A DNA stretch of 64,000 nucleotides from a phage. How positions within the stretch are numbered: position 1 is the first letter of the stretch; each line of letters begins with the position of its first letter. The DNA lies in the NCBI GenBank assembly GCA_028030915.1, contig GCA_028030915.1_4867.1. The stretch is one strand, 5' to 3'. A program made the position numbers and the translations under genes. This document shows positions 1 to 64,000 of the stretch, in pieces. The notes below the pieces were generated by a model. It did no database searches. It saw only the letters and a program-made list of their open reading frames with translations, and was not told the DNA's origin.

Positions 1-311
1 ATCGTCAAACATTCATCATCGGTAAGTTTATACTTACGTTTGAGCACTGGCTTGTTATCCAGTATCCAGCTATACCCTTTGATGTGGTGCGACGCACGGT
101 CTTCTTTGGTAGAGAAGATATCGTGAGCTGCCACCGCAATCAGTATCAGCTTCAGGTGTTCGGTTTGCCCAAGCATATACGCGATACGAATCGCATTTGA
201 TTTAACTGAGTTGATGTGATCCATGCGATGCGCACTATCAGTATAACGATAGAAGTCGCGGAATTGACGAACCAGTTTTTCCCAAAGTTTGTTGAGTTCA
301 GTGCCCTGCAT
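1..311 (-). CDS. HD-domain-like phosphohydrolase, N-terminal part (gene continues beyond window edge)
   Basis: ATG at 311-309 on minus strand; frame stays open to position 1. Own translation MQGTELNKLWEKLVRQFRDFYRYTDSAHRMDHINSVKSNAIRIAYMLGQTEHLKLILIAVAAHDIF shows H...HD spacing typical of HD hydrolases. Not in ORF track because truncated. Confidence 0.4.
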   Translation of the reverse strand, partial: MQGTELNKLWEKLVRQFRDFYRYTDSAHRMDHINSVKSNAIRIAYMLGQTEHLKLILIAVAAHDIFSTKEDRASHHIKGYSWILDNKPVLKRKYKLTDDECLT

Positions 312-345
312 GTAAATATTCCTTACGATAATGGTCGATTAACTA

Positions 346-735
346 CTACGAGAATGTGTGATAACAACGTGTCAGTGTAACCTTCACGTTATCAGAATGG
401 TCTTCGTTGGTATACACCACCGGCCAGATAATGTTATCAGACGAAAGCGCCTTTGATAACCCTTCAATCAATTCCTTCATTGAGGTTCCCTTCAGCCGAT
501 GGGTCGTACGCCACCTGTGTGACGTCATACGGCTATAAACCACCATATCTGGTGTAAGGGTACTACTTTCCTCTTTAATCTCCTCTAAACGCTTCTCCTC
601 GCTTTCTACGAAGCTTAGTAAAGCATCCGGATTTCGAACAAACTCACCGAAACGATCGTCTCGGCGCAAGCCACAAAGAACCCATAGCGTGAATGGGTCT
701 CTGCACGCGTCCACTAACCCCTCTGCGATTTTCAT
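346..735 (-). CDS. hypothetical protein (129 aa)
   Basis: ORF track; co-oriented and tightly spaced with neighbours; no recognisable motif. Confidence 0.5.
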   Translation of the reverse strand: MKIAEGLVDACRDPFTLWVLCGLRRDDRFGEFVRNPDALLSFVESEEKRLEEIKEESSTLTPDMVVYSRMTSHRWRTTHRLKGTSMKELIEGLSKALSSDNIIWPVVYTNEDHSDNVKVTLTRCYHTFS

Positions 736-789
736 TTTATTCCTTCCTACACAGTCAAAGGATTTGTACGATTCGTGATTTTTGAGAGA

Positions 790-1188
790 TCAGATTAGCT
801 GCTCAGCGCGCAAACGTTTCAAAGTGTTCGTTGCTGTAACAAGAACATCTTGCAGTTCTTGCATTGCTTTACCAACAAAGAACGGTTTAAGATGCAGGTC
901 GCTAGTGATGAGTCCGCCGTATTTGTACGGTAGGTCTGTAATATCACAGACGATGGGATTTTTTGCTCGCCACTCTTCATCAGCAACGAGAATAAGAAAC
1001 TTCCAGGCGTCTTGATTGCCGAGCGATTCACCGGTTTCTGGCTTGTAGAGTTCTTTTAAACGTTTATCGCGCTCGGAGATAAGGTATTCGTCATCAGTCA
1101 ACAGACGAATTAAATCGGCTTCGTTGCTCTCGGCTTTAGCACAAAGCATCATGGCAACAAACGGGTCTTGGCGTAGTTGGTTAGTCAT
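790..1188 (-). CDS. hypothetical protein (132 aa)
   Basis: ORF track; SD-like aggag upstream of ATG 1188; preceded by conserved motifs at 1239-1263 and 1208-1220. Confidence 0.55.
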   Translation of the reverse strand: MTNQLRQDPFVAMMLCAKAESNEADLIRLLTDDEYLISERDKRLKELYKPETGESLGNQDAWKFLILVADEEWRAKNPIVCDITDLPYKYGGLITSDLHLKPFFVGKAMQELQDVLVTATNTLKRLRAEQLI

Positions 1189-1207
1189 TGTAAATACTCC
1201 TTCTGGG

Positions 1208-1220
1208 TAATAGTCGATTA
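1208..1220 (-). promoter_or_regulatory. conserved start-proximal motif B (AATCGACTATTA on minus strand), copy 1
   Basis: Plus-strand taatagtcgatta about 20 nt upstream of ATG 1188. Confidence 0.3.
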
Positions 1221-1238
1221 AAGCGTTAACGTGTAACG

Positions 1239-1263
1239 CTCACCTAAGTAATATATATCTCAG
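1239..1263 (-). promoter_or_regulatory. conserved intergenic motif A (candidate phage promoter), copy 1
   Basis: Plus-strand ctcacctaagtaatatatatctcag; minus-strand reading ctgagatatatattacttaggtgag contains TATATTAC; the 22-mer ctcacctaagtaatatatatct is identical to 60430-60451; lies between a terminator and the next start codon. Confidence 0.4.
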
Positions 1264-1282
1264 TTCTTTTTGAATGCAATTA

Positions 1283-1324
1283 ATAAAATAAAAAGACTCA
1301 CCCGTATCCGAAGATAGGATGAGC
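1283..1324 (-). terminator. intrinsic terminator (UUCG-tetraloop hairpin plus U-tract on minus-strand RNA)
   Basis: Plus-strand aataaaataaaaaga then ctcacccgtatccgaagataggatgag; on minus RNA this is a hairpin with UUCG loop followed by a U-rich tract, just after the stop of gene 1335-1928. Confidence 0.6.
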
Positions 1325-1334
1325 CTAGTGGAGC

Positions 1335-1928
1335 TTAGACTTGCAGTAGTGTCCCCGAGTAAGTAATCGGGTCATTGTAGAACGCTTCACACTGGAGGCA
1401 AATACCATCAATGTTCGGTTCTTCAGTTCGCGACCATATCGCCGCACCACCTTGCAAAATCCATTCTCGACAGTTACGACCATAATCGTCGACAAGCAAA
1501 TTACCTCGCGAGGCGTAAGCTTTCTTCTGCCCTGAACTTTCGGTGACGATGACTTTGTCAGCTGGTACCCCAAAGTGCTTCATGAACCACCGTTGTTTTG
1601 AATCCACAACCAATTGGTGGTCGTAGTGATCTTCTGACCCAGAGGTGAGTATTGCCCAACTGTCGCAAAGTCTATCTACCGTTTCCAGGATTCGCTCTAC
1701 ACCCTCAATTGGTTCGAGTTTGTAAAACAAGTCAGGATCGTTCTGATACATCGAACGAACCAAACTACGACGACGGAGTTCAGGTAATGCGTTAAACTCT
1801 TTAATCGTCATTCCGGGAAAATGTGTGGATAAAACGTATTTACGCCAGCGTGCAAAAACGCCATCGCTATCCAGATAAAACATTTTCTTGTCCTTATTTT
1901 GTTCCCCAACACATGAAACCAACGTCAT
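1335..1928 (-). CDS. HAD-superfamily 5'(3')-deoxyribonucleotidase-like protein
   Basis: ORF track 197 aa; motif YLDSDGV (HAD motif I DxDG) near N-terminus and LVDDY near C-terminus; probable true start at internal Met (about 1883). Confidence 0.55.
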   Translation of the reverse strand: MTLVSCVGEQNKDKKMFYLDSDGVFARWRKYVLSTHFPGMTIKEFNALPELRRRSLVRSMYQNDPDLFYKLEPIEGVERILETVDRLCDSWAILTSGSEDHYDHQLVVDSKQRWFMKHFGVPADKVIVTESSGQKKAYASRGNLLVDDYGRNCREWILQGGAAIWSRTEEPNIDGICLQCEAFYNDPITYSGTLLQV

Positions 1929-1936
1929 GTAAAAAA

Positions 1937-2281
1937 TTACATCTGCTTTATTGCCATATTCGAACGATACGGCTCAGTGAGTAGAAAGTAAGTACGGCGA
2001 TAGTCGATTGTCACTCCAGCCTCTTTAATGTCGCAATAGAGTGCCATGATATCTAGCGACGCGATTCCGGAGATAATGTTATTAACCTTGCGTTTTGTAT
2101 CAAAACGTTCCGATAAGATTTCGGCAAGCACTTCCTTACCAGCCTTTCCTTGGATGGCGTAGATCGCTAACGCTTTCAGTTCTTCCGGCGTCAAACAACG
2201 AAGGGTCGGAGGTATTGCGATGTTAACGACCTTCATGCGTCCCCCTACTGTAGTGGTTTTTAGTTGTGATTTGCAGACCAC
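1937..2281 (-). CDS. hypothetical protein (114 aa)
   Basis: ORF track; gene array context. Confidence 0.5.
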   Translation of the reverse strand: MVCKSQLKTTTVGGRMKVVNIAIPPTLRCLTPEELKALAIYAIQGKAGKEVLAEILSERFDTKRKVNNIISGIASLDIMALYCDIKEAGVTIDYRRTYFLLTEPYRSNMAIKQM

Positions 2282-2291
2282 GAACTAGGCA

Positions 2292-2921
2292 CTACGGTGA
2301 AACGACGTATTCGTTCAGTGCGTTATCAAAAGCAGTACGCGCAGTGGCGACCGCCTCCGAGACCTTAACTTCACCGCGCTCCCAGTTGACGCTGATAATC
2401 AGCCGATAAAACTCGCCGGCTTTCAGCAGTTGACTGGTAGACAGGCGCACATCTTGTCCGAAACTTAAGTGATAGACAAAAACATGACCACCGTTGCGAA
2501 GTTCTGACAATCGCATCTCGCCCAGGTAAATCGGTTTGATATCCCAGTTCGACATGCGGTGTGGTACAATCCATACTTCACCCGCCCGATTCGGTTCCTG
2601 TGTCAGGTTGACCGAAGGCTGCGCTACATCACGTTCATCAAAACCGTAAAGATATAATCGTGTGGGTATTTCGATTGCAGAGAAGTTGTGACGTGCACCC
2701 TTAATCGCTCGCTCTAAATCTACCGAGCAGCAAATCCTGGGCACGGTCTTGTCTTCATCTGGCGCGCACGAAAGTGGGATACGCGGCGAAAACGTCGGTA
2801 TCTTACACTTGCTTAAATGCAGCGGCTGTTCAGTCAGTTTACGTAACGTCAACTTTTTGGCGACGTGCGGCATCTGGCGTTCACACCACCGCTCTAATGA
2901 CGGGTCGACATGTTCTGCCAT
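2292..2921 (-). CDS. hypothetical protein (209 aa)
   Basis: ORF track; gene array context. Confidence 0.55.
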   Translation of the reverse strand: MAEHVDPSLERWCERQMPHVAKKLTLRKLTEQPLHLSKCKIPTFSPRIPLSCAPDEDKTVPRICCSVDLERAIKGARHNFSAIEIPTRLYLYGFDERDVAQPSVNLTQEPNRAGEVWIVPHRMSNWDIKPIYLGEMRLSELRNGGHVFVYHLSFGQDVRLSTSQLLKAGEFYRLIISVNWERGEVKVSEAVATARTAFDNALNEYVVSP

Positions 2922-2924
2922 TTT

Positions 2925-3728
2925 TTACCAGCTCCTTACACCCATGCCCATTACCCGCAGATTGGACACTTTCGGAGCCAGCTGCAGGTATTCCTGCGCG
3001 AGTTGCTGGAGAGCACCACGACGGGACTCAGTGGCAACAGCGCTGGTCGTTGTCGGATTGTACAGAATGTCTTCCAACACTTGACGACTGATAGGGCGGT
3101 CGACGTAAGTGCGAGTAGATTCCTGTGCCACTTTACTACCGCGTTGAATCGCAGAGTATTTGTTACAGATTTGCAGGCCATCTTCAATAACCCAGTCAAA
3201 GGTGACCAGTTTATCGATGCGGCGTACGATAGTCGTACCCAGACGACCTTCACGAACGATAGCACGCAGCGAGAAACACACGTTCTGATGTGGGTTCTCT
3301 AGTGCTTCCGCCAGAAGCGGACCACGTTCACGGTTAGGTTTAATCCAACCCCAAATTTCCATCACCGGCAGACCGTTACACATCTGGTCGGTCGGCTTCA
3401 CTTCTACTTCGCGAATGTGCATACACACGTTACGCGTTTCGATCCATTCGTTACGTTCGATCCACTGGGCTTCGCTCATGCCTTGTTCGTATTGCGGATG
3501 GTCTTCTTCACCGAAGAGATTCCCCGCCAAAACTTTACGCATGAAAACGTTAGAGCGCTCGAAGACATGTTTTGACTCGTTATAGGCGTAGTAAATATTC
3601 TCAGAGTTGAAAATATTCAGTGCACCTAACAGGACGTAGTAATATCCGTCCGCATCTTTCTTTAGCGTTGCCCCTTTATTGACCCCAGCGAGTGCCACGC
3701 AGTTATAACGTAGTGACAAGTTTTCCAT
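2925..3728 (-). CDS. hypothetical protein (267 aa)
   Basis: ORF track; long ORF, tight spacing. Confidence 0.6.
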   Translation of the reverse strand: MENLSLRYNCVALAGVNKGATLKKDADGYYYVLLGALNIFNSENIYYAYNESKHVFERSNVFMRKVLAGNLFGEEDHPQYEQGMSEAQWIERNEWIETRNVCMHIREVEVKPTDQMCNGLPVMEIWGWIKPNRERGPLLAEALENPHQNVCFSLRAIVREGRLGTTIVRRIDKLVTFDWVIEDGLQICNKYSAIQRGSKVAQESTRTYVDRPISRQVLEDILYNPTTTSAVATESRRGALQQLAQEYLQLAPKVSNLRVMGMGVRSW

Positions 3729-3790
3729 TGGTTTCCCCAGTTGTTATTACCGAAGCGGGTTATTGGGGACGTACAATAACCCTACCTCAG

Positions 3791-4519
3791 TTACCTCATA
3801 TACAAATCCTCGAGTGGCTCTGCACGTACCGGATCGACCTGGAGTGCAGAACGGATACCCTGTTTCAGTTCCACATCTGCAATCTTGGCCAACCGGGAAG
3901 TTTTGTTCAATGAACCTGAACGCAGCGGAATAAACTGCACCCGATTCATCAAATCGCTGTCTTTTTTCAGGGTGTAGCGGAAATACGTCCGCGGGTCGCC
4001 AACCTTACGCTGTGTGTGGGCAGCATAACAGTCAGCGGTGATCTGGTCGTTAAAGACCGTAAAGCCGTTCCACGTCTTAGTGTCAGACAATAGCTCAGCG
4101 TCATCTACTGCGGTGTACCAGAAAGGCCGGTTTCCGAAGTCGTAGATGTACGAAGCGATGTTGTAGACTGGCGAGGATAGCACTTGCAGCATTCGGTTGG
4201 GGAACACCACCGTGCCGGGGTCAAAACGGAACTCGTAATACGGCACACCCTGAACGTCAATTTCCTCAAACGCCGACGGGGTAATTTCAATGAACGTCGT
4301 GACGTTCGATACCCCGTAGGTTTTGCGGTCAGTGGAGATAGCGAAAATACCGACGATTTCTACTTGCGAAGAAATTACCGCCAGCTCTTTAGCCACGAAG
4401 CCAACAGGGATGTAAATGTAACATCCCCCTTTGGTGATGGTGGCCGTGCCTTGGTCCACTAAATCTGCATGAATTTTCGTCGCGTCACGACGTGCTGTTT
4501 CAATGGCGCTCACGACCAC
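3791..4519 (-). CDS. hypothetical protein (242 aa)
   Basis: ORF track; long ORF. Confidence 0.6.
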   Translation of the reverse strand: MVVSAIETARRDATKIHADLVDQGTATITKGGCYIYIPVGFVAKELAVISSQVEIVGIFAISTDRKTYGVSNVTTFIEITPSAFEEIDVQGVPYYEFRFDPGTVVFPNRMLQVLSSPVYNIASYIYDFGNRPFWYTAVDDAELLSDTKTWNGFTVFNDQITADCYAAHTQRKVGDPRTYFRYTLKKDSDLMNRVQFIPLRSGSLNKTSRLAKIADVELKQGIRSALQVDPVRAEPLEDLYMR

Positions 4520-4528
4520 CTCTCTTTA

Positions 4529-6004
4529 TTAAACTTTGCTCGGTACAGAAATAACCACACCGCCACAAATCCAATCCAGGACGTAGTTAATCATCCAGTC
4601 GGTTGCCACCTCGTCAGGTTGACGGTTAGCAATCATACCACGATGAATATCCAGCATCAGCTTGGACAGTTCGTATTCGCCGAAGACCTCAGTCGCGGAG
4701 ACTTTGATAACGAACTCAGTGATGTCTGTGGTGTCGGTTGTGAAGAACGAATCGATGAAGCTTGCCGTTGATTTCTTAACGAACTCCGGCGTTGCTACCT
4801 GACCGTCCTGTCCACGCCAGAACAGTTCAGGATCGGTTGCATCGATGGCCACGTTAAACGCTTGTTTCAGTGACTGGCGATTGCGTGTTACCCAACTGCT
4901 GTCGAGCTTAGCACGCTGAATCGCAGAACGGTGTCCCCAGGCAGCGATGTAGTCTTTCTGTTTTTCCAACAGTGAAGCTACACGCGTGGAGACATTGGTG
5001 TCACCTTCGTCCAGCTGGTAGATAGCGCCCAGCAACGCTTCAACGCTACCGCCTTTTTCCAGATAGTCGTCCATCACTTCCTGACAGATATACACTTTCT
5101 TCTCAACGTTGTCGTATCCGAAGACAATGTTACCGGTCTTGATGCGGGTAACGATGTTCTGGGTGTAGGCGTAAACCCAACCGATATAGCTGTAATGCAA
5201 CGGCAGCATCTGTGCTTTCCACTGCCCGCTATTCAGACCAGAGTCTTTCCACGGCATTTCCAGGTAGTAGCCAGAAAGCAGCATAAACAGAATGTTGCGT
5301 TTCAGGTTGTGCGGTGCCTGGTCGCTTACCGGAGAGAGCATGTTCCCTTCGAGCATGTTGCGAACGGCTTCGTTGATATTCCAACCCAGCGCATTCAACA
5401 GTTCTTTAACCAGATCGTCGTATGCTTTGCTGCCGGTTTCTGGCAGTTCGATATCGGCAGGGACGTTGGCTTTAACTGCAGGGTGCGTAGTACCATTGCC
5501 CAGCGGGTTTTCTACCGAATCAATTAATGCCTGTACCACCGGGGAGTTCAACGCCGGGTCCATACCTGCAGGCACAAGTGCCCATTCTTCGCTAACTGCC
5601 TGGTTTTCAATACCCTGGTTGTTTTGGATAACCAGTTGAACAAACGGCTGAATAACGTTACGGGCAAAGTCAAGCATACCCTGACAACGTTGGATAGCCA
5701 TACGTTTCAGTTCGAACAGTGTCGGTTCGTGGTCTTCGACGTTCAGCGTTTCTGGACCCGCTGCAGTATCTGCGATTACAGACGCTTCGCCTGTACCGGC
5801 CTGCGGCGTTTTCAGTGCAGTGATATCCGGCAGAGACTGGAAGAACTCTTCGTCAGTTATCTGCGTATCGAAAACGCTCTGCTGCGTAGTCGCTTTTGTC
5901 AGTAGACCAACAGGACTGTCAACGTCAGCTTCCAAACGAATCTGGTGTTGTTTCGCCAGTTTCATTGCGTTGGTGACAGCATTAAGTGAATATAAGTTGA
6001 TCAT
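4529..6004 (-). CDS. hypothetical protein (491 aa), possibly virion-associated
   Basis: ORF track; long ORF in operon with the large 1401-aa gene; no motif recognised. Confidence 0.65.
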   Translation of the reverse strand: MINLYSLNAVTNAMKLAKQHQIRLEADVDSPVGLLTKATTQQSVFDTQITDEEFFQSLPDITALKTPQAGTGEASVIADTAAGPETLNVEDHEPTLFELKRMAIQRCQGMLDFARNVIQPFVQLVIQNNQGIENQAVSEEWALVPAGMDPALNSPVVQALIDSVENPLGNGTTHPAVKANVPADIELPETGSKAYDDLVKELLNALGWNINEAVRNMLEGNMLSPVSDQAPHNLKRNILFMLLSGYYLEMPWKDSGLNSGQWKAQMLPLHYSYIGWVYAYTQNIVTRIKTGNIVFGYDNVEKKVYICQEVMDDYLEKGGSVEALLGAIYQLDEGDTNVSTRVASLLEKQKDYIAAWGHRSAIQRAKLDSSWVTRNRQSLKQAFNVAIDATDPELFWRGQDGQVATPEFVKKSTASFIDSFFTTDTTDITEFVIKVSATEVFGEYELSKLMLDIHRGMIANRQPDEVATDWMINYVLDWICGGVVISVPSKV

Positions 6005-6294
6005 GCCTGACCCCCGTTTTTGGTGCTGATGGAATCCTGGATGCGACCAGTAATGCGCGCACCCACCATATCAGCGATGTCTCGTTTCAGCAAACGCTGA
6101 TCGCCCATGCGGTCAGACAGGCCATTGCTGCCCTTCAGCAGTCCGTGAATAATTTCGGTGGCCAATTCAACCGCATTGCCCAGAACAACAAAGTTCATGC
6201 GTTGCTGTGGGGAATAACCTTCCGTTTCCGGATTCGTGCTATTACGGCCCACCGGAATCCCATGCTGCTGCTTGAGCGTATCTAAAATTCCCAT
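6001..6294 (-). CDS. hypothetical protein (97 aa)
   Basis: ORF track; 4-nt overlap with downstream gene suggests translational coupling. Confidence 0.45.
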   Translation of the reverse strand: MGILDTLKQQHGIPVGRNSTNPETEGYSPQQRMNFVVLGNAVELATEIIHGLLKGSNGLSDRMGDQRLLKRDIADMVGARITGRIQDSISTKNGGQA

Positions 6295-6341
6295 TATTAA
6301 CTCCGGAGTTTATTTACCGGGCGGGAGCGACCCGCCCTACA

Positions 6342-9300
6342 TTAGTTGATTTTAGCCGGCAAGGCTGGGACGTCTTCACCATCTAAGATGCGTCCGATGT
6401 TCTCCCCACCACGATACCCGACAGCGTTGGTGGTTCCGATGCGCATGATAGAACCCACGATACGTGCGTCGACGGAATCACGACCAAAGATAATGTCGAG
6501 TTCCTGCCCGTCTTCCGTTTTGTTGGTTCCATACATCACTTCCTGAACCGTCGTTTTCAGCTGGTTAGCAATAACCATCTTATCCGCTGCTGCCATCTCT
6601 ACCCGGTGTGTGATGTAGAATCGGACACACAGGCTATTGTACGCTAACGGCACCCCCTCAACACGAAAATCACCGTTGACTCGACCGTCCTTCGGCTCGT
6701 CACGTTTGAGAGCCAGCGCAGTCTTCCGACGTATACGGTCGTATTTACGAACCATCTCCGCCAAAGACGGGGTCATATCTTCAACCTCGCCGTGGTAAAC
6801 CACTTCGATTTTGTCGATAAACCCACGAACACCAGAGCGTGGTGCAAAGGAGCTTAACTCACGCAGCGTTTCCGCTGCTTCTTTACTGAACCCGCTCATA
6901 TCGCCGGTCAGGTTGTCGGTGAAGGTGCATAGAATTGAATCCACGTCTACGTGGTCCCCTTCTTTTACCATCTCCAACAGGTTCTGGGTAAACGTCATTG
7001 TGACTTCTTTGAGTTTGGTAACATCGGCTTCAGCCTTAGCAGCGAACCGCTCACTAATGGCGTTGGAGTCCTCAATTACTTCTTCCCCTTCAATCAAAGC
7101 GACAGTTGCCAGTATCCCGTTTTTAAAGCTGACCTGCGTTGGATCGTAGATGTCTGGTTCAAAGTGTTGTTCGTTGTACGTGATAACGGCACCGGCGGGG
7201 AGTTTATCTCCGCGCTTCCATTTCGTTACCAGGGTGTGTGGGTAGTAAGTCCCTTCGTGTGGACCGAACCAACGGCCCAGTGGGAAAGCTTCTTCCTCTC
7301 CGTCGTCGTATTTGATTTTAACGTGGTCGTTAAGAACCTCCACAATCTTGCCTGGTTTATCGATTACGCGTGCGTGCTTCACAGAAGTACGGTGTGCCAC
7401 GAACTTTTCTTGCTCGGTACGATACGGTGTGGTGGTTGCGCCAACACAACTGGTCGCAGAACCGAATTGAATCCCAACGAAGTTCTGACGCTTAGCATCG
7501 TCCATCAGGGTATCCGGCACCAAGCCATCAATAAATGACAGTGCCTCACCTGGCTTCAGTTTATCGAGGTCCTTTTTAAAGGTCGTGCCGTCCACGGTGT
7601 CGTAACGCGGATTGTTTGTTGCAAAGGCGGTGATACCTACGTCGCCGTTATCGACCGTGTTACCGGAGACAATCCCCAGGTCGCTCGGTTGGAATTCACG
7701 GGTACTGTAGACCATGGTTTTGCGGTTACGACCGCCTGTACCGCCCATGGTAACGACATCCTTTTCTTTGATGTTCTGTACCGGGTTTGCGCCAGGTGCC
7801 AGCAGAACAGACGGGTCGGAGTTAATTGCACCCCACACCATGTCCTGCGTCAACTCAAACTTACGATTCGAGTTAGGCGCGTTGTTGTAGTTACGCATCG
7901 CCCGCACCATCGCGGTGTAGATGTGATACGAAATACGTTGGTTCCCGATGAACATCATTTCGTCACCGTTAATTTCCGGTAACGTGTGGTCCGTCTGCAG
8001 CAGTTCGTTAGAACGCTCCAGTAAGCCGATAAAGGTTTCCGGCTCGCCCATTTTCCTGAGGATACGCGCGTGCATGTCATCAACAAATGCGGTCCGCATC
8101 AGTTTCAGCTCTTTGATGTAGCGAGGTGTTAGCCCATCTGCATCACGTAACAGGTTCAGATAAATGTCTTCCCGGTCAACTTCCGACTCGGTATACGTGG
8201 TAAAGTGTTTGATGTAACGGTCTAAGCCGTTGACAATCATCCTCTGTTGATCGTTCTCGCAGACAATTGCAATTTTCGCATCCTGGAGACGAATAATGGA
8301 GTCGAACTGACCTTTATCGATACGTTGTCCGACAGAGAGAACCTCGTAACTGATACCAAAGTGTTTCAACATCCCGGTTAACCCGAGATAGTACGCAAAC
8401 ACAAAGCCCAGCGAGATTGATTTGCCCATCAGTGACAGTTCGGTCATTTCTCGTGGAGCCTTAGAGGTGTCCACGCCAAAGACCTCGGCGAGTGTACCCA
8501 GTGGTTCGGTCTTATCCTTATCCACTCGATAAAGCTGGGAGTTTTTATCCATACCGACGATGACATGACTCCGCGGTTTCTTCGCCACAGGTACCAGCTC
8601 GACACGGTCCGCGTCTGCCAGTTGCCCTTCGTTAAAGAATGCCGCTTTCTGTTTAATGTCAAAGCTCCATTGGTACCCAATTGCGTTGAACGCTGCTACA
8701 CGACGCGCCACTTCGGTGTACTGACGCGGCAGTTTAGACAACGGATCGAACACATTCGCCAGTTTTGCATCAGTGATTTCGGTGTTCTTTGGATCGACCG
8801 CGCGAGTAATAATCGCGTTAGTGAGCCAACGTCCGTAATCATTGACGACTTTATCACTGCGACGGACAAAGTTCTTCCCGTAGGCAGTGGTTAACGCTAC
8901 AGTATCGTGGGACACTTTACGGATAGGAAGATCAACACGCTGACGACGCATTGTATATTCCACACCATTTGCAACCCAAGTACCGTCTTCGGTTAATGCA
9001 GGAATTGAGAAACGTACCGTGGTTGGTTCTCCGCCAATCGGCTGAATACGCAACGTGTGGTGTTCGATATTCCCGGTAACGGAAATCTCTTTCTCAACAG
9101 TGTGATTGTGAATCGCCAAACCGAGACGCTGAGATGACGCTACTGCCCCCAGAATATCTTTCGGGAAGATTTCCTGGTTGTACTGACGAATGATTTGGTC
9201 GGTGGTATTTTCCGCCCAGGCTTCATCCGTAACTAAGCGTTCAATCTTCTTAGGCTCGGCTTTAACTTCGAGTTTCTTCGGATCGATGGTCAGACCTTCG

Positions 9301-10547
9301 CCGTACGTCTCTTTAGGATTGTACGGGTTGGGTAAGTTTACGAAACGTTTAGAAGATTCGTTCAGGAACTGATACGCTTTGGCGGTGACGCGGCCCGCTT
9401 CTGCCAGGCGCTCAACTTCCTGTTTAATCACAGCATCGTGTGGGATGGTGCGTTCTACGACGATGGTGGTTGGTTTGACATCTTCTTTCGGCGCTTCGAT
9501 GACCAGATCTTCTTTCTCATCGAACTCATGATCGTTCAATATATCGTCAACGTTGTCGCTTTGTGTTGCTTCATCGTCGACGATATCGAGGCTTTCTTCC
9601 GGTTTGCTGGTAACAGATTCAACAACATCGTCGTCCTCTCCCAGATGTACGCGTTCGTCCCCTTCCGGTGTAACGAACTCGTCATCTTCGTAGTCGGTAG
9701 ACGGCGGTGTGGTCATCACCGTAGTCAGTGTACGGTAGAACATTCTGCCCATCTGCACGTCAGTCAAACGACCGCCGGCAGACTTACGCATTCTTTCAAT
9801 TACACCCATGTTCATGGATGTAAAACCACCGTTGTGTGTGAAGATAAAGTTCACACGTGACAGCTGGTTCATGTCCATACCGTCAAACAGTGTTGCTTGC
9901 TGATCGCCGTACACCCAACCGAACAACTCCAGTAACCACAGGAGATTAAAGTCCTTAAAGCGCTCCAGTTTGGTTTTAACACGATCGTTATACGTCATTT
10001 TAAAACGATCGAAAGAAGGCAGTACGTTACCCAGTTCGATGATGTAGTAGTTCTGACGCATGTACTCACGTGAGTCAGTTTTCATCTGGTTAGTTATCAG
10101 TAGCTGAATGTTGTGCAGACGTTCGTACCAGGACATCAGAGTATCAGGGTAGAAATAATGCGGCAGCATCGGGGTGTAGTTTTCGATGAGCAGCACTTTT
10201 GGATCGGAACGTACCACGCCGTCTTCAATCATGCGACGAATACGACGGTTGTTACGATGGTACTGGAAGATTTGACGTTCTTGGCCAACAACAGGTTTCT
10301 TACGCGGATGGCCAATAATGCCGTCTTCAGGTAGCTGGAAGTGATGGCGAATCATCGCCGGTTTTTCCAGCTGGCCAAAACACGGTGTAGTTAACGGTGG
10401 CGCTAAAACCACCTGGTCTAAATCGATGGTGTGGTAGATAGAACCACGTGGGAGCTGGAGCTTCTCCAGCGGGATAATACGCGGGCGACCGAACTCATCG
10501 GTCTTGCGCACGGTAAAGCGCTGGTTAAACTGTTTCAGAAAAATCAT
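6342..10547 (-). CDS. large protein (1401 aa); possibly second RNA polymerase large-subunit-like or virion protein, family not resolved
   Basis: Uninterrupted 4.2-kb ORF starting 19 nt downstream of the beta'-like gene; acidic low-complexity segment (DYEDDEFVTPEGDERVHLGEDDDVVESV); no canonical beta/beta' motif confirmed by eye. Confidence 0.75.
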   Translation of the reverse strand: MIFLKQFNQRFTVRKTDEFGRPRIIPLEKLQLPRGSIYHTIDLDQVVLAPPLTTPCFGQLEKPAMIRHHFQLPEDGIIGHPRKKPVVGQERQIFQYHRNNRRIRRMIEDGVVRSDPKVLLIENYTPMLPHYFYPDTLMSWYERLHNIQLLITNQMKTDSREYMRQNYYIIELGNVLPSFDRFKMTYNDRVKTKLERFKDFNLLWLLELFGWVYGDQQATLFDGMDMNQLSRVNFIFTHNGGFTSMNMGVIERMRKSAGGRLTDVQMGRMFYRTLTTVMTTPPSTDYEDDEFVTPEGDERVHLGEDDDVVESVTSKPEESLDIVDDEATQSDNVDDILNDHEFDEKEDLVIEAPKEDVKPTTIVVERTIPHDAVIKQEVERLAEAGRVTAKAYQFLNESSKRFVNLPNPYNPKETYGEGLTIDPKKLEVKAEPKKIERLVTDEAWAENTTDQIIRQYNQEIFPKDILGAVASSQRLGLAIHNHTVEKEISVTGNIEHHTLRIQPIGGEPTTVRFSIPALTEDGTWVANGVEYTMRRQRVDLPIRKVSHDTVALTTAYGKNFVRRSDKVVNDYGRWLTNAIITRAVDPKNTEITDAKLANVFDPLSKLPRQYTEVARRVAAFNAIGYQWSFDIKQKAAFFNEGQLADADRVELVPVAKKPRSHVIVGMDKNSQLYRVDKDKTEPLGTLAEVFGVDTSKAPREMTELSLMGKSISLGFVFAYYLGLTGMLKHFGISYEVLSVGQRIDKGQFDSIIRLQDAKIAIVCENDQQRMIVNGLDRYIKHFTTYTESEVDREDIYLNLLRDADGLTPRYIKELKLMRTAFVDDMHARILRKMGEPETFIGLLERSNELLQTDHTLPEINGDEMMFIGNQRISYHIYTAMVRAMRNYNNAPNSNRKFELTQDMVWGAINSDPSVLLAPGANPVQNIKEKDVVTMGGTGGRNRKTMVYSTREFQPSDLGIVSGNTVDNGDVGITAFATNNPRYDTVDGTTFKKDLDKLKPGEALSFIDGLVPDTLMDDAKRQNFVGIQFGSATSCVGATTTPYRTEQEKFVAHRTSVKHARVIDKPGKIVEVLNDHVKIKYDDGEEEAFPLGRWFGPHEGTYYPHTLVTKWKRGDKLPAGAVITYNEQHFEPDIYDPTQVSFKNGILATVALIEGEEVIEDSNAISERFAAKAEADVTKLKEVTMTFTQNLLEMVKEGDHVDVDSILCTFTDNLTGDMSGFSKEAAETLRELSSFAPRSGVRGFIDKIEVVYHGEVEDMTPSLAEMVRKYDRIRRKTALALKRDEPKDGRVNGDFRVEGVPLAYNSLCVRFYITHRVEMAAADKMVIANQLKTTVQEVMYGTNKTEDGQELDIIFGRDSVDARIVGSIMRIGTTNAVGYRGGENIGRILDGEDVPALPAKIN

Positions 10548-10565
10548 ACATGTGCCTTATGGGTA

Positions 10566-12179
10566 TCATTTCAACAGCGCAGCAGTCGTTCTTTTAATCA
10601 CGTTGTTAACCGGATTGATTTTGAAACTGCCGTCTGTTGCAAACCAGTAGTTTTTCGAACTGACCCACTTCCGATTTTCCTCGAGCGCTTCGGTTGACAT
10701 CGGGCAGTTTGCTGAGCCGGTGTCACCATCGTAGTCACCACCCAATCCACCTAATCGGGATGGATGTGGTGCCATGGATTCCACAAAGGTTTTCACGGTA
10801 CGGTCAGGGAAGCTAATTGCACCCTTCTCTTTTAACGTGACCCAATCGTCTTCCAGTTCATGCAAATAGAGGGAAGAGGTGGTGGTCTCCAATCTTATGG
10901 TCGAGGAGTAAGTCGAACCGCGTCCCGTAACCGGATAACGCGTGATGAACGAGAAGTAGTCATTCCAAATATCGTAACCTGACAAATAGAGGAGTTCTGC
11001 TAAGCTCAGTCCGCGGACAAGCTTACGGTCACGTCCTTCCGGCAGGTCTTCAATATCGTAAAAGATTTTGAAGCTGCGTTTGTCTTGGTAGATTAATGCC
11101 ACGTAATGGTCCGGATCAATCATCAGCGGTTTATGTCGAAGCTCGCGCGCTTCCATTCTGTTGATGAGTGTTTCGATGCCATCGTCGGTAGTGAAAAGGT
11201 CATACACCCGCCCGGAGACTTCCAGGAACTCACGCTTGAGTGTTTTGGTGTTAACGCCGTATAAGTTGCCGTCCCCTGCCCGGATGTTACTGAGGTAACG
11301 TTCACGGATGTGGTATTGAGCCACAGGCAGTAATGCCTTCAGGGTTTGGTACAAACCGATACGGGTATCCGTTGGACGAATCGCATCTTCGCGACCCATG
11401 ACCTTGGAACCGGTTGAGAATGAAGACAGTACGTTACGCGTACCGTTCATTAACTTACGTGACGTCACTTTACGACGTGCAAAACCACCTTTACCGTCTT
11501 GGATGTTGAAAAAGTACATCCAGATGTCATTAAAGGTTTGTTGGAGCTTCCAGCGAACCGGGTCAGTCAGTTCCGTTCGCGTACTGCGGTCGGGGATTGC
11601 ACGTGCCAGAGAAATCAGACGGCGGTAGAGTCCGCCAATCTCTTCTTCTTGGTCGCGGCCATCCTGACGAATGACCAAATCACGTAATCCCGCAGGCAGA
11701 ACCAGCACATAGCGGCTGAGACTGACCGGACGGAACTTATTGAAGAAATCGACTGTCTCGTCGCGACGCATTGATTCGTTGCGTCCTGGCGTCAGTTGTT
11801 CGTAGTAGCGTAGGAAGAAGTTGAAGCCGGTGTCTGCACCTTTATCACTGGGCAGAGCCGGCTCGAAATCTTTTTCTTTCTCATTCCAGATAGCGAATCG
11901 CTTCCCGGAACAGATTTCTTCGTACAGCTGTTTCAGCTGGAACAACGCCAAACAAACGGTCGGCGAAATGATATCCAGTTTGATATCAATGTACGAGAAC
12001 GTTGAGTCTCGTGCCTCGCTCCCTGTGAGGCCAAATATTTCAGTTGAATACAGTCCTTCAGGGTGAAAGTTTTTCGTCAGTCCCTGAAAGGTGTCTGTTG
12101 TTGTAACTGGTTTTAAATGCGACACCAGGGACTTGTTGACGTTTAACAAGTAAAAGTCAACCCAGTTTAGCTTTCTCAC
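10566..12179 (-). CDS. multisubunit RNA polymerase beta'-like subunit, N-terminal fragment
   Basis: 537 aa; GTG start at 12179 with aggag SD; motifs aligned by eye to bacterial beta' N-terminus: EIFG (beta' KIFGP region), VLVLPAGLRDLV (beta' VLPVLPPDLRP), and GGDYDGD about 65 residues from the C-terminus (beta' NADFDGD Mg-binding motif near residue 460). Confidence 0.7.
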   Translation of the reverse strand: MRKLNWVDFYLLNVNKSLVSHLKPVTTTDTFQGLTKNFHPEGLYSTEIFGLTGSEARDSTFSYIDIKLDIISPTVCLALFQLKQLYEEICSGKRFAIWNEKEKDFEPALPSDKGADTGFNFFLRYYEQLTPGRNESMRRDETVDFFNKFRPVSLSRYVLVLPAGLRDLVIRQDGRDQEEEIGGLYRRLISLARAIPDRSTRTELTDPVRWKLQQTFNDIWMYFFNIQDGKGGFARRKVTSRKLMNGTRNVLSSFSTGSKVMGREDAIRPTDTRIGLYQTLKALLPVAQYHIRERYLSNIRAGDGNLYGVNTKTLKREFLEVSGRVYDLFTTDDGIETLINRMEARELRHKPLMIDPDHYVALIYQDKRSFKIFYDIEDLPEGRDRKLVRGLSLAELLYLSGYDIWNDYFSFITRYPVTGRGSTYSSTIRLETTTSSLYLHELEDDWVTLKEKGAISFPDRTVKTFVESMAPHPSRLGGLGGDYDGDTGSANCPMSTEALEENRKWVSSKNYWFATDGSFKINPVNNVIKRTTAALLK

Positions 12180-12208
12180 TTTTAAGCTCCTGAATTGGAA
12201 GAAACATT

Positions 12209-15200
12209 ATGGCAAAAAGAGGCAAAGACGGTTTCGATGATATCGATTTAGATAGACTCGACGACTGGGATGATTTCGGTGAACCACCCCGTCCCAAAGA
12301 CGAGAAAAAACGAAGCCCGATACTCAGTACCCTGAATGTTGCCAGGAAGTCGGCGTTGTCAACTATCTGGCCAGAAGGGAAACGTGACCAAGTTATCCTC
12401 AAGGGGATGCCTAAGCCGGCAGCTGATGCATACGAGGGCTATCAGTCAGCGGCAGCTGCAGCAAAGGACATTTACGCCCATACGAAAGGGGAGCTTGAGA
12501 AGACCGAGCGCACGCTGAAGATGCAAGCACGCCAACTCGGTCCGACGATGAAGAAATACTTGCCGGATGCAGTTACTAAGCGCTTCGACAAGTGGTCAAA
12601 ATCTGACCAGTTGGATTACCAAAATTACGATCCTAATCAGGCGTTGATGGATCGTGAACTGGGCGACGTTTTCTCAGGTGTGCCAAAGGACGCCGAAGAA
12701 CAACGTCAGCTGCAGGACAGCATGGTAGAGGATAAGCTCCGCGACAGCATCAAAGAGATGCGTGCGGATGCAATGCACCAAACCATGATTGGGATGGCGA
12801 AAGACATTAACCTGCTAACCGGGTTAAGCCGCGGGGTATTCTTAAACATCGAGCGTAAGAAACTCGAACTGCAATACCGTACCCTGTTCGCCATTCAAGA
12901 CATCGTGAAGATGAAGCAGTCGGAGTTCGATCGTAACACGCCTGCTTTAGAAGCCATCGTGAAGAACACGGCGCTGCCAGACTACGCGAAGGAAGATTTC
13001 TCAGAAGTCCGTTGGGCAAACGTTAAACGCCAGGCTGCGGAATGGATGAACCCGTTGCGTTATGCTGACGGGTTTATGGACATGATTCGCGAAAATACCA
13101 AGAAGAAAATTTCTGGTATATTTGGCGAAGGTCGTGGTTTGTTAGAGTCTGTTCTCGGCATGGGTGTTGAAGACGATTTCGGCATGAGCGACAGCTCTTC
13201 GTTGACTGCCGAACGTCGCAAAACAAATGCTCGCGATAAAGCAACTGCATGGGGTAGCGGATTCCTTGCGAAGAAACTACTCGGCCCACAAATCGAGAAA
13301 CTCCAGAAATGGACTCGTGAGGAGATGGAGAAAAATCCAGAGGTCATGAAACGCCTGCAGAAGGGCGCGTTCACCTTTGGTAATCTTTCCTCTATCTCGA
13401 ACTCAGCCATCGCAGGCGAAACGCAAGGACCGTTGGCGGATTTGTTCCGGGTACTGAATGAACTCGGTATTGTCCAACCGTTAAACCGTGAGAAAGCCTT
13501 CCTTGATGAGCGTAATGGCGAAACGTTAAGCCGTTCGGCGAAATTTGACCGTAAAGCATATCTTAGCCTGGTTGAAGTTATTCCTGCCTGGCTGGCAGAG
13601 ATTAACAAATCTGTTCGTCGGGGTTATGGCGAACATGCCGATCTGGAATACGACATCACTAGTCGTGGGTTCGTAGACCGTAAAGTGGTCGGTAACCGCG
13701 TACGCAAAGCGGTTGCAAACGATGAGCAGCGCCTGCGTCTCCAAAATTCCATTAACAGCACTGTGGATTTTGTTGACCGTGGCAAAACGCTCTCGCAGAA
13801 GGATCGACAGCATCTTGCCGACTATATCGAGTCACGTGCCTCGCAGGGCCGCGCATTCGACGTAGAAGCGATTCTGAAAGACCCGATGCATCTTCATCGG
13901 TATATGCCAGGAAACGCCGCAGAACGCATTAAGGAAGCGTTACAGGGGCATTCAGACAGTCTTACTGGTGGTAGCAACGAATTAAGTAACGAGCTGGCCC
14001 GCAAAATCTCCACAGTGCAGTCATCTATCACCCAACGTCAGGCAATTATCGACGAGGCGGTGAATATTTACGGTGAGCGAGCATTGCGCGATGCGGGTAT
14101 CTTTAACTACGACGCGAAGAGTGACACTTTCGGCGTGGATAAAGACCTGTCCGATCCCTATACCTTGTTTAATGACTTGGCAATGGGTAAGACACGCAGC
14201 GGTCGTGCGTTGACTCGTGAGCAGGAGATTCAACGTAAGCTGCAAAACGGTTCGGCGTTAGGCGACTATCTGCGCCGAATGAACCAAGGGGCAAGTGGTG
14301 GTGCCGATGACACATCGTTGCCGCCGGCTTTACGTGGCGGTGGTAAAGGTCGCGGAATGTCGCCTCGGCAGTTAGCCGCAGTTCTCTACGGTGAAACCTC
14401 GACTAACTTTGTTGAATTGCTAAGCCAACGTAACCGTGGCGAAGAAGCACCACGGAATAACTTTGACGGCATCATCGAAGCGATTCGGGGTAATAACAAC
14501 AGTGACACCCTCCAGAAAATTCTGGAACACGTCAGAAGTATGGACGAAGAAGGGGTTCTCCTGGCTTCGTTAGCAGGGGGTGCTGGTTCTGGTGATGAAG
14601 AGATGGGACCACCTCGTCCTGGTGGTGGTAGCGGTGGCGGTAAACGCCGCCGTATTATCATCGGTGAGGATGGGCTTATTCGTCGTTGGGGCGGTGTGTT
14701 GTTCGACACTGCAGCAGGAATCGGTGGCTTTGCAAAACGTGGTGTTAAAGGTGCCTGGAATAAACTGAATCAGTTCGGTGGCTGGGCGCGCGGTAAAATC
14801 GCGGGGATGGGCGGCGGAGAAGGTCCTGGTTTCTTAACCCGGATGCGTGGCCTTATCAGCGGTAGTGTCCGTGGGGGCTTTGAAGCGGTAAGCTCTTTCG
14901 GTAAAGGATTGCTGGGTATCCGCGACGTTTACGATGACCACGGTAATGTTGTTCTGCAAGGTGCACGTCTGGAAGCTGGAGAATACTATCAGGTCATTGA
15001 TGGTAAAATGGTTCAGCTGAAAACGCTGGACGACATCAAACTGGGGAGTGATATTGTTGACTCCGCAGGTAACCTGATACTAGCGGCCGCTGACTTAGCC
15101 GCTGCGGGTAAACTCCGCTACTATAAAGGCGGGAAAATCCAAGCACTGACCCAAGGTCTGGCCAGTAAGATTGGCTTAGGCTTTAATAAGGTGGCTAAGC

Positions 15201-18200
15201 TACCGAAACGGTTCCTGGATTTCCTGTCACCGAAAGCGGGCAGCATCGTTGGTAAGATTAAGGACTGGCTGAACGAGATTCCGGAAGGCGAAGAAAAGAC
15301 ACGTCTCCAGAAAGCGTTCAACCGCGTAACGAGCTTACCGGGTAAAGTGCTCGGTTTTGCGAAACGTGGTGTCGACCGTCTGAAAGACATGATTACCGAC
15401 AACCCACTGACGCGTTGGTGGAAAGGCCGTAAAGATGGTGGGGGTGGTGGTTTCAGTATCTTCTCATCAACCGGCAAGAAAACCAACCACATCCTTATCC
15501 GTATCTATAAACTGTTGAACCAACGTTTACCGGGCGAACCGGAAGACGAAAGTTGGACAGAAGAAATGGAGAAGGGTGTCGGTGGCGGTGGTAGTACGAT
15601 CGGCCGTGCAGTTCGCGGGGCGTATAATCGTGCGAAATCGTCGTTGTCTGAACGTTTTGGTGGACGTTGGTCAAGAACAAAAGCGTTCTTTGGTCGTGGA
15701 CGTGACCGTCTGCGTGGTTGGTTCAGTGGTTTCCGAGGCCGGGCTGGGGATATGCTCGATGGGTATCGTGGAGCACGGCACGACATTGCTACACGCTACG
15801 AAGTTGAACGTCGGTTGGCTGGACGCGATGATGATGTCGCTGAATTCTATCGCAGCCATTTGAACGCGAAAGGTGGCCTTTCTGGTCGTAAAGTCTACGG
15901 TGACGCGAAGGACGACCTTGAGACCGCGCGCGATGCAGCAGGTCGGGTTATCAACAAAGGGAAGAACGCTGCCAAATCTGCAGGTGCAAGATTGTTTGAA
16001 CGCTTGGACCGAATGATTGGCTTGCAAGAGATGTCATGGTTTAACACCATGCGCGAATCAGTATCCCGCGCAGGCGGTGACGATGGCATCATCCGTACCA
16101 TGTTTGCGAAGTTCGGTAAACGTAACAAGCCACCTGAAAGTGATGAAAAACGCGACTACTTTAACTTCTTCAAACGTTGGCGTGAGAAACGTAAGGAGAA
16201 GAAAGAGAAAGCGCAGGGCTCCAAAGGGAAATCTGGCGGTCTGTGGGATATGGTGAAAGGCTTACCTATCATCGGTCCCATCGTCAGTATCTTGGGAACT
16301 GTGGGTAATATACTCGGTTCTATCACGAAATGGGGTGTGTTAAAACCCGTAGGTCTTTTAGGTAAGGCTGCGTGGAATGTTGGTAAGTTCGCAGTAACCC
16401 GTTTGGCGGCACCCGCGGTGTCCGCTGTGGCAACTGCGGCATCTGCCGTCGTGACAGCAGTGGGCTGGCCGGCAATTCTTATCGGTGGTGCGATCGCCGC
16501 GGCAGGTTACGCCGCGTACAAGATCGCAACGACTACCTATACCCAGTACCTGGATAAGATGCGTTTAGCTCAGTACGGTTTCCGTGATTACGATAAGTGG
16601 TCGTCGGATGACGGGGCGAAAGCGCGTTACTTAGAAGACGCATTGCGTGAGTATGTGTCTTACGCGGAAGATGGCCAAGCCAGTCTCCGTGGGCTAGGTG
16701 GAAAAGACGTTCAGAAGTTAGCTGAAGGGTTCGGTATTAACGTTGAGGAAAAAGGCGAGATGTTGGCCTTCCAAGCGTTTATGCTTCAGCGCTTTATTCC
16801 GATTTATCTCCGCTGGATTACGGCACTGAAATCAATGCCGAACAGTATCCAGTTGGCTGACGTCGGCGATGCTAAGAAAGTATCGAAAGAGGACATGCAG
16901 ACACTCTTCAACAAAATGAAGATGACTAAGGATGCAAAAGCGTTCTCTTCGTTAACAGACCCACGCAAAGTCAACCAAGGTTTCTTCTCGAAAGCCTGGG
17001 ACGTCGTAACCTTTACACCGAAGGAGTTTTTGAGCGGTGAAGAGGTTATGGAAGTGCAGAATGAAGTCGAGCGTGCAATCAAGTTCAGAATGGATGATAA
17101 GAAAGCACGTAAGTACGGAATGGCACCGGCCGTGGAGGGGATTAAGTCCGCGGGCGTTGATGAAGCTATCAACAAACTCGGACAGTTGGATAACGAACGT
17201 AACAAAAATCTGGCGAAGGTAGAAGGTTGGGAAGACGGAACAGAGCAGGTTCAGATTCAGGTAGACTGGAATGCGGTGCTCGACCAGAAAGACATGAATG
17301 CGATGGAGTCGGTACGTTGGAAGACTTATGGTTTTACCACCATCGACAACGCCACACGCACGTTGATTACGGTATTCGAGAAGAACGTCATCAAAGACAT
17401 CGACGTGAAAACCGCAAGCTATAAAGGTGACTGGAAGAAAGCTATCGCTTCGATGGTTCCAGACGCTATCGGCACACCGAAAGAAGATCGTTTGAAGCGG
17501 TGGTTCTTTGACCGCTTCTTACCGGTATTCATGACGTACTTGGTTGGGGTGAAACGCTACCTGCCAACAGCCGATCCGCTGAACTTGAAACTGACCGGCG
17601 GTTACCTGTACGAAATCAGTTTGATGATGTCAACAGCTTATAGCTTGAAAGGTGGTATAAGACAGTCGGTGTGGGAAGTGAATATCAACCCATTAGGGGG
17701 CGATGCTAACACGAACCCATCGTCTATCAAAGCCGAGCTGGAAACGCTGAAGCTGTTGTCAAAAGAAGCTGACCTTGCCGTGCGTAACATGATTAAAGCC
17801 ATTAAAAACAATGGCAAGCGTGCACGCTGGAAGGATCGTAACAAGAACCGCAGTTCTCTGGAAGTTACCGGTGAAGATGAAGAAGACTCGAACATCAGTT
17901 CGGGAGATTCTTTGTCATCTGACGGTGCTCGCGCCTCAGGCTACATTCCATCGGGTACGAGTGGTGGTGTGCCGGGTAACTTGGGTCAAGTCGTCGATGC
18001 GGTTGGTGGTGTGCGGAACTACGCTGCAATGACCACTGGTTCGTCTTCGATTAACCTGAGTGATGTGAAAGACGGTGATTATAAGTCACTGGCTGAAAAA
18101 TACCCGATAGAAATGTTGGGTAGAAAGGGTGCGTTGAACGTTCCGAATATCAAAGCATTGATTACCGATGCAGCGAACATGATGGGCGTGCCACCTGCAG

Positions 18201-19330
18201 TGGCGTTAGCAATGGCTAAGGCGGAGTCCGGATTTAACTACACCGCTAAAAACCCGTATGCTTCGGCATCTGGGTTGTTCCAGTTTGTTAACGGCACGTG
18301 GGACGGGATGATGAAGGGGTATTCGCGGAAGTTTGGTATTCCGCGTGTTAACCAAATGGACCCGTGGGCGAATGCTATATTGGGTGTACAGTTCATTCGT
18401 GACAACATCCAACAAGCACAACGTGACCTGGGCGGTAAAGCACCACCTCCAGCCGTGGCTTATCTGTACCACTTCCTGGGTGCAGGCGGCGGTAAGAAAT
18501 TCCTGGAAGCATGGAAGCGTAATCCGAATATGGCGGCATCGAGTGCTCCTGGGATTACATCCGCAATACTGAGAGGGAATGCCAACGTCTTCTACAGCAA
18601 CGGTCGTATACGTAGCGTAGACGGGGTTATTCAGGAACTGAACCGCCGCATGGGCGCAATTTCCGCCAACGAAGTCGCTGCCGATCCGAGCAAGACGAAG
18701 GATATGGTTGCAGGCTTGTCGCCTAATTCACCAACCAACCCGGCAGCAGCAATGGGTGCACCGGCCGCTAATGACCCGAGTCTGTCGCCAGCAGATAACC
18801 TGCCAGCAGATAATGCTAATCGTCGTGATGACGCATTGACGCAGAAAGGGGCCATGGCGGCACAAGATGCAATGGCTACCGCCGCAGGTAATGTAGGACC
18901 AGCAGCGCCTACACCAACCACAGGCGGTACCGGAACATCCGATGCCTCAACAACGGCCGAAACCGTAGCGTCGCAAGCTGCAGCAGAAGGATTGTCTGCG
19001 ACGGATGTTGCTAAAGTGAAAGCAGGCGCGGAAGCGCAGGTTAACGCAGCAGCTCGTCCAGTTGCCGCTCCAACTTCTGATGCTACAGCATCGACGCCAA
19101 CGCTGAATGGTGACCCGATAGATGTTCAGCAGCTCAAGGTACTGATTCAGTCTCGCGATTACTTGAAAGAGATTCGTGATATTTTGAAATCAAATCCAAG
19201 AGCGGCAAACGACACACGGGGTGGTAGTATCCAGCAAGCGGCAAATGTGCCTCCTCCGGGCTCAGCTGCACGTAGGCAGGAAATAACCCAACCGACACCG
19301 TCGTTAAACGTAAGTCGGAAAGCAAGCTAA
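12209..19330 (+). CDS. giant virion-associated protein (2373 aa) with lytic transglycosylase (SLT) domain
   Basis: 7.1-kb ORF; SLT-like motifs AMAKAESGFNYTAKNPYASASGLFQF...AYLYHFLGAGGG encoded around 18180-18500; glycine-rich tracts (GGGGG), many K/R, Ala/Pro/Thr-rich C-terminus. Resembles the giant transglycosylase-bearing inner-virion/tail proteins of jumbo phages (from memory, e.g. phiKZ gp181). Confidence 0.85.
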   Translation: MAKRGKDGFDDIDLDRLDDWDDFGEPPRPKDEKKRSPILSTLNVARKSALSTIWPEGKRDQVILKGMPKPAADAYEGYQSAAAAAKDIYAHTKGELEKTERTLKMQARQLGPTMKKYLPDAVTKRFDKWSKSDQLDYQNYDPNQALMDRELGDVFSGVPKDAEEQRQLQDSMVEDKLRDSIKEMRADAMHQTMIGMAKDINLLTGLSRGVFLNIERKKLELQYRTLFAIQDIVKMKQSEFDRNTPALEAIVKNTALPDYAKEDFSEVRWANVKRQAAEWMNPLRYADGFMDMIRENTKKKISGIFGEGRGLLESVLGMGVEDDFGMSDSSSLTAERRKTNARDKATAWGSGFLAKKLLGPQIEKLQKWTREEMEKNPEVMKRLQKGAFTFGNLSSISNSAIAGETQGPLADLFRVLNELGIVQPLNREKAFLDERNGETLSRSAKFDRKAYLSLVEVIPAWLAEINKSVRRGYGEHADLEYDITSRGFVDRKVVGNRVRKAVANDEQRLRLQNSINSTVDFVDRGKTLSQKDRQHLADYIESRASQGRAFDVEAILKDPMHLHRYMPGNAAERIKEALQGHSDSLTGGSNELSNELARKISTVQSSITQRQAIIDEAVNIYGERALRDAGIFNYDAKSDTFGVDKDLSDPYTLFNDLAMGKTRSGRALTREQEIQRKLQNGSALGDYLRRMNQGASGGADDTSLPPALRGGGKGRGMSPRQLAAVLYGETSTNFVELLSQRNRGEEAPRNNFDGIIEAIRGNNNSDTLQKILEHVRSMDEEGVLLASLAGGAGSGDEEMGPPRPGGGSGGGKRRRIIIGEDGLIRRWGGVLFDTAAGIGGFAKRGVKGAWNKLNQFGGWARGKIAGMGGGEGPGFLTRMRGLISGSVRGGFEAVSSFGKGLLGIRDVYDDHGNVVLQGARLEAGEYYQVIDGKMVQLKTLDDIKLGSDIVDSAGNLILAAADLAAAGKLRYYKGGKIQALTQGLASKIGLGFNKVAKLPKRFLDFLSPKAGSIVGKIKDWLNEIPEGEEKTRLQKAFNRVTSLPGKVLGFAKRGVDRLKDMITDNPLTRWWKGRKDGGGGGFSIFSSTGKKTNHILIRIYKLLNQRLPGEPEDESWTEEMEKGVGGGGSTIGRAVRGAYNRAKSSLSERFGGRWSRTKAFFGRGRDRLRGWFSGFRGRAGDMLDGYRGARHDIATRYEVERRLAGRDDDVAEFYRSHLNAKGGLSGRKVYGDAKDDLETARDAAGRVINKGKNAAKSAGARLFERLDRMIGLQEMSWFNTMRESVSRAGGDDGIIRTMFAKFGKRNKPPESDEKRDYFNFFKRWREKRKEKKEKAQGSKGKSGGLWDMVKGLPIIGPIVSILGTVGNILGSITKWGVLKPVGLLGKAAWNVGKFAVTRLAAPAVSAVATAASAVVTAVGWPAILIGGAIAAAGYAAYKIATTTYTQYLDKMRLAQYGFRDYDKWSSDDGAKARYLEDALREYVSYAEDGQASLRGLGGKDVQKLAEGFGINVEEKGEMLAFQAFMLQRFIPIYLRWITALKSMPNSIQLADVGDAKKVSKEDMQTLFNKMKMTKDAKAFSSLTDPRKVNQGFFSKAWDVVTFTPKEFLSGEEVMEVQNEVERAIKFRMDDKKARKYGMAPAVEGIKSAGVDEAINKLGQLDNERNKNLAKVEGWEDGTEQVQIQVDWNAVLDQKDMNAMESVRWKTYGFTTIDNATRTLITVFEKNVIKDIDVKTASYKGDWKKAIASMVPDAIGTPKEDRLKRWFFDRFLPVFMTYLVGVKRYLPTADPLNLKLTGGYLYEISLMMSTAYSLKGGIRQSVWEVNINPLGGDANTNPSSIKAELETLKLLSKEADLAVRNMIKAIKNNGKRARWKDRNKNRSSLEVTGEDEEDSNISSGDSLSSDGARASGYIPSGTSGGVPGNLGQVVDAVGGVRNYAAMTTGSSSINLSDVKDGDYKSLAEKYPIEMLGRKGALNVPNIKALITDAANMMGVPPAVALAMAKAESGFNYTAKNPYASASGLFQFVNGTWDGMMKGYSRKFGIPRVNQMDPWANAILGVQFIRDNIQQAQRDLGGKAPPPAVAYLYHFLGAGGGKKFLEAWKRNPNMAASSAPGITSAILRGNANVFYSNGRIRSVDGVIQELNRRMGAISANEVAADPSKTKDMVAGLSPNSPTNPAAAMGAPAANDPSLSPADNLPADNANRRDDALTQKGAMAAQDAMATAAGNVGPAAPTPTTGGTGTSDASTTAETVASQAAAEGLSATDVAKVKAGAEAQVNAAARPVAAPTSDATASTPTLNGDPIDVQQLKVLIQSRDYLKEIRDILKSNPRAANDTRGGSIQQAANVPPPGSAARRQEITQPTPSLNVSRKAS

Positions 19331-19378
19331 TCGTAGGGGGTGGCAACACCCCCTAATCATCTTACAGAGAGGTTTTAC

Positions 19379-21601
19379 GTGGAAGCAAGACAACTAAAAG
19401 ATTCAGGATGGGTAACCGGCCTGTTTGGCGGTACAACCGCACAACGCGATGAGCGTTTCCTGGGTTTGCGTCGTTACTCTAACGCGATGCTCTCGTTTGA
19501 AGATACCACGATGGGTGGTTCGCAAGCGTTAAATGCGCCGCCGCAGTTTACGATGTTTGCTGATCCGAGTTCAACAGGTGCTTTTGCACAACCTGATGCA
19601 GGTCGTGGCTCGTACTCAAAGTACGTTAAAGGTCAAGACCAACGTGGTTCCTATCGTTTAGGGACTTTCTATTACGAAGCTATTAACCAAAACAGTTTTT
19701 ATCTTCATTGTCGTTTCGGTAAACCTCGATATATCGGGGTCGCTGCATTCTTCGCGAATATGTACGATTCCAACCTAGCGTATCTGGCACGCACAGGTGA
19801 CTACCCAGGTATGTTACGTGCGATGGGGACGTATGTTGCCGCCGCAGCAATATGGGCCGCAGTAGGCACGGTTGCCTTTGCGGTTATTCTGATTACGCCA
19901 CGTATGTTGAAGATGGTGCTGAATAAGCAGACTTCTCGCTACTACTACGTGAAACCGACAATGCACTTGTATCTGCGCGCTGTGCAGAATATGGTCAACA
20001 CCCAGTTAGTTTATCGCCGATTGGTACCAACGGGTGTGTTAGGGACTTTCCAGCTTGCTAACGCTGTAGATGGGTCTGAGAAAGGCGGTACTGCTAATAA
20101 GTACAACGGCGACCGCAAAGAGTGGTACTCCATGCTGCCAGAAATCTGGACAGCTGATGGTGAGTTCGATATCTATCGAATGATTAACCGCTACCAAACA
20201 TTAGCCAACTACCAGGCGAAAACCATCGATAAAATTCGTAAAGAGTCGAGTAACGAAGAGGACATGGCTCGACGTTTGCGAAACTTCTATCTGGAAGCGA
20301 CGTACTCAACAACCCATTTGGAGAAAGCTGCGCAGTACGAGGTTTCTTTACGTAACCTTGAATACGTAGCCAAAGCCGGTAAAGGGTACGATGCCGGTTT
20401 TGAAAACGTCGATAACAAAGAAGACGAACTGGTAGCAGGGATGAACGGAAGCATTCAGGATGCTCAGTCACAAGGAGGTAAAGCTGAAAACTTCGAAAAC
20501 GAAGGTGACGCGCAACGTAAAGAGCTTGCCGAGCGTATGGCACAGGTTGAAAAGAACCAGGCTCAGGTTGCTAAAAGTCAGACCGAAGCAAACTCAATGG
20601 ATGAGAATAATCTCGACATTGGGAAGATTGAAAACTGGATGGACCAAGGCCAGAAAGAATCTGTCGGTAGCGTCTTCAAAGACTATATCGATATTTTAGA
20701 AGGCGCTATGGATGGGTTAACTTCGAACATCGCTTCGGAGATACGCAATGGTTCGCAGTGGATTACTTGGCGTGTTGATGGACGTGATACCGTAGGGCGT
20801 TCGTTCTCCAACACCACCAAAGAACCTGAAATCTCTGGCACGGTTAACTCCGCCACACAGAAAGCACGTTCTTTGGAAGTAAACCTCTCTGGTGGTAAGA
20901 CTGGTTTCGACGCAGTCGATGGTCTCATTACTGGGTTGAAGTCCGCCTTTACAGGCGCACTCGATTTCTTGCATTTATCAGGGATTATGTCGCTGTACAA
21001 CTCGTCAGTGATTGACTTCCCGGAAGTGTGGGACTCCTCAGACACCTCAGGTGACGATATCTCGCTAAGCATTCCCCTTCGCTGTTGGTCGGGTAACGAC
21101 TTAGATGTGTTCCAGGATCTGATTGTCCCTTTGTCGTTCTGGTTAGCGGCAGTTTGCCCGTTAGCAACCGGTAAACAATCGTTTACGCACCCGTTCTATC
21201 TGGAGTGTTATTCTCGTGGTCGTTATTCCATGCGTAATGCCATGGTAACTAACTTGAGTCTCCAGTTTGGTACAGGTGGGTTAGGGTGGCGTGCAGACGG
21301 CCTGCCGTTGTCGTGTGATATTCAGGTAACCATTCGCGACCTGTCACGCGTTATGTACATGCCGATTGTAACTGATATTGGTGTGTTTGATGATGATAAC
21401 AAGTTCAGTGAATTTATGTCTGTGTTGGGTGCTGCCACGCTTTACGAGCGTACCAACGGTATCGCGCAGGCTAAAATCAACGCGTCTATCTGGGCGCAGA
21501 ACTGGGCAAGTGCCTGGTCACAGGGCAGCATCGTCAACGCCGCGTTAGATATCATACCGGCACGACAAATCGCGAACATTTTCCTACCACAAGCGCGATA
21601 G
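19379..21601 (+). CDS. hypothetical protein, probable virion protein (about 740 aa)
   Basis: ORF track 19340-21601; preferred start is GTG 19379 preceded by agagagg SD, because the 19340 start lies inside a hairpin; immediately downstream of giant gene. Confidence 0.65.
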   Translation: MEARQLKDSGWVTGLFGGTTAQRDERFLGLRRYSNAMLSFEDTTMGGSQALNAPPQFTMFADPSSTGAFAQPDAGRGSYSKYVKGQDQRGSYRLGTFYYEAINQNSFYLHCRFGKPRYIGVAAFFANMYDSNLAYLARTGDYPGMLRAMGTYVAAAAIWAAVGTVAFAVILITPRMLKMVLNKQTSRYYYVKPTMHLYLRAVQNMVNTQLVYRRLVPTGVLGTFQLANAVDGSEKGGTANKYNGDRKEWYSMLPEIWTADGEFDIYRMINRYQTLANYQAKTIDKIRKESSNEEDMARRLRNFYLEATYSTTHLEKAAQYEVSLRNLEYVAKAGKGYDAGFENVDNKEDELVAGMNGSIQDAQSQGGKAENFENEGDAQRKELAERMAQVEKNQAQVAKSQTEANSMDENNLDIGKIENWMDQGQKESVGSVFKDYIDILEGAMDGLTSNIASEIRNGSQWITWRVDGRDTVGRSFSNTTKEPEISGTVNSATQKARSLEVNLSGGKTGFDAVDGLITGLKSAFTGALDFLHLSGIMSLYNSSVIDFPEVWDSSDTSGDDISLSIPLRCWSGNDLDVFQDLIVPLSFWLAAVCPLATGKQSFTHPFYLECYSRGRYSMRNAMVTNLSLQFGTGGLGWRADGLPLSCDIQVTIRDLSRVMYMPIVTDIGVFDDDNKFSEFMSVLGAATLYERTNGIAQAKINASIWAQNWASAWSQGSIVNAALDIIPARQIANIFLPQAR

Positions 21602-21623
21602 TACACCACAGAGGTAGCGCATT

Positions 21624-22175
21624 ATGAGTTTATTTGGAAAGACCGCAAAAGAGTTGGTTTACGATCTTATCGTGTCCCAGAATCCCGGACTGACTGGTAA
21701 GGGCGTGACCATCGATAAATTGTCGTTCGGTAACCCGTCGCACATCACCGCAGCCGATCCTGACCCAGAACAGTACACCAGACTGAACACCAGTCTCGAT
21801 GTTTCTGGTATCGTTGAGAAAGGTACGTTTGGTAAGATGGGTCTTACTTACCGTCGACTGGACGTAGCCCACCTGTTTGAAAACGTGGTGCTGTCTGTGG
21901 ACGGTAGTAGCGCCAATACAGCCGCCGACCTCGTTCCGTTGTTACAGGCCAAGTACAATTGGTTGATTGATGCGAGCGAGATTTATGCGACGGAGTCAAT
22001 GACGTCTTCCACGAAACACAATTTGCGTTTCAATGGAAAGTCACTGGCGTGGACGGGTACGGTTGAAGTTTATTTGACCGAAGTTCCGAGCGATGGTGTC
22101 GATATCAGTAAACTGATCACCGTTACTGAGTTGAACGGTCTGGTTTATGACATCTCCGACATGACTCAAGCGTAA
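21624..22175 (+). CDS. hypothetical protein (183 aa)
   Basis: ORF track; SD gaggt upstream; followed by bidirectional terminator. Confidence 0.6.
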   Translation: MSLFGKTAKELVYDLIVSQNPGLTGKGVTIDKLSFGNPSHITAADPDPEQYTRLNTSLDVSGIVEKGTFGKMGLTYRRLDVAHLFENVVLSVDGSSANTAADLVPLLQAKYNWLIDASEIYATESMTSSTKHNLRFNGKSLAWTGTVEVYLTEVPSDGVDISKLITVTELNGLVYDISDMTQA

Positions 22176-22176
22176 C

Positions 22177-22232
22177 AAAAAAATAAGTAACGCGAGTACC
22201 CCTAACGGGGTACTCGTTTGCTTTTATTTTTA
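22177..22232. terminator. bidirectional intrinsic terminator between convergent genes
   Basis: caaaaaaataagtaa cgcgagtacccc taac ggggtactcg tttgcttttatttt: 10-bp stem flanked by A-tract on one side and T-tract on the other. Confidence 0.65.
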
Positions 22233-22667
22233 GCGTTCGATAATCACTTTCACGATGTCTTTTACCGGAGGGTAATACCACAGTACCACGCTGTTTCGTC
22301 CCAAGTCTTTTGGGAACGTTTGACAGTATGCAATGTCGGTGCCGAAGCGCTCAGAGAGCTTTAGAACGTTCTCTGGGAACTGACAACCACCACGCCAGTC
22401 ATGCGTATAGAGTACCTGCTGTAATAACTTCACATTAGCATCGAAGAAGTACAGATTTTCTACCGGCGCAATGTGAGGTACCGGAATAGGTGTGTCGGTA
22501 AGTACGAACTCCAAACCACCGTATTGTTCTGAACGCTCCGCTAGGAGTTTCAGATGCCACGGCATTAGACCGTGGTCTTCCCAGACGATATTGTTGACCA
22601 GTAAACGATCAACGTATTCGTCGTAATCAACCGTGAACAGTTTCTTCGCCATCGGTAAACGCCTCAT
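22230..22667 (-). CDS. hypothetical protein (145 aa)
   Basis: ORF track; true start may be internal Met (MAKKLF). Confidence 0.5.
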   Translation of the reverse strand: MRRLPMAKKLFTVDYDEYVDRLLVNNIVWEDHGLMPWHLKLLAERSEQYGGLEFVLTDTPIPVPHIAPVENLYFFDANVKLLQQVLYTHDWRGGCQFPENVLKLSERFGTDIAYCQTFPKDLGRNSVVLWYYPPVKDIVKVIIER

Positions 22668-23583
22668 CTTTTACAGTAAGGGAACCGTTTACTTCGATTT
22701 CAGCAGCGGTCATGTCTGCTTCTTTAACGAAGATACCGTCCGCATTCAGGAAACCCTTACGGTCTTTGATTTCATCCCAAGCCAGTGAGAAGCACTGTTC
22801 CAGGGTAATGTTGTACGCTCGCGCCAGTGCTTCCATGTAATAGAGTGCCACGGTCATCTGCTCTTCGTATTCGATAATCAGATCGTCGTCACTCTCGGTA
22901 AAACGATAAGTGCCCTGGTGCTGGTTACGACGATCGGCCCCTTGATAGACAATGTCGTGCATCAACGTGAAGGCCAATCGCATTTTGTGGAACAAGCGAT
23001 GGGCATCGCCAAATGGAACGTTCTTTTCGAGACGTGCGCGCCCACGGGACAGCATGACAGAAACCAACTTGGATGGCATACCTACCAAGGCGTTGACGTT
23101 AACCAGTACCACCATTGCATCGCCTAGGCCGTCCATGATAAGACGTTCTTTGGTTTTGCTGATGCCGGTTGCTGCTTCACCGTCTTCTTCGTAGAGTTTG
23201 GTGGCTTGGCTATACCAGACGCCGTTATCCAGAATACCACGCGCTTTAGACCAACCCATAACGTTAGTAATACATTGTGGGATGGTGTACAAAGGTACGT
23301 AACGCGGGCGATCAACCGTACCACGATACTCGACACCTTCCAACGTCCATGGCATTTCGAAATCATTTATTTCCAAACGCTGGTCGCCTGTGAAGACTTT
23401 ACCTTCGACGTAAGTGTGACCGGTTTCACTGTTCACGCACAGGGTGTACAGTTTCTCAAAGGACCACGGTTTAACAAACTGACGTTGGCAGAATCCAGCC
23501 AGAAGCTCATTAATCTGTGCCAGGTACTGGTTAGGTTCAACAATAACGTTATACGGAATCTGGATAATGAAACGTTCGCCCAT
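22627..23583 (-). CDS. hypothetical protein (318 aa)
   Basis: ORF track; long ORF; SD aggag upstream of start. Confidence 0.6.
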   Translation of the reverse strand: MGERFIIQIPYNVIVEPNQYLAQINELLAGFCQRQFVKPWSFEKLYTLCVNSETGHTYVEGKVFTGDQRLEINDFEMPWTLEGVEYRGTVDRPRYVPLYTIPQCITNVMGWSKARGILDNGVWYSQATKLYEEDGEAATGISKTKERLIMDGLGDAMVVLVNVNALVGMPSKLVSVMLSRGRARLEKNVPFGDAHRLFHKMRLAFTLMHDIVYQGADRRNQHQGTYRFTESDDDLIIEYEEQMTVALYYMEALARAYNITLEQCFSLAWDEIKDRKGFLNADGIFVKEADMTAAEIEVNGSLTVKDEAFTDGEETVHG

Positions 23584-23600
23584 TTTGATAGCTCCTTAAA

Positions 23601-23636
23601 CAAAAAAATAAGTAGGGTGTCCATATGGACACCCTA
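23601..23636 (-). terminator. intrinsic terminator
   Basis: caaaaaaataagt agggtgtcc ata ggacaccct: perfect 9-bp stem, U-tract on minus strand. Confidence 0.6.
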
Positions 23637-23645
23637 ATACGTATT

Positions 23646-23834
23646 TTAAATCTTGCACGCACCACCGGTGCAGTTGTCGTCGTCTTTCGACGGGTCAACG
23701 CCACCTTCCACACCTGCGTCCGGGTCAAGTCCAGGGATAACCATCTCGTCATCCGGAGACATGTTTACATCCGCACCTAACCCATCACGATACATGAACG
23801 TTGTGGCTTGCCCACGACCGAGTTCTCCAGCCAT
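23646..23834 (-). CDS. small hypothetical protein (62 aa)
   Basis: ORF track; fills gap between genes and is followed by a hairpin terminator; acidic Gly/Asp-rich. Confidence 0.3.
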   Translation of the reverse strand: MAGELGRGQATTFMYRDGLGADVNMSPDDEMVIPGLDPDAGVEGGVDPSKDDDNCTGGACKI

Positions 23835-23846
23835 ATTTTCCTCTAC

Positions 23847-24326
23847 TTAATTAATCAGGTGTATCACAACGTCTGGCGTTACTACGTCGACCAGACTGCG
23901 ATAGATTTTATCGTAACTGAACTTGTTGAAGAAGAAACCCGCTTCGTCGACAATAACCAAACCGAATTTCTCGTAGCCTGATACACCAGCACCCGTCGCG
24001 CGTTTCCAACCCTCAGGCAAGTAGTTACAGTGTACGGTCAACCAACCGTTCCCGGCGGCCTTTTCATGGAACTTCTCCACTACTTCGTTTCGTAACGATT
24101 CATTGTGGACCAGATACAGAACGCTGCCGTGGAACTTTGCTGACATATCAACGGCGTGTGTTGTAACGCCCTTCTGACGACCGGCACCATAACGGATGGT
24201 ACGGAACTCACTCAGTGCAATGTGTGGCAGGAAGCCACAGCTGCGGGCTTCACCGGAGTCCAGTTCGATAAGACCTTTGGACAGTTCTTTTACTACGGCA
24301 CGATAATCGATCCGAGTTATAGACAT
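23847..24326 (-). CDS. hypothetical protein (159 aa)
   Basis: ORF track. Confidence 0.55.
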   Translation of the reverse strand: MSITRIDYRAVVKELSKGLIELDSGEARSCGFLPHIALSEFRTIRYGAGRQKGVTTHAVDMSAKFHGSVLYLVHNESLRNEVVEKFHEKAAGNGWLTVHCNYLPEGWKRATGAGVSGYEKFGLVIVDEAGFFFNKFSYDKIYRSLVDVVTPDVVIHLIN

Positions 24327-24337
24327 CTGTTTTCACC

Positions 24338-25105
24338 TTATTTGTAGTTAACCATATACGGCGCGCCCTGCTTAGTAAAGCCAACCGTCAGCTTGCTCGC
24401 CTCTTCTTTTACCCATGCGGGTAATTCTTCACGGAAAGCCGGGTTCAGGAACCAAATCTGCTCATAGCGCCCGTCAATCTTTTCAACAACACGTTCCCAA
24501 CCTTCGACGTACGTCAACGAGAACCATTTAGAACGCGCCTGGCGTGCCCAGTAGTGGTATTCGATGGTTCGACCGACGTGAGTCAAGACATCAATCAGAA
24601 CTTGGTAGAAGCTCGGCTTTCCGATGACATGGGTATACTCGAAGATAACAGACTCTTCGCCAGGGACGAAGTTATCTTCAAAATTCTTCTCCCCTGTTAA
24701 CGGTACCATTATCGTGTCGTTGTTGATACACAGCAACCAGTGCTTATTCGAAAATATCGGCGTATCGCCTGAGAAACGAGCCCAGCGATAATTTTCAATC
24801 GCGACGCCAATCTGTGGCCGTAGTGTATCGACCACTTTCGCTATCGCTGCAGGGTCTATCGGCTCATAAACCAGACAAATCGCTTGCGCTTGCTCTCTTT
24901 CCTGCTCAGGTTCCGCAGGTCGTGGTCGCCGCCCCAGCATCAGAATCCCACTAAGATTAGTTTCCCCAATCTCAATGATTTCTATTTCGCTAGTGGGAAG
25001 CTGCCGTTTAGCGTCTTCCATGTCGACGGCCCCTAATAACCCGTATTCGTAGTCGTCGAATTCCACTGTGTAGAATTCATCGGAGAACGCAAAGAGTTTC
25101 ATCAT
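24338..25105 (-). CDS. hypothetical protein (255 aa)
   Basis: ORF track. Confidence 0.6.
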   Translation of the reverse strand: MMKLFAFSDEFYTVEFDDYEYGLLGAVDMEDAKRQLPTSEIEIIEIGETNLSGILMLGRRPRPAEPEQEREQAQAICLVYEPIDPAAIAKVVDTLRPQIGVAIENYRWARFSGDTPIFSNKHWLLCINNDTIMVPLTGEKNFEDNFVPGEESVIFEYTHVIGKPSFYQVLIDVLTHVGRTIEYHYWARQARSKWFSLTYVEGWERVVEKIDGRYEQIWFLNPAFREELPAWVKEEASKLTVGFTKQGAPYMVNYK

Positions 25106-25106
25106 C

Positions 25107-25370
25107 TTATTTCTCCATTGTTTTAAAGAGAACGTCTACGCTGTTACGGAGCATATTCAGTTCTTCTTCTTTCTTACGCAGCAGCATTTCAGGAGCGTTC
25201 TTTGCAAACTCCTTCAATGCCATTTGGACGACATGCGAATCGGTTTCGTCCGGGAACAGGGCCTTTAATGCAACCCATTCTTCCGCCGTGAAAACATCGC
25301 CTTTGCGAACATTACGCTGTTGTGGTAGTCGAATTGTTTTACTGAGTCGGTCAGTCATAGCTCCACCCAA
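25107..25370 (-). CDS. hypothetical protein (87 aa)
   Basis: ORF track; tight spacing. Confidence 0.45.
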   Translation of the reverse strand: MGGAMTDRLSKTIRLPQQRNVRKGDVFTAEEWVALKALFPDETDSHVVQMALKEFAKNAPEMLLRKKEEELNMLRNSVDVLFKTMEK

Positions 25371-25891
25371 ATCAGTTTAAAGGTATTACCTTCTAAGCCG
25401 GTCGGATGGATAATCATCGCTTCGGTATAGATAGGCTCTTCTTCTGCAATGCGGTGCTCAGTTGCCAAACCCGAAAGATGCATGTAGAGGTCTTCATCCA
25501 TATCCCCGTTAAAAGATGAGGTCAGGATGAAAGGTGTGGATTCTGCGATTTGCAAAAGCGTTTCTTTGCTAATCTGCATCTCCATTGTCCGACGTCGTTC
25601 CATCCAACTGCCTTGTTCGTGGATATACGGGTCGGTATTAATGCGAACGACAGGTTCCGTAGACACACCCAGACCACGCGACATCATCTGGATGGCCAGA
25701 AGCGTCCACCATTCTTGTTCAGCTATCGGGAAACCGATAGCTTTCATCGTCCCGTCCGGTTGTGGAACGTGCAATTGTCCACGATGTTCGTCTGGAAACT
25801 CGATGATCTTCTGTCCATTGACAGGAATAAACGGCGGTTCGTCCGTAGCAACCACCACTTTAGGTTTGAATGGAACGACGTTGTCAACCAT
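25355..25891 (-). CDS. hypothetical protein (178 aa)
   Basis: ORF track. Confidence 0.55.
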   Translation of the reverse strand: MVDNVVPFKPKVVVATDEPPFIPVNGQKIIEFPDEHRGQLHVPQPDGTMKAIGFPIAEQEWWTLLAIQMMSRGLGVSTEPVVRINTDPYIHEQGSWMERRRTMEMQISKETLLQIAESTPFILTSSFNGDMDEDLYMHLSGLATEHRIAEEEPIYTEAMIIHPTGLEGNTFKLIWVEL

Positions 25892-25903
25892 AAACGCTCC
25901 TAA

Positions 25904-26200
25904 TTAGATAGCGACAGGCGCAGAGATTTTTTCATGAGACTGATACCCAACGATCTCAAAATCTTCGAATTTATAATCGAAGATAGATTCCGGTTTACGC
26001 TTGATGATCAGTTTCGGTAAAGGTAACGGCTCACGCGTCAGCTGCAGCTTGGCCTGCTCCAGATGATTAGAGTAGAGATGTGTGTCACCGCCCGTCCAAA
26101 TGAAATCACCCGGCACCATGTTAACCTGCTGGGCAACCATGTGCACGAGTAATGCGTAAGACGCGATGTTGAACGGCACGCCGAGGAAAAAATCCGCACT
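25904..26200 (-). CDS. thyA: thymidylate synthase, exon 2 (C-terminal 98 aa)
   Basis: Translation [25 protein letters not shown]...[16 protein letters not shown]...[41 protein letters not shown] matches the conserved ThyA C-terminus; no ATG, so it must be joined to exon 1 by splicing. Confidence 0.8.
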
Positions 26201-27294
26201 CAAAACGTTCAGATGTGGTCGTTAATCACATCCCGCGCCATTACGCGCAGCTGCATGTCGCCATGCAGATCAGACTATATCACCATCTGCGAAACTGCTG
26301 CGCAGATGCTCTCCCATTTCGAGGACACTTGTCCCCTACGAACAATCACGTTCTAGTCGTTGGGCATTTATCTAACCACTGCCATGCGGTGTACTTTGGA
26401 TTTTCACTATTAATTCGCCAAAGCACGACAGAAGGGCTTTTACCAAGTTTCCTTCCTGCGTCAGTGATACTCTCGTACACTACGTCGTCGATTAATACTG
26501 GCCGGATATTAGGCGGTTTGTTACCGAGCTTTTTCTCCGCTATGCGCTTGCGAGTTTCCTCGCTGTGGGTTTTGCCAAAGAACGAATTCTTCTCTCCCAC
26601 ACGCCCTGCGGCATGGAGAGAGATTTTCCTACGATGCTCGTCACTAAACTTCCGCCCCAAATGAGGGCTGTCATTAGTGAGATACCACTCGGTGACTTTA
26701 CGCCTGATTTTCTCACGCGCTTCGTCCGAATGTGTTTTACCAAACATCCCATTCATTTTACCAATCCTGCCGTAAACCTTTTTACGTTCAGATGGCGACA
26801 TCGAGTCATATCGTTCGCGAAGCGTTGCTGTTATTTTCGCGATTATTTCATCTCGTCTTGGATGGTTGGTAATACAGTCGTAATAATTCTCAATGTTGAC
26901 GAAAGATTGATCTAAAGCAATCTGTTCTTGTTCTCTCGCACGTGCTTCTGCTTTAGAGGCACAACGAATTAACGTAGGATTGCCATCGAATACAAATCCT
27001 TCATCCCATGCTTTTTGCAGGAACCAGTTATGGTGCTTACCTTGACGCAACTCTTTCAGGTGGCGTTTTAGCCGCTTTTTGAATTGCGTGGTTTCACCAA
27101 TGTATCGACGCTTCTCATCACCTTTTACAAAGGTGAGAATGTACAATATTGCCATGATGTTGTCCTCTTAAATCAGATTAAAAGGTACACCTAGCAATGG
27201 TTAGAATTTAGCAACGGGTTCTCTCCGTAGAGTGCTTCCCGTTTTAGGGAGTGTTTTTCGACTAGGGTCGCCCCTAGAAGGCGCAGCTTAGTTT
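26201..27294 (-). mobile_element. group I intron (T4 td-like) interrupting thymidylate synthase, carrying a homing endonuclease gene
   Basis: 1094 nt between ThyA exons; exon 1 ends with U (cag cgt), intron ends with G (gttttg), and joining restores ...[17 protein letters not shown]. The 5' part contains aaacgggaagcactctacggagagaacccgttgctaaatt, very close to the T4 td intron core; the 3' part contains gatatagtc (P7-like). Confidence 0.8.
26346..27155 (-). CDS. GIY-YIG homing endonuclease (I-TevI-like), intron-encoded
   Basis: 269 aa; N-terminus ILYILTF...RYIGETTQFKKRLKRHLKELRQGKHH aligns with I-TevI GIYQI...VYVGSAKDFEKRWKRHFKDLEKGCH; C-terminal repeated NUMOD-like motifs (MNGMFGKTHSDEAREKI, NSFFGKTHSEETRKRI); SD aagagga before ATG 27155. 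Confidence 0.85.
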   Translation of the reverse strand: MAILYILTFVKGDEKRRYIGETTQFKKRLKRHLKELRQGKHHNWFLQKAWDEGFVFDGNPTLIRCASKAEARAREQEQIALDQSFVNIENYYDCITNHPRRDEIIAKITATLRERYDSMSPSERKKVYGRIGKMNGMFGKTHSDEAREKIRRKVTEWYLTNDSPHLGRKFSDEHRRKISLHAAGRVGEKNSFFGKTHSEETRKRIAEKKLGNKPPNIRPVLIDDVVYESITDAGRKLGKSPSVVLWRINSENPKYTAWQWLDKCPTTRT

Positions 27295-28035
27295 ACGCTG
27301 ATAGAGCTGACATGAAAGAATGCGGCGAGGTATTTCAAGTGCGTCCATCTCAACGTGGAACACTGCGTCGTCTGCAACAGCTTCATTACTAAAGCGGGAA
27401 TCGTTAAATTGATCTGGAAGGTTCTTTTCAAACCAATCAAGACGCTCGTCGATAGACAGCTCACGAGTGTAGAACTGAAAGAACGCATGACACGGCGCTA
27501 ACGCCATTTGATCCAACTCACCCACATTCCATGCGCTGACAATAATACGGCGACTGTCAGGATCGTTACGCAGTTGGTCAATCACCTTAGAGATTTGGTC
27601 GTGTAGTTTCAGAAGTACACGCGCATCGAACATTTGTGAACCGTCGTCCGCGTCGCCATAATCCACGTATCCTGCATCTTGCAGTTTCTCGAGTAAAGCT
27701 GCATTTTTCTTAGGCACCAGTTTCACATCTTTCCAACGTCTCCATTGTGCACCATAGATTTCACCTAGGTCACCGTTCTCATCTTGCCACTCACGCCAGA
27801 TTGTGACCCCGTTATCTTCCAGATATTTGGTGTTGGTATCGCCACTAAGGAACCACAGCAGTTCGTGAATAATAGAACGCAGGTGGAGTTTTTTAGTCGT
27901 GACTAACGGGAAACCTTTGCGCAAATCAAAACGCATTTGGCGACCAAAGACGGAGAGCGTCCCTGTCCCAGTACGATCGCCCTTAACATGACCCTCGTCC
28001 AGAATGTTCTGCATCATCTCAAGATACTGTTTCAC
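27295..28035 (-). CDS. thyA: thymidylate synthase, exon 1 (N-terminal 247 aa)
   Basis: GTG start 28035 with aaggaaa SD; [16 protein letters not shown]...DRTGTGT...[24 protein letters not shown]...[31 protein letters not shown]...SCQLYQR matches ThyA; the frame then runs 6 codons into the intron to a stop at 27274. Confidence 0.85.
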
Positions 28036-28037
28036 AA

Positions 28038-28976
28038 TTATTTTCCTTTCAATAAATTCAAAATGTCTCTTAAATCGTCGTTCGCACATATGTTTACAGC
28101 GTTACCATCGAACTTAACATCAACGCGAGGGTTACGATTGAACAACATTTGTTTTCTTACTATCCACGGTTCAAAGTGCGCCTTGAGAAGCTCTTGCAGC
28201 TTTTCGTTCATAATGTCCTCCATCCGCAGCAATAGCTGCGGCATGGCGACTTCACCGTTATGCTCGGTTTGTAAATCATTCGATGTGGCCAAAAGACAAT
28301 TTACAATAATGTCGTGAACTGACTCGTTGGTTTTGTACACCGTCTGATAGGTTTGTTTCGCCAAATCGTCGTCGGATAACGGCAACGATGCTTTGAGCAG
28401 TTCGCCGAGCGTGCTTTTCGTTTCAGGCGTTTTAACGAGCTTACGATGGCCATTAAAAACAACACGGTCAAACTCCAGCCCGCAACGACACGCCAACAAT
28501 TGATACTGTCTCATCAACTTACGAAGCAGCGCGCTATAACTCTTAGGGTCAGGTTCTGGTTCACGCAAAACAACACTAACGGTCTCGACTGCAATTAACA
28601 TGAGCTGCTGCAGTTGTCCTTCTTTCGTGCCAGTTGTAGTACGAAGAGACACCGCATCACTCAACGGAACGACAATATCACCGAGGTTAGAATGTGGACC
28701 GAGGTGTAGCAGCGCGGCAAATGTCCAAATCGATTCACCGATACCGGCAGCCACCTTTAAGTTATCCAGTTCATCGACACCTGCTGAGATCCTGCCGAGT
28801 GTGACGTAATACTTTACCAACTGACGCTCAGTCGCTTTCTGTTGGTAGATATCCGTCTTGCGAAACCACTCTTCGACCGCTTGAACTTGCTGAATGATAC
28901 TAAACACAGGCTTCCTCCTCCTGATACGCGTAGCAGATTGCAAAGTTAAGCTGGCCGGTTGCGCGAGAAACGACAA
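28038..28976 (-). CDS. hypothetical protein (up to 312 aa)
   Basis: ORF track; overlaps upstream ORF by 77 nt, so the true start is probably internal. Confidence 0.5.
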
Positions 28977-29322
28977 CGGCGATAGTCTGGTCTTCTACAC
29001 CCGACATCGGTGTTCCCTGGTTAACCATTTGACCTGCGGCTTTACTTACCGGACCTAGTAAACGCCAGCTGTACAGACGGCTACGTAACGCGGCGTTTTG
29101 TAAGAAAGCGGAGCCGCAATCATAGTCGACATTAAACGCTGCAAACATTGGACCACAGTCTGCCATCGTGCCGTTTAACGGCAGCTCGCTCGTTACCACA
29201 ATCTTCACAGGCTTGTCTTTGAGACGCTGTGCTAACGCTTCCCAGTTAGCATTATTAGTGCCAGCGACGATGGTGTTGTTCAGAAGTAAGCCAACGCCTT
29301 TTTCAAACGCGATATTGTTCAT
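28900..29322 (-). CDS. hypothetical protein (140 aa)
   Basis: ORF track. Confidence 0.5.
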   Translation of the reverse strand: MNNIAFEKGVGLLLNNTIVAGTNNANWEALAQRLKDKPVKIVVTSELPLNGTMADCGPMFAAFNVDYDCGSAFLQNAALRSRLYSWRLLGPVSKAAGQMVNQGTPMSGVEDQTIAVVVSRATGQLNFAICYAYQEEEACV

Positions 29323-29370
29323 TATAGTTCTCCTTGAGGTCTTTTACATACGTACAGCCGCGGCCGTAAA

Positions 29371-29733
29371 TTATCGAAGAATAAGAATTTGACTACAGTC
29401 GTGCACATTGTACGTATTCATCCTGGGCTTGCTAGGCGGGTTGAATCCCATCAATAATTCGCTCAATACACGACCAGGCTGCCCACTGAAGATAACCAGG
29501 TGTGTGGTGTCTTCACTGTCCCCAAGCCTAGAGAAAGCCACGCGTGGCGACGCAGCTTGCGTGTAGAGCTGCAGCAGTTGAAACTTACCTTCTGCGAAGG
29601 GAGCAAGTTTCTCTTTCCATTCAACTTTAGACGCTTCGTCTAGTTCCAGCGTGCGTACACGTCTCCCGTCACTATCCGGAACACCACAAACAAACACGAT
29701 TCCGTGACGATTAAAGAAGAAGCCGATTTGCAT
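29371..29733 (-). CDS. hypothetical protein (120 aa)
   Basis: ORF track; SD aaggag upstream. Confidence 0.5.
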   Translation of the reverse strand: MQIGFFFNRHGIVFVCGVPDSDGRRVRTLELDEASKVEWKEKLAPFAEGKFQLLQLYTQAASPRVAFSRLGDSEDTTHLVIFSGQPGRVLSELLMGFNPPSKPRMNTYNVHDCSQILILR

Positions 29734-29750
29734 TTACATACTCCTTAAGA

Positions 29751-29786
29751 TAAAAAATAAAGATACCCTCTCCCGAAGGAGAGGGC
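29751..29786 (-). terminator. intrinsic terminator (UUCG loop)
   Basis: taaaaaataaagata ccctctcc cgaa ggagaggg; downstream of HNH-like endonuclease gene. Confidence 0.65.
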
Positions 29787-29807
29787 ACGACTTAGATGCG
29801 GGTTTCA

Positions 29808-30743
29808 TTACTTCGGCTGCCAATAACAGTTTTCTTTATTAAAGACTTTTTCTCCATCCTTAATTTTAAGGGCGAAATTTTTATTTTCTGGCTCGCCCAT
29901 ATCAGCTAGAAAGTTTTCGTACTTAGACCAGCGTTCACAGCATGTATAGCCAGCACCACCTCCACGACGATAAGATTCGTGTTTTGTATTGATGAGTTTG
30001 GTTCTCATTGATTGCCATGCGTTGTACGATACTCGAGATCGGTATCCTTTGCCATAGCCACGTAACTCACGTTCTTTGCGAAGCTCGCAACCACAAGAGG
30101 GCGTTATACGTTGCCGCACCTGCCTCGTTTCCGAGGTTATACGATTTCCACACTCACACAACCACTCGTATGAAACGATACCGATCTTGTTAACTTTTAC
30201 TGCTCTAACTGAGGTTAATTTACCAATCGACTGACCTACAGGTATGTCGCCGGGTGGTGTTTTGCTAAAAAGTACAAAGACTGCTATACCGTTTCGACTT
30301 TCAACAAACCTGACACCGCCTTCGGCTCTCGACAGTGGATAGCGCTGCTGCCATTTTTCGATCATCTCGTTTAAATCTTTGATATTACGATAATTTTTTA
30401 ACTCATCATCAGTAAAGGAGTTTACATTATCGTAATATAACGTAAGCCAGTGGCCATTACGCCGATTGTAAGACTGTAAAGATCTGCCCGCCCAACGGCA
30501 GTTTTCCGGTGTATAATCTAACTTACTGTCGATGCGGTCAAGCGTCGTACCTTGTGGTCGAACACCCATATCTTCAAGAAAATTAGAGTAGGACTTTAAC
30601 CAGCGATCGCAGATCTTAATACCCCTTCCGCCGTAGTAAGGGTAGTTGTGATTTTTCTTATTTAGACAACGATTTAGCATTTGCCTATAACTACTGTAAG
30701 TGCGCAAATCTCTAGCCATTGCTATTTCCCATGGTGCAAACAA
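29808..30743 (-). CDS. free-standing HNH-like homing endonuclease with two tandem copies of the domain
   Basis: 311 aa; YYGGRGIKICDRW..F..DMG.RP....LDRID....Y.PENCRWA is a phage HNH-endonuclease signature; a second copy AGYTCCERW..YENFLADMGEP...NCYW sits in the C-terminal half; flanked by hairpin terminators at 29751-29786 and 30745-30776. Confidence 0.6.
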   Translation of the reverse strand: MFAPWEIAMARDLRTYSSYRQMLNRCLNKKNHNYPYYGGRGIKICDRWLKSYSNFLEDMGVRPQGTTLDRIDSKLDYTPENCRWAGRSLQSYNRRNGHWLTLYYDNVNSFTDDELKNYRNIKDLNEMIEKWQQRYPLSRAEGGVRFVESRNGIAVFVLFSKTPPGDIPVGQSIGKLTSVRAVKVNKIGIVSYEWLCECGNRITSETRQVRQRITPSCGCELRKERELRGYGKGYRSRVSYNAWQSMRTKLINTKHESYRRGGGAGYTCCERWSKYENFLADMGEPENKNFALKIKDGEKVFNKENCYWQPK

Positions 30744-30744
30744 T

Positions 30745-30776
30745 TAAAAAAGACCCTTGTCGCATTAGCGACAAGG
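30745..30776 (-). terminator. intrinsic terminator
   Basis: aaaaaaga cccttgtcgc atta gcgacaaggg; between gene 30784-31443 and the endonuclease gene. Confidence 0.6.
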
Positions 30777-30783
30777 GTGAAGT

Positions 30784-31443
30784 TTATATTTTAGCCTCAG
30801 AATCCCAAAACGTCGAAATAACTAACTGGGACTCCGCATCCGACGGGTTGCCTGGAATAGCGTCTTCTACTGCAAACGGCAATACGTCCTTGATAGACGT
30901 CAGCTCAAATCGCTCAACTTCCAGTTCGACTTTCACCCACTCGCCGAATGTAGTGGAGTCGCGCAGTTCGTTGACAAGGTCTTCGAAACCTGCCTGCGAT
31001 TCGATAACTGGGTGACCTGCCAGTTTAAAGAACAGATCAATATCCCAATGCTTCGCACCTTGCTCTGCCAGTTCACCTGGTTCGAGTTTGATACGGCGCA
31101 CGAGATGTGCCAGATTGCCATCTTCGTAGAAGGTCAGACCCGAAGCAAACCCGATATCCGAGTTCTCTTCGATACGACCATCAGATGCTTGTCGTTTTAA
31201 CGTTAAGACTGCGGTTTTATCGGTGGACAAACGCACACGGCGTTTGCCGTTAACGACCGGCATAATCACATCCAGGAACGTTTCACCTGTCTGACCAAAC
31301 AGCCATTGCCAACCTTCTTCAGTGGGTTTAACCCACATGCAATACTCACGTTCCTTCTCCGTAGAGATGGACTCACGCGCAACAGTAATGACTTCTTTTT
31401 CCTGCTGCTCGTCGAGGTTTTTGAGAATATCAAATAGTCCCAT
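30784..31443 (-). CDS. hypothetical protein (219 aa)
   Basis: ORF track. Confidence 0.55.
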   Translation of the reverse strand: MGLFDILKNLDEQQEKEVITVARESISTEKEREYCMWVKPTEEGWQWLFGQTGETFLDVIMPVVNGKRRVRLSTDKTAVLTLKRQASDGRIEENSDIGFASGLTFYEDGNLAHLVRRIKLEPGELAEQGAKHWDIDLFFKLAGHPVIESQAGFEDLVNELRDSTTFGEWVKVELEVERFELTSIKDVLPFAVEDAIPGNPSDAESQLVISTFWDSEAKI

Positions 31444-32281
31444 CGTCGATTCCTAGTTTCTTCAAAAGTTCGGTTCGATCAAACGTACTGTCCTCAGGAT
31501 CGATATGTTCGGCTATCATCTCAATCAGATTCGGTAGCCAGTCCCAGTGTGCCGGGAATATCTTACGCCCTTGCATCATGTAATAATGCTTAAGCGGGAT
31601 ACGTGCCCGCAGAATCTCCGCAAACACATTACCTAACGAAGTCCCGTCGACCGACAGTATAAAGAGCTTATTTACCAGCGCATGGATAAAACGGCTTTCT
31701 GTAACCGGGGTAAATGAACCGGGCTTATAACTGGTTCCTCCGTAGATTTCCGCTTTCAGATTACGGCCTAACCGGATACAGTCGGTGCCATCTAGCGCAC
31801 GTAACTTCTCAATATCTGGCCAGGTGTTCACCGCTTGTCGCATGATATCAAATTCCATCACCAAAGTGCGGTTATCAATTTCACGCATTAAGTAATCCAG
31901 AATACGCAGGTAATGATAATAACCTTCGAGCGTCCGGAAAGGTCCGTGGGGGGTAACAAAATACTCACCAGGGCGAGCATAAAAGTTGCTCGCCATTCGA
32001 CCTATCTCAGTTCGCCCCTGCGAATAGATGTTGAAGTGATTCAGACCGTCTGTAGACGGCGTGATATCCACCAAGGTACTCTGGTAACCCATACGCAGTA
32101 AATAGCGTACAAAGGCTTCCTTTTCTTCTGGTGGGAGGATGGGACGTAAAACAGGATATGTGGTTTCTGCCGAGGCGGGCAACGTAAACCCAAAAGCAGC
32201 CGCCAAAGCATCCACCGATGCACCATCGACACGTAGACGTTCCAACGCACTACGCAAAAACTTACCTTCATCTTTCGACAT
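31430..32281 (-). CDS. hypothetical protein (283 aa)
   Basis: ORF track. Confidence 0.6.
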   Translation of the reverse strand: MSKDEGKFLRSALERLRVDGASVDALAAAFGFTLPASAETTYPVLRPILPPEEKEAFVRYLLRMGYQSTLVDITPSTDGLNHFNIYSQGRTEIGRMASNFYARPGEYFVTPHGPFRTLEGYYHYLRILDYLMREIDNRTLVMEFDIMRQAVNTWPDIEKLRALDGTDCIRLGRNLKAEIYGGTSYKPGSFTPVTESRFIHALVNKLFILSVDGTSLGNVFAEILRARIPLKHYYMMQGRKIFPAHWDWLPNLIEMIAEHIDPEDSTFDRTELLKKLGIDDGTI

Positions 32282-32290
32282 AGAGGTACC

Positions 32291-33565
32291 TTACAAGGCG
32301 AAATAGCTCTGCACCAGCGTACTGGCAGACTGATATTGGACACTACCACCGGCGATAACGTACGGACGTTTCTCGGTGGTCAGGAGTGCTTGAATCGCAT
32401 TACTGTTGGCGTACGTGTAAAGCTTAAGCTCAACCATTCCAGGATTCGTTTTAGAGATATCCCAGTTTGGATTAAGCGCATTAAACAACGTCAACAGTCG
32501 TTGGCCGTAGGTGCTGTAACCCACCCCCGGCTCAACGTTAAGGTTCATCAGAAGATTCTGAATAACAGTATCTGCAATCTCAGCACCTTGACCTGGCTGT
32601 AGTTTAGGCAAGTAATACTCAACGGAATTGAGATTGCCAGCAGCCGCAGCCTGTATCATCAGTTCGCCGTACAACGCTTGTTGTGCAATAGGATCGGTGA
32701 TAGCCTGAATCATCGGATCGATGCGATTCGGCAGACCGTATTGATTGAGCTTTGTGGACATACCGTATATCAACGCAGACGAGGTGTTGATATCCAGCGA
32801 GGAGAAATTCCCACTCCCGCCCGTAAAGCTATCAATGATCCCGTCGATAGACAAGAAGTCGTCCAGGTCCTTAAAGCTATCAAACGTGTGCGTAACATCG
32901 TCAATCAGTGCGGTGACTTGCCACTTGGCGCTATTGGCCATATCGACGTAGTTACCGATTTCACGCTGTACCTCACCAGGCAGTTTGGCAAGCTGTCCCG
33001 CGATGTTCATCGTGGACTCCAGGCGAGCTTTCACTGACGCATAATCTGTCCCGACCGCGCTTAAAGCGCTATCACGAAGATCAGTCAGTGTATCCCATCC
33101 CTTACTTAACAGACTACCTGCGCCGCCCGGTGAGAGATAGCTCAGTGCAGTTTTCCCTTCCTGGTTTACCTTCTGAAAGGGTTCGGACACATCGCGCTTC
33201 TGTGGATCGATAACTGGCAGCGCTTCTTTCGTGTTGGAAGCAAAAGTAGGCACACGTTGAGGCGGCGATACTCCGGAAGCCGCTGAACCTGCTGCCTTTT
33301 TACCACCTACCGTGACTTGGTCGCCACCCCCGAACACGTTACCAAATTTTTCACTTATCGTGTTGCCAATGTTGGAGATCTTGTCGAAAGTTTCCCCTGC
33401 TTTGGCGGTTACGTTATTGTACAAATTTTGAGCACTTTCAATACCGCGCTCGGCATTACCAATCGTTGACTGGACACGGTTTTGAACATCGTTAACTTTG
33501 TTCTCTATTGCGCCCGTTGTGCTGCTTATCTGGTTGGTAATCCCATCAAGGTTGTTCAGTTTCAT
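32291..33565 (-). CDS. hypothetical protein (424 aa), possible virion/fibre-like protein
   Basis: ORF track; N-terminal Asn/Gln/Ser-rich helical repeats and Gly-rich linker; function not resolved. Confidence 0.6.
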   Translation of the reverse strand: MKLNNLDGITNQISSTTGAIENKVNDVQNRVQSTIGNAERGIESAQNLYNNVTAKAGETFDKISNIGNTISEKFGNVFGGGDQVTVGGKKAAGSAASGVSPPQRVPTFASNTKEALPVIDPQKRDVSEPFQKVNQEGKTALSYLSPGGAGSLLSKGWDTLTDLRDSALSAVGTDYASVKARLESTMNIAGQLAKLPGEVQREIGNYVDMANSAKWQVTALIDDVTHTFDSFKDLDDFLSIDGIIDSFTGGSGNFSSLDINTSSALIYGMSTKLNQYGLPNRIDPMIQAITDPIAQQALYGELMIQAAAAGNLNSVEYYLPKLQPGQGAEIADTVIQNLLMNLNVEPGVGYSTYGQRLLTLFNALNPNWDISKTNPGMVELKLYTYANSNAIQALLTTEKRPYVIAGGSVQYQSASTLVQSYFAL

Positions 33566-34424
33566 TGGAACTCCAGAATCTATACGTCGCTAACGGAACG
33601 TCGTCGCTGACCTCATATTCTCTACCACTACGATGACGAACTTTGAATGTGATTTCGAACTCACGTACGTCCAGCGCTTGTAAGATTATTAGAAACCAAC
33701 GCCAGGTGATTGCCTCGGTGTGACGCATCGCCTGTTTCATGTTGTTTCGTCTGTCCCCACGTTTGGATGATGTGCCTGGGCACAACTTAGGGTTGTTGAC
33801 GTAGTTCGTCGTCCACCGTTCCAGTTTATCACCATCGATTTTATACCCACGAATAACTTTGTAGATTAAACGCAGGAGAATGTGCTTCATCACATGTTCG
33901 ATAGTGTGGTCGATGTTCGCGACATACTCGTTAACGTCGTAAGATGCAGGATGCTCGAAACGCTCTTTACGTTTCTTCCTGTTCTCATTACGTAAGTTCT
34001 TAATGAAGTCCTCACGCACAAACGTACTGTCGAATACAAAACACTTCGTGTCAAAGCTTCCCCGCTTAGTCAGCAGGGTGACTGTTAGCGTTTGCATCTC
34101 CAGGATAACTAATCCCTCGATGAAACGTTTCCACGTAAAATCGACTGTCAGGTTACGTACCGAACCACCCGTAAGTGAGGTGTTCAGCCGGTTAACGCGG
34201 TCGGTCATCGTGGTCAGTTTGCTGTCGCGAAACTGTTTCAGATACTCCGGGTCGTTGACATGTTGACGGATAAGGTTTTTCCATATCCCGTCGCTAATAC
34301 CCATCAACTTAACCAGATTCCAATAAGCTTTCCTTAACGGGTAGCTGGAATCTGACGCCGGTGGCGTACCGTGCCAAATTTGCTCGCGTGTGCTATTCAG
34401 CGGCGGCTTTTTCTCATCATCCAT
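33546..34424 (-). CDS. hypothetical protein (292 aa)
   Basis: ORF track. Confidence 0.6.
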   Translation of the reverse strand: MDDEKKPPLNSTREQIWHGTPPASDSSYPLRKAYWNLVKLMGISDGIWKNLIRQHVNDPEYLKQFRDSKLTTMTDRVNRLNTSLTGGSVRNLTVDFTWKRFIEGLVILEMQTLTVTLLTKRGSFDTKCFVFDSTFVREDFIKNLRNENRKKRKERFEHPASYDVNEYVANIDHTIEHVMKHILLRLIYKVIRGYKIDGDKLERWTTNYVNNPKLCPGTSSKRGDRRNNMKQAMRHTEAITWRWFLIILQALDVREFEITFKVRHRSGREYEVSDDVPLATYRFWSSNETEQP

Positions 34425-34457
34425 ACATCACCTTGTTACAAGGGAATAGATTAAAAG

Positions 34458-34988
34458 TTAGAGATAGTGTTCCACTATCACTTCTAACTCGCGGAAGATA
34501 TGTGCGGTTTGATTAAACAGCGTATCCTGTTCGGGTGTTTGTTTATCAAATGCACGCTGATACAGTTCTAACATAGCGAAGACTGTGCGCAGTTTATCGC
34601 GCGCGACTTCAGGATCGGATGCACCGAAATAATGATCAAGCCATCGTGGTTCTGAACTCTCTCCTTTTCTATCGATTGCCTCAGGCAACTCTAACCAACG
34701 TTGATTGGGAATGTTGCTACTGGATACACGGTTATACTCAGAAATGAAGAATTCCAATCGCTCCACCAACGTGTCAAAATCTCGAATACGTAATTCGAGT
34801 TGTCCACGCAATGAAAAAGGAAGGTATTCTTTCCCATTATATTCCAGAGGCTCTGTAATGAGTTCTAAGCCCACCATCACTCTGTGCAGGGTGTTATGGG
34901 TATTCTTATGAAACTCAGCCTCCAAAGAGCGTCTGCGAGCTTCTACAGCCTTACGACGCAGGAGTGTTGAAAGCCATTTAAAAAGCAT
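34458..34988 (-). CDS. hypothetical protein (176 aa)
   Basis: ORF track; conserved motif 35019-35040 lies upstream. Confidence 0.55.
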   Translation of the reverse strand: MLFKWLSTLLRRKAVEARRRSLEAEFHKNTHNTLHRVMVGLELITEPLEYNGKEYLPFSLRGQLELRIRDFDTLVERLEFFISEYNRVSSSNIPNQRWLELPEAIDRKGESSEPRWLDHYFGASDPEVARDKLRTVFAMLELYQRAFDKQTPEQDTLFNQTAHIFRELEVIVEHYL

Positions 34989-35018
34989 AGGTGTTATCCT
35001 ATTATGAGATGTTGTCTC

Positions 35019-35040
35019 GGATAGATAATATCTGTCTGAG
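35019..35040 (-). promoter_or_regulatory. conserved intergenic motif A, copy 2
   Basis: ggatagataatatctgtctgag; about 30 nt upstream of start 34988. Confidence 0.35.
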
Positions 35041-35064
35041 TTCTTTTTGAGATGAGGTTATCCC

Positions 35065-35535
35065 ATGAGCGAAGAAGTGAAATACCAAGCGTTCGACGGA
35101 GATGTGGACAACGAAGATTCGCTTCTCCGCCAAACACAACAGCTACGCGTTAAGCTCGTCACGGATATGGTGAATGACGGTGAAGTACACAAAGACTTAA
35201 AAGCCGTCGACCGAATCGAACGCCTAATCAACGGCATCGACAAACAGGTCATGACGAAGCGGAAAATTAAAGCTGCTGAGAAAGGCGCTGAGGCGACTCA
35301 AGATTTGGCCAACAGTTTAAACGGCTTCTTAATGACCCGTGCAGGCGTTGGTATCAAACGTCACGACGATGAAGAAGATTTAAATAACGGATACCAACCC
35401 ACCGTCCCACAGATTGCCGCAGTACGGCCTCCGAAAGAAGGTGAGTTGGCACCAGTAGGCGAAAAGATTGACGTTGACCAGATCATGGCGTCTGCGTTTG
35501 CGAGTCGTCGTCCTGCTGATGACGACGAAGACTAA
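35065..35535 (+). CDS. hypothetical acidic protein (156 aa)
   Basis: ORF track; SD gaggt before ATG; acidic C-terminus; 3' end overlaps the convergent gene 35483-36211. Confidence 0.5.
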   Translation: MSEEVKYQAFDGDVDNEDSLLRQTQQLRVKLVTDMVNDGEVHKDLKAVDRIERLINGIDKQVMTKRKIKAAEKGAEATQDLANSLNGFLMTRAGVGIKRHDDEEDLNNGYQPTVPQIAAVRPPKEGELAPVGEKIDVDQIMASAFASRRPADDDED

Positions 35536-36211
35536 ACAGCGCAGTGTCCTTTACGTCAGTACCGACGTATTGAGCAAGAAAACGGGTGGACTCCTTAAAG
35601 GGGTTCACCTTATCTCTTTTTATTTGCGCGATGGCTTCTTCCGTTAATTCGCTGGTCAGCATACTCGGTCGGGTAATGGTGAAATCCGGAATCGGTTTCT
35701 GGAAATGGCCCGCGTGTTGTTCTATCCACGGGTACCAGTCGTACATTATCCAACCGTCCCATGCAGAAGCAAGTCGTCCTGGTGTAAGATCGCTGTGAGG
35801 AATAACAACGACGTCTACTTGCACTTCGTTATAGTAGTAACGCAGTTCTTCCAAAAACACATGACGTTCTTCATCATCGAGATCAGCGTATGGCCACAGG
35901 TTAAACGTTAAGACTGGCCGCTCGATAGGAGCGTGCATCTGTATCGTCATTAACATTGCCTGTACTTCGTTCTTTAGCGTAAGCAACATTTCTGTTGGCT
36001 GCGCGTTCTGCAACGCGCGTTTATCACGCTCCGCGAACTTTTTATTCCAGTCCTGAATTCCTACCACTTCGGCCCACGCATCCGTGAACCGCATCCGATA
36101 CACTTCTAAATCAAGCTTCTCTAATACATCAGGCTGCAGCACTTTCGCCCAACCAATTCGTGTATCGAAGATTGTGTCGATATCGACTAAGAAACGGCGT
36201 CCTAATCTCAT
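35483..36211 (-). CDS. hypothetical protein (242 aa)
   Basis: ORF track; 4-nt overlap with upstream gene. Confidence 0.55.
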   Translation of the reverse strand: MRLGRRFLVDIDTIFDTRIGWAKVLQPDVLEKLDLEVYRMRFTDAWAEVVGIQDWNKKFAERDKRALQNAQPTEMLLTLKNEVQAMLMTIQMHAPIERPVLTFNLWPYADLDDEERHVFLEELRYYYNEVQVDVVVIPHSDLTPGRLASAWDGWIMYDWYPWIEQHAGHFQKPIPDFTITRPSMLTSELTEEAIAQIKRDKVNPFKESTRFLAQYVGTDVKDTALFSLRRHQQDDDSQTQTP

Positions 36212-36876
36212 TCCGGGCGTCCTAAGTTGTTACCGATGTGCATTGCTTTAAAGTACGAAGACCATGTACGCGGCGCTTTTGAACTGGTACGCTCAGCCCC
36301 TTCCAGGTTGATGCGACCTTTACCGGTTTGCCGTAGCGATTGATAGAACGCACGTTGTAACGTATCGTTACCACCACGCGCCCACAGGAACTCCTGGAGC
36401 GTTGAGTCGTGTCCATCCGAGTACATGATGTACGCTTCTGGAAACGAAACACCCGAAGCTTTGGAAGGCCCTACTACCTGACCTGAGAGTTTATCGCGGA
36501 CTTTATCGTTCTTCGCCACCGCCATTTTCTTCTCTTGCATCTGCGTCTGGCGACGTGCAGGTAGCCGGAAGACTAAATGGGGGTAACGGGTACGCTGTAG
36601 GATACCGGTTTTCGGTTCCGTGAGCCACAGGCGCTGACACAAGTTCAGTCCCATCGCTTCGCAAATTTTAATATTGCGCATATGGTCAATTTTGACCTTG
36701 CCGCCAGTTGGGTTGTAAACAGGCAACCCTTCGCGCAGACGATTGAACTCTTCGTCAGACATTCGTGAGAAAGCGCGCTTGGCAGCTTCCGCGTTAATCC
36801 CGGTCGGGTCAACTAAGTTCAGTAACTGTAAAGCATAAGCTTCTGCTTTTTTTCGCCGTGCCGGGTCTAATCTCAT
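36208..36876 (-). CDS. hypothetical protein (222 aa)
   Basis: ORF track. Confidence 0.55.
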   Translation of the reverse strand: MRLDPARRKKAEAYALQLLNLVDPTGINAEAAKRAFSRMSDEEFNRLREGLPVYNPTGGKVKIDHMRNIKICEAMGLNLCQRLWLTEPKTGILQRTRYPHLVFRLPARRQTQMQEKKMAVAKNDKVRDKLSGQVVGPSKASGVSFPEAYIMYSDGHDSTLQEFLWARGGNDTLQRAFYQSLRQTGKGRINLEGAERTSSKAPRTWSSYFKAMHIGNNLGRPE

Positions 36877-37148
36877 TTTTTCATCCTCTCACGGAGCACT
36901 GGAAGAACCACACGTTCCAGGTCTTCAATCCAGTACGGGATATCTTCATTGTGTTCAGGCACACCGACCGCATCAACCTTCGGTTTATCATTAATCAGGT
37001 TGCCGTAATGGGCATTTACCTGATGACTAAATTCAGACAGTGCATGTCGCGGTGCTGAGAACTCGTTATGGAACGCGGTGCTAAGTTCCTGGCTAATACC
37101 AGCGAGACCCAGACACAGACGCTCTACAATATCTTTCTGATAACGCAT
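36873..37148 (-). CDS. hypothetical protein (91 aa)
   Basis: ORF track; SD gagga upstream. Confidence 0.45.
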   Translation of the reverse strand: MRYQKDIVERLCLGLAGISQELSTAFHNEFSAPRHALSEFSHQVNAHYGNLINDKPKVDAVGVPEHNEDIPYWIEDLERVVLPVLRERMKK

Positions 37149-37160
37149 CGCTAATCCTCA

Positions 37161-37190
37161 GGGGAAAAAAACAGGCGGGTTGCCCCGCCC
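37161..37190 (-). terminator. intrinsic terminator
   Basis: ggggaaaaaaaca ggcggg ttgc cccgcc; GC stem plus U7 on minus strand right after stop of gene 37195-38688. Confidence 0.65.
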
Positions 37191-37194
37191 GTGC

Positions 37195-38688
37195 TTATTT
37201 CTTCTTAGTCAAGAACTTAGGTTCCAGACCATCCACGGCCATCGCCAGTAATGACATTGCTGTTAAGCAACGCTTACCACCTTTGACTTCCTGATCCTTG
37301 AACATCCAGTATTCCACTGTATTGTCCAGAATTTCATTCCAGTCCCACTTTTCGTCGATAACTTTATAAAGCTCCGCCGGTGAGAGATGGTACTTCATTT
37401 CCAGTCGGTGGTAGTTATTCTGCATGTACGCTAGTGCGGCGGTGATTTCCAACGCACGGCGCAAACGCGGGTTGCTGTCACACATGTCGCGAATCGTGGT
37501 ACGCATGAAAGATGTACCAGGTAGCAAATCGAGGGTATAGTTAGCACCACTACGTTTGTAGCCCCATTCATCTTTCAGTGTGTCGCTCAGGTAATGCCAC
37601 AGAGAGAGGTGATAAAGCAGACCCATCTCCTGCGAGAAGACCATTTTGAACTTAACGCCTGTGTGACCACCCTTCGCACGGTACTGCGTGAAAACAATTT
37701 CTTTCAGGTCGTTCACCGAAGCATTCATTGCTTTCGAACGCGCAGTCGGGTATTTCTCTTCGTTTACACCGGTCTTCGCGTTGTAAGTCTGATCCTGCTT
37801 CAACTCACCAGACTTGGTTGCAACCAGCAGGGAGTTAGTTAAGAACGACAACTGACGGCGCGGGATACCCGCAAACTTCAGATCATCGCCTGCATCGTCC
37901 AACAGTTTACCGTTCGCCTTCGGTCCACCACGGCCACCTGCCGCCATTGCTTTACCCGCATCGTCGGCCAACTGAGCAACGAAGCCCATATAGAAACCAC
38001 CACGCGCAAACGCAGACGGCCAACGGCTCATCATGTTCGATTTCTGCAGCGCATCGTGGGCGTTCAGGATGTTCTGTTCAGAATCACCGACCTCTGATTT
38101 GGCGTGTTTCTCTTCCAGGGAAGAGGTGTGCCATTCGGACAGGGAGTCAATCGAGTACAACCACGGGTCGAGAATCTTTTTCGCAGAGCGACGGATTGGG
38201 TCCGGGAACGGTGTTTCACGTGCCTTACCAGCCATATACTCTTTGAAACGTTTTTCGACTTCGTCACGGATATAAGCAGAGTAATACTCCTCACCTGCCA
38301 TGATATCCGAGCCAACCATGTTGTAACGACCTTCGTGGATCAGGTCCAGCACGCCGCCTGTTGGTGATACTTCTAATCCGTTTGCTTTCGCTGCGGAAAT
38401 GTACCCCGTTTCCAGACGACTTAATGCTGCCGTAACTTCGGTATCGTATTTCGATCCCCAGGCTGCATTATAACGTTGCAGAATCATGAAAATACAGAAG
38501 TCCAATAAGGTAGACTTAAAGGTATTCCCACGACCTGCGAAGCCCATGATGTGGGCAAAACCACCGTTGAGGTAGTACAAACCATCTTCCCCGCGCTCGT
38601 AGTTACCGAGAGCGTGGTCCATGATGGTATATACGTTAAAACGAGGGCGAATCACTTCACCCATGACTTGTTTAGCTGGACCTGCCAT
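37195..38688 (-). CDS. hypothetical protein (497 aa)
   Basis: ORF track; long ORF followed by a strong hairpin/U-tract terminator; GRGNTFKST is not a canonical P-loop. Confidence 0.7.
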   Translation of the reverse strand: MAGPAKQVMGEVIRPRFNVYTIMDHALGNYERGEDGLYYLNGGFAHIMGFAGRGNTFKSTLLDFCIFMILQRYNAAWGSKYDTEVTAALSRLETGYISAAKANGLEVSPTGGVLDLIHEGRYNMVGSDIMAGEEYYSAYIRDEVEKRFKEYMAGKARETPFPDPIRRSAKKILDPWLYSIDSLSEWHTSSLEEKHAKSEVGDSEQNILNAHDALQKSNMMSRWPSAFARGGFYMGFVAQLADDAGKAMAAGGRGGPKANGKLLDDAGDDLKFAGIPRRQLSFLTNSLLVATKSGELKQDQTYNAKTGVNEEKYPTARSKAMNASVNDLKEIVFTQYRAKGGHTGVKFKMVFSQEMGLLYHLSLWHYLSDTLKDEWGYKRSGANYTLDLLPGTSFMRTTIRDMCDSNPRLRRALEITAALAYMQNNYHRLEMKYHLSPAELYKVIDEKWDWNEILDNTVEYWMFKDQEVKGGKRCLTAMSLLAMAVDGLEPKFLTKKK

Positions 38689-38703
38689 TTAGCGCTCCGT
38701 CAA

Positions 38704-39003
38704 TTAGCGTTTTTTCAGTGGGAGTAACAGACGACGTTTATGCCAAACTTCGAAATGCACTTCTGCCCACTCGGTGACATGGTTGTCATCCTTAGGATTG
38801 ATGTTAGAAATGCTTTTGAAGCGGTTACGGTTACGTTCGTCGATTTCGATTTCCAGAACGCGTTGACCATCAGCACGTGTGGTCACGTTCAGGATTTTAC
38901 CAACCACGATCGGACTACCATCGGTATTCTTCTTCGTCGGGGTGGTGTAAATCTCAGGTTCGATACGAGAGGTTAAAGCGCGAGTCAGTAATTTGATTCT
39001 CAT
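38704..39003 (-). CDS. hypothetical protein (99 aa)
   Basis: ORF track. Confidence 0.45.
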   Translation of the reverse strand: MRIKLLTRALTSRIEPEIYTTPTKKNTDGSPIVVGKILNVTTRADGQRVLEIEIDERNRNRFKSISNINPKDDNHVTEWAEVHFEVWHKRRLLLPLKKR

Positions 39004-39101
39004 CAGATGTTACCTTTTTGCAGTTCTCGTACATAAGGTTTGGGTGATACGTAAAAGACTTACTATGTAGCCCAATCCCTTATATATTCGAGGTTGATAG
39101 A

Positions 39102-39857
39102 ATGAATGTTAATCCACTTGCAGCGTTGTCGGGCTTTGTTGCCAAAGCATCCACGATTCTGCCTAAAGCCTTTAGCGGCTCTCAACAGGAACTCGCGCTG
39201 ACCACCTATGACGACATGTCTGATGTGTCCAAGTGGATGCAGCAAGAGAAGTTTTTAAACTTTACCGGAATGCTTGTACCCGTACCTCCGGGCTTCAACA
39301 CGTATGTGATGGACCACATAGAACGGTTGGAATCTGTATGGGCTGTGCTCCAGAAGATTCAGGAAGGGGTTTTAAGTCCCATCGACAAACGTTTCGGCGC
39401 GATGACACACGACCTGGGTATGCTGACACTGCCTATCGGATTTAAGTTCAAAGACCTGAACTATCCACTGAAAAACATCAATCCGAAAGACCTGGTTGAA
39501 AAACTGGCGAAGTCGTACACCAACAATGTGATCGACCAGCGTGCGATTGAAAAGACCTACCACAGTGCAGGTGAGATTGACGTTGCGTTTAATCGTGCCA
39601 AAGCGCTGAACCTGGAAGTGACTAAGAAACTCCAGAAAGGTATTGACCGTACAGTTGAAAGCATCAACGTCTCTGTAGACATTATCTCTAATTCACAAGT
39701 CCATCCTAACGTGGCGGCAGAGTTAGTGAAAATGGCTGACATGGGTGCTGACTGGGTTGAGCTGTTCGGACTGTTTATGAAACAGATTAATGAACTGACA
39801 GAATGCTTGAACGTAACCGGTGATCGCCTCAAGACCCTGAAAGCAAACAAAAAATAA
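39102..39857 (+). CDS. hypothetical protein (251 aa)
   Basis: ORF track; SD gagg upstream; followed by bidirectional terminator. Confidence 0.6.
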   Translation: MNVNPLAALSGFVAKASTILPKAFSGSQQELALTTYDDMSDVSKWMQQEKFLNFTGMLVPVPPGFNTYVMDHIERLESVWAVLQKIQEGVLSPIDKRFGAMTHDLGMLTLPIGFKFKDLNYPLKNINPKDLVEKLAKSYTNNVIDQRAIEKTYHSAGEIDVAFNRAKALNLEVTKKLQKGIDRTVESINVSVDIISNSQVHPNVAAELVKMADMGADWVELFGLFMKQINELTECLNVTGDRLKTLKANKK

Positions 39858-39912
39858 AAAGTAAGCAGTACCCACTCCCCCTACGGGAGTGGGTAGGCTT
39901 TATTTTATTTCG
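39849..39912. terminator. bidirectional intrinsic terminator
   Basis: aaaaaataaaaagtaagcag tacccactccc cctac gggagtgggta ggctttattttattt; between convergent genes. Confidence 0.65.
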
Positions 39913-39919
39913 GACCGAT

Positions 39920-40462
39920 TTAGAATTTACTAATAGCGAGTGGCTGCATTGGCTCAATCACAATCAGTATTTCTTTCAGACGTGAAACGATATGCTCCCA
40001 GACCTGTGCTTCGAGGTGACGTAGCATGGTGGTGAACTCACCCATGTACATCTCTTTATACTCGTCGCGGTTGAGATGTTCCCACGCTTCTTTCAATGGG
40101 CCTGCTTCCGGTCCAGACATCTTAATCATCATTTCGATGTCCTTCATTTCATCAAAGGCTTTACCGACCTTATCAATAACCTCATCGGTCTTGAGTTCGA
40201 GTGAGAAGCGACCCATCTTAGACTGCAGGAAGCCGTCTTCAATGTCTTCGTCGTTGTATTCGAAACACGCAATACGTTGCGCGAGTTGATGAACTTCATT
40301 TACCGCGATATTGACATACGCTGCAGAGATAAGCCCAGCGAGGTGTTGACGATCGATATTCTTCGGTATCAGATAGTCTTCACACTTACGCTTAAACTCG
40401 AACAACGCCGCTGGAAATATTTCACGAAATTCGTCATCGAGTAAATCAATGAATATTTTCAT
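39920..40462 (-). CDS. hypothetical protein (180 aa)
   Basis: ORF track. Confidence 0.55.
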   Translation of the reverse strand: MKIFIDLLDDEFREIFPAALFEFKRKCEDYLIPKNIDRQHLAGLISAAYVNIAVNEVHQLAQRIACFEYNDEDIEDGFLQSKMGRFSLELKTDEVIDKVGKAFDEMKDIEMMIKMSGPEAGPLKEAWEHLNRDEYKEMYMGEFTTMLRHLEAQVWEHIVSRLKEILIVIEPMQPLAISKF

Positions 40463-40998
40463 TCAATAGGTTTCCCGTATTTCTCACCGAGGTATAACAA
40501 CTCACGGCGACAGATAGCCAGCACTTTCATTTCTGCTTCACGATACAATTTGGTGATTTTGTCAATGATTGGCTGGTCAACGATATCGGACCATGTTACC
40601 GTGTCCGTAACGTTCGACGTTTGCCCGTTAATGACCACAGCAACATATGTCTCGCCCAGGTTCTCTTGATGTAACCCCGCCAGAGATTCACCAACCTTAT
40701 CAAAGGCTTCACTCAATAAGTCGGTGATTTGGTCCGTCCCTTCTACCAGTTCAAAACGATGGGGATAGTTCAGAATGTTACGCAGCCGCGTGAACATACG
40801 TTCAATAAGCTGATTTACCATATCCCCAGTGTCACAGATAGCCACATCTACGCCTGAACCCATTTCGTCAGACAAACGATTTTCATGGACGGCCAACGCA
40901 TCGTGAAGTTCAAATTCCACGTCTCGTTTTAATCCTAACAGAATTTCATCTAGCTGACGTCTCGACTCCGACAGAGCGAAGTCAATTACGATTTGCAT
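40459..40998 (-). CDS. hypothetical protein (179 aa)
   Basis: ORF track; 4-nt overlap with downstream gene. Confidence 0.55.
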   Translation of the reverse strand: MQIVIDFALSESRRQLDEILLGLKRDVEFELHDALAVHENRLSDEMGSGVDVAICDTGDMVNQLIERMFTRLRNILNYPHRFELVEGTDQITDLLSEAFDKVGESLAGLHQENLGETYVAVVINGQTSNVTDTVTWSDIVDQPIIDKITKLYREAEMKVLAICRRELLYLGEKYGKPIE

Positions 40999-41008
40999 CT
41001 AATGCTCC

Positions 41009-41482
41009 TTAAAAGTTACTTACCTCGGGCTGCGTATACCAGTATCTGCACGCTACGAGATCCACAACGTTATATTTCAGTTGTCCACCGTGCTGTGACG
41101 TGTCTGCCAATTCATGCGCAAGCTTGTACGCCAAGTCTTCACGGTTGTCGAGGATAAGCAACACAACACGCTGCACCTCATTAAAGATATCCGGTTCACG
41201 TAAACAACTGTAGCGCTCGCTAAGATGCTTAATAACGCCTTTATAAACATCTCCTGGTACAGCAGTGCCATTTTCTGCTACGTGGAATGAAACAAGCACG
41301 ATTTTAATTAAAATCTCGACAACCATGGAGTATATCATTCCACGGTTGCCGTTAATTTCCACATGCTTTAGATACTCTTGCAAGTCCATCAATGACTCGC
41401 TATACACCTTTAACATAGCGACCACCTCTAGTTGGTTGCCGGCCACACCCCTGGCGATGGGATTGCATCGTATCCACGCCAT
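41009..41482 (-). CDS. hypothetical protein (157 aa)
   Basis: ORF track. Confidence 0.5.
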   Translation of the reverse strand: MAWIRCNPIARGVAGNQLEVVAMLKVYSESLMDLQEYLKHVEINGNRGMIYSMVVEILIKIVLVSFHVAENGTAVPGDVYKGVIKHLSERYSCLREPDIFNEVQRVVLLILDNREDLAYKLAHELADTSQHGGQLKYNVVDLVACRYWYTQPEVSNF

Positions 41483-41805
41483 TTCTTAATCACGACAAGG
41501 TTCGAGCCTGGAAGACCATCTAAATCAAAACCAACAGTAGCAACGACATCAACTTCAGCATCCAGCGATACCTGATCGCGACCCTGTGTTCTGAAATGCG
41601 CAAGAGACACCAGTTTACCGCCAGTAATCGCAGTATCGCGAATAAGACGTGCCATATTGCGCATCTCTACTGTCACTTCTCCACGAATAGCGACACTCAG
41701 CGTTGCTTTATTTAACCAGGCTTCTTGTCCCGGTTCGACAATATAGAGAATCACACCTTCTTTGTAATACTGTTTTACCATCGTTTCAAATTCGTCTTGC
41801 GTCAT
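41428..41805 (-). CDS. hypothetical protein (125 aa)
   Basis: ORF track. Confidence 0.5.
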   Translation of the reverse strand: MTQDEFETMVKQYYKEGVILYIVEPGQEAWLNKATLSVAIRGEVTVEMRNMARLIRDTAITGGKLVSLAHFRTQGRDQVSLDAEVDVVATVGFDLDGLPGSNLVVIKKWRGYDAIPSPGVWPATN

Positions 41806-41818
41806 TTTAAATACTCCT

Positions 41819-42553
41819 TCAGTAGTTTATTTTCTCAGCGACTTCTTTACGGATGCGACACATCACCACCATCGCACCATTCGGAATTTGGCTCACGCAG
41901 TTATCCGTGTAAAACTTACCTTCACACAGATAAAAGTCCAGACACATGGCATCGGTCAGCTCGTGCCACAGGGTGCCGAAACCATACTGCCAAGGGCCGG
42001 AATGAACGACATCGTAATCGCCATCAGTTATGCCAAATGCGGCAGTAGCGGAAGACCACAGTATTGAGGAAGTGGTATAAGTGTCATACCAGTAACCGAG
42101 CAGACGATGGTTACGACGTATCTCAGCTAACCGCTCGTACATTGGGATGAATACATCTTCCACCTGCGTGACAAAATCAGCCAGCATCAACTTTTCCGTG
42201 AACCACTCGATCCACGCAAAGATTTGTTCTTCAACGTCTTGTTGGCTTAACCCCGTGGCAGTAATGCCTTCTTCGTAGGTGTAACCTTCGTAGACGTCAA
42301 CAACATTAATCTCTACATGTTCTAGCGTGAACAACCGTTCGGTGTTGATGCAGTCGTACATCTCTTGTAACCACGCAGTGAAGACTTCTATACAGACGTT
42401 GATGGCTGTGTACTTGAATTCATCGCGCAGTGGATACCACTGTGGGTTATCCTTTAGTTCGTTCTTCGCGAACGCGGGCCAATGCTTTTCGAACAACGCT
42501 TCAAAGAACTGGGGCGTGAGGTTTAAAAGCACTGGCACTTCGACTTTAAGCAT
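41819..42553 (-). CDS. hypothetical protein (244 aa)
   Basis: ORF track; SD aaggag; conserved motif 42586-42607 upstream. Confidence 0.55.
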   Translation of the reverse strand: MLKVEVPVLLNLTPQFFEALFEKHWPAFAKNELKDNPQWYPLRDEFKYTAINVCIEVFTAWLQEMYDCINTERLFTLEHVEINVVDVYEGYTYEEGITATGLSQQDVEEQIFAWIEWFTEKLMLADFVTQVEDVFIPMYERLAEIRRNHRLLGYWYDTYTTSSILWSSATAAFGITDGDYDVVHSGPWQYGFGTLWHELTDAMCLDFYLCEGKFYTDNCVSQIPNGAMVVMCRIRKEVAEKINY

Positions 42554-42585
42554 CGTGAATAAATTCTCCTTAAGGTTACGTCCCT

Positions 42586-42607
42586 GTAGATAATATCTAT
42601 CTCAGAT
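42586..42607 (-). promoter_or_regulatory. conserved intergenic motif A, copy 3
   Basis: tgtagataatatctatctcaga; about 35 nt upstream of start 42553, followed by SD aaggag. Confidence 0.35.
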
Positions 42608-43407
42608 TACTTTAAGAGATGCAAGAAGCGTGCTGCCTGTTCTGTAAAGTGAAAATACTCGATGGTATCAGGTTCGTCCGAGTGAATGTCATCCGGGTCC
42701 AGCAGGTAGCCCGAGATATCATCCGTTAAAACCCAAGCGTCTCCCTGCAGGAAAATACCCATCGGTTTTTCTACCACGGGCATCACCAAGTCGGAATAAG
42801 AGTTACCTTCTGCAACCTTTACAATGTCTTCACACGGGTCAACAATATACAGGTTGCAGAGACTACGATCTTTAAGACTGCGATGAAACATCGCTCGATC
42901 GTACCAAATAACCTGAGAACAATTATCTTCGTCACCCGCCACATCGACCAACTCTGTCCAGAAACGATGTAAGAACCAGTTCAACGCACCGGTTATTAGC
43001 TCGTTCGGTTTCAGCATTCTAACGTGTTCGTCGTACAACTCTTCCATTGTCCAGATTCGACAATGCTCACGATCGATTGTCGGTAGCGGAGGTATTTGCG
43101 GCGGGACTTGTTTAGGCATCGGTTCATCACATCTTGCGTTGTAACGCGCAATTGTTTCGGTAACCAGCTCTGCCACAACATCACAAGCCGCTTCAAATCC
43201 CCACTTGTACAACACGTCGTAATCTTCCATGGGCGCAGCACCAAACTCACGGTTCGTTGCCATCCACGACATCCATCCGTATTGCTCCACACAGTTAATC
43301 AGACTTTGTGTGTGGAGCGTGAGCGATTCACTCACGACTCGCAACATGTTACACCTCTTCTTCTCGCAGTATGCGACGGTTTGCGTAATACGCACACCAC
43401 AACCCAT
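42607..43407 (-). CDS. hypothetical protein (266 aa)
   Basis: ORF track. Confidence 0.55.
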   Translation of the reverse strand: MGCGVRITQTVAYCEKKRCNMLRVVSESLTLHTQSLINCVEQYGWMSWMATNREFGAAPMEDYDVLYKWGFEAACDVVAELVTETIARYNARCDEPMPKQVPPQIPPLPTIDREHCRIWTMEELYDEHVRMLKPNELITGALNWFLHRFWTELVDVAGDEDNCSQVIWYDRAMFHRSLKDRSLCNLYIVDPCEDIVKVAEGNSYSDLVMPVVEKPMGIFLQGDAWVLTDDISGYLLDPDDIHSDEPDTIEYFHFTEQAARFLHLLK

Positions 43408-44863
43408 GATACTCTTTACCGATATAGATTAAGAAGTAACGGATGTAGTATTTTTCAGGACGACACACCGCGATGTAATAACGGCCTTCGGGTTCTTTAA
43501 TACGGTTGATTTCCGTACGCGATGGAATATCGATACCACGCGTCAAAATAACCGAGACAGGTCGTTTACCCATCGGAAAGTCAATCTTTAACGTTATTGA
43601 CTTATCGACGCTACGGTAGTATTCCTTAACAGGCTTACCTTTGTCATCGAACAACAAGTCAGTAATATCATTTAAGACATAACCCTTTTCCTGATGCAGA
43701 ACATCTCTCAACGTTGTAGCGAGTTCGTCACGAATATCCAGCGCACGGTACGACAATAAGGGCGGGCGAAGCATTCTGGAGATGGCCAGGTCTTCAAAGA
43801 ACCAGACATTGGAATCTTCTCCACTGAAATGCATCTTGTCTGCCGGTAATCCATCACCTGCCACGTCAACGAACTTCTTACGTTTAACGAACTCATTGTT
43901 AACAACACCGATTGGATCATACTGCCGCATCTTCGGTGTATCTTTCCATGCCAGGGCGGCGTGGTTGTTTACAATCGTGTAGATGTTATCCCACGGTTGT
44001 TTAGTGAACATTACGGAAAAGTGTGCATCAGGAATCATTTTCCCAATAAACACCAAGTCGTCCTTGTTCTTTGCATGGTTGCCACCAAACATGTAATAGA
44101 AAGTTTCATCTTTCACTTTTACAGTAGGATGGTCCTCGTTCACCAACGGATAGCAATATTTAACCGTACAAATCGGCGGATATGCCGCAAGGTTCATCCC
44201 AGCGGCGATGGGCTCGGGTTCCGCGGATGCAGGCAACTCATCCTTCGACCAGTACGGCTGATATGGAACGCCGTCGTTGGTCGCTGTGATGGCTGAACCT
44301 TTTCTAGCCAATTCGTCCGCCCGGTCGTTACCGTAGTGGCCGGAGTGTCCTTTGATTTTGATAACCTTAACACCCCGTCCTTCTTTTTTCATCTGCTGTT
44401 TGATTTCCCAGATACGAACAATAAGTTCTTTGTTCGCCAGCGGAGTACCGTCAGCACGAACCCAACCACGTTTATGCCAGCCGTCTATCCACTCGTTAAA
44501 AGTGTTTACAACGTAACTGGCATCCACGTAGATGATATAGTTCTTCGCGCGGAAGGGCGCGTTCTCAAACAACGTGATGAAGGCGATTAACTCGCCCACA
44601 TCTGAGTAGAACTCTTTCGGAACGGGAATAACGGCGTCGACAAATTGAACGGTGTCCGGCAACTCCGGACAATTCACATCCTGCGGCACTTTTTTGTATC
44701 CAACAGTGGTAATCCGTTCTGAAACACCCGGATGGCTATAAGCCTGACTGTCTTCCAAATCTCCGTTGTTGAATAAATAACCATGAATACCAGCCCCCGA
44801 ACCTTTCGGGGACTCAGTATGACTACCATCGGTATAAATAACCGCTACGTCGACGTCTTTCAT
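43349..44863 (-). CDS. RNase H-domain protein with about 310-aa C-terminal extension of unknown function
   Basis: 504 aa; N-terminal about 195 aa carry RNase HI signatures (IYTDGS, GAGIHGY, YVDASYV..F.EWIDGWHKRGW, KGHSGHYGNDRADELARKG); the remaining C-terminal part matches nothing I recognise. Confidence 0.75.
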   Translation of the reverse strand: MKDVDVAVIYTDGSHTESPKGSGAGIHGYLFNNGDLEDSQAYSHPGVSERITTVGYKKVPQDVNCPELPDTVQFVDAVIPVPKEFYSDVGELIAFITLFENAPFRAKNYIIYVDASYVVNTFNEWIDGWHKRGWVRADGTPLANKELIVRIWEIKQQMKKEGRGVKVIKIKGHSGHYGNDRADELARKGSAITATNDGVPYQPYWSKDELPASAEPEPIAAGMNLAAYPPICTVKYCYPLVNEDHPTVKVKDETFYYMFGGNHAKNKDDLVFIGKMIPDAHFSVMFTKQPWDNIYTIVNNHAALAWKDTPKMRQYDPIGVVNNEFVKRKKFVDVAGDGLPADKMHFSGEDSNVWFFEDLAISRMLRPPLLSYRALDIRDELATTLRDVLHQEKGYVLNDITDLLFDDKGKPVKEYYRSVDKSITLKIDFPMGKRPVSVILTRGIDIPSRTEINRIKEPEGRYYIAVCRPEKYYIRYFLIYIGKEYHGLWCAYYANRRILREEEV

Positions 44864-45582
44864 TATTCTCCTCGCAACTGCGGTGGAATGTATTCACCTG
44901 TGCACATTTCGCGGTGGGCTTCTAACATGCGTTCGAAGCCGTACGTACGCGCGACCAGGGCCAAATGATAGATGCGTGCCGTAGAATACGCTTCCTTCGC
45001 AGCATCAAAGCTAGCGTTATGCTCGTACGCTTCTTTGCCACGGGTCCAATGGTGCGCTTCTGCGTGCCAGTTCGGTTCCAGGCCAAACGCATATGCAATA
45101 CGTTCTGCAGTCCGGTCAGAGTCCAATATAGAAAACTTGCGGTACTTGCCCGGCGGGATATCGCACTGCGCGAATGCGTTCATCAGAATTGGAGCATCGA
45201 AATCGGGACCGCGCATGGTGATAACCATTTTCACGTTGCCCAGATCATCCAACCATTTTTTGGCCGCCCACAGTGCTTCTGGCAGTGGAGTGGTCCCAGA
45301 AAACGCTTCAATACGTGCTTTCTCGCTCGGTGCGTATTCGGGGTCGCCTTTACCTTCCCAATAACCGACCGTTTGTGGATCGATGTAGAAGATTTCTTTT
45401 GCTTTTGCATCATTGGGGTCGATTTTGTGGTAACATGAACCGATCATTTTCATTGTCGGAACATCGAATGCCACGTTTGCCAACGTTAAGATGTAGGCAT
45501 CTGGACGTAAAGCCAGGGTCTCTAAGTCCGTCCCAACAACAACGGTGGGCGTTAAAACAGGCAGAATTTTAGGATATGTCAT
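44863..45582 (-). CDS. DEDDh-type 3'-5' exonuclease (DnaQ-like)
   Basis: 239 aa; Exo I-like VVGTDLETLAL and Exo III-like HNASFDAAKEAY motifs; 1-nt overlap with RNase H gene start. Confidence 0.65.
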   Translation of the reverse strand: MTYPKILPVLTPTVVVGTDLETLALRPDAYILTLANVAFDVPTMKMIGSCYHKIDPNDAKAKEIFYIDPQTVGYWEGKGDPEYAPSEKARIEAFSGTTPLPEALWAAKKWLDDLGNVKMVITMRGPDFDAPILMNAFAQCDIPPGKYRKFSILDSDRTAERIAYAFGLEPNWHAEAHHWTRGKEAYEHNASFDAAKEAYSTARIYHLALVARTYGFERMLEAHREMCTGEYIPPQLRGE

Positions 45583-45628
45583 TTCAACTCTCCACGAGAT
45601 TATATATCACACTATTGACTATTAACGT

Positions 45629-45667
45629 AAAAAAAGGAAATCCCCTCTTACCCGAAGGTAAGAGGGA
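45629..45667 (-). terminator. intrinsic terminator (UUCG loop)
   Basis: aaaaaaaggaaat cccctcttacc cgaa ggtaagaggg; after lipoprotein gene. Confidence 0.6.
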
Positions 45668-45671
45668 GTTT

Positions 45672-46151
45672 TCATTGCACAAGGCAACTACTTTTGTGCC
45701 GTTCGTAGGCATGATTAAAAGACTCTCTGTCTTCGCGATAGCTGCGAATGAGAGACTTAATCTGTCGTGACAAATCACGACTAATGTCCTGAGGGCTACG
45801 AGAACCAGGGTCGAGATATATCCCGGAGGGTATATCATGAAGAGTGGGGCGAATAAACTCTTCACAAAGCGGTGCGGCCATCGGGGTGCGCCACCCCTTA
45901 GCTTCTGCGTAATTGTTCAACGACTTAGCGTACAGATAAACGTAATAAGCATAAGCGTTCACATCCGCAACAAACATTTTCCCTGCCAACTTTTTCGCCT
46001 CAGGACTGTTCCCACCAGCATAAACTGGTGGGTGTTCTAAAGGACGAAAAGGCCAATCTCCGGTTGAGGAGTAATCTGGGTCTACGTGACGGACGGCTCC
46101 AGGACATCCTGTCAACAATAGCACCAGTATCGCCACCAAAAATAACTTCAT
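45672..46151 (-). CDS. putative lipoprotein (159 aa)
   Basis: N-terminus MKLFLVAILVLLLTGC is a signal peptide with a lipobox (LTGC); immediately downstream of a membrane-protein gene. Confidence 0.55.
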   Translation of the reverse strand: MKLFLVAILVLLLTGCPGAVRHVDPDYSSTGDWPFRPLEHPPVYAGGNSPEAKKLAGKMFVADVNAYAYYVYLYAKSLNNYAEAKGWRTPMAAPLCEEFIRPTLHDIPSGIYLDPGSRSPQDISRDLSRQIKSLIRSYREDRESFNHAYERHKSSCLVQ

Positions 46152-46160
46152 GTATGCTCC

Positions 46161-46676
46161 TCATGGATTATTAAGCGTACTGATAATCTCCTGTCGGAAA
46201 TCATTTGCCTCCTGCGACCCTACCGGGCGAGAAGCGGCCTGGTATTTCTTGGCAGGTGGGCTAGACGGATTTAACGGTGCCGGCGGTGTTACCGGCTTGA
46301 GTTCTACAGGCGGAACCGCGGCCTCAGTGCCTGTTCCTGTTGGAGATTTGGTACCATCATATGGCGGTCGAGAACCCAGGCACGTGAAGAGACGATCGTA
46401 CAACTTATTGTTCTCCACTTCGCTATGATCGGACTTCTCTTTTAGCTCCTTATAGGATATCTCCAGATACTGAGTACGCGATTGAACGCTAACCAGTGTG
46501 TGGTATTGAACAATGTAGGCGTATGAGACAAATGCAGAGAACGCGATCAGTGCCACTATCACTAGTGTCACTATTTTCCCGGCTCGTGTTACTTTCTCCC
46601 CCTCGCCCGGTTTAAATGCTTCCCACAGCATTTGTAAGAATGGAAGCAGTTTGAAAACTGATGCTATCATGCTCAC
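46161..46676 (-). CDS. membrane protein with one TM helix and Pro-rich C-terminus (171 aa)
   Basis: Hydrophobic segment IVTLVIVALIAFSAFVSYAYIV, then charged helical segment and Pro/Thr-rich tail; paired with the downstream lipoprotein. Confidence 0.5.
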   Translation of the reverse strand: MSMIASVFKLLPFLQMLWEAFKPGEGEKVTRAGKIVTLVIVALIAFSAFVSYAYIVQYHTLVSVQSRTQYLEISYKELKEKSDHSEVENNKLYDRLFTCLGSRPPYDGTKSPTGTGTEAAVPPVELKPVTPPAPLNPSSPPAKKYQAASRPVGSQEANDFRQEIISTLNNP

Positions 46677-46694
46677 CTCGGAGAGTTTTTAATT

Positions 46695-48074
46695 ATGTAT
46701 GATTTACAAGGCTTTATTCAAATAGCGGCTCTGATTGATAATGGCCCTGGCAACACCGCTCCGGTAGGTGAGTTGTCTGAGCTGTCATATTCGTTCGCTA
46801 AAAGCAAGCAGTATTTTACTAAAGAAAATCTGCAGGTGGAACTGGTTGCTTTTACTTCTAAACGTGACGAGTTACCTATTAAGACCCCGGCCGTCTTTAG
46901 CGACCACGTTCTTACTGTTTCCCAATGGATCTACCAACAGTCTATCCTGGGCAACTTAAGAAACGACGAAGTTGAATTCCAGCGTTTGCTGTTGGGGCAA
47001 TTTAATAGTGTCATCAGCGGTGTTCAGTCTGGCGCGATGATTCAGACTAACAGTAACTGGTTCCCACGTTGGGTCAGTTGGAAACTTGAAACCACAGCAG
47101 ATAAAGTCGAAGACCCATCTGATGTGAATAACCAGATTATTCTCTGGTTTGCTGATGAAGATTTCAATCAGGACTATACCGGATTTGAAATTGAAGTCCA
47201 AATGCCGATATTACCGGTTGATACTTTCTTGGCTGTGAAATCTGTAGTCGAAAAGGCAATGGAAGGGTTCAACCTTCCGGATCACCATAATAAGATTAAC
47301 GAATTAGCTGACGGTTATCCGTACACTAGCCTGATTACTAACATCTATACTTGGCACGACCAGGAAGACTTTGATTCCACCTTACCGATACCGATGTCGG
47401 CTATCATCTACGGACGCGCGGGTCGTAACCCGAGCAGGATTAAACAAGCGTTGCGTGATTACATTTTGGCAAACTCCAGTTTTACTGTGGCGTTGGGTGT
47501 CAAGGTGTTCCCAGAAATCTTTACGACCACCAAGTTCACAATTGTTCCCGGTTGGTCAATTCGTGGGATTCCAAATGAGGAAGACGTTGCGGCATTATAC
47601 TCGCCGATTCTCCCATATGATTTCTGGGTCAAAGCAATCTCCCGATTTGGGGAGTGGACTGTTCAAACCATTACGGAAAAAAATAGTGGAGCAATCTCAA
47701 CTCCAACTACCGATGTAACGGATTTACCGTCCATCTATAAATCACTAAACGCTGTAGTTATCGCAGGCCCTGAAAACGATTCACGCAAAACGACCCTGCA
47801 CGATACGATTCCCGACTACGCATTAATCGGCACTAACAATGCAGATATTGCGAGAATGTCGAAGAAAACCACCGAGTGGCTGGACTTGTTCTTCCAGGCG
47901 TTAATCGCAGCGGAAGAGTATCACCCACATTCCACCCCGCTGGATATCGTGAAGCTCGTAGACGACGTCGATCCTAACGTTTACTTCTACGTCTTCGAAT
48001 TCGATAACGTGGAGTATCGTGTCTTGGCCCGCAAAGCTGTTTGGGATGTCCCTGCGGCAGAGCCAGAAGCCTAA
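46695..48074 (+). CDS. hypothetical protein (459 aa), possibly structural
   Basis: ORF track; SD ggagag upstream. Confidence 0.65.
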   Translation: MYDLQGFIQIAALIDNGPGNTAPVGELSELSYSFAKSKQYFTKENLQVELVAFTSKRDELPIKTPAVFSDHVLTVSQWIYQQSILGNLRNDEVEFQRLLLGQFNSVISGVQSGAMIQTNSNWFPRWVSWKLETTADKVEDPSDVNNQIILWFADEDFNQDYTGFEIEVQMPILPVDTFLAVKSVVEKAMEGFNLPDHHNKINELADGYPYTSLITNIYTWHDQEDFDSTLPIPMSAIIYGRAGRNPSRIKQALRDYILANSSFTVALGVKVFPEIFTTTKFTIVPGWSIRGIPNEEDVAALYSPILPYDFWVKAISRFGEWTVQTITEKNSGAISTPTTDVTDLPSIYKSLNAVVIAGPENDSRKTTLHDTIPDYALIGTNNADIARMSKKTTEWLDLFFQALIAAEEYHPHSTPLDIVKLVDDVDPNVYFYVFEFDNVEYRVLARKAVWDVPAAEPEA

Positions 48075-48084
48075 GGAGGGTTAA

Positions 48085-48708
48085 ATGGCACAACTGTTGC
48101 CTAACACGCCTCAGGTTAACCTTGAGGGGTTGTTCAAGGTTAAGGCACCTTATACGTTGCCAGATAAAGTGATTTACCGTGTTGACGCGGTACAGAACTT
48201 TCCGAAACTCCAACGTAATAATATTGACGTTTATAACAAGTATTATAAACCTGTCGGCCTAACTCGTGACGACTATATCAGCGACGCTAATGTCGAAGCC
48301 TCGATTGTAACATTAAAGTCGAGGGACGGTCAAGTCTACGAGTTGCCTGATACGTACATTGAGACGTATCCTGGACTGAACGGGTTAAATTATAGACGCA
48401 ATGTGGTGGTTATTGACCTGGCATTAATACCCGAATACGTCGATGTCACACTGCTAACGAACGACCTGAAAAGCATCTTAGAACGCGGTTTAGGAATCGA
48501 TGCACGTGTGGACATCACATCGATGGATTACGAAGGGACGGTGACGGAAGAAGAACACTTGCAAATGGAAGCGGTGCGTAAAGCCAAAATCCGTGAGCAG
48601 GTTCCTCTGACAGAACAAGTTGCAACACTCACTAAGCAGAATCAAGAACTGCAGGCGTTGAATGATGCGATGTTGAAAATCCTGAAAGATAACGGGTTAA
48701 CAAATTAA
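48085..48708 (+). CDS. hypothetical protein (207 aa)
   Basis: ORF track; strong SD aggaggg 6 nt before ATG; followed by bidirectional terminator. Confidence 0.65.
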   Translation: MAQLLPNTPQVNLEGLFKVKAPYTLPDKVIYRVDAVQNFPKLQRNNIDVYNKYYKPVGLTRDDYISDANVEASIVTLKSRDGQVYELPDTYIETYPGLNGLNYRRNVVVIDLALIPEYVDVTLLTNDLKSILERGLGIDARVDITSMDYEGTVTEEEHLQMEAVRKAKIREQVPLTEQVATLTKQNQELQALNDAMLKILKDNGLTN

Positions 48709-48709
48709 A

Positions 48710-48761
48710 GAAAAAAAGAACTACCTACTCCCTTGGGAGTAGGTAGGCTTTTATTTTTTAT
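48710..48761. terminator. bidirectional intrinsic terminator
   Basis: aagaaaaaaagaa ctacctactccc ttg ggagtaggtag gcttttatttttta; stem sequence closely related to the 39869-39895 hairpin. Confidence 0.65.
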
Positions 48762-48765
48762 CGCA

Positions 48766-49923
48766 TTACTTGCCGATAATTTCACGCATCATTGCTTTGA
48801 TTGTGGCAGCAGTACGTTTCTTTTTCGGCTGCTTGCGGATTTCCGCGTACAGTTTATCCAGGTTCAGAGTTTTCTGTACCTGTGCAACGATATGCATTTG
48901 CTCTTCGTCGATTTTCACTTCGACGGTCTGCTCCTGCATCTTGCCCAGTTCCTGAATAACGCTGGCAACCGATACCGGATATGCGGTTGATTTCGGACGC
49001 TCAATGCCGAGGGTGATGAAGATTTCATCATCGATGAACACGTTTTCGATATCAGCCAGGTTTTCCAGAATGATTTCATCGTGGTCTTCATCTTCCGACG
49101 CATTCGGGTATGGACGTTTGTAGGTGTAATCCCACACGTCATAACCGAGTTTATCTGCGAGTTGTACGAAACCTTCCCAGGTTACTTCGCCGGGGTTGAT
49201 AGTCTGGCCACGGAAACCGGGGTTGGCCGTAAAGACTTTCACCCAGTCGATGTTCGCGATGTTACGACACTCTTCCAGCGGCGCGTAACGATCTCCCACT
49301 TCGTCATTGTCAGTCTCTTCAACATGCTCTGCTTCACAACGCTCGAAAGTAACTGAGTGTGGTTTACCGTCGCCGAAGATAACGGAGGCAGCACGCCAGT
49401 CTTCGATAGTCCACTGGACATGAGTCAATTCAATGTAACAATGCCCAACCTTAGCACGGCCTTGTGGGGCACTTACTGGTTTAATCAACTCACCTGGTTC
49501 GAAGAAGAATCCGTCAGAATGTGCAATGGCATACCAGACACCATCAACGCCTTCAACGAGAATAGACCAGTTATAAGGCGCGTGGCAATTTTGGAAAGCT
49601 ACACCCAGCATACTTCCCCAACGGTCATCTGGCGAATATTTCAGTGGTGGCAGGTTATCAAACTGAAGAGTTTGAGAAGAAAGGCACAACTTATTACGCA
49701 GGTGCGGCAGCGGCAGATAAGCCTCCACATTGTTATCGACCAGCGCATTGTAAAGATCCGGGTTGATAACACCGGTGCCAGTGACGTGTTGTGCAATCAG
49801 AGCTTCTGAATATGCACGAATACCTTCGTAGCTAAGCACATACGCACGGTCACGTACTACACGAGCCATATCTTCGATTACGGAAATTGGAAATTGCATG
49901 TTAATAGTCCTTATAAAAGTCAA
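48766..49923 (-). CDS. hypothetical protein (385 aa)
   Basis: ORF track. Confidence 0.6.
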   Translation of the reverse strand: MTFIRTINMQFPISVIEDMARVVRDRAYVLSYEGIRAYSEALIAQHVTGTGVINPDLYNALVDNNVEAYLPLPHLRNKLCLSSQTLQFDNLPPLKYSPDDRWGSMLGVAFQNCHAPYNWSILVEGVDGVWYAIAHSDGFFFEPGELIKPVSAPQGRAKVGHCYIELTHVQWTIEDWRAASVIFGDGKPHSVTFERCEAEHVEETDNDEVGDRYAPLEECRNIANIDWVKVFTANPGFRGQTINPGEVTWEGFVQLADKLGYDVWDYTYKRPYPNASEDEDHDEIILENLADIENVFIDDEIFITLGIERPKSTAYPVSVASVIQELGKMQEQTVEVKIDEEQMHIVAQVQKTLNLDKLYAEIRKQPKKKRTAATIKAMMREIIGK

Positions 49924-49959
49924 TGGTATTTTCAGATGATTAGTTACTGCTGTAAAAAA

Positions 49960-50226
49960 CTAGTTACGGTCGGAATTAAAGACGTGCCAGGTACTACGCC
50001 AGCGGAAGAATCGGGTTATGAAACCACGTATGTGGTAGCCTGAGAACAACATCCAGATGGTAAGAAAGAGTTGCGCCCATGGGGACGTGAGTTCCATCAG
50101 ATGTGCGACAATCGCACCGATTACCAACATTACCGTGGAGAATAACAAACTATACATCATCGGAATGTTGTGGCTATAGCGTTTCTCCATCCAGTAGAGA
50201 AAATTTATTAAACGTTTCACGAACAC
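49960..50226 (-). CDS. small membrane protein with two predicted TM segments (88 aa)
   Basis: Hydrophobic stretches LLFSTVMLVIGAIVAHL and LFLTIWMLFSGY; a holin-like role is speculative. Confidence 0.45.
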   Translation of the reverse strand: MFVKRLINFLYWMEKRYSHNIPMMYSLLFSTVMLVIGAIVAHLMELTSPWAQLFLTIWMLFSGYHIRGFITRFFRWRSTWHVFNSDRN

Positions 50227-50239
50227 ACACCCAAGAATT

Positions 50240-50273
50240 AAATAAAAGGTGGTCAGACCCGAAGGTCTGACCG
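50240..50273 (-). terminator. intrinsic terminator (UUCG loop)
   Basis: aaataaaaggt ggtcagacc cgaa ggtctgacc. Confidence 0.6.
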
Positions 50274-50277
50274 TTAA

Positions 50278-50871
50278 TTACGCTTCGGCCTCAAAGAACG
50301 GCTGGTTCGGTACCACTGCATATTCGAGCACGAAAAGATGTTCTGGGGCATCTTCTGCTCGCCACAGTTTGTGACACGTTGCCAGTTTTTCCAGGATGGT
50401 CAACCAGCTGAGCTGGCAGAAAGCACGATCGCCGAAGAACAGTTTCTGCAGTGCAATCGACACATCCATATACGCCTGTTTGAAGTCGAGTTCTTTATCG
50501 TAACCCGCCGACTGTCGCCACGTCAGCACGAAGCCTGCTTCGGTTTCGTTAATTGCTGGACGTAAACCACAAATCCACATCAGCGCCAGATTAACGTTCC
50601 AGTCGAATTCGATACCTTCGTCTTCGTCATCACCAAACGCCGCGTTTAACGCATCGTAGAAACCGTGGTTCTCTGCGAACCATTCGCCGTACTCAACGTA
50701 TACCGGTGCTTCGACAGCTTCCCCATCGACTTCACCGATAGGACGCTCTACATAGTTCGGGTTGGTTTGAACGTGTTCCGCACCCGCGCGAATTAATTCG
50801 TAGACATCTTTGGCGGTGATTTGTGCGGCTGTTTTAAGACCTGGATACCAGGGGCGTGTTACGAGTGTCAA
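50278..50871 (-). CDS. hypothetical protein (197 aa)
   Basis: ORF track. Confidence 0.55.
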   Translation of the reverse strand: MTLVTRPWYPGLKTAAQITAKDVYELIRAGAEHVQTNPNYVERPIGEVDGEAVEAPVYVEYGEWFAENHGFYDALNAAFGDDEDEGIEFDWNVNLALMWICGLRPAINETEAGFVLTWRQSAGYDKELDFKQAYMDVSIALQKLFFGDRAFCQLSWLTILEKLATCHKLWRAEDAPEHLFVLEYAVVPNQPFFEAEA

Positions 50872-51590
50872 AGCAATGCTCCTTTCATGATAGTGTTATT
50901 TGCCAGTAGTGTACCGGCCGCAGGTGATATTTTGGTGTACAGCGTATCCCAGATTTTCTGAAGTTCAGCGACGCGTTGGTCGTGGTCTTCCTTCGCAAAA
51001 GCAAGCTGACGTGTTTCAGCTTTCGGTGGTGTCATTTTCGCACCGTAGAATGCTGCGTCTTTTCGGTAGCTGGCCATCCAGCGTTTCCCGACCGGTGATT
51101 TCTTTTTAATCATCGCAACAGCAGCACCCTCACCGAAGCGGTAGCCTAAAGCGATTTCGGCTGTGCTCGGCTTGCGTTTGAGTTGTTTTGTCAGATGATC
51201 CTCGATGTGTTTCATGTAAACGGCAGCAAGCTGTACAGCATACTTCGGTTTATTAAGGTCCGCATTCTTTGGGATGTTAAGTTGTTTCCCATACAGACGT
51301 ATCATGGAGCGTTTAGTGCCTGTCGTCATTTGGACAACACTACTAGCACTGCTCGATTTATTCTTACCCACGTTTTTATTAAAACGGGATTCACGATAAA
51401 TGGTGGTCGCGAGCATCCCGGCATGTACGCCTTGTTTTCGAGATGCGGTGACGATGAGAGGTTTAATCTCATTGAACTGGTCCTGGATAAGGACGAATTC
51501 TTTTTGGTGTTTGTTACTGGTGGTCTGGTAAGAAGCGTTGCTGTTGAACGTAGTCATTGCTACCAGAAGAAACAAAATGGTGCGAAACAT
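50868..51590 (-). CDS. secreted lytic transglycosylase-like protein (SLT domain with N-terminal signal peptide)
   Basis: 240 aa; N-terminal MFRTILFLLVAMTTFNSNA is signal-peptide-like; SLT-like motifs TTIYRESRFN...SSASSVVQM and ALGYRFGEGAA. Confidence 0.6.
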   Translation of the reverse strand: MFRTILFLLVAMTTFNSNASYQTTSNKHQKEFVLIQDQFNEIKPLIVTASRKQGVHAGMLATTIYRESRFNKNVGKNKSSSASSVVQMTTGTKRSMIRLYGKQLNIPKNADLNKPKYAVQLAAVYMKHIEDHLTKQLKRKPSTAEIALGYRFGEGAAVAMIKKKSPVGKRWMASYRKDAAFYGAKMTPPKAETRQLAFAKEDHDQRVAELQKIWDTLYTKISPAAGTLLANNTIMKGALL

Positions 51591-51677
51591 GGATGTATCT
51601 CCAAACGGATTTATACTTTTCCGTTCCCAATCCGGGAAGACGGCGCGGACGGCATTGTGCTCCTTTGTAATGTGCCC

Positions 51678-51697
51678 TGATGATAATATCTATTTGA
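51678..51697 (-). promoter_or_regulatory. conserved intergenic motif A, copy 4
   Basis: tgatgataatatctatttga; overlaps stop of macrodomain gene, about 95 nt upstream of start 51590. Confidence 0.3.
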
Positions 51698-52190
51698 AAC
51701 TATTTGGGATGATTTTCTCTGCTTCCCTCAGCAGGGTGTCCGGTAAATAGAATCGATAAGTCTGCTCCGTGTGCTGTAGTCGTTTCTGTAAGTGTATAAA
51801 GATTTCCAATCGCTCATGGTAACGTAACCAACCGTTAGCCATCCCTAGGGGCGGTATCGCAATCCCTCCTTCTAAGTCTTCCCCTAGTCGCGCCAGCGCA
51901 TCAATGCCGGACGTGACATAGTAAATCTGCGATTTATAGCGAAAATGGGTTTTAGTAGGAAGGAGTATTACCCCTTCCTCAGGATAACAATAGACCTCAC
52001 CGATAACGATTTGCTCTTTACGGCATTTCTGGCGATAGTCATTATAAAGCGATGGGAAGCGTTCTCGGCACGCCAAAGCAATACCCCTTCCCATCGCACC
52101 AACGCAATTAACTGTAACGACCTTGAAGCGCTCAGGCGCGTTAAACAGGTCGTGGGAGATAACGGCCTCGTCGATCAGTTCTAGTGACAT
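51690..52190 (-). CDS. macrodomain protein (DarG/TARG1-like ADP-ribose-binding or hydrolase fold)
   Basis: 166 aa; VVTVNCVGAMGRGIALACRERFP...IGEV...IAIPPLGMANG matches the NC.G.MG.GIAL...FP glycine-rich ADP-ribose-binding loop of DarG/TARG1-type macrodomains (recalled from memory). Confidence 0.65.
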   Translation of the reverse strand: MSLELIDEAVISHDLFNAPERFKVVTVNCVGAMGRGIALACRERFPSLYNDYRQKCRKEQIVIGEVYCYPEEGVILLPTKTHFRYKSQIYYVTSGIDALARLGEDLEGGIAIPPLGMANGWLRYHERLEIFIHLQKRLQHTEQTYRFYLPDTLLREAEKIIPNSFK

Positions 52191-52389
52191 CTATTGCCAT
52201 ACCCCATTGTGAAATAACCGGAGACTGAAGCAACGATTCCAGCTCAGTAAGAACTCTGGCTTTTGCTTCTTCGCGCAACTTACGGACTTCCGGGTCAGGT
52301 TTGCCTGCGCCCAAATATTGGGGTTCTGTTTGTGGGGTAGGGAAGCCACAGAAAGAACCAACCGTTATTCCGATGATTGTTTTTTGCAT
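52141..52389 (-). CDS. small hypothetical protein (82 aa), doubtful
   Basis: ORF track; overlaps macrodomain gene start by 50 nt; hydrophobic N-terminus. Confidence 0.3.
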   Translation of the reverse strand: MQKTIIGITVGSFCGFPTPQTEPQYLGAGKPDPEVRKLREEAKARVLTELESLLQSPVISQWGMAIDVTRTDRRGRYLPRPV

Positions 52390-52812
52390 TTAGCTATTCC
52401 TTTTCACCCAGGCTTGTACCGCTGACTCGAAACCTTCGTGTTCGATACCGAGCCGTTTCATTGCCAACATAGTGTTGAGGCTATTCGTAATTTCTTCACG
52501 GTAGCGATGGTCGTCCATCTTACGCCAACACTTCTCCGGGTCAACACCTAAGCGTTGGAGTAGATACGCCTCACGCACCATACCAGGCCGCCAGAATTTA
52601 GGGCGGGTAATCGCGATTTCAATCATGGGCGTCATGTCCAACGTGTGCGCGAGAATACTAACCGGCGTTTCCCCAACTTTATCACGTAGCGCTAAACGTA
52701 ACCACCACTGAACATTTGCTTTGGTTTCAGGTAACAGGTCGTAGAATAAGGCTGTTTCTTCTTCTGATAAATGATCGTATAGTGATTTTGTTTCGCGAAT
52801 AGCGGTAACCAT
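52390..52812 (-). CDS. hypothetical protein (140 aa)
   Basis: ORF track. Confidence 0.5.
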   Translation of the reverse strand: MVTAIRETKSLYDHLSEEETALFYDLLPETKANVQWWLRLALRDKVGETPVSILAHTLDMTPMIEIAITRPKFWRPGMVREAYLLQRLGVDPEKCWRKMDDHRYREEITNSLNTMLAMKRLGIEHEGFESAVQAWVKRNS

Positions 52813-52823
52813 TTTAATGCTCC

Positions 52824-53087
52824 TTAGGGTAAAGTTGCCTCCCAGTCGTGGTGGTGAGGCTCAGGCAGCGTACCAAGCGCTGCTTTAATACACGTACTCA
52901 GCGGAGTATCATCGAACGCAACACGCCCGATAGTGCCCACGTTGATGTGTTTAGGATTTACGGGTAAGAACTCCTTCACCCGCTCGTACTCAGCCCAACA
53001 GACATCGGTGTTTAAAGCTGAAAACCCAGGACGGTGAAACATAAATAGCACTCCTCGCGTAAAAATACCCCACTCATAGTGAGGCAT
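52824..53087 (-). CDS. hypothetical protein (87 aa)
   Basis: ORF track. Confidence 0.45.
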   Translation of the reverse strand: MPHYEWGIFTRGVLFMFHRPGFSALNTDVCWAEYERVKEFLPVNPKHINVGTIGRVAFDDTPLSTCIKAALGTLPEPHHHDWEATLP

Positions 53088-53112
53088 AATCGTAAGGAGT
53101 GCTAAAACAGGA

Positions 53113-53628
53113 CTATGCTACCGCAGTCCTTAAAGGTTCATCTGCTTCCGCAGGAACCTGCTTCTTAAATTCAAGCCATTGTCCGTCTGTAGAGACGGTC
53201 TTGTCAAAACCGCGAGCGGTAAAGAACGCAATACCAGCTTCCTGGCAAGCGTATATTCCCCCATGCGCACTGGTGAACTGTTCATTCACATCAAGCGCAT
53301 CAAAAATCTGCGTCATCGTTTTACGACGGCGTGCCATTTCAGACACGAACATCGTACGAATCTTCAGAACCCCAGCGATTACGCGATACAAACAGTAACC
53401 AACAGGGGTACCCCCTTCCAGAGCAACACAAGCACGGTTCCCCGCCAACAGTTTCTCCAGAGTGAGGTTCGGAATCTCACCTTTTTCGATATGGAGTATG
53501 GTACGTTGGTGGTTCAGAAATTTATAATGCAGCCCCAACAGCTGTTTATTTTGTGCTTCCGTTAAATCTGAGGATGAGGAAAGAATGACAATTTCGGCCA
53601 TGAGCTGAATTCCTAAGTGAGCTTTCAC
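53113..53628 (-). CDS. hypothetical protein, weakly GNAT-acetyltransferase-like (171 aa)
   Basis: ORF track; VGYCLYRV...MFVSE..RR...T.IFDAL....AC.EAG.AFF is only loosely compatible with a GNAT fold. Confidence 0.45.
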   Translation of the reverse strand: MKAHLGIQLMAEIVILSSSSDLTEAQNKQLLGLHYKFLNHQRTILHIEKGEIPNLTLEKLLAGNRACVALEGGTPVGYCLYRVIAGVLKIRTMFVSEMARRRKTMTQIFDALDVNEQFTSAHGGIYACQEAGIAFFTARGFDKTVSTDGQWLEFKKQVPAEADEPLRTAVA

Positions 53629-53747
53629 CTGCGATGAAAGCGAGTAACGAAGAATTGCGTTTGTGTTTTCTTAAGTTTACCGGTAAAGCTTAGCGGTGTA
53701 TACCGCCAGAGGTGAAGACCAGTTCTCTATCGGAACCGTGTCTTTAA

Positions 53748-54026
53748 TCAGCAACGACGTTGAAAACGTCGCGATGCTGAGGTAACCTTCCGTCGCCACA
53801 TTCGCTCATGGCGCTTCTGATTACCACGCCAGTCTTCCCCGACTGTACGTGAAACTGCAAAATCATCCGGCCCGCAGACTTCCGCGATGTCTGCTAGAAG
53901 GTTCTTTGAAGACCCTATAGCCATCCCCACACTCGAAAGAACGATACGCCGGGTTGGCTCGGCCGCCCCTGAACCCACGACCACGGGATCAGAGACTGTT
54001 TCACTGTCACATGATACTTCTCCCAC
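53748..54026 (-). CDS. hypothetical protein (92 aa)
   Basis: GTG start with aggaggg SD 10 nt upstream; Gly/Ser/Val-rich. Confidence 0.3.
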   Translation of the reverse strand: MGEVSCDSETVSDPVVVGSGAAEPTRRIVLSSVGMAIGSSKNLLADIAEVCGPDDFAVSRTVGEDWRGNQKRHERMWRRKVTSASRRFQRRC

Positions 54027-54138
54027 TTCGTAATTACCCTCCTGTTAAAACCAACCTTGCGTCAATGCAAGGATTGCGCCTAGGGCGTATGCGCCTGCTC
54101 CTAGTACCAGACTACAGATGATACACCCAACCCACTTC

Positions 54139-54270
54139 ACTAAAATAACCATGATGCCAGAAATGCTCCGATTGCACAGATGATAATCGTAATGCCAAGG
54201 TCTGTCCAGGTGGCACCATCATACGCACCTGTTGCAATCATGGCTGCGTTGACACTATTCACGACTGTCA
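54139..54270 (-). CDS. tiny hydrophobic peptide (43 aa)
   Basis: Own translation MTVVNSVNAAMIATGAYDGATWTDLGITIIICAIGAFLASWLF; its ATG overlaps the end of the upstream small ORF; not in ORF track (<60 aa). Confidence 0.3.
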
Positions 54271-54458
54271 TAAGCCGGGTCCCTTAAACGCGGGGGCTTG
54301 CTCCACAGATTACCGAAGTAAACCCCTTCTAAGAACACCAAAACAACTAAGCCCCAAAAGGCAGGCGTAGCGCGAGACATGAAAATACCGAGTAGCACCA
54401 CAGTGTGCATTACCACAACTGCCCAAAACTTTAAACGACCAGGTTTACGTCTTGCCAT
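54255..54458 (-). CDS. small membrane protein (about 67 aa from internal ATG)
   Basis: ORF track 54255-54503; preferred start MARRKPGRLKFWAVVVMHTVVLLGIFM... overlaps the stop of the upstream 34-aa peptide; two hydrophobic segments. Confidence 0.4.
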   Translation of the reverse strand: MARRKPGRLKFWAVVVMHTVVLLGIFMSRATPAFWGLVVLVFLEGVYFGNLWSKPPRLRDPAYDSRE

Positions 54459-54549
54459 GGAATGCCCATCCTTTCGTGCGGATAATCCAACCCCAGGCAC
54501 CACGAATCAACCACAGTGCAATACCGGTTAATACGATACCTTCAATCAT
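54445..54549 (-). CDS. tiny hydrophobic peptide (34 aa)
   Basis: Own translation MIEGIVLTGIALWLIRGAWGWIIRTKGWAFHGKT; start overlaps stop of upstream ORF (ATGA); not in ORF track. Confidence 0.3.
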   Translation of the reverse strand: MIEGIVLTGIALWLIRGAWGWIIRTKGWAFHGKT

Positions 54550-54737
54550 GTCCGTTCTCCTATATCTCGCCACTCACAACGCGTGTCAAAAAGGCGTTCT
54601 TTAAGAGCAGAGGCTAAATAGACAACTGCAGCGATAACCACCACGGCTGCACAAAAGGAGAGGTACAGTACCATCACAACAAACTGAAGGAACTGAAAAC
54701 CCCACCAAGCCCATAAGCGCCAACCTTTATGATGCAT
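54546..54737 (-). CDS. small membrane protein (63 aa)
   Basis: ORF track; hydrophobic core FVVMVLYLSFCAAVVVIAAVVYLA; overlaps the 3' end of the Rad50-like gene. Confidence 0.4.
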   Translation of the reverse strand: MHHKGWRLWAWWGFQFLQFVVMVLYLSFCAAVVVIAAVVYLASALKERLFDTRCEWRDIGERT

Positions 54738-57237
54738 ATTTGATTATTACCCCTTCGTTATACACCGGTGGAAGCGTTACACCTTCTGGTTCTACGACAC
54801 AGTAGGTGGCTTCGTTAAGTTTAGAATGAACTTCCGCTTCATGCGAAACGACCAGCAATTGAGAAAACTCTCCCGACAACGCCAACGATTTAATGAAGTT
54901 AACTAATCGGTTTTTGTGTTCTTCATCCATGCCTTCAGATGGTTCATCCAATAACAAAGGATAATTTTGTAAACCAAGTGCTTTATACGCCGTTAAACGA
55001 AACATCATGTTGAAAATGATACGCTGTGCTTTTGAACCTTTCTTCACGTCAGGTACCAGTTCTTCATGGTCTTTTAATCGTACCGGGAATGTGTAATCCA
55101 AATCCCCGTCGGTTAAATCGCACGGAATAACCTGCATCGGATATGCCCACACCATTTCGATATACCGATTCATTAAATCCATGATGCGTGTAATCGCAGC
55201 ATAAAAGTAACGACGCAATAATCCTTTTTCGGGGGAGACGGCATTGATAATCAATCTGGCATGGTGATGCTCTTTGAGCAGTTCAGCTTGTTCCTTTTCC
55301 AGTTCCGCTAAACGTGCAATAGCCCCTTCCATTTGACGAAACCGTTCACGAGCTGAAGTATACGCATCGAGCTTCGCTTCGCGTCGGTTTAACAACTCGC
55401 GAACCACGACGTTGTTAACGGAGATGTTCATTTCCGATACCAGATGTTCGTAGCCCTTTTGGAAACGTTCGATTGCTTCTTTGGTTTGTTGCAGTTGGAT
55501 GGTTTCGCGTTCCAGCTCATTGGCTTGTCTGCGGTATTCTATCAGTCGACGGTTAGCCCCGTCTAGTTGTGAACGGATATGTTCAATTTTCTGACTCAGC
55601 GCACCATCAACATTACCTACTGCGGCAACAGCCTCTTGCCATTCCCGTTCCGCTGTTGCAAGCTTCGCTGATTGACGCAGATACATCATGGCCGAATCTA
55701 ACTCTTCGGTAAAGGCACGTGCAATGGCACCATAACGATCCCGCGACGTGGTGAAGATATCCAACTCTTGCAGTTTACGGAAAAACAAACCGACAACGGG
55801 ATGGTTGGAATACGACATGACAATTTCGCGAATCGTACGTAAGCTACGGACGTCCTCTTCAATCTCTTTGCGGTCACGCAAAAGACTATCCATTTCGTCT
55901 TTCAGCTGTTTTTTCCAACCTTCATTATCGTTGATGGCCTTTTCAGTTTCAGGTAACGACTTACGAATCCCAGGACGGAAACGGTGGTTACACTGTGGAC
56001 AATCAACTTCTGCAGTTTCTAAGAAGTGTTGACGGTCGTGGTATAAACCGTGTAGCACATTCTCACAACGTTGCAACTTTTCAGATAGACCCGCAGAGGT
56101 TAAATCCATACCCTGTAAACGCTTCTCTAACGCTCCCAGGCGCTCTGTTGTCTTTAACTGGTCCAGATGCATGGACAACGGTAAATTCCAGTTACAGGCG
56201 TCGTTTAACGCGTTCTGAATGCTATCCACGTCGATGCGGGTACCTTCAAACAGAGCCGGGAACATCCAGTTCTGTTGGAACGTTGCCAGTTCCTGTTTTA
56301 AGCTGTCGATTGTTTGTTTTAGACCGGTATGGTTGCGCATCAGATATGTTTGACGCGACTCCTCATCCAGTAGCTGTGACAACTCTTTATTGTACATGTT
56401 GCATTCAGTTTCAGCAGAGGCAGCTTGCTCACGCCAGGCAACCACACGACTTTGAAACTCGTTAATCAGTTCGTCAGAAGGCAGAACGCCATAACGTTCC
56501 ATAATGAGTTTTACAGCCGGTTGCAACGAAGCAATGCGTTTCCGGATACTGTCAACCGAAACAGCGTTATCTAAACCGGGCCTTGCTTCAATTGTGCGGT
56601 TTAATTCTTGAAGCTCAGCATCGAGTTCTTTCAAACGAACTTCTAAACGTGCACGATCTTCTTCATCGTCAACGACGCGCATTTTTGCTTCGCCGATTTT
56701 TCGTCCGGTGTGTTCGATGGCCCCGCTTAAACTGGAAGCGAGTTTACGCAAACGTCGATAGCAGCCAACAACGTATGTCAGATCAGATTCTGACATTAAC
56801 GTAAACCATTTGCGACGAACTTCGGTAGTGGCGTCAGTTAATAAGGTCTCGCCATTAATTAACTCTTTGATTTCTTTGGTGATTCCGGTTAACTGTTCCA
56901 CCATGGAGTTGTAAACTTTGGCGTTTACCGAGTCCACAATGGGGACGCCTTTGGTGATATTGAAAATACTACAAGACAAAGAAGACCCACGTCGCAGGAC
57001 TTCAAATTTAAGACGGTCGTCCCCGACTAACGCGTAGTTAGTGTAAGAACCGCCTTCGCGGAATTCAGATTTTGCTGGAGCTAAGGGGAGAAAAACAGAC
57101 AGGAGGCTTGTTTTACCGCAACCATTGCCACCGAGGATGATGGTAACGGTTGACTTAAGGGTGAAATCAAACGTTTCGATTTCGTGTAACCCCATGCCGG
57201 TAAATCCTTTCAAAATGATACGTTCGACCTTGAGCAT
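54727..57237 (-). CDS. Rad50/SbcC-like ATPase (836 aa)
   Basis: Walker A ILGGNGCGKTSLL near N-terminus; long central coiled-coil-like region with CPQC zinc-hook-like motif; Walker B/D-loop LLLDEPSEGMDEE and H-loop VVSHE near C-terminus. Confidence 0.8.
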   Translation of the reverse strand: MLKVERIILKGFTGMGLHEIETFDFTLKSTVTIILGGNGCGKTSLLSVFLPLAPAKSEFREGGSYTNYALVGDDRLKFEVLRRGSSLSCSIFNITKGVPIVDSVNAKVYNSMVEQLTGITKEIKELINGETLLTDATTEVRRKWFTLMSESDLTYVVGCYRRLRKLASSLSGAIEHTGRKIGEAKMRVVDDEEDRARLEVRLKELDAELQELNRTIEARPGLDNAVSVDSIRKRIASLQPAVKLIMERYGVLPSDELINEFQSRVVAWREQAASAETECNMYNKELSQLLDEESRQTYLMRNHTGLKQTIDSLKQELATFQQNWMFPALFEGTRIDVDSIQNALNDACNWNLPLSMHLDQLKTTERLGALEKRLQGMDLTSAGLSEKLQRCENVLHGLYHDRQHFLETAEVDCPQCNHRFRPGIRKSLPETEKAINDNEGWKKQLKDEMDSLLRDRKEIEEDVRSLRTIREIVMSYSNHPVVGLFFRKLQELDIFTTSRDRYGAIARAFTEELDSAMMYLRQSAKLATAEREWQEAVAAVGNVDGALSQKIEHIRSQLDGANRRLIEYRRQANELERETIQLQQTKEAIERFQKGYEHLVSEMNISVNNVVVRELLNRREAKLDAYTSARERFRQMEGAIARLAELEKEQAELLKEHHHARLIINAVSPEKGLLRRYFYAAITRIMDLMNRYIEMVWAYPMQVIPCDLTDGDLDYTFPVRLKDHEELVPDVKKGSKAQRIIFNMMFRLTAYKALGLQNYPLLLDEPSEGMDEEHKNRLVNFIKSLALSGEFSQLLVVSHEAEVHSKLNEATYCVVEPEGVTLPPVYNEGVIIKYAS

Positions 57238-57259
57238 GTTTGCCTTCTAATGAGAAAGT

Positions 57260-57269
57260 ATTAGTCGTT
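57260..57269 (-). promoter_or_regulatory. motif B variant (AACGACTAAT on minus strand)
   Basis: Plus-strand attagtcgtt about 23 nt upstream of Rad50-like gene start, downstream of terminator 57291-57322. Confidence 0.25.
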
Positions 57270-57290
57270 CATATCCAAAAGGCCATGCGT

Positions 57291-57322
57291 AAAAAAGAAG
57301 AAATGGAACCCCGAAGGGTTCC
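57291..57322 (-). terminator. intrinsic terminator (UUCG loop)
   Basis: aaaaaagaagaaat ggaaccc cgaa gggttcc. Confidence 0.55.
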
Positions 57323-57333
57323 AGAGAGGAGAG

Positions 57334-57960
57334 TTACTGCGGAATAAACTTACGGTGTCCGAGCGATTCCCAAAAACTGTCGGTGCGCTCTTTGGTTAAT
57401 TCATACCACGCACGCCCGGCATCAGAATCGACAACCTTTAACGTTTCAGTAAGCAGGAATTTGAACAGTTCAGCGCTACGACCGGGTGCTACACCGTCGA
57501 GATATATCGGAATTAAATAACCGGTTTTGATTTCTTCGTACGGTTGCGATTGGTGTTGACCAACAACCCAGGCATCAGCAGCGCTACCGACCAAAGTGGT
57601 GTTTACAGTTAACTCATCAGAAATCCAGTTAACTGTATCAGCCATTATTGAATCGCCATTGACGTAGAAGAAAACTAAACGTTTAGGTTGCTCCACCGAA
57701 CCAGCCAAATCTAATGCAGTAGTTCCGGTGAAGATCGTATTATTGGGATTACGTTCTGCAATAGGTAGAGCAAACCACGCTTCGAGCTGCCCCCAGCTAC
57801 GCGGCAGTGCTTCTTTAAACCACTTCACCAATCGCGGGTATTCCAGAAACCCTTCTACCTCTTCTTCCATCAGATTGATACGCAGTTTGGTATCCTGACG
57901 ATTCGCTTTCTGACACGTCACCATGTCGTCGATGAAACGAATCAGGGTAATCTCGTTCAT
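57334..57960 (-). CDS. hypothetical protein (208 aa)
   Basis: ORF track; flanked by terminator hairpins. Confidence 0.55.
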   Translation of the reverse strand: MNEITLIRFIDDMVTCQKANRQDTKLRINLMEEEVEGFLEYPRLVKWFKEALPRSWGQLEAWFALPIAERNPNNTIFTGTTALDLAGSVEQPKRLVFFYVNGDSIMADTVNWISDELTVNTTLVGSAADAWVVGQHQSQPYEEIKTGYLIPIYLDGVAPGRSAELFKFLLTETLKVVDSDAGRAWYELTKERTDSFWESLGHRKFIPQ

Positions 57961-57978
57961 GTTTAATCCTTCTTCAAC

Positions 57979-58007
57979 AAAAAAAGAAGGTAGCCCGTAG
58001 GCTACCT
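57979..58007 (-). terminator. intrinsic terminator
   Basis: aaaaaaagaa ggtagcc cgta ggctacc. Confidence 0.55.
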
Positions 58008-58014
58008 CTCGTAT

Positions 58015-58521
58015 TTACAGCCCCATATGCATAAGGGAAATGATTGGGACCTTACGGCCACGAATCATTGCATACGGTTCGTACATTTGTGCGTTAGTTT
58101 CGAATAACTCACAGGCCGGAATGCGGTCACCGGTAGAGAGTTGCAAGACTTCAATTTGGTCGCCCCAGAAGTTATTCACCAATACATGGTCGACAGTGTT
58201 GTCTTCACGACCTTCAGGGGTGTTGCAATAAGTGGCTGCAGCGTACCAGCCCTTACGGTATACTTCATAACCCGCATGAAGCATCCGGTAGTACGGACGT
58301 AGTTGTGGGGCATTCAACGCAGCATCTAGCCACTCGCTGTGAATGCTGTTAATCAATACGGTCGCTTCTTCTGGCCAGTCGGTGCGGTTTAGGGTTAACT
58401 CGCCTAACAGCTTTAACTTCCAGCCAGTGGAAAGAATAGCGCGGGTACGTTCGGGATTGACGTTCATCTGAGTAAAGAAAGTAGAACGGGTATCGTCGAG
58501 AATGTTCATGTTCATTTGCAT
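58015..58521 (-). CDS. hypothetical protein (about 168 aa)
   Basis: ORF track 58015-58581; preferred start MQMNMNILDD at 58521 with aagga SD, because the 58581 start lies inside a hairpin. Confidence 0.55.
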   Translation of the reverse strand: MQMNMNILDDTRSTFFTQMNVNPERTRAILSTGWKLKLLGELTLNRTDWPEEATVLINSIHSEWLDAALNAPQLRPYYRMLHAGYEVYRKGWYAAATYCNTPEGREDNTVDHVLVNNFWGDQIEVLQLSTGDRIPACELFETNAQMYEPYAMIRGRKVPIISLMHMGL

Positions 58522-58534
58522 AATCCTTACGAGT

Positions 58535-58545
58535 AATAGTCGATT
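58535..58545 (-). promoter_or_regulatory. motif B, copy 2
   Basis: Plus-strand aatagtcgatt about 14 nt upstream of ATG 58521, downstream of hairpin 58553-58590. Confidence 0.3.
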
Positions 58546-58644
58546 AAAAAGGACCCTGCGGCTAAGTGTTGGGGATATCACCGCAGGGCCAAAGTGAGAT
58601 GGGTCGTCATCTCACGTTATAACATCTGTCTGAAAACTTTTCGG

Positions 58645-59028
58645 TTACTGGTCGAGCGCTACTGAACCACGCACCACCCCTTGCTGTTCAATAACCAGGA
58701 GGCGTTGTTTGGTTTTCGTATTGTAAGCGAGCGACGCGCGAAGCGTCGGGTCGCACGTTATTGTCTCTACTGGCACAATCTCTTGTGCCTTTGAGTTCAA
58801 CAGAAAGTAGTAACCTGCCGGACAAGTTTCCTCGCCCTTTGCGTGGACTAGGATGTACTCGTCGTGCCGGCTGACTTCTTCACATCTACCATCGTCGCCA
58901 GTACAGACTTCGAACGAAGGCGGGTTGTACTGATACGGTGTGCCTGGTAGTAAATCTTCTACGCTAGTTGTAGCTGAAGCAGAAGCGGTAAAGAACACCG
59001 CCACGATAATACCCATAAATCCACGCAT
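58645..59028 (-). CDS. small secreted Cys-containing protein (127 aa)
   Basis: N-terminal MRGFMGIIVAVFFTASASA looks like a cleavable signal peptide; 6 Cys in the mature part. Confidence 0.55.
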   Translation of the reverse strand: MRGFMGIIVAVFFTASASATTSVEDLLPGTPYQYNPPSFEVCTGDDGRCEEVSRHDEYILVHAKGEETCPAGYYFLLNSKAQEIVPVETITCDPTLRASLAYNTKTKQRLLVIEQQGVVRGSVALDQ

Positions 59029-59041
59029 GTTGTTTCCTTAC

Positions 59042-59452
59042 TTAAAAGTCGAGTTTATTGATGCCTACATTTTTCTTAATCGTAGGGTCATACATGATAA
59101 CCGTCAGGGCATTGTCGCCTGGGTCGCGTGTAAACTCAGCAACGGCTTCACCACTGCAGGCTTGGTTATCATTATAGTTCATGGATTCGGCTTGCCCGGT
59201 TGCCATGTTAATAACCCCGTATTCAGGGTCGCCACATGCGACACCGCCCATCGTTTTCACTAACAGGTAACGGTTGTTATCGGACATCGCAACGATCTGG
59301 CAGCTACCGCCTTGTACGTCAGAGTTCTGGCACCAGAACGGCCCGCCGTATTCGTGATCGTTAACAACTTTTGGTAACTCGATACTCCCAGCGCGAGCGA
59401 AGAAGCTAATGGCTAGAGTAGCAAGTAAAACTGGTAATAAAAAATGTTTCAT
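59042..59452 (-). CDS. small secreted Cys-containing protein (136 aa)
   Basis: Signal peptide MKHFLLPVLLATLAISFFARA; shares PFWC...C.(I/V)V motif with the next gene upstream. Confidence 0.6.
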   Translation of the reverse strand: MKHFLLPVLLATLAISFFARAGSIELPKVVNDHEYGGPFWCQNSDVQGGSCQIVAMSDNNRYLLVKTMGGVACGDPEYGVINMATGQAESMNYNDNQACSGEAVAEFTRDPGDNALTVIMYDPTIKKNVGINKLDF

Positions 59453-59474
59453 AATAGCACCTCAATTTTTTGAG

Positions 59475-59966
59475 TTATTCTGAATAGTCGATTGTTTTGA
59501 TGGTTTCCATACCGTAGTACATAGCGATGGAGGCCAGAGTTTTGGTATCCGGTCGCTGTACAAAACCGGCTCTGAAATCTTTGCTGCAAATTTTCTCCAC
59601 TGATAGTTCATCACGATTAGGGATAAGCCATAACGCGTCACCATTGTGACGGTCGACTGCACCCCACCAACCACCTGGGCAATCTTTATCGCCCGGACGG
59701 TGTACGATAGCGACACGACCGTTGAAGGATATGTCAACTACACGACACTGTTTCTTAAGCAGCTTACGCGCATTGCACCAGAACGGCTTATCATTAAGAT
59801 TGATGGTGCGGGTATATGCTGGAATGCTGCCGTTAATACTGCCCTGGAACCCGCTGAATTCGTCAGCGCGTGCCTTAGAAATCCGTAGCCCAACAACAAC
59901 TGCCATCAACAGCACAGTAAAAAGCACCACTTTGGCCAAGTGGCGATTAACGTTATTGCATTTCAT
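59475..59966 (-). CDS. small secreted Cys-containing protein (about 163 aa)
   Basis: ORF track 59475-60011; preferred start MKCNNVNRHLAKVVLFTVLLMAVVVGL (signal peptide); DKPFWCNARKLLKKQCRVV motif paralogous to 59042-59452. Confidence 0.55.
   Translation of the reverse strand: MKCNNVNRHLAKVVLFTVLLMAVVVGLRISKARADEFSGFQGSINGSIPAYTRTINLNDKPFWCNARKLLKKQCRVVDISFNGRVAIVHRPGDKDCPGGWWGAVDRHNGDALWLIPNRDELSVEKICSKDFRAGFVQRPDTKTLASIAMYYGMETIKTIDYSE
59483..59493 (-). promoter_or_regulatory. motif B, copy 3
   Basis: Plus-strand aatagtcgatt about 30 nt upstream of ATG 59452. Confidence 0.3.
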
Positions 59967-60354
59967 TTTTGATATCTCCACGATTGAGGGTGATGCGACC
60001 GACGAGCACATCGTTGTGATAAAAGCTCACAGCAACCAAATTCGGTAATTCCAGTGGCGATACACTGACCGAGGTGACTTTTGGTTGATTGCACGATATG
60101 TCGATTAACCGCTGATACATTTTCAATTTCTTATCAGCGATAACCAGCCCTGTGCAGTTCTTACCGTCCGTCAGTCTGTAGATTTGTAACTGTTCGACCT
60201 CACGCATCAGTTCCGGTTTTTCATTCGGTGCAATGCCATAATCCGAATCAGCTGATGTGTATTCAGTCACGTCTGGCTTATCGAAAGCATAAGTTGCTGC
60301 AATACCACATGCGGCCAGAACTACTACTGCTTGTAAGAACTTCTTGATAGTCAT
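59953..60354 (-). CDS. putative lipoprotein (133 aa)
   Basis: N-terminus MTIKKFLQAVVVLAACG with lipobox-like LAAC. Confidence 0.55.
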   Translation of the reverse strand: MTIKKFLQAVVVLAACGIAATYAFDKPDVTEYTSADSDYGIAPNEKPELMREVEQLQIYRLTDGKNCTGLVIADKKLKMYQRLIDISCNQPKVTSVSVSPLELPNLVAVSFYHNDVLVGRITLNRGDIKNEMQ

Positions 60355-60363
60355 GTTTTACTC

Positions 60364-60374
60364 TATAGTCGATT
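60364..60374 (-). promoter_or_regulatory. motif B, copy 4
   Basis: Plus-strand tatagtcgatt about 10 nt upstream of ATG 60354, downstream of hairpin 60380-60408. Confidence 0.3.
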
Positions 60375-60379
60375 GGTTT

Positions 60380-60408
60380 AAAAAAGAATAGGCTACCCGA
60401 GGGTAGCC
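60380..60408 (-). terminator. hairpin plus U-tract (terminator-like) in the 5' region of gene 59953-60354
   Basis: aaaaaagaata ggctacc cgag ggtagcc; lies between conserved motif 60430-60454 and the start codon, so it may act as a leader structure rather than a terminator. Confidence 0.45.
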
Positions 60409-60429
60409 AGTTGAGTTAATCTCTTAACT

Positions 60430-60454
60430 CTCACCTAAGTAATATATATCTGAG
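60430..60454 (-). promoter_or_regulatory. conserved intergenic motif A, copy 5
   Basis: ctcacctaagtaatatatatctgag; immediately after stop of gene 60460-61056. Confidence 0.4.
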
Positions 60455-60459
60455 ATATT

Positions 60460-61056
60460 TTACAATGTGAACGTTGTGTTAAGAATACGAAAACCCAATG
60501 CTCGCTTAGCGATTTGCATATTTGCAGGCGTGAAGTCCACCAGTTTGATTTGAACGATCGATAAATCGTAAAGCTTGTGAAGCACTTCGATTTTGTGTCG
60601 CCAATCTGTTTTTTGGTGCAGCTCTATCGTCGTTGGTATCTCGCCTAGTCTCGGCAACTGTGCTCCAAGTAAACGATGATGGACTTTACCGTTTATAGTT
60701 GGGGTGCCTTCCGTGACCATCAGTCGCGCATCGATGTAGTTATTTCGCTTAGCGTACTCCATAAAAGTTTTGACATTTATCTTTTCCTCGTATAGAATGC
60801 TGCGAAAGTATTCGTAAATGATGTGTCCTGCCTCCCTACCGCTTTCCGAGTCTGGAATAACCTTATCGATGAAAATCGCAGAGACCACTTCGCTCCCACG
60901 CGAATGCATTGTAATGACCCTATCCCCGTGCTCTGCGGCGGTTAATAATCCACTCACATCAAGCCCCACCGGAAACAAGCCACGACTACGCATTACGTGC
61001 AGGTCTTCTAACTTGTTCTCTTGCAGTCGTAAAATACGTTCTGTCATATACCACAC
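60460..61056 (-). CDS. hypothetical protein (198 aa)
   Basis: ORF track; SD gaggtg upstream. Confidence 0.55.
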   Translation of the reverse strand: MWYMTERILRLQENKLEDLHVMRSRGLFPVGLDVSGLLTAAEHGDRVITMHSRGSEVVSAIFIDKVIPDSESGREAGHIIYEYFRSILYEEKINVKTFMEYAKRNNYIDARLMVTEGTPTINGKVHHRLLGAQLPRLGEIPTTIELHQKTDWRHKIEVLHKLYDLSIVQIKLVDFTPANMQIAKRALGFRILNTTFTL

Positions 61057-61080
61057 CTCAAATTAATTTGAGTTAAGTGT

Positions 61081-61121
61081 AAAAAATAAGAGGACTCCAG
61101 TAACCACGAGGGTTACTGGAG
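61081..61121 (-). terminator. intrinsic terminator
   Basis: aaaaaataagagga ctccagtaacc acgag ggttactggag. Confidence 0.6.
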
Positions 61122-61126
61122 ATAAA

Positions 61127-61654
61127 CTACACACTCAACGTTTCAATGAATTTGATGCGCGCTGGGTGAAATGTGTGATAAACAGTTACCGGCGCGTGCG
61201 GGCCTTCGGCTGCGTGTATTGCGCCATCGTATCCGCTCAGCAACAGATGGTCATATATCGCACTACAGTTATACGCCACCGATGCCCATAGTGGTAACTT
61301 GTCAAACTCTTTAGGGTGTTGGTGGTAAACCTCCATCAAACCCTTTTCAGGATGACGCTCTTGGATACGCTCCCACTCATTTGTTTCAATGAGCAAGTTC
61401 CCTTTCTTCTGTGCAACTGTCTGGTATTGATGCGGGGAAAGAATCTCGCGGAAATTACCGATATCGACGAACGGGTCAGTAGGATCGTTGATAAATGGAT
61501 TGGTGATTTCCAAAGAAACGTGGTTGATTAGCCAGCTGGGATTCGCTTTAACAATTTCAGCAGGGACATCGATGTCTTTATAGACAACTTGAGAACGTGA
61601 AAGGTTAGCCTCAACAAACGGCTTATCAGTAACAATATAACCTTCGAGTTTCAT
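61127..61654 (-). CDS. hypothetical protein (175 aa)
   Basis: ORF track; followed by hairpin terminator. Confidence 0.55.
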   Translation of the reverse strand: MKLEGYIVTDKPFVEANLSRSQVVYKDIDVPAEIVKANPSWLINHVSLEITNPFINDPTDPFVDIGNFREILSPHQYQTVAQKKGNLLIETNEWERIQERHPEKGLMEVYHQHPKEFDKLPLWASVAYNCSAIYDHLLLSGYDGAIHAAEGPHAPVTVYHTFHPARIKFIETLSV

Positions 61655-62217
61655 TATAAGGCTCCTTTAAAGTGATATGTTAAGCTTTCTACGAGATGGC
61701 AGGTTTGGCTTTCAAAGAAGTGTAAAATGGGTTCAATGGGCACACCGCCGAGATTATAGACGATTACGTCCTGCTTTAATCCGGCCTCGACTTCGCTAAG
61801 AAACGATTCGGTTGCGAGTTCACTCTCTGACGAGGAAAGGGTAATCGTTGTTTCCCCATCGTCGCTACTACCAGAGACATCCTGTAAACGCAAAACGGTC
61901 GGTACAGTTTTACTGATACGAATATCTGGCGGGAGTGTAACCTCCAGTAGCGGTGTACGGACTTTACGCGCAAGATAGTTGGTGAATAGATTGGGATCAA
62001 GCTCGCTGACGCCACAGCAAATGCAGTTCAGTAAGGTCGACAAGCTTGTCGTTTTGCGTTCAAATATCCCCTTGATCTGTTTGGCTTTATCGCTATAAAG
62101 GAACACCAACAGCTGGTCGGGGTTATCCGGTAAATCACGTTCAACTCCTTCCCACTCCGGATCGTTGCGGATGTGCTCTTGCCAGATATCGTTTCGAATT
62201 TCTAGTAAACGGGACAT
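61654..62217 (-). CDS. hypothetical protein (187 aa)
   Basis: ORF track; 1-nt overlap with downstream gene. Confidence 0.55.
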   Translation of the reverse strand: MSRLLEIRNDIWQEHIRNDPEWEGVERDLPDNPDQLLVFLYSDKAKQIKGIFERKTTSLSTLLNCICCGVSELDPNLFTNYLARKVRTPLLEVTLPPDIRISKTVPTVLRLQDVSGSSDDGETTITLSSSESELATESFLSEVEAGLKQDVIVYNLGGVPIEPILHFFESQTCHLVESLTYHFKGAL

Positions 62218-62226
62218 ACACTCACC

Positions 62227-62808
62227 TTACGCAATGTAAATACCACGGTGGTTACGGAAACCGTGTTCTTCGGTAAGGTAACGCGCATAGGTGTGCTCAA
62301 CGGATGGAGTGTAGCAAACCAGATGCAATTCCTGACCTTCAGCTAGGCCCGGTAACATGACGTTTAGCCAATCCATCCCGCCGTTCTGCTGTAACGTATC
62401 TTGCGACAGCGTTAGTGGCTGAACAATATGCGCTGGGTTACTGTCGTCTTCGCTTTTCGTAAAACGAAGAATAGCCGGACGGGAACCATCTACTAGTACC
62501 GTGCGTGGTAAGTCAAAAGCAACCACCTTCGCTTTCTGTTCGTAGGATGATTTATAACGACGTAACAGCCCAATATCGGTATCTAGTACGGTAGCCATCA
62601 CGTTATACAACATCACTAGACGGGCGTCGTTATCGGTGGTGACGTGTTTTACGAACACCATCATCGGAATACCTTCGCGTTGGAATACCACGAAGTCTGC
62701 TTCTTTGTATTTCTCGCAACCTTCTACTACCCGTGGGGCTTTCACGCGATAGCGGCGGGTCAGTTCTTCGTAGTTCATTTCATGTTGTTCAATAATTGGT
62801 TGTGGCAT
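62227..62808 (-). CDS. hypothetical protein (193 aa)
   Basis: ORF track. Confidence 0.55.
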   Translation of the reverse strand: MPQPIIEQHEMNYEELTRRYRVKAPRVVEGCEKYKEADFVVFQREGIPMMVFVKHVTTDNDARLVMLYNVMATVLDTDIGLLRRYKSSYEQKAKVVAFDLPRTVLVDGSRPAILRFTKSEDDSNPAHIVQPLTLSQDTLQQNGGMDWLNVMLPGLAEGQELHLVCYTPSVEHTYARYLTEEHGFRNHRGIYIA

Positions 62809-62829
62809 GGTTAAATACTCTTTACGGTT

Positions 62830-62858
62830 AAAAAATAAGAAGGGGGTACAAGACCCCC
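62830..62858 (-). terminator. intrinsic terminator
   Basis: aaaaaataagaa gggggt acaa gaccccc. Confidence 0.5.
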
Positions 62859-62868
62859 GATGACGAGA

Positions 62869-63999
62869 TTACAGTAAACGCAAATCTGCGACAAACAACA
62901 GTTGACGGCCGTACTTAGTCACTTCTTTCCAGCCATTGTTAACACCCCATTTGATGATAGCGTCGTAATGCCACTGTTTCAGTTCGCTGGTACCCCACGC
63001 ATCCCGTACCGCCTTCGCCGACATCAAATAAGCAGGTTCGGCAACGGAGCGCATTTCAGAATCTGGCAGGCGAGAAACAACGGAACTGTTCACACGCTGC
63101 AGCGTTCCTGACACCTGTATCCAGAACGCAGGCGATATTGTATTTGTCGGTCGACAGTCAAACACCCAGGCCGTGTCATTTTCACTGGCCGGGGTCTTAC
63201 GCTTATAGATGCTTAACAGTATTTCCGATTGGATAACTTCGCGGAAAACGTTAAGAAGGGTGACGACCTTCTCATTAACCACATCGCCTTTTTCGACCTT
63301 ATGGTAATCTTTAAGGTTTCCGGGCTCTGCTATCGGCATTACTGACCAAACATCGGCGTCTAACATCTCACCGAAATAATGGTTAGCGTTTTCATCAGAT
63401 GTCCAGAACATCGTATTGCCATCATTGGCTATGGTGACTAGATCACGCAGTGCTTCTTTGGTGTCTTCGTCAATTTCCACAGGTTTGGCTGCTTCACGCG
63501 GTGCGTTTTTCGTGTAGAATCTGCGCTTGCTTACCGCTCTATTCCATACGGTAGTAATTTGGTACGCAGTGAATTCGGGGAACTGCTGCACCAACACTTC
63601 CGCATCAACATCGAGTCGCTCTGAATTAAAGTTTTGTAATTTCTCATTAAACCCTGTATTCAGCTCTCCGCCAGTCCACCAGTTGCTATCGCTTAGTGCA
63701 GGCATGTCAGGTGTTAACTCGAACACCGGTTTACCGGTCAGCAGAGTAAGAATGTAGTGCACCCACATTGTGTTACCCTCAGCAATGGCGCGTCCGATGT
63801 TTTGATTACCCGATAGGTAAGCTACCCGCGAATCCCCTTCGAACGTCATGGTTAACTCAACCCACGGCGCTAAGTCAGAGACGTGGTGGCCTAAACGGCA
63901 CTTTACTTCCCCTTTGTCAAGCAGCCGCTTTTCGACAACGGTTGAGAGCTTTTGTGGCAGGTGCGCACAATCCTGCCACGTTACGTCGCTGTAAGCCAT
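62869..63999 (-). CDS. hypothetical protein (376 aa)
   Basis: ORF track; ATG at 63999, complete within window; followed by hairpin terminator. Confidence 0.6.
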   Translation of the reverse strand: MAYSDVTWQDCAHLPQKLSTVVEKRLLDKGEVKCRLGHHVSDLAPWVELTMTFEGDSRVAYLSGNQNIGRAIAEGNTMWVHYILTLLTGKPVFELTPDMPALSDSNWWTGGELNTGFNEKLQNFNSERLDVDAEVLVQQFPEFTAYQITTVWNRAVSKRRFYTKNAPREAAKPVEIDEDTKEALRDLVTIANDGNTMFWTSDENANHYFGEMLDADVWSVMPIAEPGNLKDYHKVEKGDVVNEKVVTLLNVFREVIQSEILLSIYKRKTPASENDTAWVFDCRPTNTISPAFWIQVSGTLQRVNSSVVSRLPDSEMRSVAEPAYLMSAKAVRDAWGTSELKQWHYDAIIKWGVNNGWKEVTKYGRQLLFVADLRLL

Positions 64000-64000
64000 A

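Follow-up and report, generated by a model that had tools for sequence, protein, structure and literature searches.

The ATPase gene and its neighbourhood

The stretch of phage DNA analysed here (64 kb in total, hereafter the window) carries an open reading frame, exact from ATG to stop, for an ABC ATPase resembling SbcC/Rad50 (Table 1). Over 6 kb, the DNA of this locus was 99.3% identical to that of SEGD1 and 98.8% identical to that of SPN3US, both of which are Salmonella jumbo phages, and the ATPase shared 99.8% protein identity with the SEGD1 copy. The protein corresponds to gp186 (ACQ60_gp080) of SPN3US and is labelled 'putative SMC domain-containing protein' in SEGD1. Compared to SPN3US, a few substitutions and an indel of ~513 bp, located ~1.9 kb from the 3' end of the ATPase gene, were found, and otherwise nothing substantial.

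The gene downstream of the ATPase encodes a small single-pass membrane protein with a hydrophobic stretch at residues ~14-45, and 11 nt of this gene overlap the 3' end of SbcC. This protein, gp187 in SPN3US, has been compared with T4 gp47.1 by Thomas et al. 2016 (PMC5105663). It is a possible accessory factor, and any functional link to SbcC is speculative. On the other side, the 96 nt that separate the upstream gene from the start codon of SbcC contain a GC-rich hairpin followed by a T-run, an indication that transcription of SbcC is not simply shared with the upstream gene. The same pattern scan returned 11 terminator-like sites in the region versus 5.4 ± 2.1 expected. A promoter scan performed no better than on shuffled sequence, and no Rfam family matched anywhere in the window. 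A preliminary description of this DNA had noted that neither neighbour resembled Mre11, and indeed no Pfam match or nuclease assignment was obtained for either flanking gene.

Table 1. Coordinates of the ATPase gene, its motifs, the flanking features and the partner gene. Positions refer to the window unless SEGD1 is named.
Feature	Position	Strand	Basis
SbcC/Rad50-like ABC ATPase gene, 836 aa	54727..57237	-	exact ATG-to-stop ORF
Walker A / P-loop GGNGCGKT, residues 36-43	57109..57132	-	regex + translation
CPQC zinc-hook motif at coiled-coil apex, residues 413-416	55990..56001	-	regex + translation
Variant ABC signature motif GSKAQ, residues 734-738	55024..55038	-	phmmer alignment
Walker B + D-loop LLLDEPSEGMD, residues 761-771 (LLLDE 761-765, SEGMD 767-771)	54925..54957	-	regex + translation
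H-loop / switch SHE, residues 798-800	54838..54846	-	regex + translation
Small single-pass membrane protein (SPN3US gp187), 63 aa	54546..54737	-	ORF; phrog_16515
Terminator-like GC-rich hairpin, then T-run	57304..57323	-	pattern scan only
Upstream flanking gene, 208 aa	57334..57960		phrog_9964
SbcD/Mre11-family partner SEGD1_029 (= SPN3US gp27), 382 aa	SEGD1 20822..21970		phrog_100

Architecture, family and signature motif of the ATPase

The Walker A motif, the central CPQC, the Walker B motif with its D-loop, and the H-loop, all previously read from the translation, were located by regular expression, and their conservation was counted over 151 aligned, diverse family members. In Walker A, residues G36, N38, G39, G41, and K42 were invariant in alignment A1, with a family pattern of G-x-N-G-[SC]-G-K-[ST] over the 151 aligned members. 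CPQC is the sole CxxC in the ATPase and lies almost exactly in the middle of the protein; C413, P414, and C416 were found in 150, 138, and 151 of the 151 members, respectively. The two acidic residues of Walker B, D764 and E765, were present in every member and the D-loop D771 in 147/151, and phmmer aligned the whole LLLDEPSEGMD segment with LILDEPTPYLD of P. furiosus Rad50. In the H-loop, S798 (144/151) and H799 (150/151) aligned with VSHD of the same protein. A Q-loop glutamine was sought by conservation and none was obvious, correspondence with T4 being uncertain, which counts against the SbcC/Rad50 reading.

These motifs form a split ABC head, with Walker A in the N-terminal lobe and Walker B, the D-loop, and the H-loop in the C-terminal lobe. 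The AF2 model of the ATPase (mean pLDDT 82.9) displayed this split head, with a long coiled coil that ends in a hairpin at its apex. Its domain limits were an N-lobe (1-137), an ascending coiled coil (138-407), an apex (408-427), a descending coiled coil (428-667), and a C-lobe (668-836). The two coiled-coil helices were near-continuous, with pLDDT mostly 70-90, and the apex was a short beta-hairpin of ~20 residues bearing CPQC, with no globular hinge. Architecture and conservation of the catalytic motifs are thus directly supported.

We then compared the protein with known families. The phrog_77 'SbcC-like' profile matched residues 1-835 (E=2e-95), PDB sequence matches were headed by Rad50 on both lobes, and the best Foldseek match to the model was C. 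thermophilum Rad50 (7zr1, E=2.5e-20). At E<=1e-30, 1523 representatives matched, and the best-scoring 150 of these were almost all ~815-840 aa long. Curated cellular models matched weakly and scored well below threshold, which counts against the SbcC/Rad50 reading, with 29.8 bits versus a cut-off of 40 for Pfam SMC_N and 57.9 versus 1087 for NCBIfam Rad50 (NF002572), and no SbcC model was among the best 25 NCBIfam matches listed. Since the cellular models fell short yet phrog_77 matched so strongly, the ATPase belongs to a very divergent viral branch. Generic SMC-like families scored similarly (ASRP 4e-19, LmuB 3.7e-19), and so sequence profiles alone cannot separate Rad50 from other coiled-coil ABC ATPases. 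Pfam and NCBIfam being non-discriminating, we based the assignment on PHROGs together with the hook, fold, and partner.

It could be argued that this is an SMC-like ATPase with a role in organising or condensing DNA, or a structural ATPase, and that it works with no nuclease, for example on phage DNA inside the phage nucleus, while the distant SbcD-like gene acts independently. Public records do name it an 'SMC domain-containing protein', the best NCBIfam match is an archaea-specific SMC-related protein, Foldseek also returned Smc5/6, condensin, and MukB (E 1e-16 to 1e-12), and the SbcC and SbcD genes are unlinked. However, the apical hairpin with its invariant CPxC in place of a globular hinge is the hallmark of Rad50/SbcC, Rad50 ranked first by both PDB sequence and fold, an SbcD-like gene co-occurs almost perfectly in ~290 genomes, and neither Pfam nor PHROGs gave a kleisin or MukEF-like assignment among the neighbours of the gene. 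An SMC-like role of this kind is very unlikely. The Rad50/SbcC-like class first proposed for the protein was upheld by phrog_77, by the PDB and Foldseek matches, and by the near-invariant CPxC hook; structure prediction, suggested at the time as a check, put Rad50 first with a model of pLDDT 83, and the protein did not classify as another ABC/SMC family.

The signature motif required separate attention. The canonical LSGG was reported to be missing, and the equivalent position reads GSKAQ. In the phmmer alignment, K736-A737-Q738 were aligned to the G-G-E of LSGGE in P. furiosus Rad50, which is why we take GSKAQ as the LSGG-equivalent pentapeptide. It lies 26 residues before Walker B (~25 is usual) and, in the model, directly before helix 736-753. 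Both glycines of LSGG are replaced, so the strict consensus LSGG[QE] does not hold, a point against the Rad50 reading. Over the 151 diverse members, the family signature was G-S-x-[G/A/S]-Q, with S735 in 151/151, Q738 in 138/151, and position 737 occupied by G (70), A (61), or S (20). The motif of phiKZ gp165 reads GSDSQ. Since hhalign between the family and T4 gp46 covered the N-lobe only (64.5% probability), which counts against the SbcC/Rad50 reading, the gp46 signature was compared by eye and reads FSEGE. The term 'degenerate' previously applied to the motif therefore holds as to departure from the consensus but not as to loss of conservation, and the alignment indicates that the odd signature is a conserved family trait with no decay.

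These counts also bear on whether the ATPase might be catalytically impaired by a decayed signature and act just as a scaffold or as an arm that binds DNA. The replacement of both glycines and the failure to recognise a conserved Q-loop glutamine would agree with such impairment. Against it stand the universal Ser735, the small residue always found at position 737, the frequent Gln738, and the essentially invariant Walker A Lys, Walker B Asp-Glu, D-loop Asp, and H-loop His. T4 gp46, an active Rad50 ATPase, deviates from the consensus as well. Impairment is thus highly improbable, and the conserved G-S-x-[G/A/S]-Q offers a small, concrete handle for mutagenesis of the presumed SbcC/Rad50 subunit.

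A separately encoded SbcD/Mre11 partner

No Mre11/SbcD partner is encoded in the window. A tblastn search of the whole 64 kb with the family SbcD gave nothing better than E=1.4, and the ordered metallophosphoesterase motif pattern, which does match true SbcD, was found in 0 of 202 open frames. It had been suggested that the nuclease partner lay elsewhere in the genome or had been replaced. The first proposal proved correct, in that the 99%-identical relative SEGD1 carries an SbcD gene far from the ATPase; replacement is unsupported. An SbcD-family gene was detected at >=80% coverage in 36/37 related Seoulvirus records, SEGD1 included. In SPLA3, the SbcD gene is split by a 91-bp duplication.

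The SEGD1 partner, SEGD1_029, was matched by phrog_100 'SbcD-like' (E=1e-52). Its phosphoesterase motifs (I NDIHL, II GDLFD, III GTPSHD, IV MHG, and V GHDH) aligned with those of T. maritima Mre11; motifs I, II, IV, and V were conserved, and in motif III Ser replaces Asn. Among 30 family sequences, the putative metal ligands G57, H101, D102, H180, H212, and H214 were invariant, and D22, H24, and D58 were at least 90% conserved. Pfam assigned Metallophos alone to the intact protein (E=0.038) and had no match to the truncated SPLA3 copy, and a PDB search with the single SbcD sequence gave nothing relevant; a profile of the 30 sequences was thus needed to reach Mre11/SbcD. With that profile, the PDB matches were Mre11/SbcD chains only (best 2.5e-12), and hhalign of the family with T4 gp47 gave 81% probability. 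The predicted structure (pLDDT 91.0, pTM 0.81) comprised Mre11 nuclease and capping domains and a pair of C-terminal helices (356-363 and 371-381) resembling the Rad50-binding domain. The top 27 Foldseek matches to this model were all Mre11/SbcD, with 3qg5_C first at 4e-11, and other phosphoesterases followed at >=1e-4.

In SEGD1, the SbcC and SbcD genes are separated by 146 kb along the linear record and by 90 kb in the other direction, and in all 14 genomes checked (14/14) they were 78-107 kb apart at nearest. An SbcC-like gene occurred in 298 phage records and an SbcD-like gene in 290, the two showing the same spread across genera. The existence of the partner, its co-occurrence with the ATPase, and the unlinked arrangement of the two genes are therefore direct observations, and no Mre11-like gene adjoins the ATPase. 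In the locus of Proteus phage 7, a 'nuclease SbcCD subunit D' is listed, which we rejected as an adjacent partner because it is the mislabelled SbcC gene itself. Public labels for this family can mislead in general: some records read 'SMC domain protein', and two (Proteus phage 7 and MET_P1_082_240) read 'SbcCD subunit D'.

The ATPase of an anti-phage or inter-phage conflict system, of the Lamassu LmuB or another defence type, is an extremely improbable identity, for although PADLOC LmuB models matched (E=3.7e-19 and 1.4e-13), with weaker matches to JetC, DndD, and AriA and with Lamassu LmuB structures in the Foldseek list, the PADLOC matches were partial, largely in the coiled coil and in some cases the P-loop, neither an LmuA-type nor any other effector gene lies next to it, an Mre11-type partner is conserved alongside, and the gene is a conserved, essential one of a lytic phage family and not an accessory island gene.

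Proposed function and comparison with known systems

Taken together, the gene very probably encodes the SbcC/Rad50 subunit of an SbcCD complex, of the Mre11-Rad50 type that processes DNA ends, in an SPN3US-like, phiKZ-related jumbo phage. The observation is real and ordinary: the identity of the protein, its essentiality, its partner, and the separation of the two genes were already published in 2016 (PMC5105663). In that study, gp186 and gp27 of SPN3US were assigned as the SbcC and SbcD subunits, gp186 was found essential by amber mutant, and SPN3US, phiKZ, and related phages were said to have the two genes "drastically separated" (PMC5105663, Thomas et al., J Virol 2016). The same points recur in later comparative and functional-genomics work. 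Transposon insertions are not tolerated in orf165, the phiKZ homologue (PMC12676376), and among jumbo phages the conservation of SbcC and SbcD has been described as practically universal (PMC7824862). Knock-down of phiKZ 165 by ASO gave a mild ('+') phenotype only, which counts against the SbcC/Rad50 reading.

By homology with E. coli SbcCD, T4 gp46/gp47, and the archaeal and eukaryotic Mre11-Rad50, we infer that gp186 and gp27 form a physical complex with ATPase and nuclease activity and a role in replication or recombination. ATP would be bound at the Walker A motif of each of two ATPase heads, and the heads would engage via the signature motif G-S-K-A-Q of the other subunit, in which Ser735 lies at a helix N-terminus. 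The antiparallel coiled coils of ~250 residues would be joined through the zinc hook, CPQC. Clamping on DNA ends, driven by ATP, could then position the SbcD/Mre11 nuclease (SPN3US gp27), a dimer encoded separately, which would resect or open ends and hairpins, and the products may be used in recombination-dependent replication or in repairing the 240-kb genome. That the conserved signature, the lack of an apparent Q-loop Gln, the longer coiled coil, and the downstream membrane proteins (gp187 and the next ORF) amount to a mechanistically distinct Mre11-Rad50 machine is unlikely; if true, such a machine might suit nucleus-forming phages through an altered ATP-engagement cycle or tethering to membrane or shell.

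The closest known proteins are SPN3US gp186, encoded by the same gene, and phiKZ gp165, which is 22% identical end-to-end (E=1e-59), has the same length and GSxxQ signature, and carries its CPxC hook (CPSC) in the same place. The phiKZ-related (Chimalliviridae) jumbo phages likewise have SbcC unlinked from SbcD. In phiKZ-like genomes scattered genes are the norm, and hence a Rad50 that looks like an 'orphan' within 64 kb of jumbo-phage sequence is no sign that the nuclease has been lost.

T4 gp46 shares the split ABC head, the coiled coil with a CxxC hook (CPTC), and a non-canonical signature, and gp46, like gp186, is essential to its phage and has a partner of the Mre11 type. The two systems differ in size and in gene order, and the sequences of gp46 and the ATPase are only just recognisable as similar. 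T4 gp46 has 560 aa versus 836 aa here, with a coiled coil ~300 residues shorter, and T4 genes 46 and 47 are near neighbours with two small ORFs between them, whereas the SEGD1 pair is 90-146 kb apart. With cellular SbcCD and Mre11-Rad50, the architecture is shared and so are the ATPase motifs, except for a signature without both glycines. In motif III, the partner has G-T-P-S-H-D where cellular Mre11 has G-N-H-D, and the phage proteins score far below the curated cut-offs of the cellular families. Finally, the cellular genes form an sbcDC operon, whereas those of the phage are unlinked (PMC5105663).

Motifs and class of the ATPase

All elements listed in the preliminary description (Walker A, a central CPQC, Walker B/D-loop and H-loop) were located in the 836-aa ORF, and the Rad50/SbcC-like class it had proposed was borne out. 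Residues 1-835 matched phrog_77 ('SbcC-like subunit of palindrome specific endonuclease') at E=2e-95, and Rad50 gave the top PDB sequence matches for the N- and C-lobe alike. Curated cellular models matched weakly: Pfam SMC_N reached 29.8 bits where its cut-off is 40, the NCBIfam Rad50 models (1e-10 to 6e-16) fell far under their cut-offs, and the generic coiled-coil ABC families ASRP and LmuB scored in the same range as the Rad50 models. Structure prediction, which had been suggested as a check, yielded an AlphaFold2 model (19 homologues, mean pLDDT 82.9) for which Foldseek ranked C. thermophilum Rad50 first in the PDB (E=2.5e-20), with Smc5/6, condensin, MukB, LmuB and JetC all below Rad50. 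Because the hook is present and a hinge absent, the protein as modelled groups with Rad50/SbcC and not with SMC proteins proper.

Features of the ATPase, its surroundings and the SbcD-like partner (window coordinates unless stated; counts from the alignment of 151 family sequences)
Feature	Position	Strand	Basis or detail
SbcC-like ATPase ORF, 836 aa	54727..57237	-	translation, ATG to stop
N-lobe	residues 1-137		AlphaFold2 model
Walker A GGNGCGKT	residues 36-43		regex + translation
Helical arms	residues 138-407 + 428-667		AlphaFold2 model; apex a short hairpin bearing CPQC
CPQC, mid-protein	residues 413-416		regex + translation; sole CxxC; C413 150, P414 138, C416 151
C-lobe	residues 668-836		AlphaFold2 model
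Signature position G-S-K-A-Q	residues 734-738		phmmer alignment to P. furiosus Rad50; 734 Gly 123; S735 151; 737 Gly 70, Ala 61, Ser 20; Q738 138 (Met in 12)
Walker B + D-loop LLLDEPSEGMD	residues 761-771		regex + translation; D764-E765 151; D771 147
H-loop SHE	residues 798-800		regex + translation; H799 150
Upstream neighbour, 208 aa	57334..57960		PHROG of unknown function
Downstream neighbour gp187, 63 aa, single-pass membrane protein	54546..54737	-	PHROG of unknown function
SLT-type transglycosylase	50868-51590	-	near SbcC 3' side
Macro-domain protein	51690-52190	-	near SbcC 3' side
GNAT acetyltransferase	53113-53628	-	near SbcC 3' side
SEGD1_029, intact SbcD-like gene, 382 aa	SEGD1 20822..21970		motifs I NDIHL, II GDLFD, III GTPSHD (Ser replacing Asn), IV MHG, V GHDH

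Over the 6 kb around the gene, identity was 99.3% with Enterobacteria phage SEGD1 and 98.8% with Salmonella phage SPN3US; each is a 240-kb jumbo phage in the phiKZ-related genus Seoulvirus. The SPN3US gene, ACQ60_gp080, is labelled 'putative SMC domain-containing protein'. Thomas et al. 2016 (PMC5105663) described its product gp186 (95.7 kDa, phiKZ ORF165) as the SbcC subunit, essential per an amber mutant, and assigned the SbcD subunit to gp27, with the two genes far apart in SPN3US, phiKZ and relatives. They also remarked on the longer inter-lobe region and on gp187, a 63-aa transmembrane protein encoded directly downstream, and mentioned a signature motif, passing over its sequence. SbcC and SbcD are practically universal in jumbo phages (Iyer et al. 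2021, PMC7824862). In phiKZ, orf165 tolerated no transposon insertions (PMC12676376) and, when screened with antisense oligomers, showed a mild phenotype (PMC12571901). The gp186/gp27 finding has thus been published before and is nothing unusual in this phage family; the present analysis adds only one modest point, the variant signature as defined for the family as a whole.

A variant signature across the family

No LSGG was found in the 836-aa ATPase, as had been noted by eye. GSKAQ was assigned to the signature position since phmmer against the PDB placed K736-A737-Q738 opposite G-G-E of the P. furiosus Rad50 LSGGE. G734, S735, A737 and Q738 were invariant in 19 relatives with identity down to 29%. 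An exhaustive profile search with the ATPase family recovered 2386 cluster representatives at E<=1e-3, of which 1523 reached E<=1e-30. Among those listed, the top-scoring 150 were nearly all 815-840 aa, and conservation was counted in an alignment of 151 of these sequences. The phiKZ protein gp165 carries the signature GSDSQ and the hook CPSC, and T4 gp46 has FSEGE where the target has GSKAQ. From these counts and motifs, the signature appears to be a variant conserved across the family, G-S-x-[G/A/S]-Q, off consensus and with no sign of decay, which retains the Ser, the Gln and a small residue at the second-Gly position. The earlier term 'degenerate' fits the departure from LSGG, though not the strong conservation of the motif.

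Within residues ~118-145 (window ~56803-56886), the family alignment contained no strongly conserved Q-loop Gln. The position apparently matching the T4 Q-loop Gln, an uncertain correspondence, is occupied mostly by His in the family and by Lys in the target; G129, T134 and R141 are conserved near the expected Q-loop.

The SbcD-like partner

Neither neighbour of the ATPase gene had a Pfam match, in keeping with the earlier remark that both lack Mre11 motifs. A search of the window for Mre11/SbcD found none: tblastn gave nothing better than E=1.4, and an ordered SbcD motif pattern that recognises true SbcD occurred in 0/202 open frames. The suggestion that the partner may lie elsewhere in the genome is supported by the intact SEGD1_029, the counterpart of gp27. 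As a single sequence it gave E=0.038 with Pfam Metallophos and no relevant match in the PDB. The partner matched phrog_100 ('SbcD-like') at E=1e-52, and in an alignment of 30 sequences G57, H101, D102, H180, H212 and H214 were invariant, with D22, H24 and D58 conserved at >=90%. The family profile retrieved only Mre11/SbcD chains from the PDB (T. maritima Mre11 2.5e-12, P. furiosus Mre11 ~2e-5, E. coli SbcD 5e-5), and hhalign to T4 gp47 gave 81% probability over 215 columns. The best 27 structural matches of the SEGD1_029 model (pLDDT 91.0, pTM 0.81) were all Mre11/SbcD, and other phosphoesterases trailed by >3 orders of magnitude in E-value. The family-level evidence for Mre11/SbcD identity is decisive.

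In the PHROG-annotated relative Salmonella phage SPLA3 (OR413581), the annotated 'SbcD-like subunit' (32863..33921) is a copy shortened by a frame-shifting 91-bp tandem duplication (~32783-32964), so that the gene is split into an upstream 70-aa fragment with motif I and a 352-aa protein without it. The duplication has no counterpart in the other related records listed (1310 bp vs 1401 bp); it either arose in assembly or truly disrupts a presumed-essential gene. Those records mostly say 'putative nuclease SbcCD D subunit'. The 'nuclease SbcCD subunit D' at the locus in Proteus phage 7 (MT679221, 169816-172284) was rejected as partner, being the ATPase gene misnamed; its start codon is also called 14 codons short. 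At least one public record (MT679221; OQ383623) labels an SbcC-type gene in this way, and automated searches for the partner could be misled by the error.

By tblastn, 298 phage records contained the SbcC-like gene and 290 the SbcD-like gene, with nearly matching counts per genus (Pseudomonas 81/81, Erwinia 62/62, Serratia 21/21, Aeromonas 19/19, Klebsiella 16/16, Ralstonia 13/13, Vibrio 22/23). The SbcD shortfall sits in Salmonella records (33 vs 24) and probably stems from fragmented SPFM copies of both genes. Several SPFM jumbo-phage assemblies (LR535901, LR535903-LR535908, LR535911, LR535917) gave matches in 23-24 pieces or very-low-identity copies of both genes, and odd 'divergent' protein-database entries (P0038-P0045, P0081-P0083); errors of sequencing or assembly seem a better explanation for these than real variation. 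In the 14 genomes with both coordinates listed, 78-107 kb separated the two genes along the shorter arc of the circle; for SEGD1, they are 146 kb from each other on the linear record and 90 kb in the opposite direction.

Surroundings and comparison with T4

The transglycosylase, macro-domain (at or just under the Pfam threshold, strong PHROG match) and GNAT genes are none of them tied to DNA-end processing. About 1.9 kb from the SbcC 3' end, the window (52826-52863) lacks ~513 bp that SPN3US has (3314-3864) and that correspond to hypothetical gene ACQ60_gp073; Seoulvirus isolates are thus polymorphic for this indel. GC-rich hairpins, each with a T-run after it, stand in the short intergenic gaps upstream of the SbcC gene (57304-57323, minus strand) and of the gene preceding it (57987-58008, minus strand); terminator-like sites in the region numbered 11 vs 5.4 +/- 2.1 in shuffled sequence, ~2x. 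The gp187 gene shares 11 nt with the stop region of the SbcC gene, and an 82-aa ORF with hydrophobic stretches (54255-54503, minus strand; phrog_18173) encodes a second small hydrophobic protein downstream.

The architecture, the conserved motifs, the partner with its co-occurrence, and the essentiality are shown by evidence, whereas the formation of a complex, the enzymatic activities and the biological role are proposed by homology. Two gp186 heads would bind ATP and engage via the signature Ser of the opposite head, and the zinc hook would join the coiled coils. A gp27 dimer may dock on the coiled-coil base via its C-terminal helices and process DNA ends or hairpins, likely so that the large genome can be repaired or undergo recombination-dependent replication, as with T4 gp46/47. 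The placement of gp187 recalls T4 gp47.1 beside genes 46/47, a likeness of position alone. The T4 genes, previously called adjacent, are near each other with only two small ORFs between them, whereas the SbcC-like and SbcD-like genes of the 14 genomes lie far apart.

What the first reader, a model, noticed from the sequence alone, without database searches (positions are those of the whole stretch)
58645..60354. Tandem cluster of four small secreted or lipidated Cys-containing proteins, two clearly paralogous
Four consecutive minus-strand genes each begin with a signal peptide (one with a lipobox) and encode 110-165-residue mature proteins with several cysteines. Two share the motif PFWC(Q/N)...C.(I/V)V at the same position. 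Each has its own upstream motif or terminator, suggesting individual regulation. Periplasm-targeted phage proteins in tandem arrays are candidates for superinfection exclusion or envelope remodelling.
Basis: partly seen in the sequence, partly recalled or inferred. Interest (0 to 1): 0.55.

Follow-up and report, generated by a model that had tools for sequence, protein, structure and literature searches.

The report
Exported four-gene paralog cassette, jumbo phage
Four neighbouring genes of a SPN3US-like giant Salmonella phage encode small exported, disulfide-type proteins that all share one predicted fold (two beta-propeller-like blades), and the same gene cassette also sits in CP4-type genomic islands of enteric bacteria next to the uncharacterised E. 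coli lipoproteins YfjS/YafY; its function is still unknown, and blocking of rival phages at the cell envelope is my best guess.

Summary
The window is a SPN3US-like jumbo phage; the four minus-strand genes are SPN3US gp183 (A), gp182 (B), gp181 (C) and gp180 (D), all annotated as hypothetical.

- **Export:** each has an N-terminal signal peptide that is conserved in orthologs.
- **Paralogy:** A, B and C are clear paralogs with four invariant Cys. D is a more distant relative with two Cys. The models of B (pLDDT 94) and D (pLDDT 87) have the same seven-strand layout, and both best match two adjacent beta-propeller blades.
- **Two details fail:** D's lipobox is not conserved in orthologs. The genes are packed 13-22 nt apart or overlap between two flanking hairpins, so they look like one operon rather than four separately regulated genes.
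- **New link to bacterial islands:** the C-B-A block is colinear (72% nt identity over 856 nt) with a cassette in enterobacterial CP4-57/CP4-6-type islands, where it follows a YfjS/YafY lipoprotein (Pfam PF20494). Phage C is closer to the island copy than to C of a congeneric phage.
- **Function:** there is no hit to any characterised family. Envelope-level exclusion or protection is plausible (about 0.35) but untested.

Moderately interesting: an uncharacterised periplasmic fold family exchanged between phages and islands.

The parts
59953..60354 (-). Gene D (= SPN3US gp180), 133 aa. Exported 2-Cys protein, about 110 aa when mature, phrog_9424.
60286..60354 (-). Signal peptide of D (MTIKKFLQAVVVLAACGIAATYA|FDKP). 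It contains a LAAC lipobox-like motif that is not conserved.
   Evidence: Orthologs lack the Cys or have non-canonical -1 residues, and end in SFA|D, VSA|P or TYA|F sites.
59475..59966 (-). Gene C (= gp181), 163 aa. Exported 4-Cys protein, phrog_17072. Its start overlaps the end of D by 14 nt.
   Evidence: 71% aa identity to island protein P0073 and 49% to the E. coli ES6 island protein.
59865..59966 (-). Signal peptide of C (MKCNNVNRHLAKVVLFTVLLMAVVVGLRISKARA|DEF).
   Evidence: Island homologs have a different signal peptide ending AHA|DEFSGFQG at the homologous position.
59042..59452 (-). Gene B (= gp182), 136 aa. Exported 4-Cys protein, phrog_8968.
59390..59452 (-). Signal peptide of B (MKHFLLPVLLATLAISFFARA|GSIELP).
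58645..59028 (-). Gene A (= gp183), 127 aa. Exported 4-Cys protein, phrog_5248.
   Evidence: cross-hit to phrog_8968 at E 1e-3. Four Cys aligned with B and C.
58972..59028 (-). Signal peptide of A (MRGFMGIIVAVFFTASASA|TTSVEDL).
60391..60408 (-). Terminator-like hairpin plus U-run between gp179 and D. It marks the upstream boundary of the four-gene unit.
   Evidence: Fold -14.3 kcal/mol, z -5.3.
58594..58615 (-). 8-bp hairpin (GUGAGAUG..CAUCUCAC) 30 nt after the stop codon of A, with a weak U tail. Probable downstream boundary.
   Evidence: Fold z -2.3. Not called by the terminator scan.

Best explanation
**Shown**
- The region is one compact, probably co-transcribed cassette of four Sec-exported small proteins (SPN3US gp180-183).
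- A, B and C belong to a single fold family, and D probably does too. The fold is a roughly 110-residue all-beta domain built like two adjacent beta-propeller blades.
- The family has an invariant Cys pair placed before strand 3 and in the strand 4-5 loop. A, B and C also have a second Cys pair near the N-terminus.
- The family is rare: 37 clusters among 1.84 billion representative proteins.
- It is confined to SPN3US/Erwinia-type jumbo phages and to CP4-57/CP4-6-type integrative islands of Enterobacterales. In the islands the same gene order (YfjS/YafY lipoprotein, then C-like, B-like, A-like) occurs, and alleles have been exchanged with the phages more than once.

**Inferred**
- The signal peptides are cleaved by signal peptidase I.
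- The Cys pairs form DsbA-dependent disulfides in the periplasm.
- The four proteins act there as stable binding modules.

**Most likely role (about 0.35)**
Envelope-level protection of the infected or island-bearing cell against other phages. This would be superinfection exclusion in the manner of T4 Sp/Imm, P1 Sim or T5 Llp: binding a periplasmic or outer-membrane component, or a tail-tip enzyme that an incoming phage needs. The paralogs would cover different targets.
For: - **Identity:** 96-98% nt identity to Seoulvirus genomes; the genes are gp180-183.
- **Export signals:**; conserved in orthologs and in nearly all remote homologs.
- **Paralogy of A, B and C:** PHROG cross-hits and four invariant Cys.
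- **Operon layout:**
- **Purifying selection:**
- **Island cassette:** L023 carries YfjS_YafY, then a C-like gene (71% aa), a B-like gene (71% aa) and an A-like remnant. One 856-nt blastn match at 72% identity spans genes and spacers. The same YfjS-then-C-like pairing occurs in E. coli ES6, Mixta and Edwardsiella; in Yersinia rohdei the C-like gene is present without an adjacent YfjS-like gene.
- **Repeated exchange:** window C is closer to the island copy (65-71% aa) than to C of SPAsTU (43%). C of phiEaH2 is 69% identical to the Yersinia rohdei island copy.
- **Defence context:** the islands carry defence genes next to the cassette backbone (Gabija-like OLD nuclease plus UvrD helicase in L009; AbpAB and RnlAB in CP4-57).
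- **Not virion proteins, as far as checked:** they are not mentioned in the main text of the SPN3US virion and essential-gene study (PMC5105663).
Against: - No experiment or homology ties any of the four proteins to exclusion.
- There are no hits in Pfam, NCBIfam, PADLOC or PDB sequences.
- dN/dS is low, with no sign of an arms race at whole-gene level.
- The expression time is unknown; the SPN3US infection proteomics paper could not be read.
- Export is predicted by a hand-made rule, not by SignalP or by experiment.
- The only functional datum for the nearest named family is that YafY overproduction activates Cpx (PMC6538781). That says nothing about phages.
Confidence: 0.4

Rival explanations
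1. Periplasmic regulators or inhibitors of peptidoglycan hydrolases. They would either hold the phage's own exported transglycosylase (window 50868-51590) in check until lysis, or neutralise lysozyme-type enzymes from outside (an Ivy- or Spackle-like logic).
For: - In E. coli and related islands the B-like gene sits next to a 295-312-aa exported protein. Its N-terminal half resembles Ivy (Pfam PF08816, E 0.0074; a C-x4-C-G loop like CKPHDCG). Its C-terminal domain belongs to this family (A6 profile, E 6e-5 to 3e-7).
- The window encodes a 240-aa transglycosylase homolog with a signal-like N-terminus.
Against: - The Ivy match is below Pfam's gathering score, and no Ivy chain was found by sequence in the PDB.
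- None of the four proteins matches Ivy, MliC/PliC, PliG or PliI by sequence.
- The islands have no matching endolysin.
Confidence: 0.2
2. Two-blade propeller fragments that assemble into a closed ring, either as homo-oligomers or as a hetero-oligomer of the gene products. The ring would act as a periplasmic lectin or scaffold binding envelope glycans, as RSL and BambL do with three two-blade chains.
For: - Both models match two adjacent blades of many propellers.
- Relatives carry three or four family genes, which would give six or eight blades.
Against: - No multimer prediction could be run.
- The E. coli islands carry one or two copies, not a fixed set.
Confidence: 0.1
3. Accessory 'moron' cargo whose benefit is unrelated to phage competition, such as envelope stress signalling or host interaction. 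It would have been picked up from host islands and be dispensable for the phage.
For: - In the islands the cassette shares a variable slot with IrmA-family and YfjT/YkfB secreted proteins.
- YafY overproduction activates the Cpx response (PMC6538781).
- Content varies among related phages: C is absent in Machina, ChrisDB and Wellington, and Wellington has an extra paralog.
Against: - D, B-like and A-like genes are kept at the same position, upstream of the SbcC-like gene, across at least five genera of jumbo phages.
- dN/dS is 0.05-0.2. This argues for a function used during lytic infection.
Confidence: 0.15
4. The hydrophobic N-termini are not export signals, and the proteins stay in the cytoplasm or are membrane-anchored.
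For: - No dedicated predictor was run.
- The hydrophobic stretch of D is 19 residues and that of C is 15, followed by a charged c-region, so either could act as a signal anchor.
Against: - All four, and nearly all of about 30 remote homologs, have n-h-c regions with A-x-A-type sites.
- Signal sequences diverge while the mature N-terminus is conserved.
- Invariant Cys pairs fit an oxidising compartment.
Confidence: 0.04

Closest known systems
YfjS/YafY lipoprotein domain (Pfam PF20494; E. coli K-12 cryptic prophages CP4-57 and CP4-6)
   Same: - Small exported enterobacterial proteins with two Cys at equivalent alignment positions and a similar C-terminal strand motif (FYHxxxxVGRITL in D, YSHDGKLMGRLLI in YfjS).
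- In the islands the YfjS/YafY gene directly precedes, and overlaps, a C-like gene, just as D precedes and overlaps C in the phage.
- Weak but in-register profile matches: A/B/C against the YfjS family, E 4e-4, 71 columns.
- The A/B/C-only HMM picks up all the YfjS-like ORFs as its only non-family hits in the fetched island loci (E 0.005-0.06).
- Function is unknown in both cases.
   Different: - None of the four phage proteins reaches PF20494 even at E <= 1.
- D against YfjS shows no BLAST similarity, and hhalign gives only 4-20% probability.
- YfjS/YafY are true lipoproteins (LSAC|D). The phage proteins have signal peptidase I-type signals.
- A, B and C have an extra N-terminal Cys pair.
Phage periplasmic or envelope superinfection-exclusion proteins (T4 Sp and Imm, P1 Sim, T5 Llp, phi80/N15 Cor)
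   Same: Small phage-encoded proteins exported to the envelope that are not mentioned in the main text of the SPN3US virion and essential-gene study. Relatives also sit on resident mobile elements. This comparison is drawn from my own knowledge of these systems.
   Different: There is no sequence or family match (Pfam, PHROGs function and PADLOC), the predicted fold differs, and no phenotype is known. This is a functional analogy only.
Oligomerising two-blade beta-propeller fragments (designed Pizza2/Pizza3 and Ika; WD40 fragment 6r5x; RSL/BambL lectins from memory)
   Different: - No internal sequence repeat.
- A disulfide links the two halves.
- An N-terminal extension with a short helix is present in B.
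- The oligomeric state is unknown and sequence identity is 7-13%.
Ivy-family lysozyme inhibitors (PF08816)
   Same: Periplasmic. A weak Ivy-like domain is fused to a domain of this family in island proteins encoded next to B-like genes.
   Different: The four phage proteins themselves have no Ivy similarity, and the Ivy-like match in the neighbouring protein is below the curated cut-off.

Membership tests
Pfam PF20494 YfjS_YafY | Match to the family HMM at or above the gathering score (27 bits) | tested here: not met
   There was no hit at E <= 1 for A, B, C or D, or for 25 remote homologs. K-12 YfjS itself scores 228.6 bits.
Pfam PF20494 YfjS_YafY | Lipoprotein signal (lipobox with Cys+1) preceding the domain | tested here: not met
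   A, B and C have A-x-A sites and no lipobox. D has LAAC, but orthologs lack the Cys (SPAsTU, P0037, P0045) or have a non-canonical -1 residue.
Pfam PF20494 YfjS_YafY | Remote homology by profile comparison, and conserved Cys pair | tested here: inconclusive
   - hhalign, A/B/C against 5 YfjS-like sequences: probability 35%, E 4e-4.
- hhalign, D against the YfjS-like sequences: probability 4%, E 0.011.
- Both alignments cover about 71 columns with both Cys in register.
- Reversed-profile controls score 9-17, against 20-27 for the real comparisons.
Pfam PF20494 YfjS_YafY | Genomic position in the yfjR-ypjK-yfjS-yfjT slot of CP4-type islands | tested here: met
   This holds by positional equivalence only. 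Island order is YfjS-like, C-like, B-like, A-like remnant; phage order is D, C, B, A.
Single paralog family A/B/C/D | Significant sequence similarity among the four | tested here: met
   - A, B and C are linked by PHROG cross-hits (3e-8 to 7e-3) and invariant Cys.
- D is linked only by profile comparison: E 3.8e-5 at 71% probability, or E 1.4e-4 at 52%. Its link is therefore weaker.
Single paralog family A/B/C/D | Same three-dimensional fold | tested here: met
   - Only B and D were modelled (pLDDT 94 and 87).
- Both have seven strands in the same order, with the Cys at equivalent places.
- A direct superposition of the two models was not possible.
Beta-propeller proteins (WD40/TolB-like) | Four or more blades forming a closed ring within one chain | tested here: not met
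Beta-propeller proteins (WD40/TolB-like) | Ring closure by oligomerisation of fragments | not testable with these tools
Known superinfection-exclusion or defence proteins | Homology to a characterised exclusion or defence protein | tested here: not met
   PADLOC gave no hits. The PHROG families are all 'unknown function'. Pfam and NCBIfam gave nothing.
Known superinfection-exclusion or defence proteins | Exclusion phenotype when expressed | not testable with these tools
   This needs an experiment.
Periplasmic lysozyme inhibitors (Ivy, MliC/PliC, PliG, PliI) | Sequence or fold match | tested here: not met

The most novel reading that the evidence does not exclude
The cassette is a new class of envelope-level anti-phage (exclusion) module that moves between lytic jumbo phages and CP4-type islands. 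It is built from disulfide-stapled two-blade propeller fragments that assemble in the periplasm into a hetero-oligomeric ring (four genes times two blades). The long-uncharacterised K-12 genes yfjS and yafY would be members of the same system.
Probability: 0.1. Interest if true: 0.75.

Novelty: new variant of a known kind. Interest (0 to 1): 0.45.

Why it matters
- **Unexplored biology:** giant nucleus-forming phages are studied almost only for what they do inside the cytoplasm. A conserved operon of four exported proteins points to an unexamined periplasmic side of their infection cycle.
- **A handle on K-12 y-genes:** the link to CP4-57/CP4-6-type islands gives a concrete, testable lead on yfjS and yafY and on a variable 'secreted cargo' slot present in many Enterobacterales.
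- **Gene flow:** the cassette shows repeated exchange between strictly lytic jumbo phages and host islands.
- **Practical relevance:** if the proteins exclude other phages, this matters for phage-cocktail design with SPN3US-like therapeutic or biocontrol phages.
- **Structural interest:** the two-blade fold with an inter-blade disulfide may be useful to people working on propeller evolution.

Tried and rejected
- **Family libraries:** Pfam, NCBIfam and PADLOC scans of the four proteins found nothing. PHROGs gave only 'unknown function' families.
- **PDB sequence searches:** profiles of A/B/C, of D, and YfjS itself gave nothing meaningful.
- **Ivy check:** the N-terminal domain of the 312-aa island protein found no Ivy chain in the PDB.
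- **Fold libraries:** afdb50 was not available. BFVD returned only family members from Erwinia jumbo phages, then noise.
- **Promoter motif:** the phiKZ-type early-promoter-like TATATTAC upstream of D occurs 4 times in the window against 1.4 expected, and 5 of 100 shuffles reach that count, so I dropped it.
- **Hairpin inside the 5' end of C,** a possible D/C attenuator: z -1.1 and absent in SPAsTU and phiEaH2, so I rejected it as chance.
- **Lipoprotein reading of D:** rejected as a conserved feature.
- **Literature:**
  - No paper links SPN3US gp180-183 to a function.
  - The SPN3US infection-proteomics paper is not held.
  - One broad literature search was uninformative.
- **Genome scans:** the first genome-contig scan with C alone found nothing, and alignment A4 was too divergent for pattern search.
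- **Contexts of remote homologs:** P0089 and P0068 lie on contigs too short to be informative.
- **hhalign settings:** '-M first' on alignments led by mature sequences gave much weaker numbers than the later run with signal peptides trimmed and more sequences. The remote links (D, YfjS) are therefore sensitive to how the alignment is built.
Full report
**What the window is.** The region 58000-61000 is 96-98.6% identical to Seoulvirus genomes (SPN3US, SPLA3, SEGD1 and others). SPN3US belongs to the phiKZ-like group of jumbo phages (from my own knowledge). The four ORFs are SPN3US_0183 to SPN3US_0180, that is gp183 (A, 58645-59028), gp182 (B, 59042-59452), gp181 (C, 59475-59966) and gp180 (D, 59953-60354). 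All lie on the minus strand and all are annotated as hypothetical.

**Checking the observation.**
- All four begin with a positively charged n-region, an uncharged hydrophobic core and a small-x-small site. The likely cleavage sites are A ASA|TTS, B ARA|GSI, C ARA|DEF and D TYA|FDK.
- A simple scan of my own over 74 non-overlapping window ORFs flags 9 with such N-termini, and these four are consecutive.
- The signals are kept in orthologs from Salmonella and Erwinia jumbo phages, and in nearly all of about 30 remote homologs.
- For C, bacterial homologs carry a different signal peptide that ends at the same mature N-terminus..TPAHA|DEFSGFQG. This is good comparative evidence for cleavage.
- The PFWC(Q/N)..C.(I/V)V motif of B and C is present.
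- Mature sizes are about 108-129 residues.
- dN/dS against SPN3US, SPAsTU and phiEaH2 orthologs is 0.05-0.21, so these are real, constrained genes. The plus-strand ORFs over the region are antisense shadows.

- *Lipobox.* D has LAAC in SPN3US-type phages. In SPAsTU, pEa_SNUABM_29 and a metagenomic ortholog there is no Cys in the signal region. In the Erwinia-phage orthologs the Cys sits mid-helix with a Val at -1, and a canonical SFA|D or VSA|P site follows. The conserved feature is a signal peptidase I signal, not lipidation.
- *Individual regulation.* D and C overlap by 14 nt, the C-B spacer is 22 nt and the B-A spacer is 13 nt, each with its own ribosome-binding site.
  - A strong hairpin plus U-run (60408-60391, z -5.3) lies upstream of D.
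  - An 8-bp hairpin (58615-58594, z -2.3) follows A.
  - The terminator-like hairpin inside the 5' end of C is weak (z -1.1) and is not conserved in SPAsTU or phiEaH2.
  - The layout is that of one transcription unit.

**Paralogy.**
- PHROG profiles cross-match among A (phrog_5248), B (phrog_8968) and C (phrog_17072), with E from 3e-8 to 7e-3. D (phrog_9424) has no cross-hit.
- Alignments of A/B/C-type proteins from five phage genera show four invariant Cys. D-type proteins have two invariant Cys.
- With signal peptides trimmed, hhalign of A/B/C against D gives 71% probability and E 3.8e-5 over 73 columns, with both D cysteines aligned to Cys3 and Cys4. Reversed-profile controls score 13 against 32 (an earlier run gave 52%).
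- The D profile also weakly detects a two-Cys member of the A/B/C family (P0080, E 0.005).

**Structure.**
- AlphaFold2 on the family alignments gives confident models: mature B has pLDDT 94 and pTM 0.87; mature D has pLDDT 87 and pTM 0.78.
- Both have seven main strands in the same order plus a short N-terminal strand. The conserved Cys sit just before strand 3 and in the strand 4-5 connection.
- Foldseek against BFVD finds only family members from Erwinia jumbo phages.
- No sequence relative has a solved structure.
- I therefore describe the fold as a disulfide-stapled two-blade propeller-like domain. Whether it oligomerises could not be tested.

**Distribution in phages.** tblastn finds the family only in SPN3US-like and Erwinia jumbo phages. 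Those whose loci I inspected belong to Seoulvirus, Erskinevirus, Machinavirus and Wellingtonvirus. The cluster always lies at the same place, upstream of two genes of about 170-200 aa and the SbcC-like gene. Its content varies:

| Phage | Family genes in the cluster |
|---|---|
| SPN3US, SPAsTU, phiEaH2 | D, C, B, A |
| Machina, ChrisDB | D, B-like, A-like |
| Wellington | D, B-like, A-like plus one extra paralog |

SPAsTU, phiEaH2, ChrisDB and Wellington also have an extra gene of about 80 aa just upstream of D; the window, SPN3US and Machina lack it.

**Overall rarity.** An exhaustive HMM search of 1.84 billion representative proteins finds only 37 clusters at E <= 1e-3, so the family is rare.

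**The link to bacterial islands (new).**
- A 136-aa E. coli protein (P0024, 45% identical to B) lies in a CP4-type integrative island. The island order is AlpA, YfjP-like GTPase, WYL regulator, (cassette), DUF932, antirestriction, RadC, DUF987, CbeA/CbtA, and a Gabija-like OLD nuclease plus UvrD pair lies nearby. The protein occurs in 78 of 5426 complete E. coli genomes, for example at the thrW site of an O157:H7 strain.
- In contig AAMVFX010000004.1 (L023) the order is YfjS_YafY lipoprotein (PF20494), then a C-like gene (71% aa identity), a B-like gene (71%) and a frame-broken A-like remnant fused to a yfjT-like 3' end.
- One blastn match of 856 nt at 72.4% identity runs from mature C through both spacers into A (window 59867-59012 against L023 8070-8922).
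- The pairing of a YfjS/YafY lipoprotein with a C-like gene recurs in E. coli ES6, Mixta tenebrionis and Edwardsiella hoshinae. Yersinia rohdei has a C-like gene directly after the WYL regulator.
- Window C is closer to the island allele (65-71% aa) than to C of the congeneric phage SPAsTU (43%) or of phiEaH2 (45%). C of phiEaH2 is 69% identical to the Y. rohdei island gene. Alleles have therefore moved between islands and jumbo phages more than once. The direction cannot be told from these data.
- In K-12 the corresponding slot holds yfjS-yfjT (CP4-57) and yafY-ykfB (CP4-6).

**Relation to YfjS/YafY.**
- None of the four phage proteins hits PF20494, and D shows no BLAST similarity to the island lipoprotein.
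- Profile comparisons are weak but coherent. A/B/C against five YfjS-like sequences gives E 4e-4 at 35% probability. D against YfjS gives E 0.011. All three pairwise comparisons align the same block of about 71 columns with both Cys in register, and all score above the reversed controls.
- In the fetched island loci, the A/B/C-only HMM finds the YfjS-like ORFs as its only non-family hits (E 0.005-0.06).
- Taken together with the positional equivalence of D and YfjS, I consider a common superfamily probable but not proven.

**Function.**
- Nothing characterised matches these proteins.
- According to PMC6538781, YafY is an inner-membrane lipoprotein of unknown function whose overproduction activates Cpx.
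- The proteins are not mentioned in the main text of the SPN3US virion and essential-gene study.
- Two contextual clues exist. First, the cassette sits on elements rich in anti-phage genes. Second, B-like genes in the islands neighbour exported proteins of 295-312 aa that combine a weak Ivy-like domain (E 0.0074, below the cut-off) with a C-terminal domain of this family.
- A function useful both to a lytic phage and to a resident island, carried out by stable periplasmic binding domains in diversified copies, is most simply envelope-level exclusion or protection. I put this at about 0.35.
- Control or inhibition of peptidoglycan hydrolases is the main rival, at about 0.2. The window also encodes an exported transglycosylase homolog at 50868-51590.
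- Ring-forming lectin-like assemblies (about 0.1) and phage-unrelated accessory cargo (about 0.15) remain open.

**Verdict.** The finding is a rare, uncharacterised periplasmic fold family organised as an operon and exchanged between jumbo phages and CP4-type islands. It is a new variant of the known theme of phage-encoded exported accessory proteins, of moderate interest, and its function remains to be shown.

Noticed in passing
window 50868-51590 (-): A 240-aa ORF with a signal-like N-terminus (MFRTILFLLVAMTTFNSNA|SYQ) that matches PHROG 4067 'transglycosylase' (E 1e-57). It may be a Sec- or SAR-exported endolysin or lytic transglycosylase.
   Followed up: partly
window 45672-46151 (-): A 159-aa ORF with a canonical lipobox (MKLFLVAILVLLLTG|C), phrog_8165, function unknown. 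It is a better lipoprotein candidate than gene D.
   Followed up: partly
window 49960-50226 (-) and 54255-54503 (-): Two small ORFs (88 and 82 aa) with a single hydrophobic helix near the N-terminus. They could be membrane proteins (holin- or spanin-type candidates); I did not examine them further.
   Followed up: no
L009 8476-9414; L022 7060-7947; L011 9477-10415: Enterobacterial island proteins of 295-312 aa encoded next to B-like genes. Each has a signal peptide, a weak Ivy-like domain (C-x4-C-G loop; Pfam Ivy E 0.0074), a Pro-rich linker and a C-terminal 4-Cys domain of the phage A/B/C family.
   Followed up: partly
L023 8907-9230: In the island cassette the A-like gene is broken. An intact signal peptide and the start of the mature protein are followed by a stop, then an out-of-frame CPAGYYFILDS segment joined to the 3' end of a yfjT/ykfB-like gene. 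This looks like a deletion scar.
   Followed up: partly
L004 1833-2072; L008 1845-2084; L005 2348-2599; L006 2261-2506: Several related phages (phiEaH2, SPAsTU, ChrisDB, Wellington) have an extra gene of about 80 aa without a signal peptide just upstream of D. It is absent from the window, from SPN3US and from Machina.
   Followed up: no
L016 2728-3177; L017 3838-4290; L026 8112-8564: IrmA-family secreted proteins and a DUF4339/GYF_2 membrane protein share the same variable island slot. IrmA-like and island C-like proteins carry nearly the same signal peptide (..SLCLLTPAHA and ..SLYLLTPAHA), which hints at cassette shuffling behind a common leader.
   Followed up: no
phage records LR5359xx (SPFM series): Several SPFM genomes match this region in 39 short pieces, with frameshifted or truncated versions of the four genes. 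This looks like an assembly-quality problem rather than biology.
   Followed up: no
window 57987-58008: A bidirectional terminator-like hairpin (GAGGTAGCC..GGCTACCTT plus a T-run) lies between gp185 and gp184, so the genes downstream of the cluster form separate units.
   Followed up: no
L020 (ENA ERZ14207113 NODE_244): A two-Cys member of the A/B/C family (P0080) lies on a 13.7-kb metagenomic contig full of small unknown ORFs plus a thymidylate kinase. This may be another large phage outside the SPN3US/Erwinia group.
   Followed up: no
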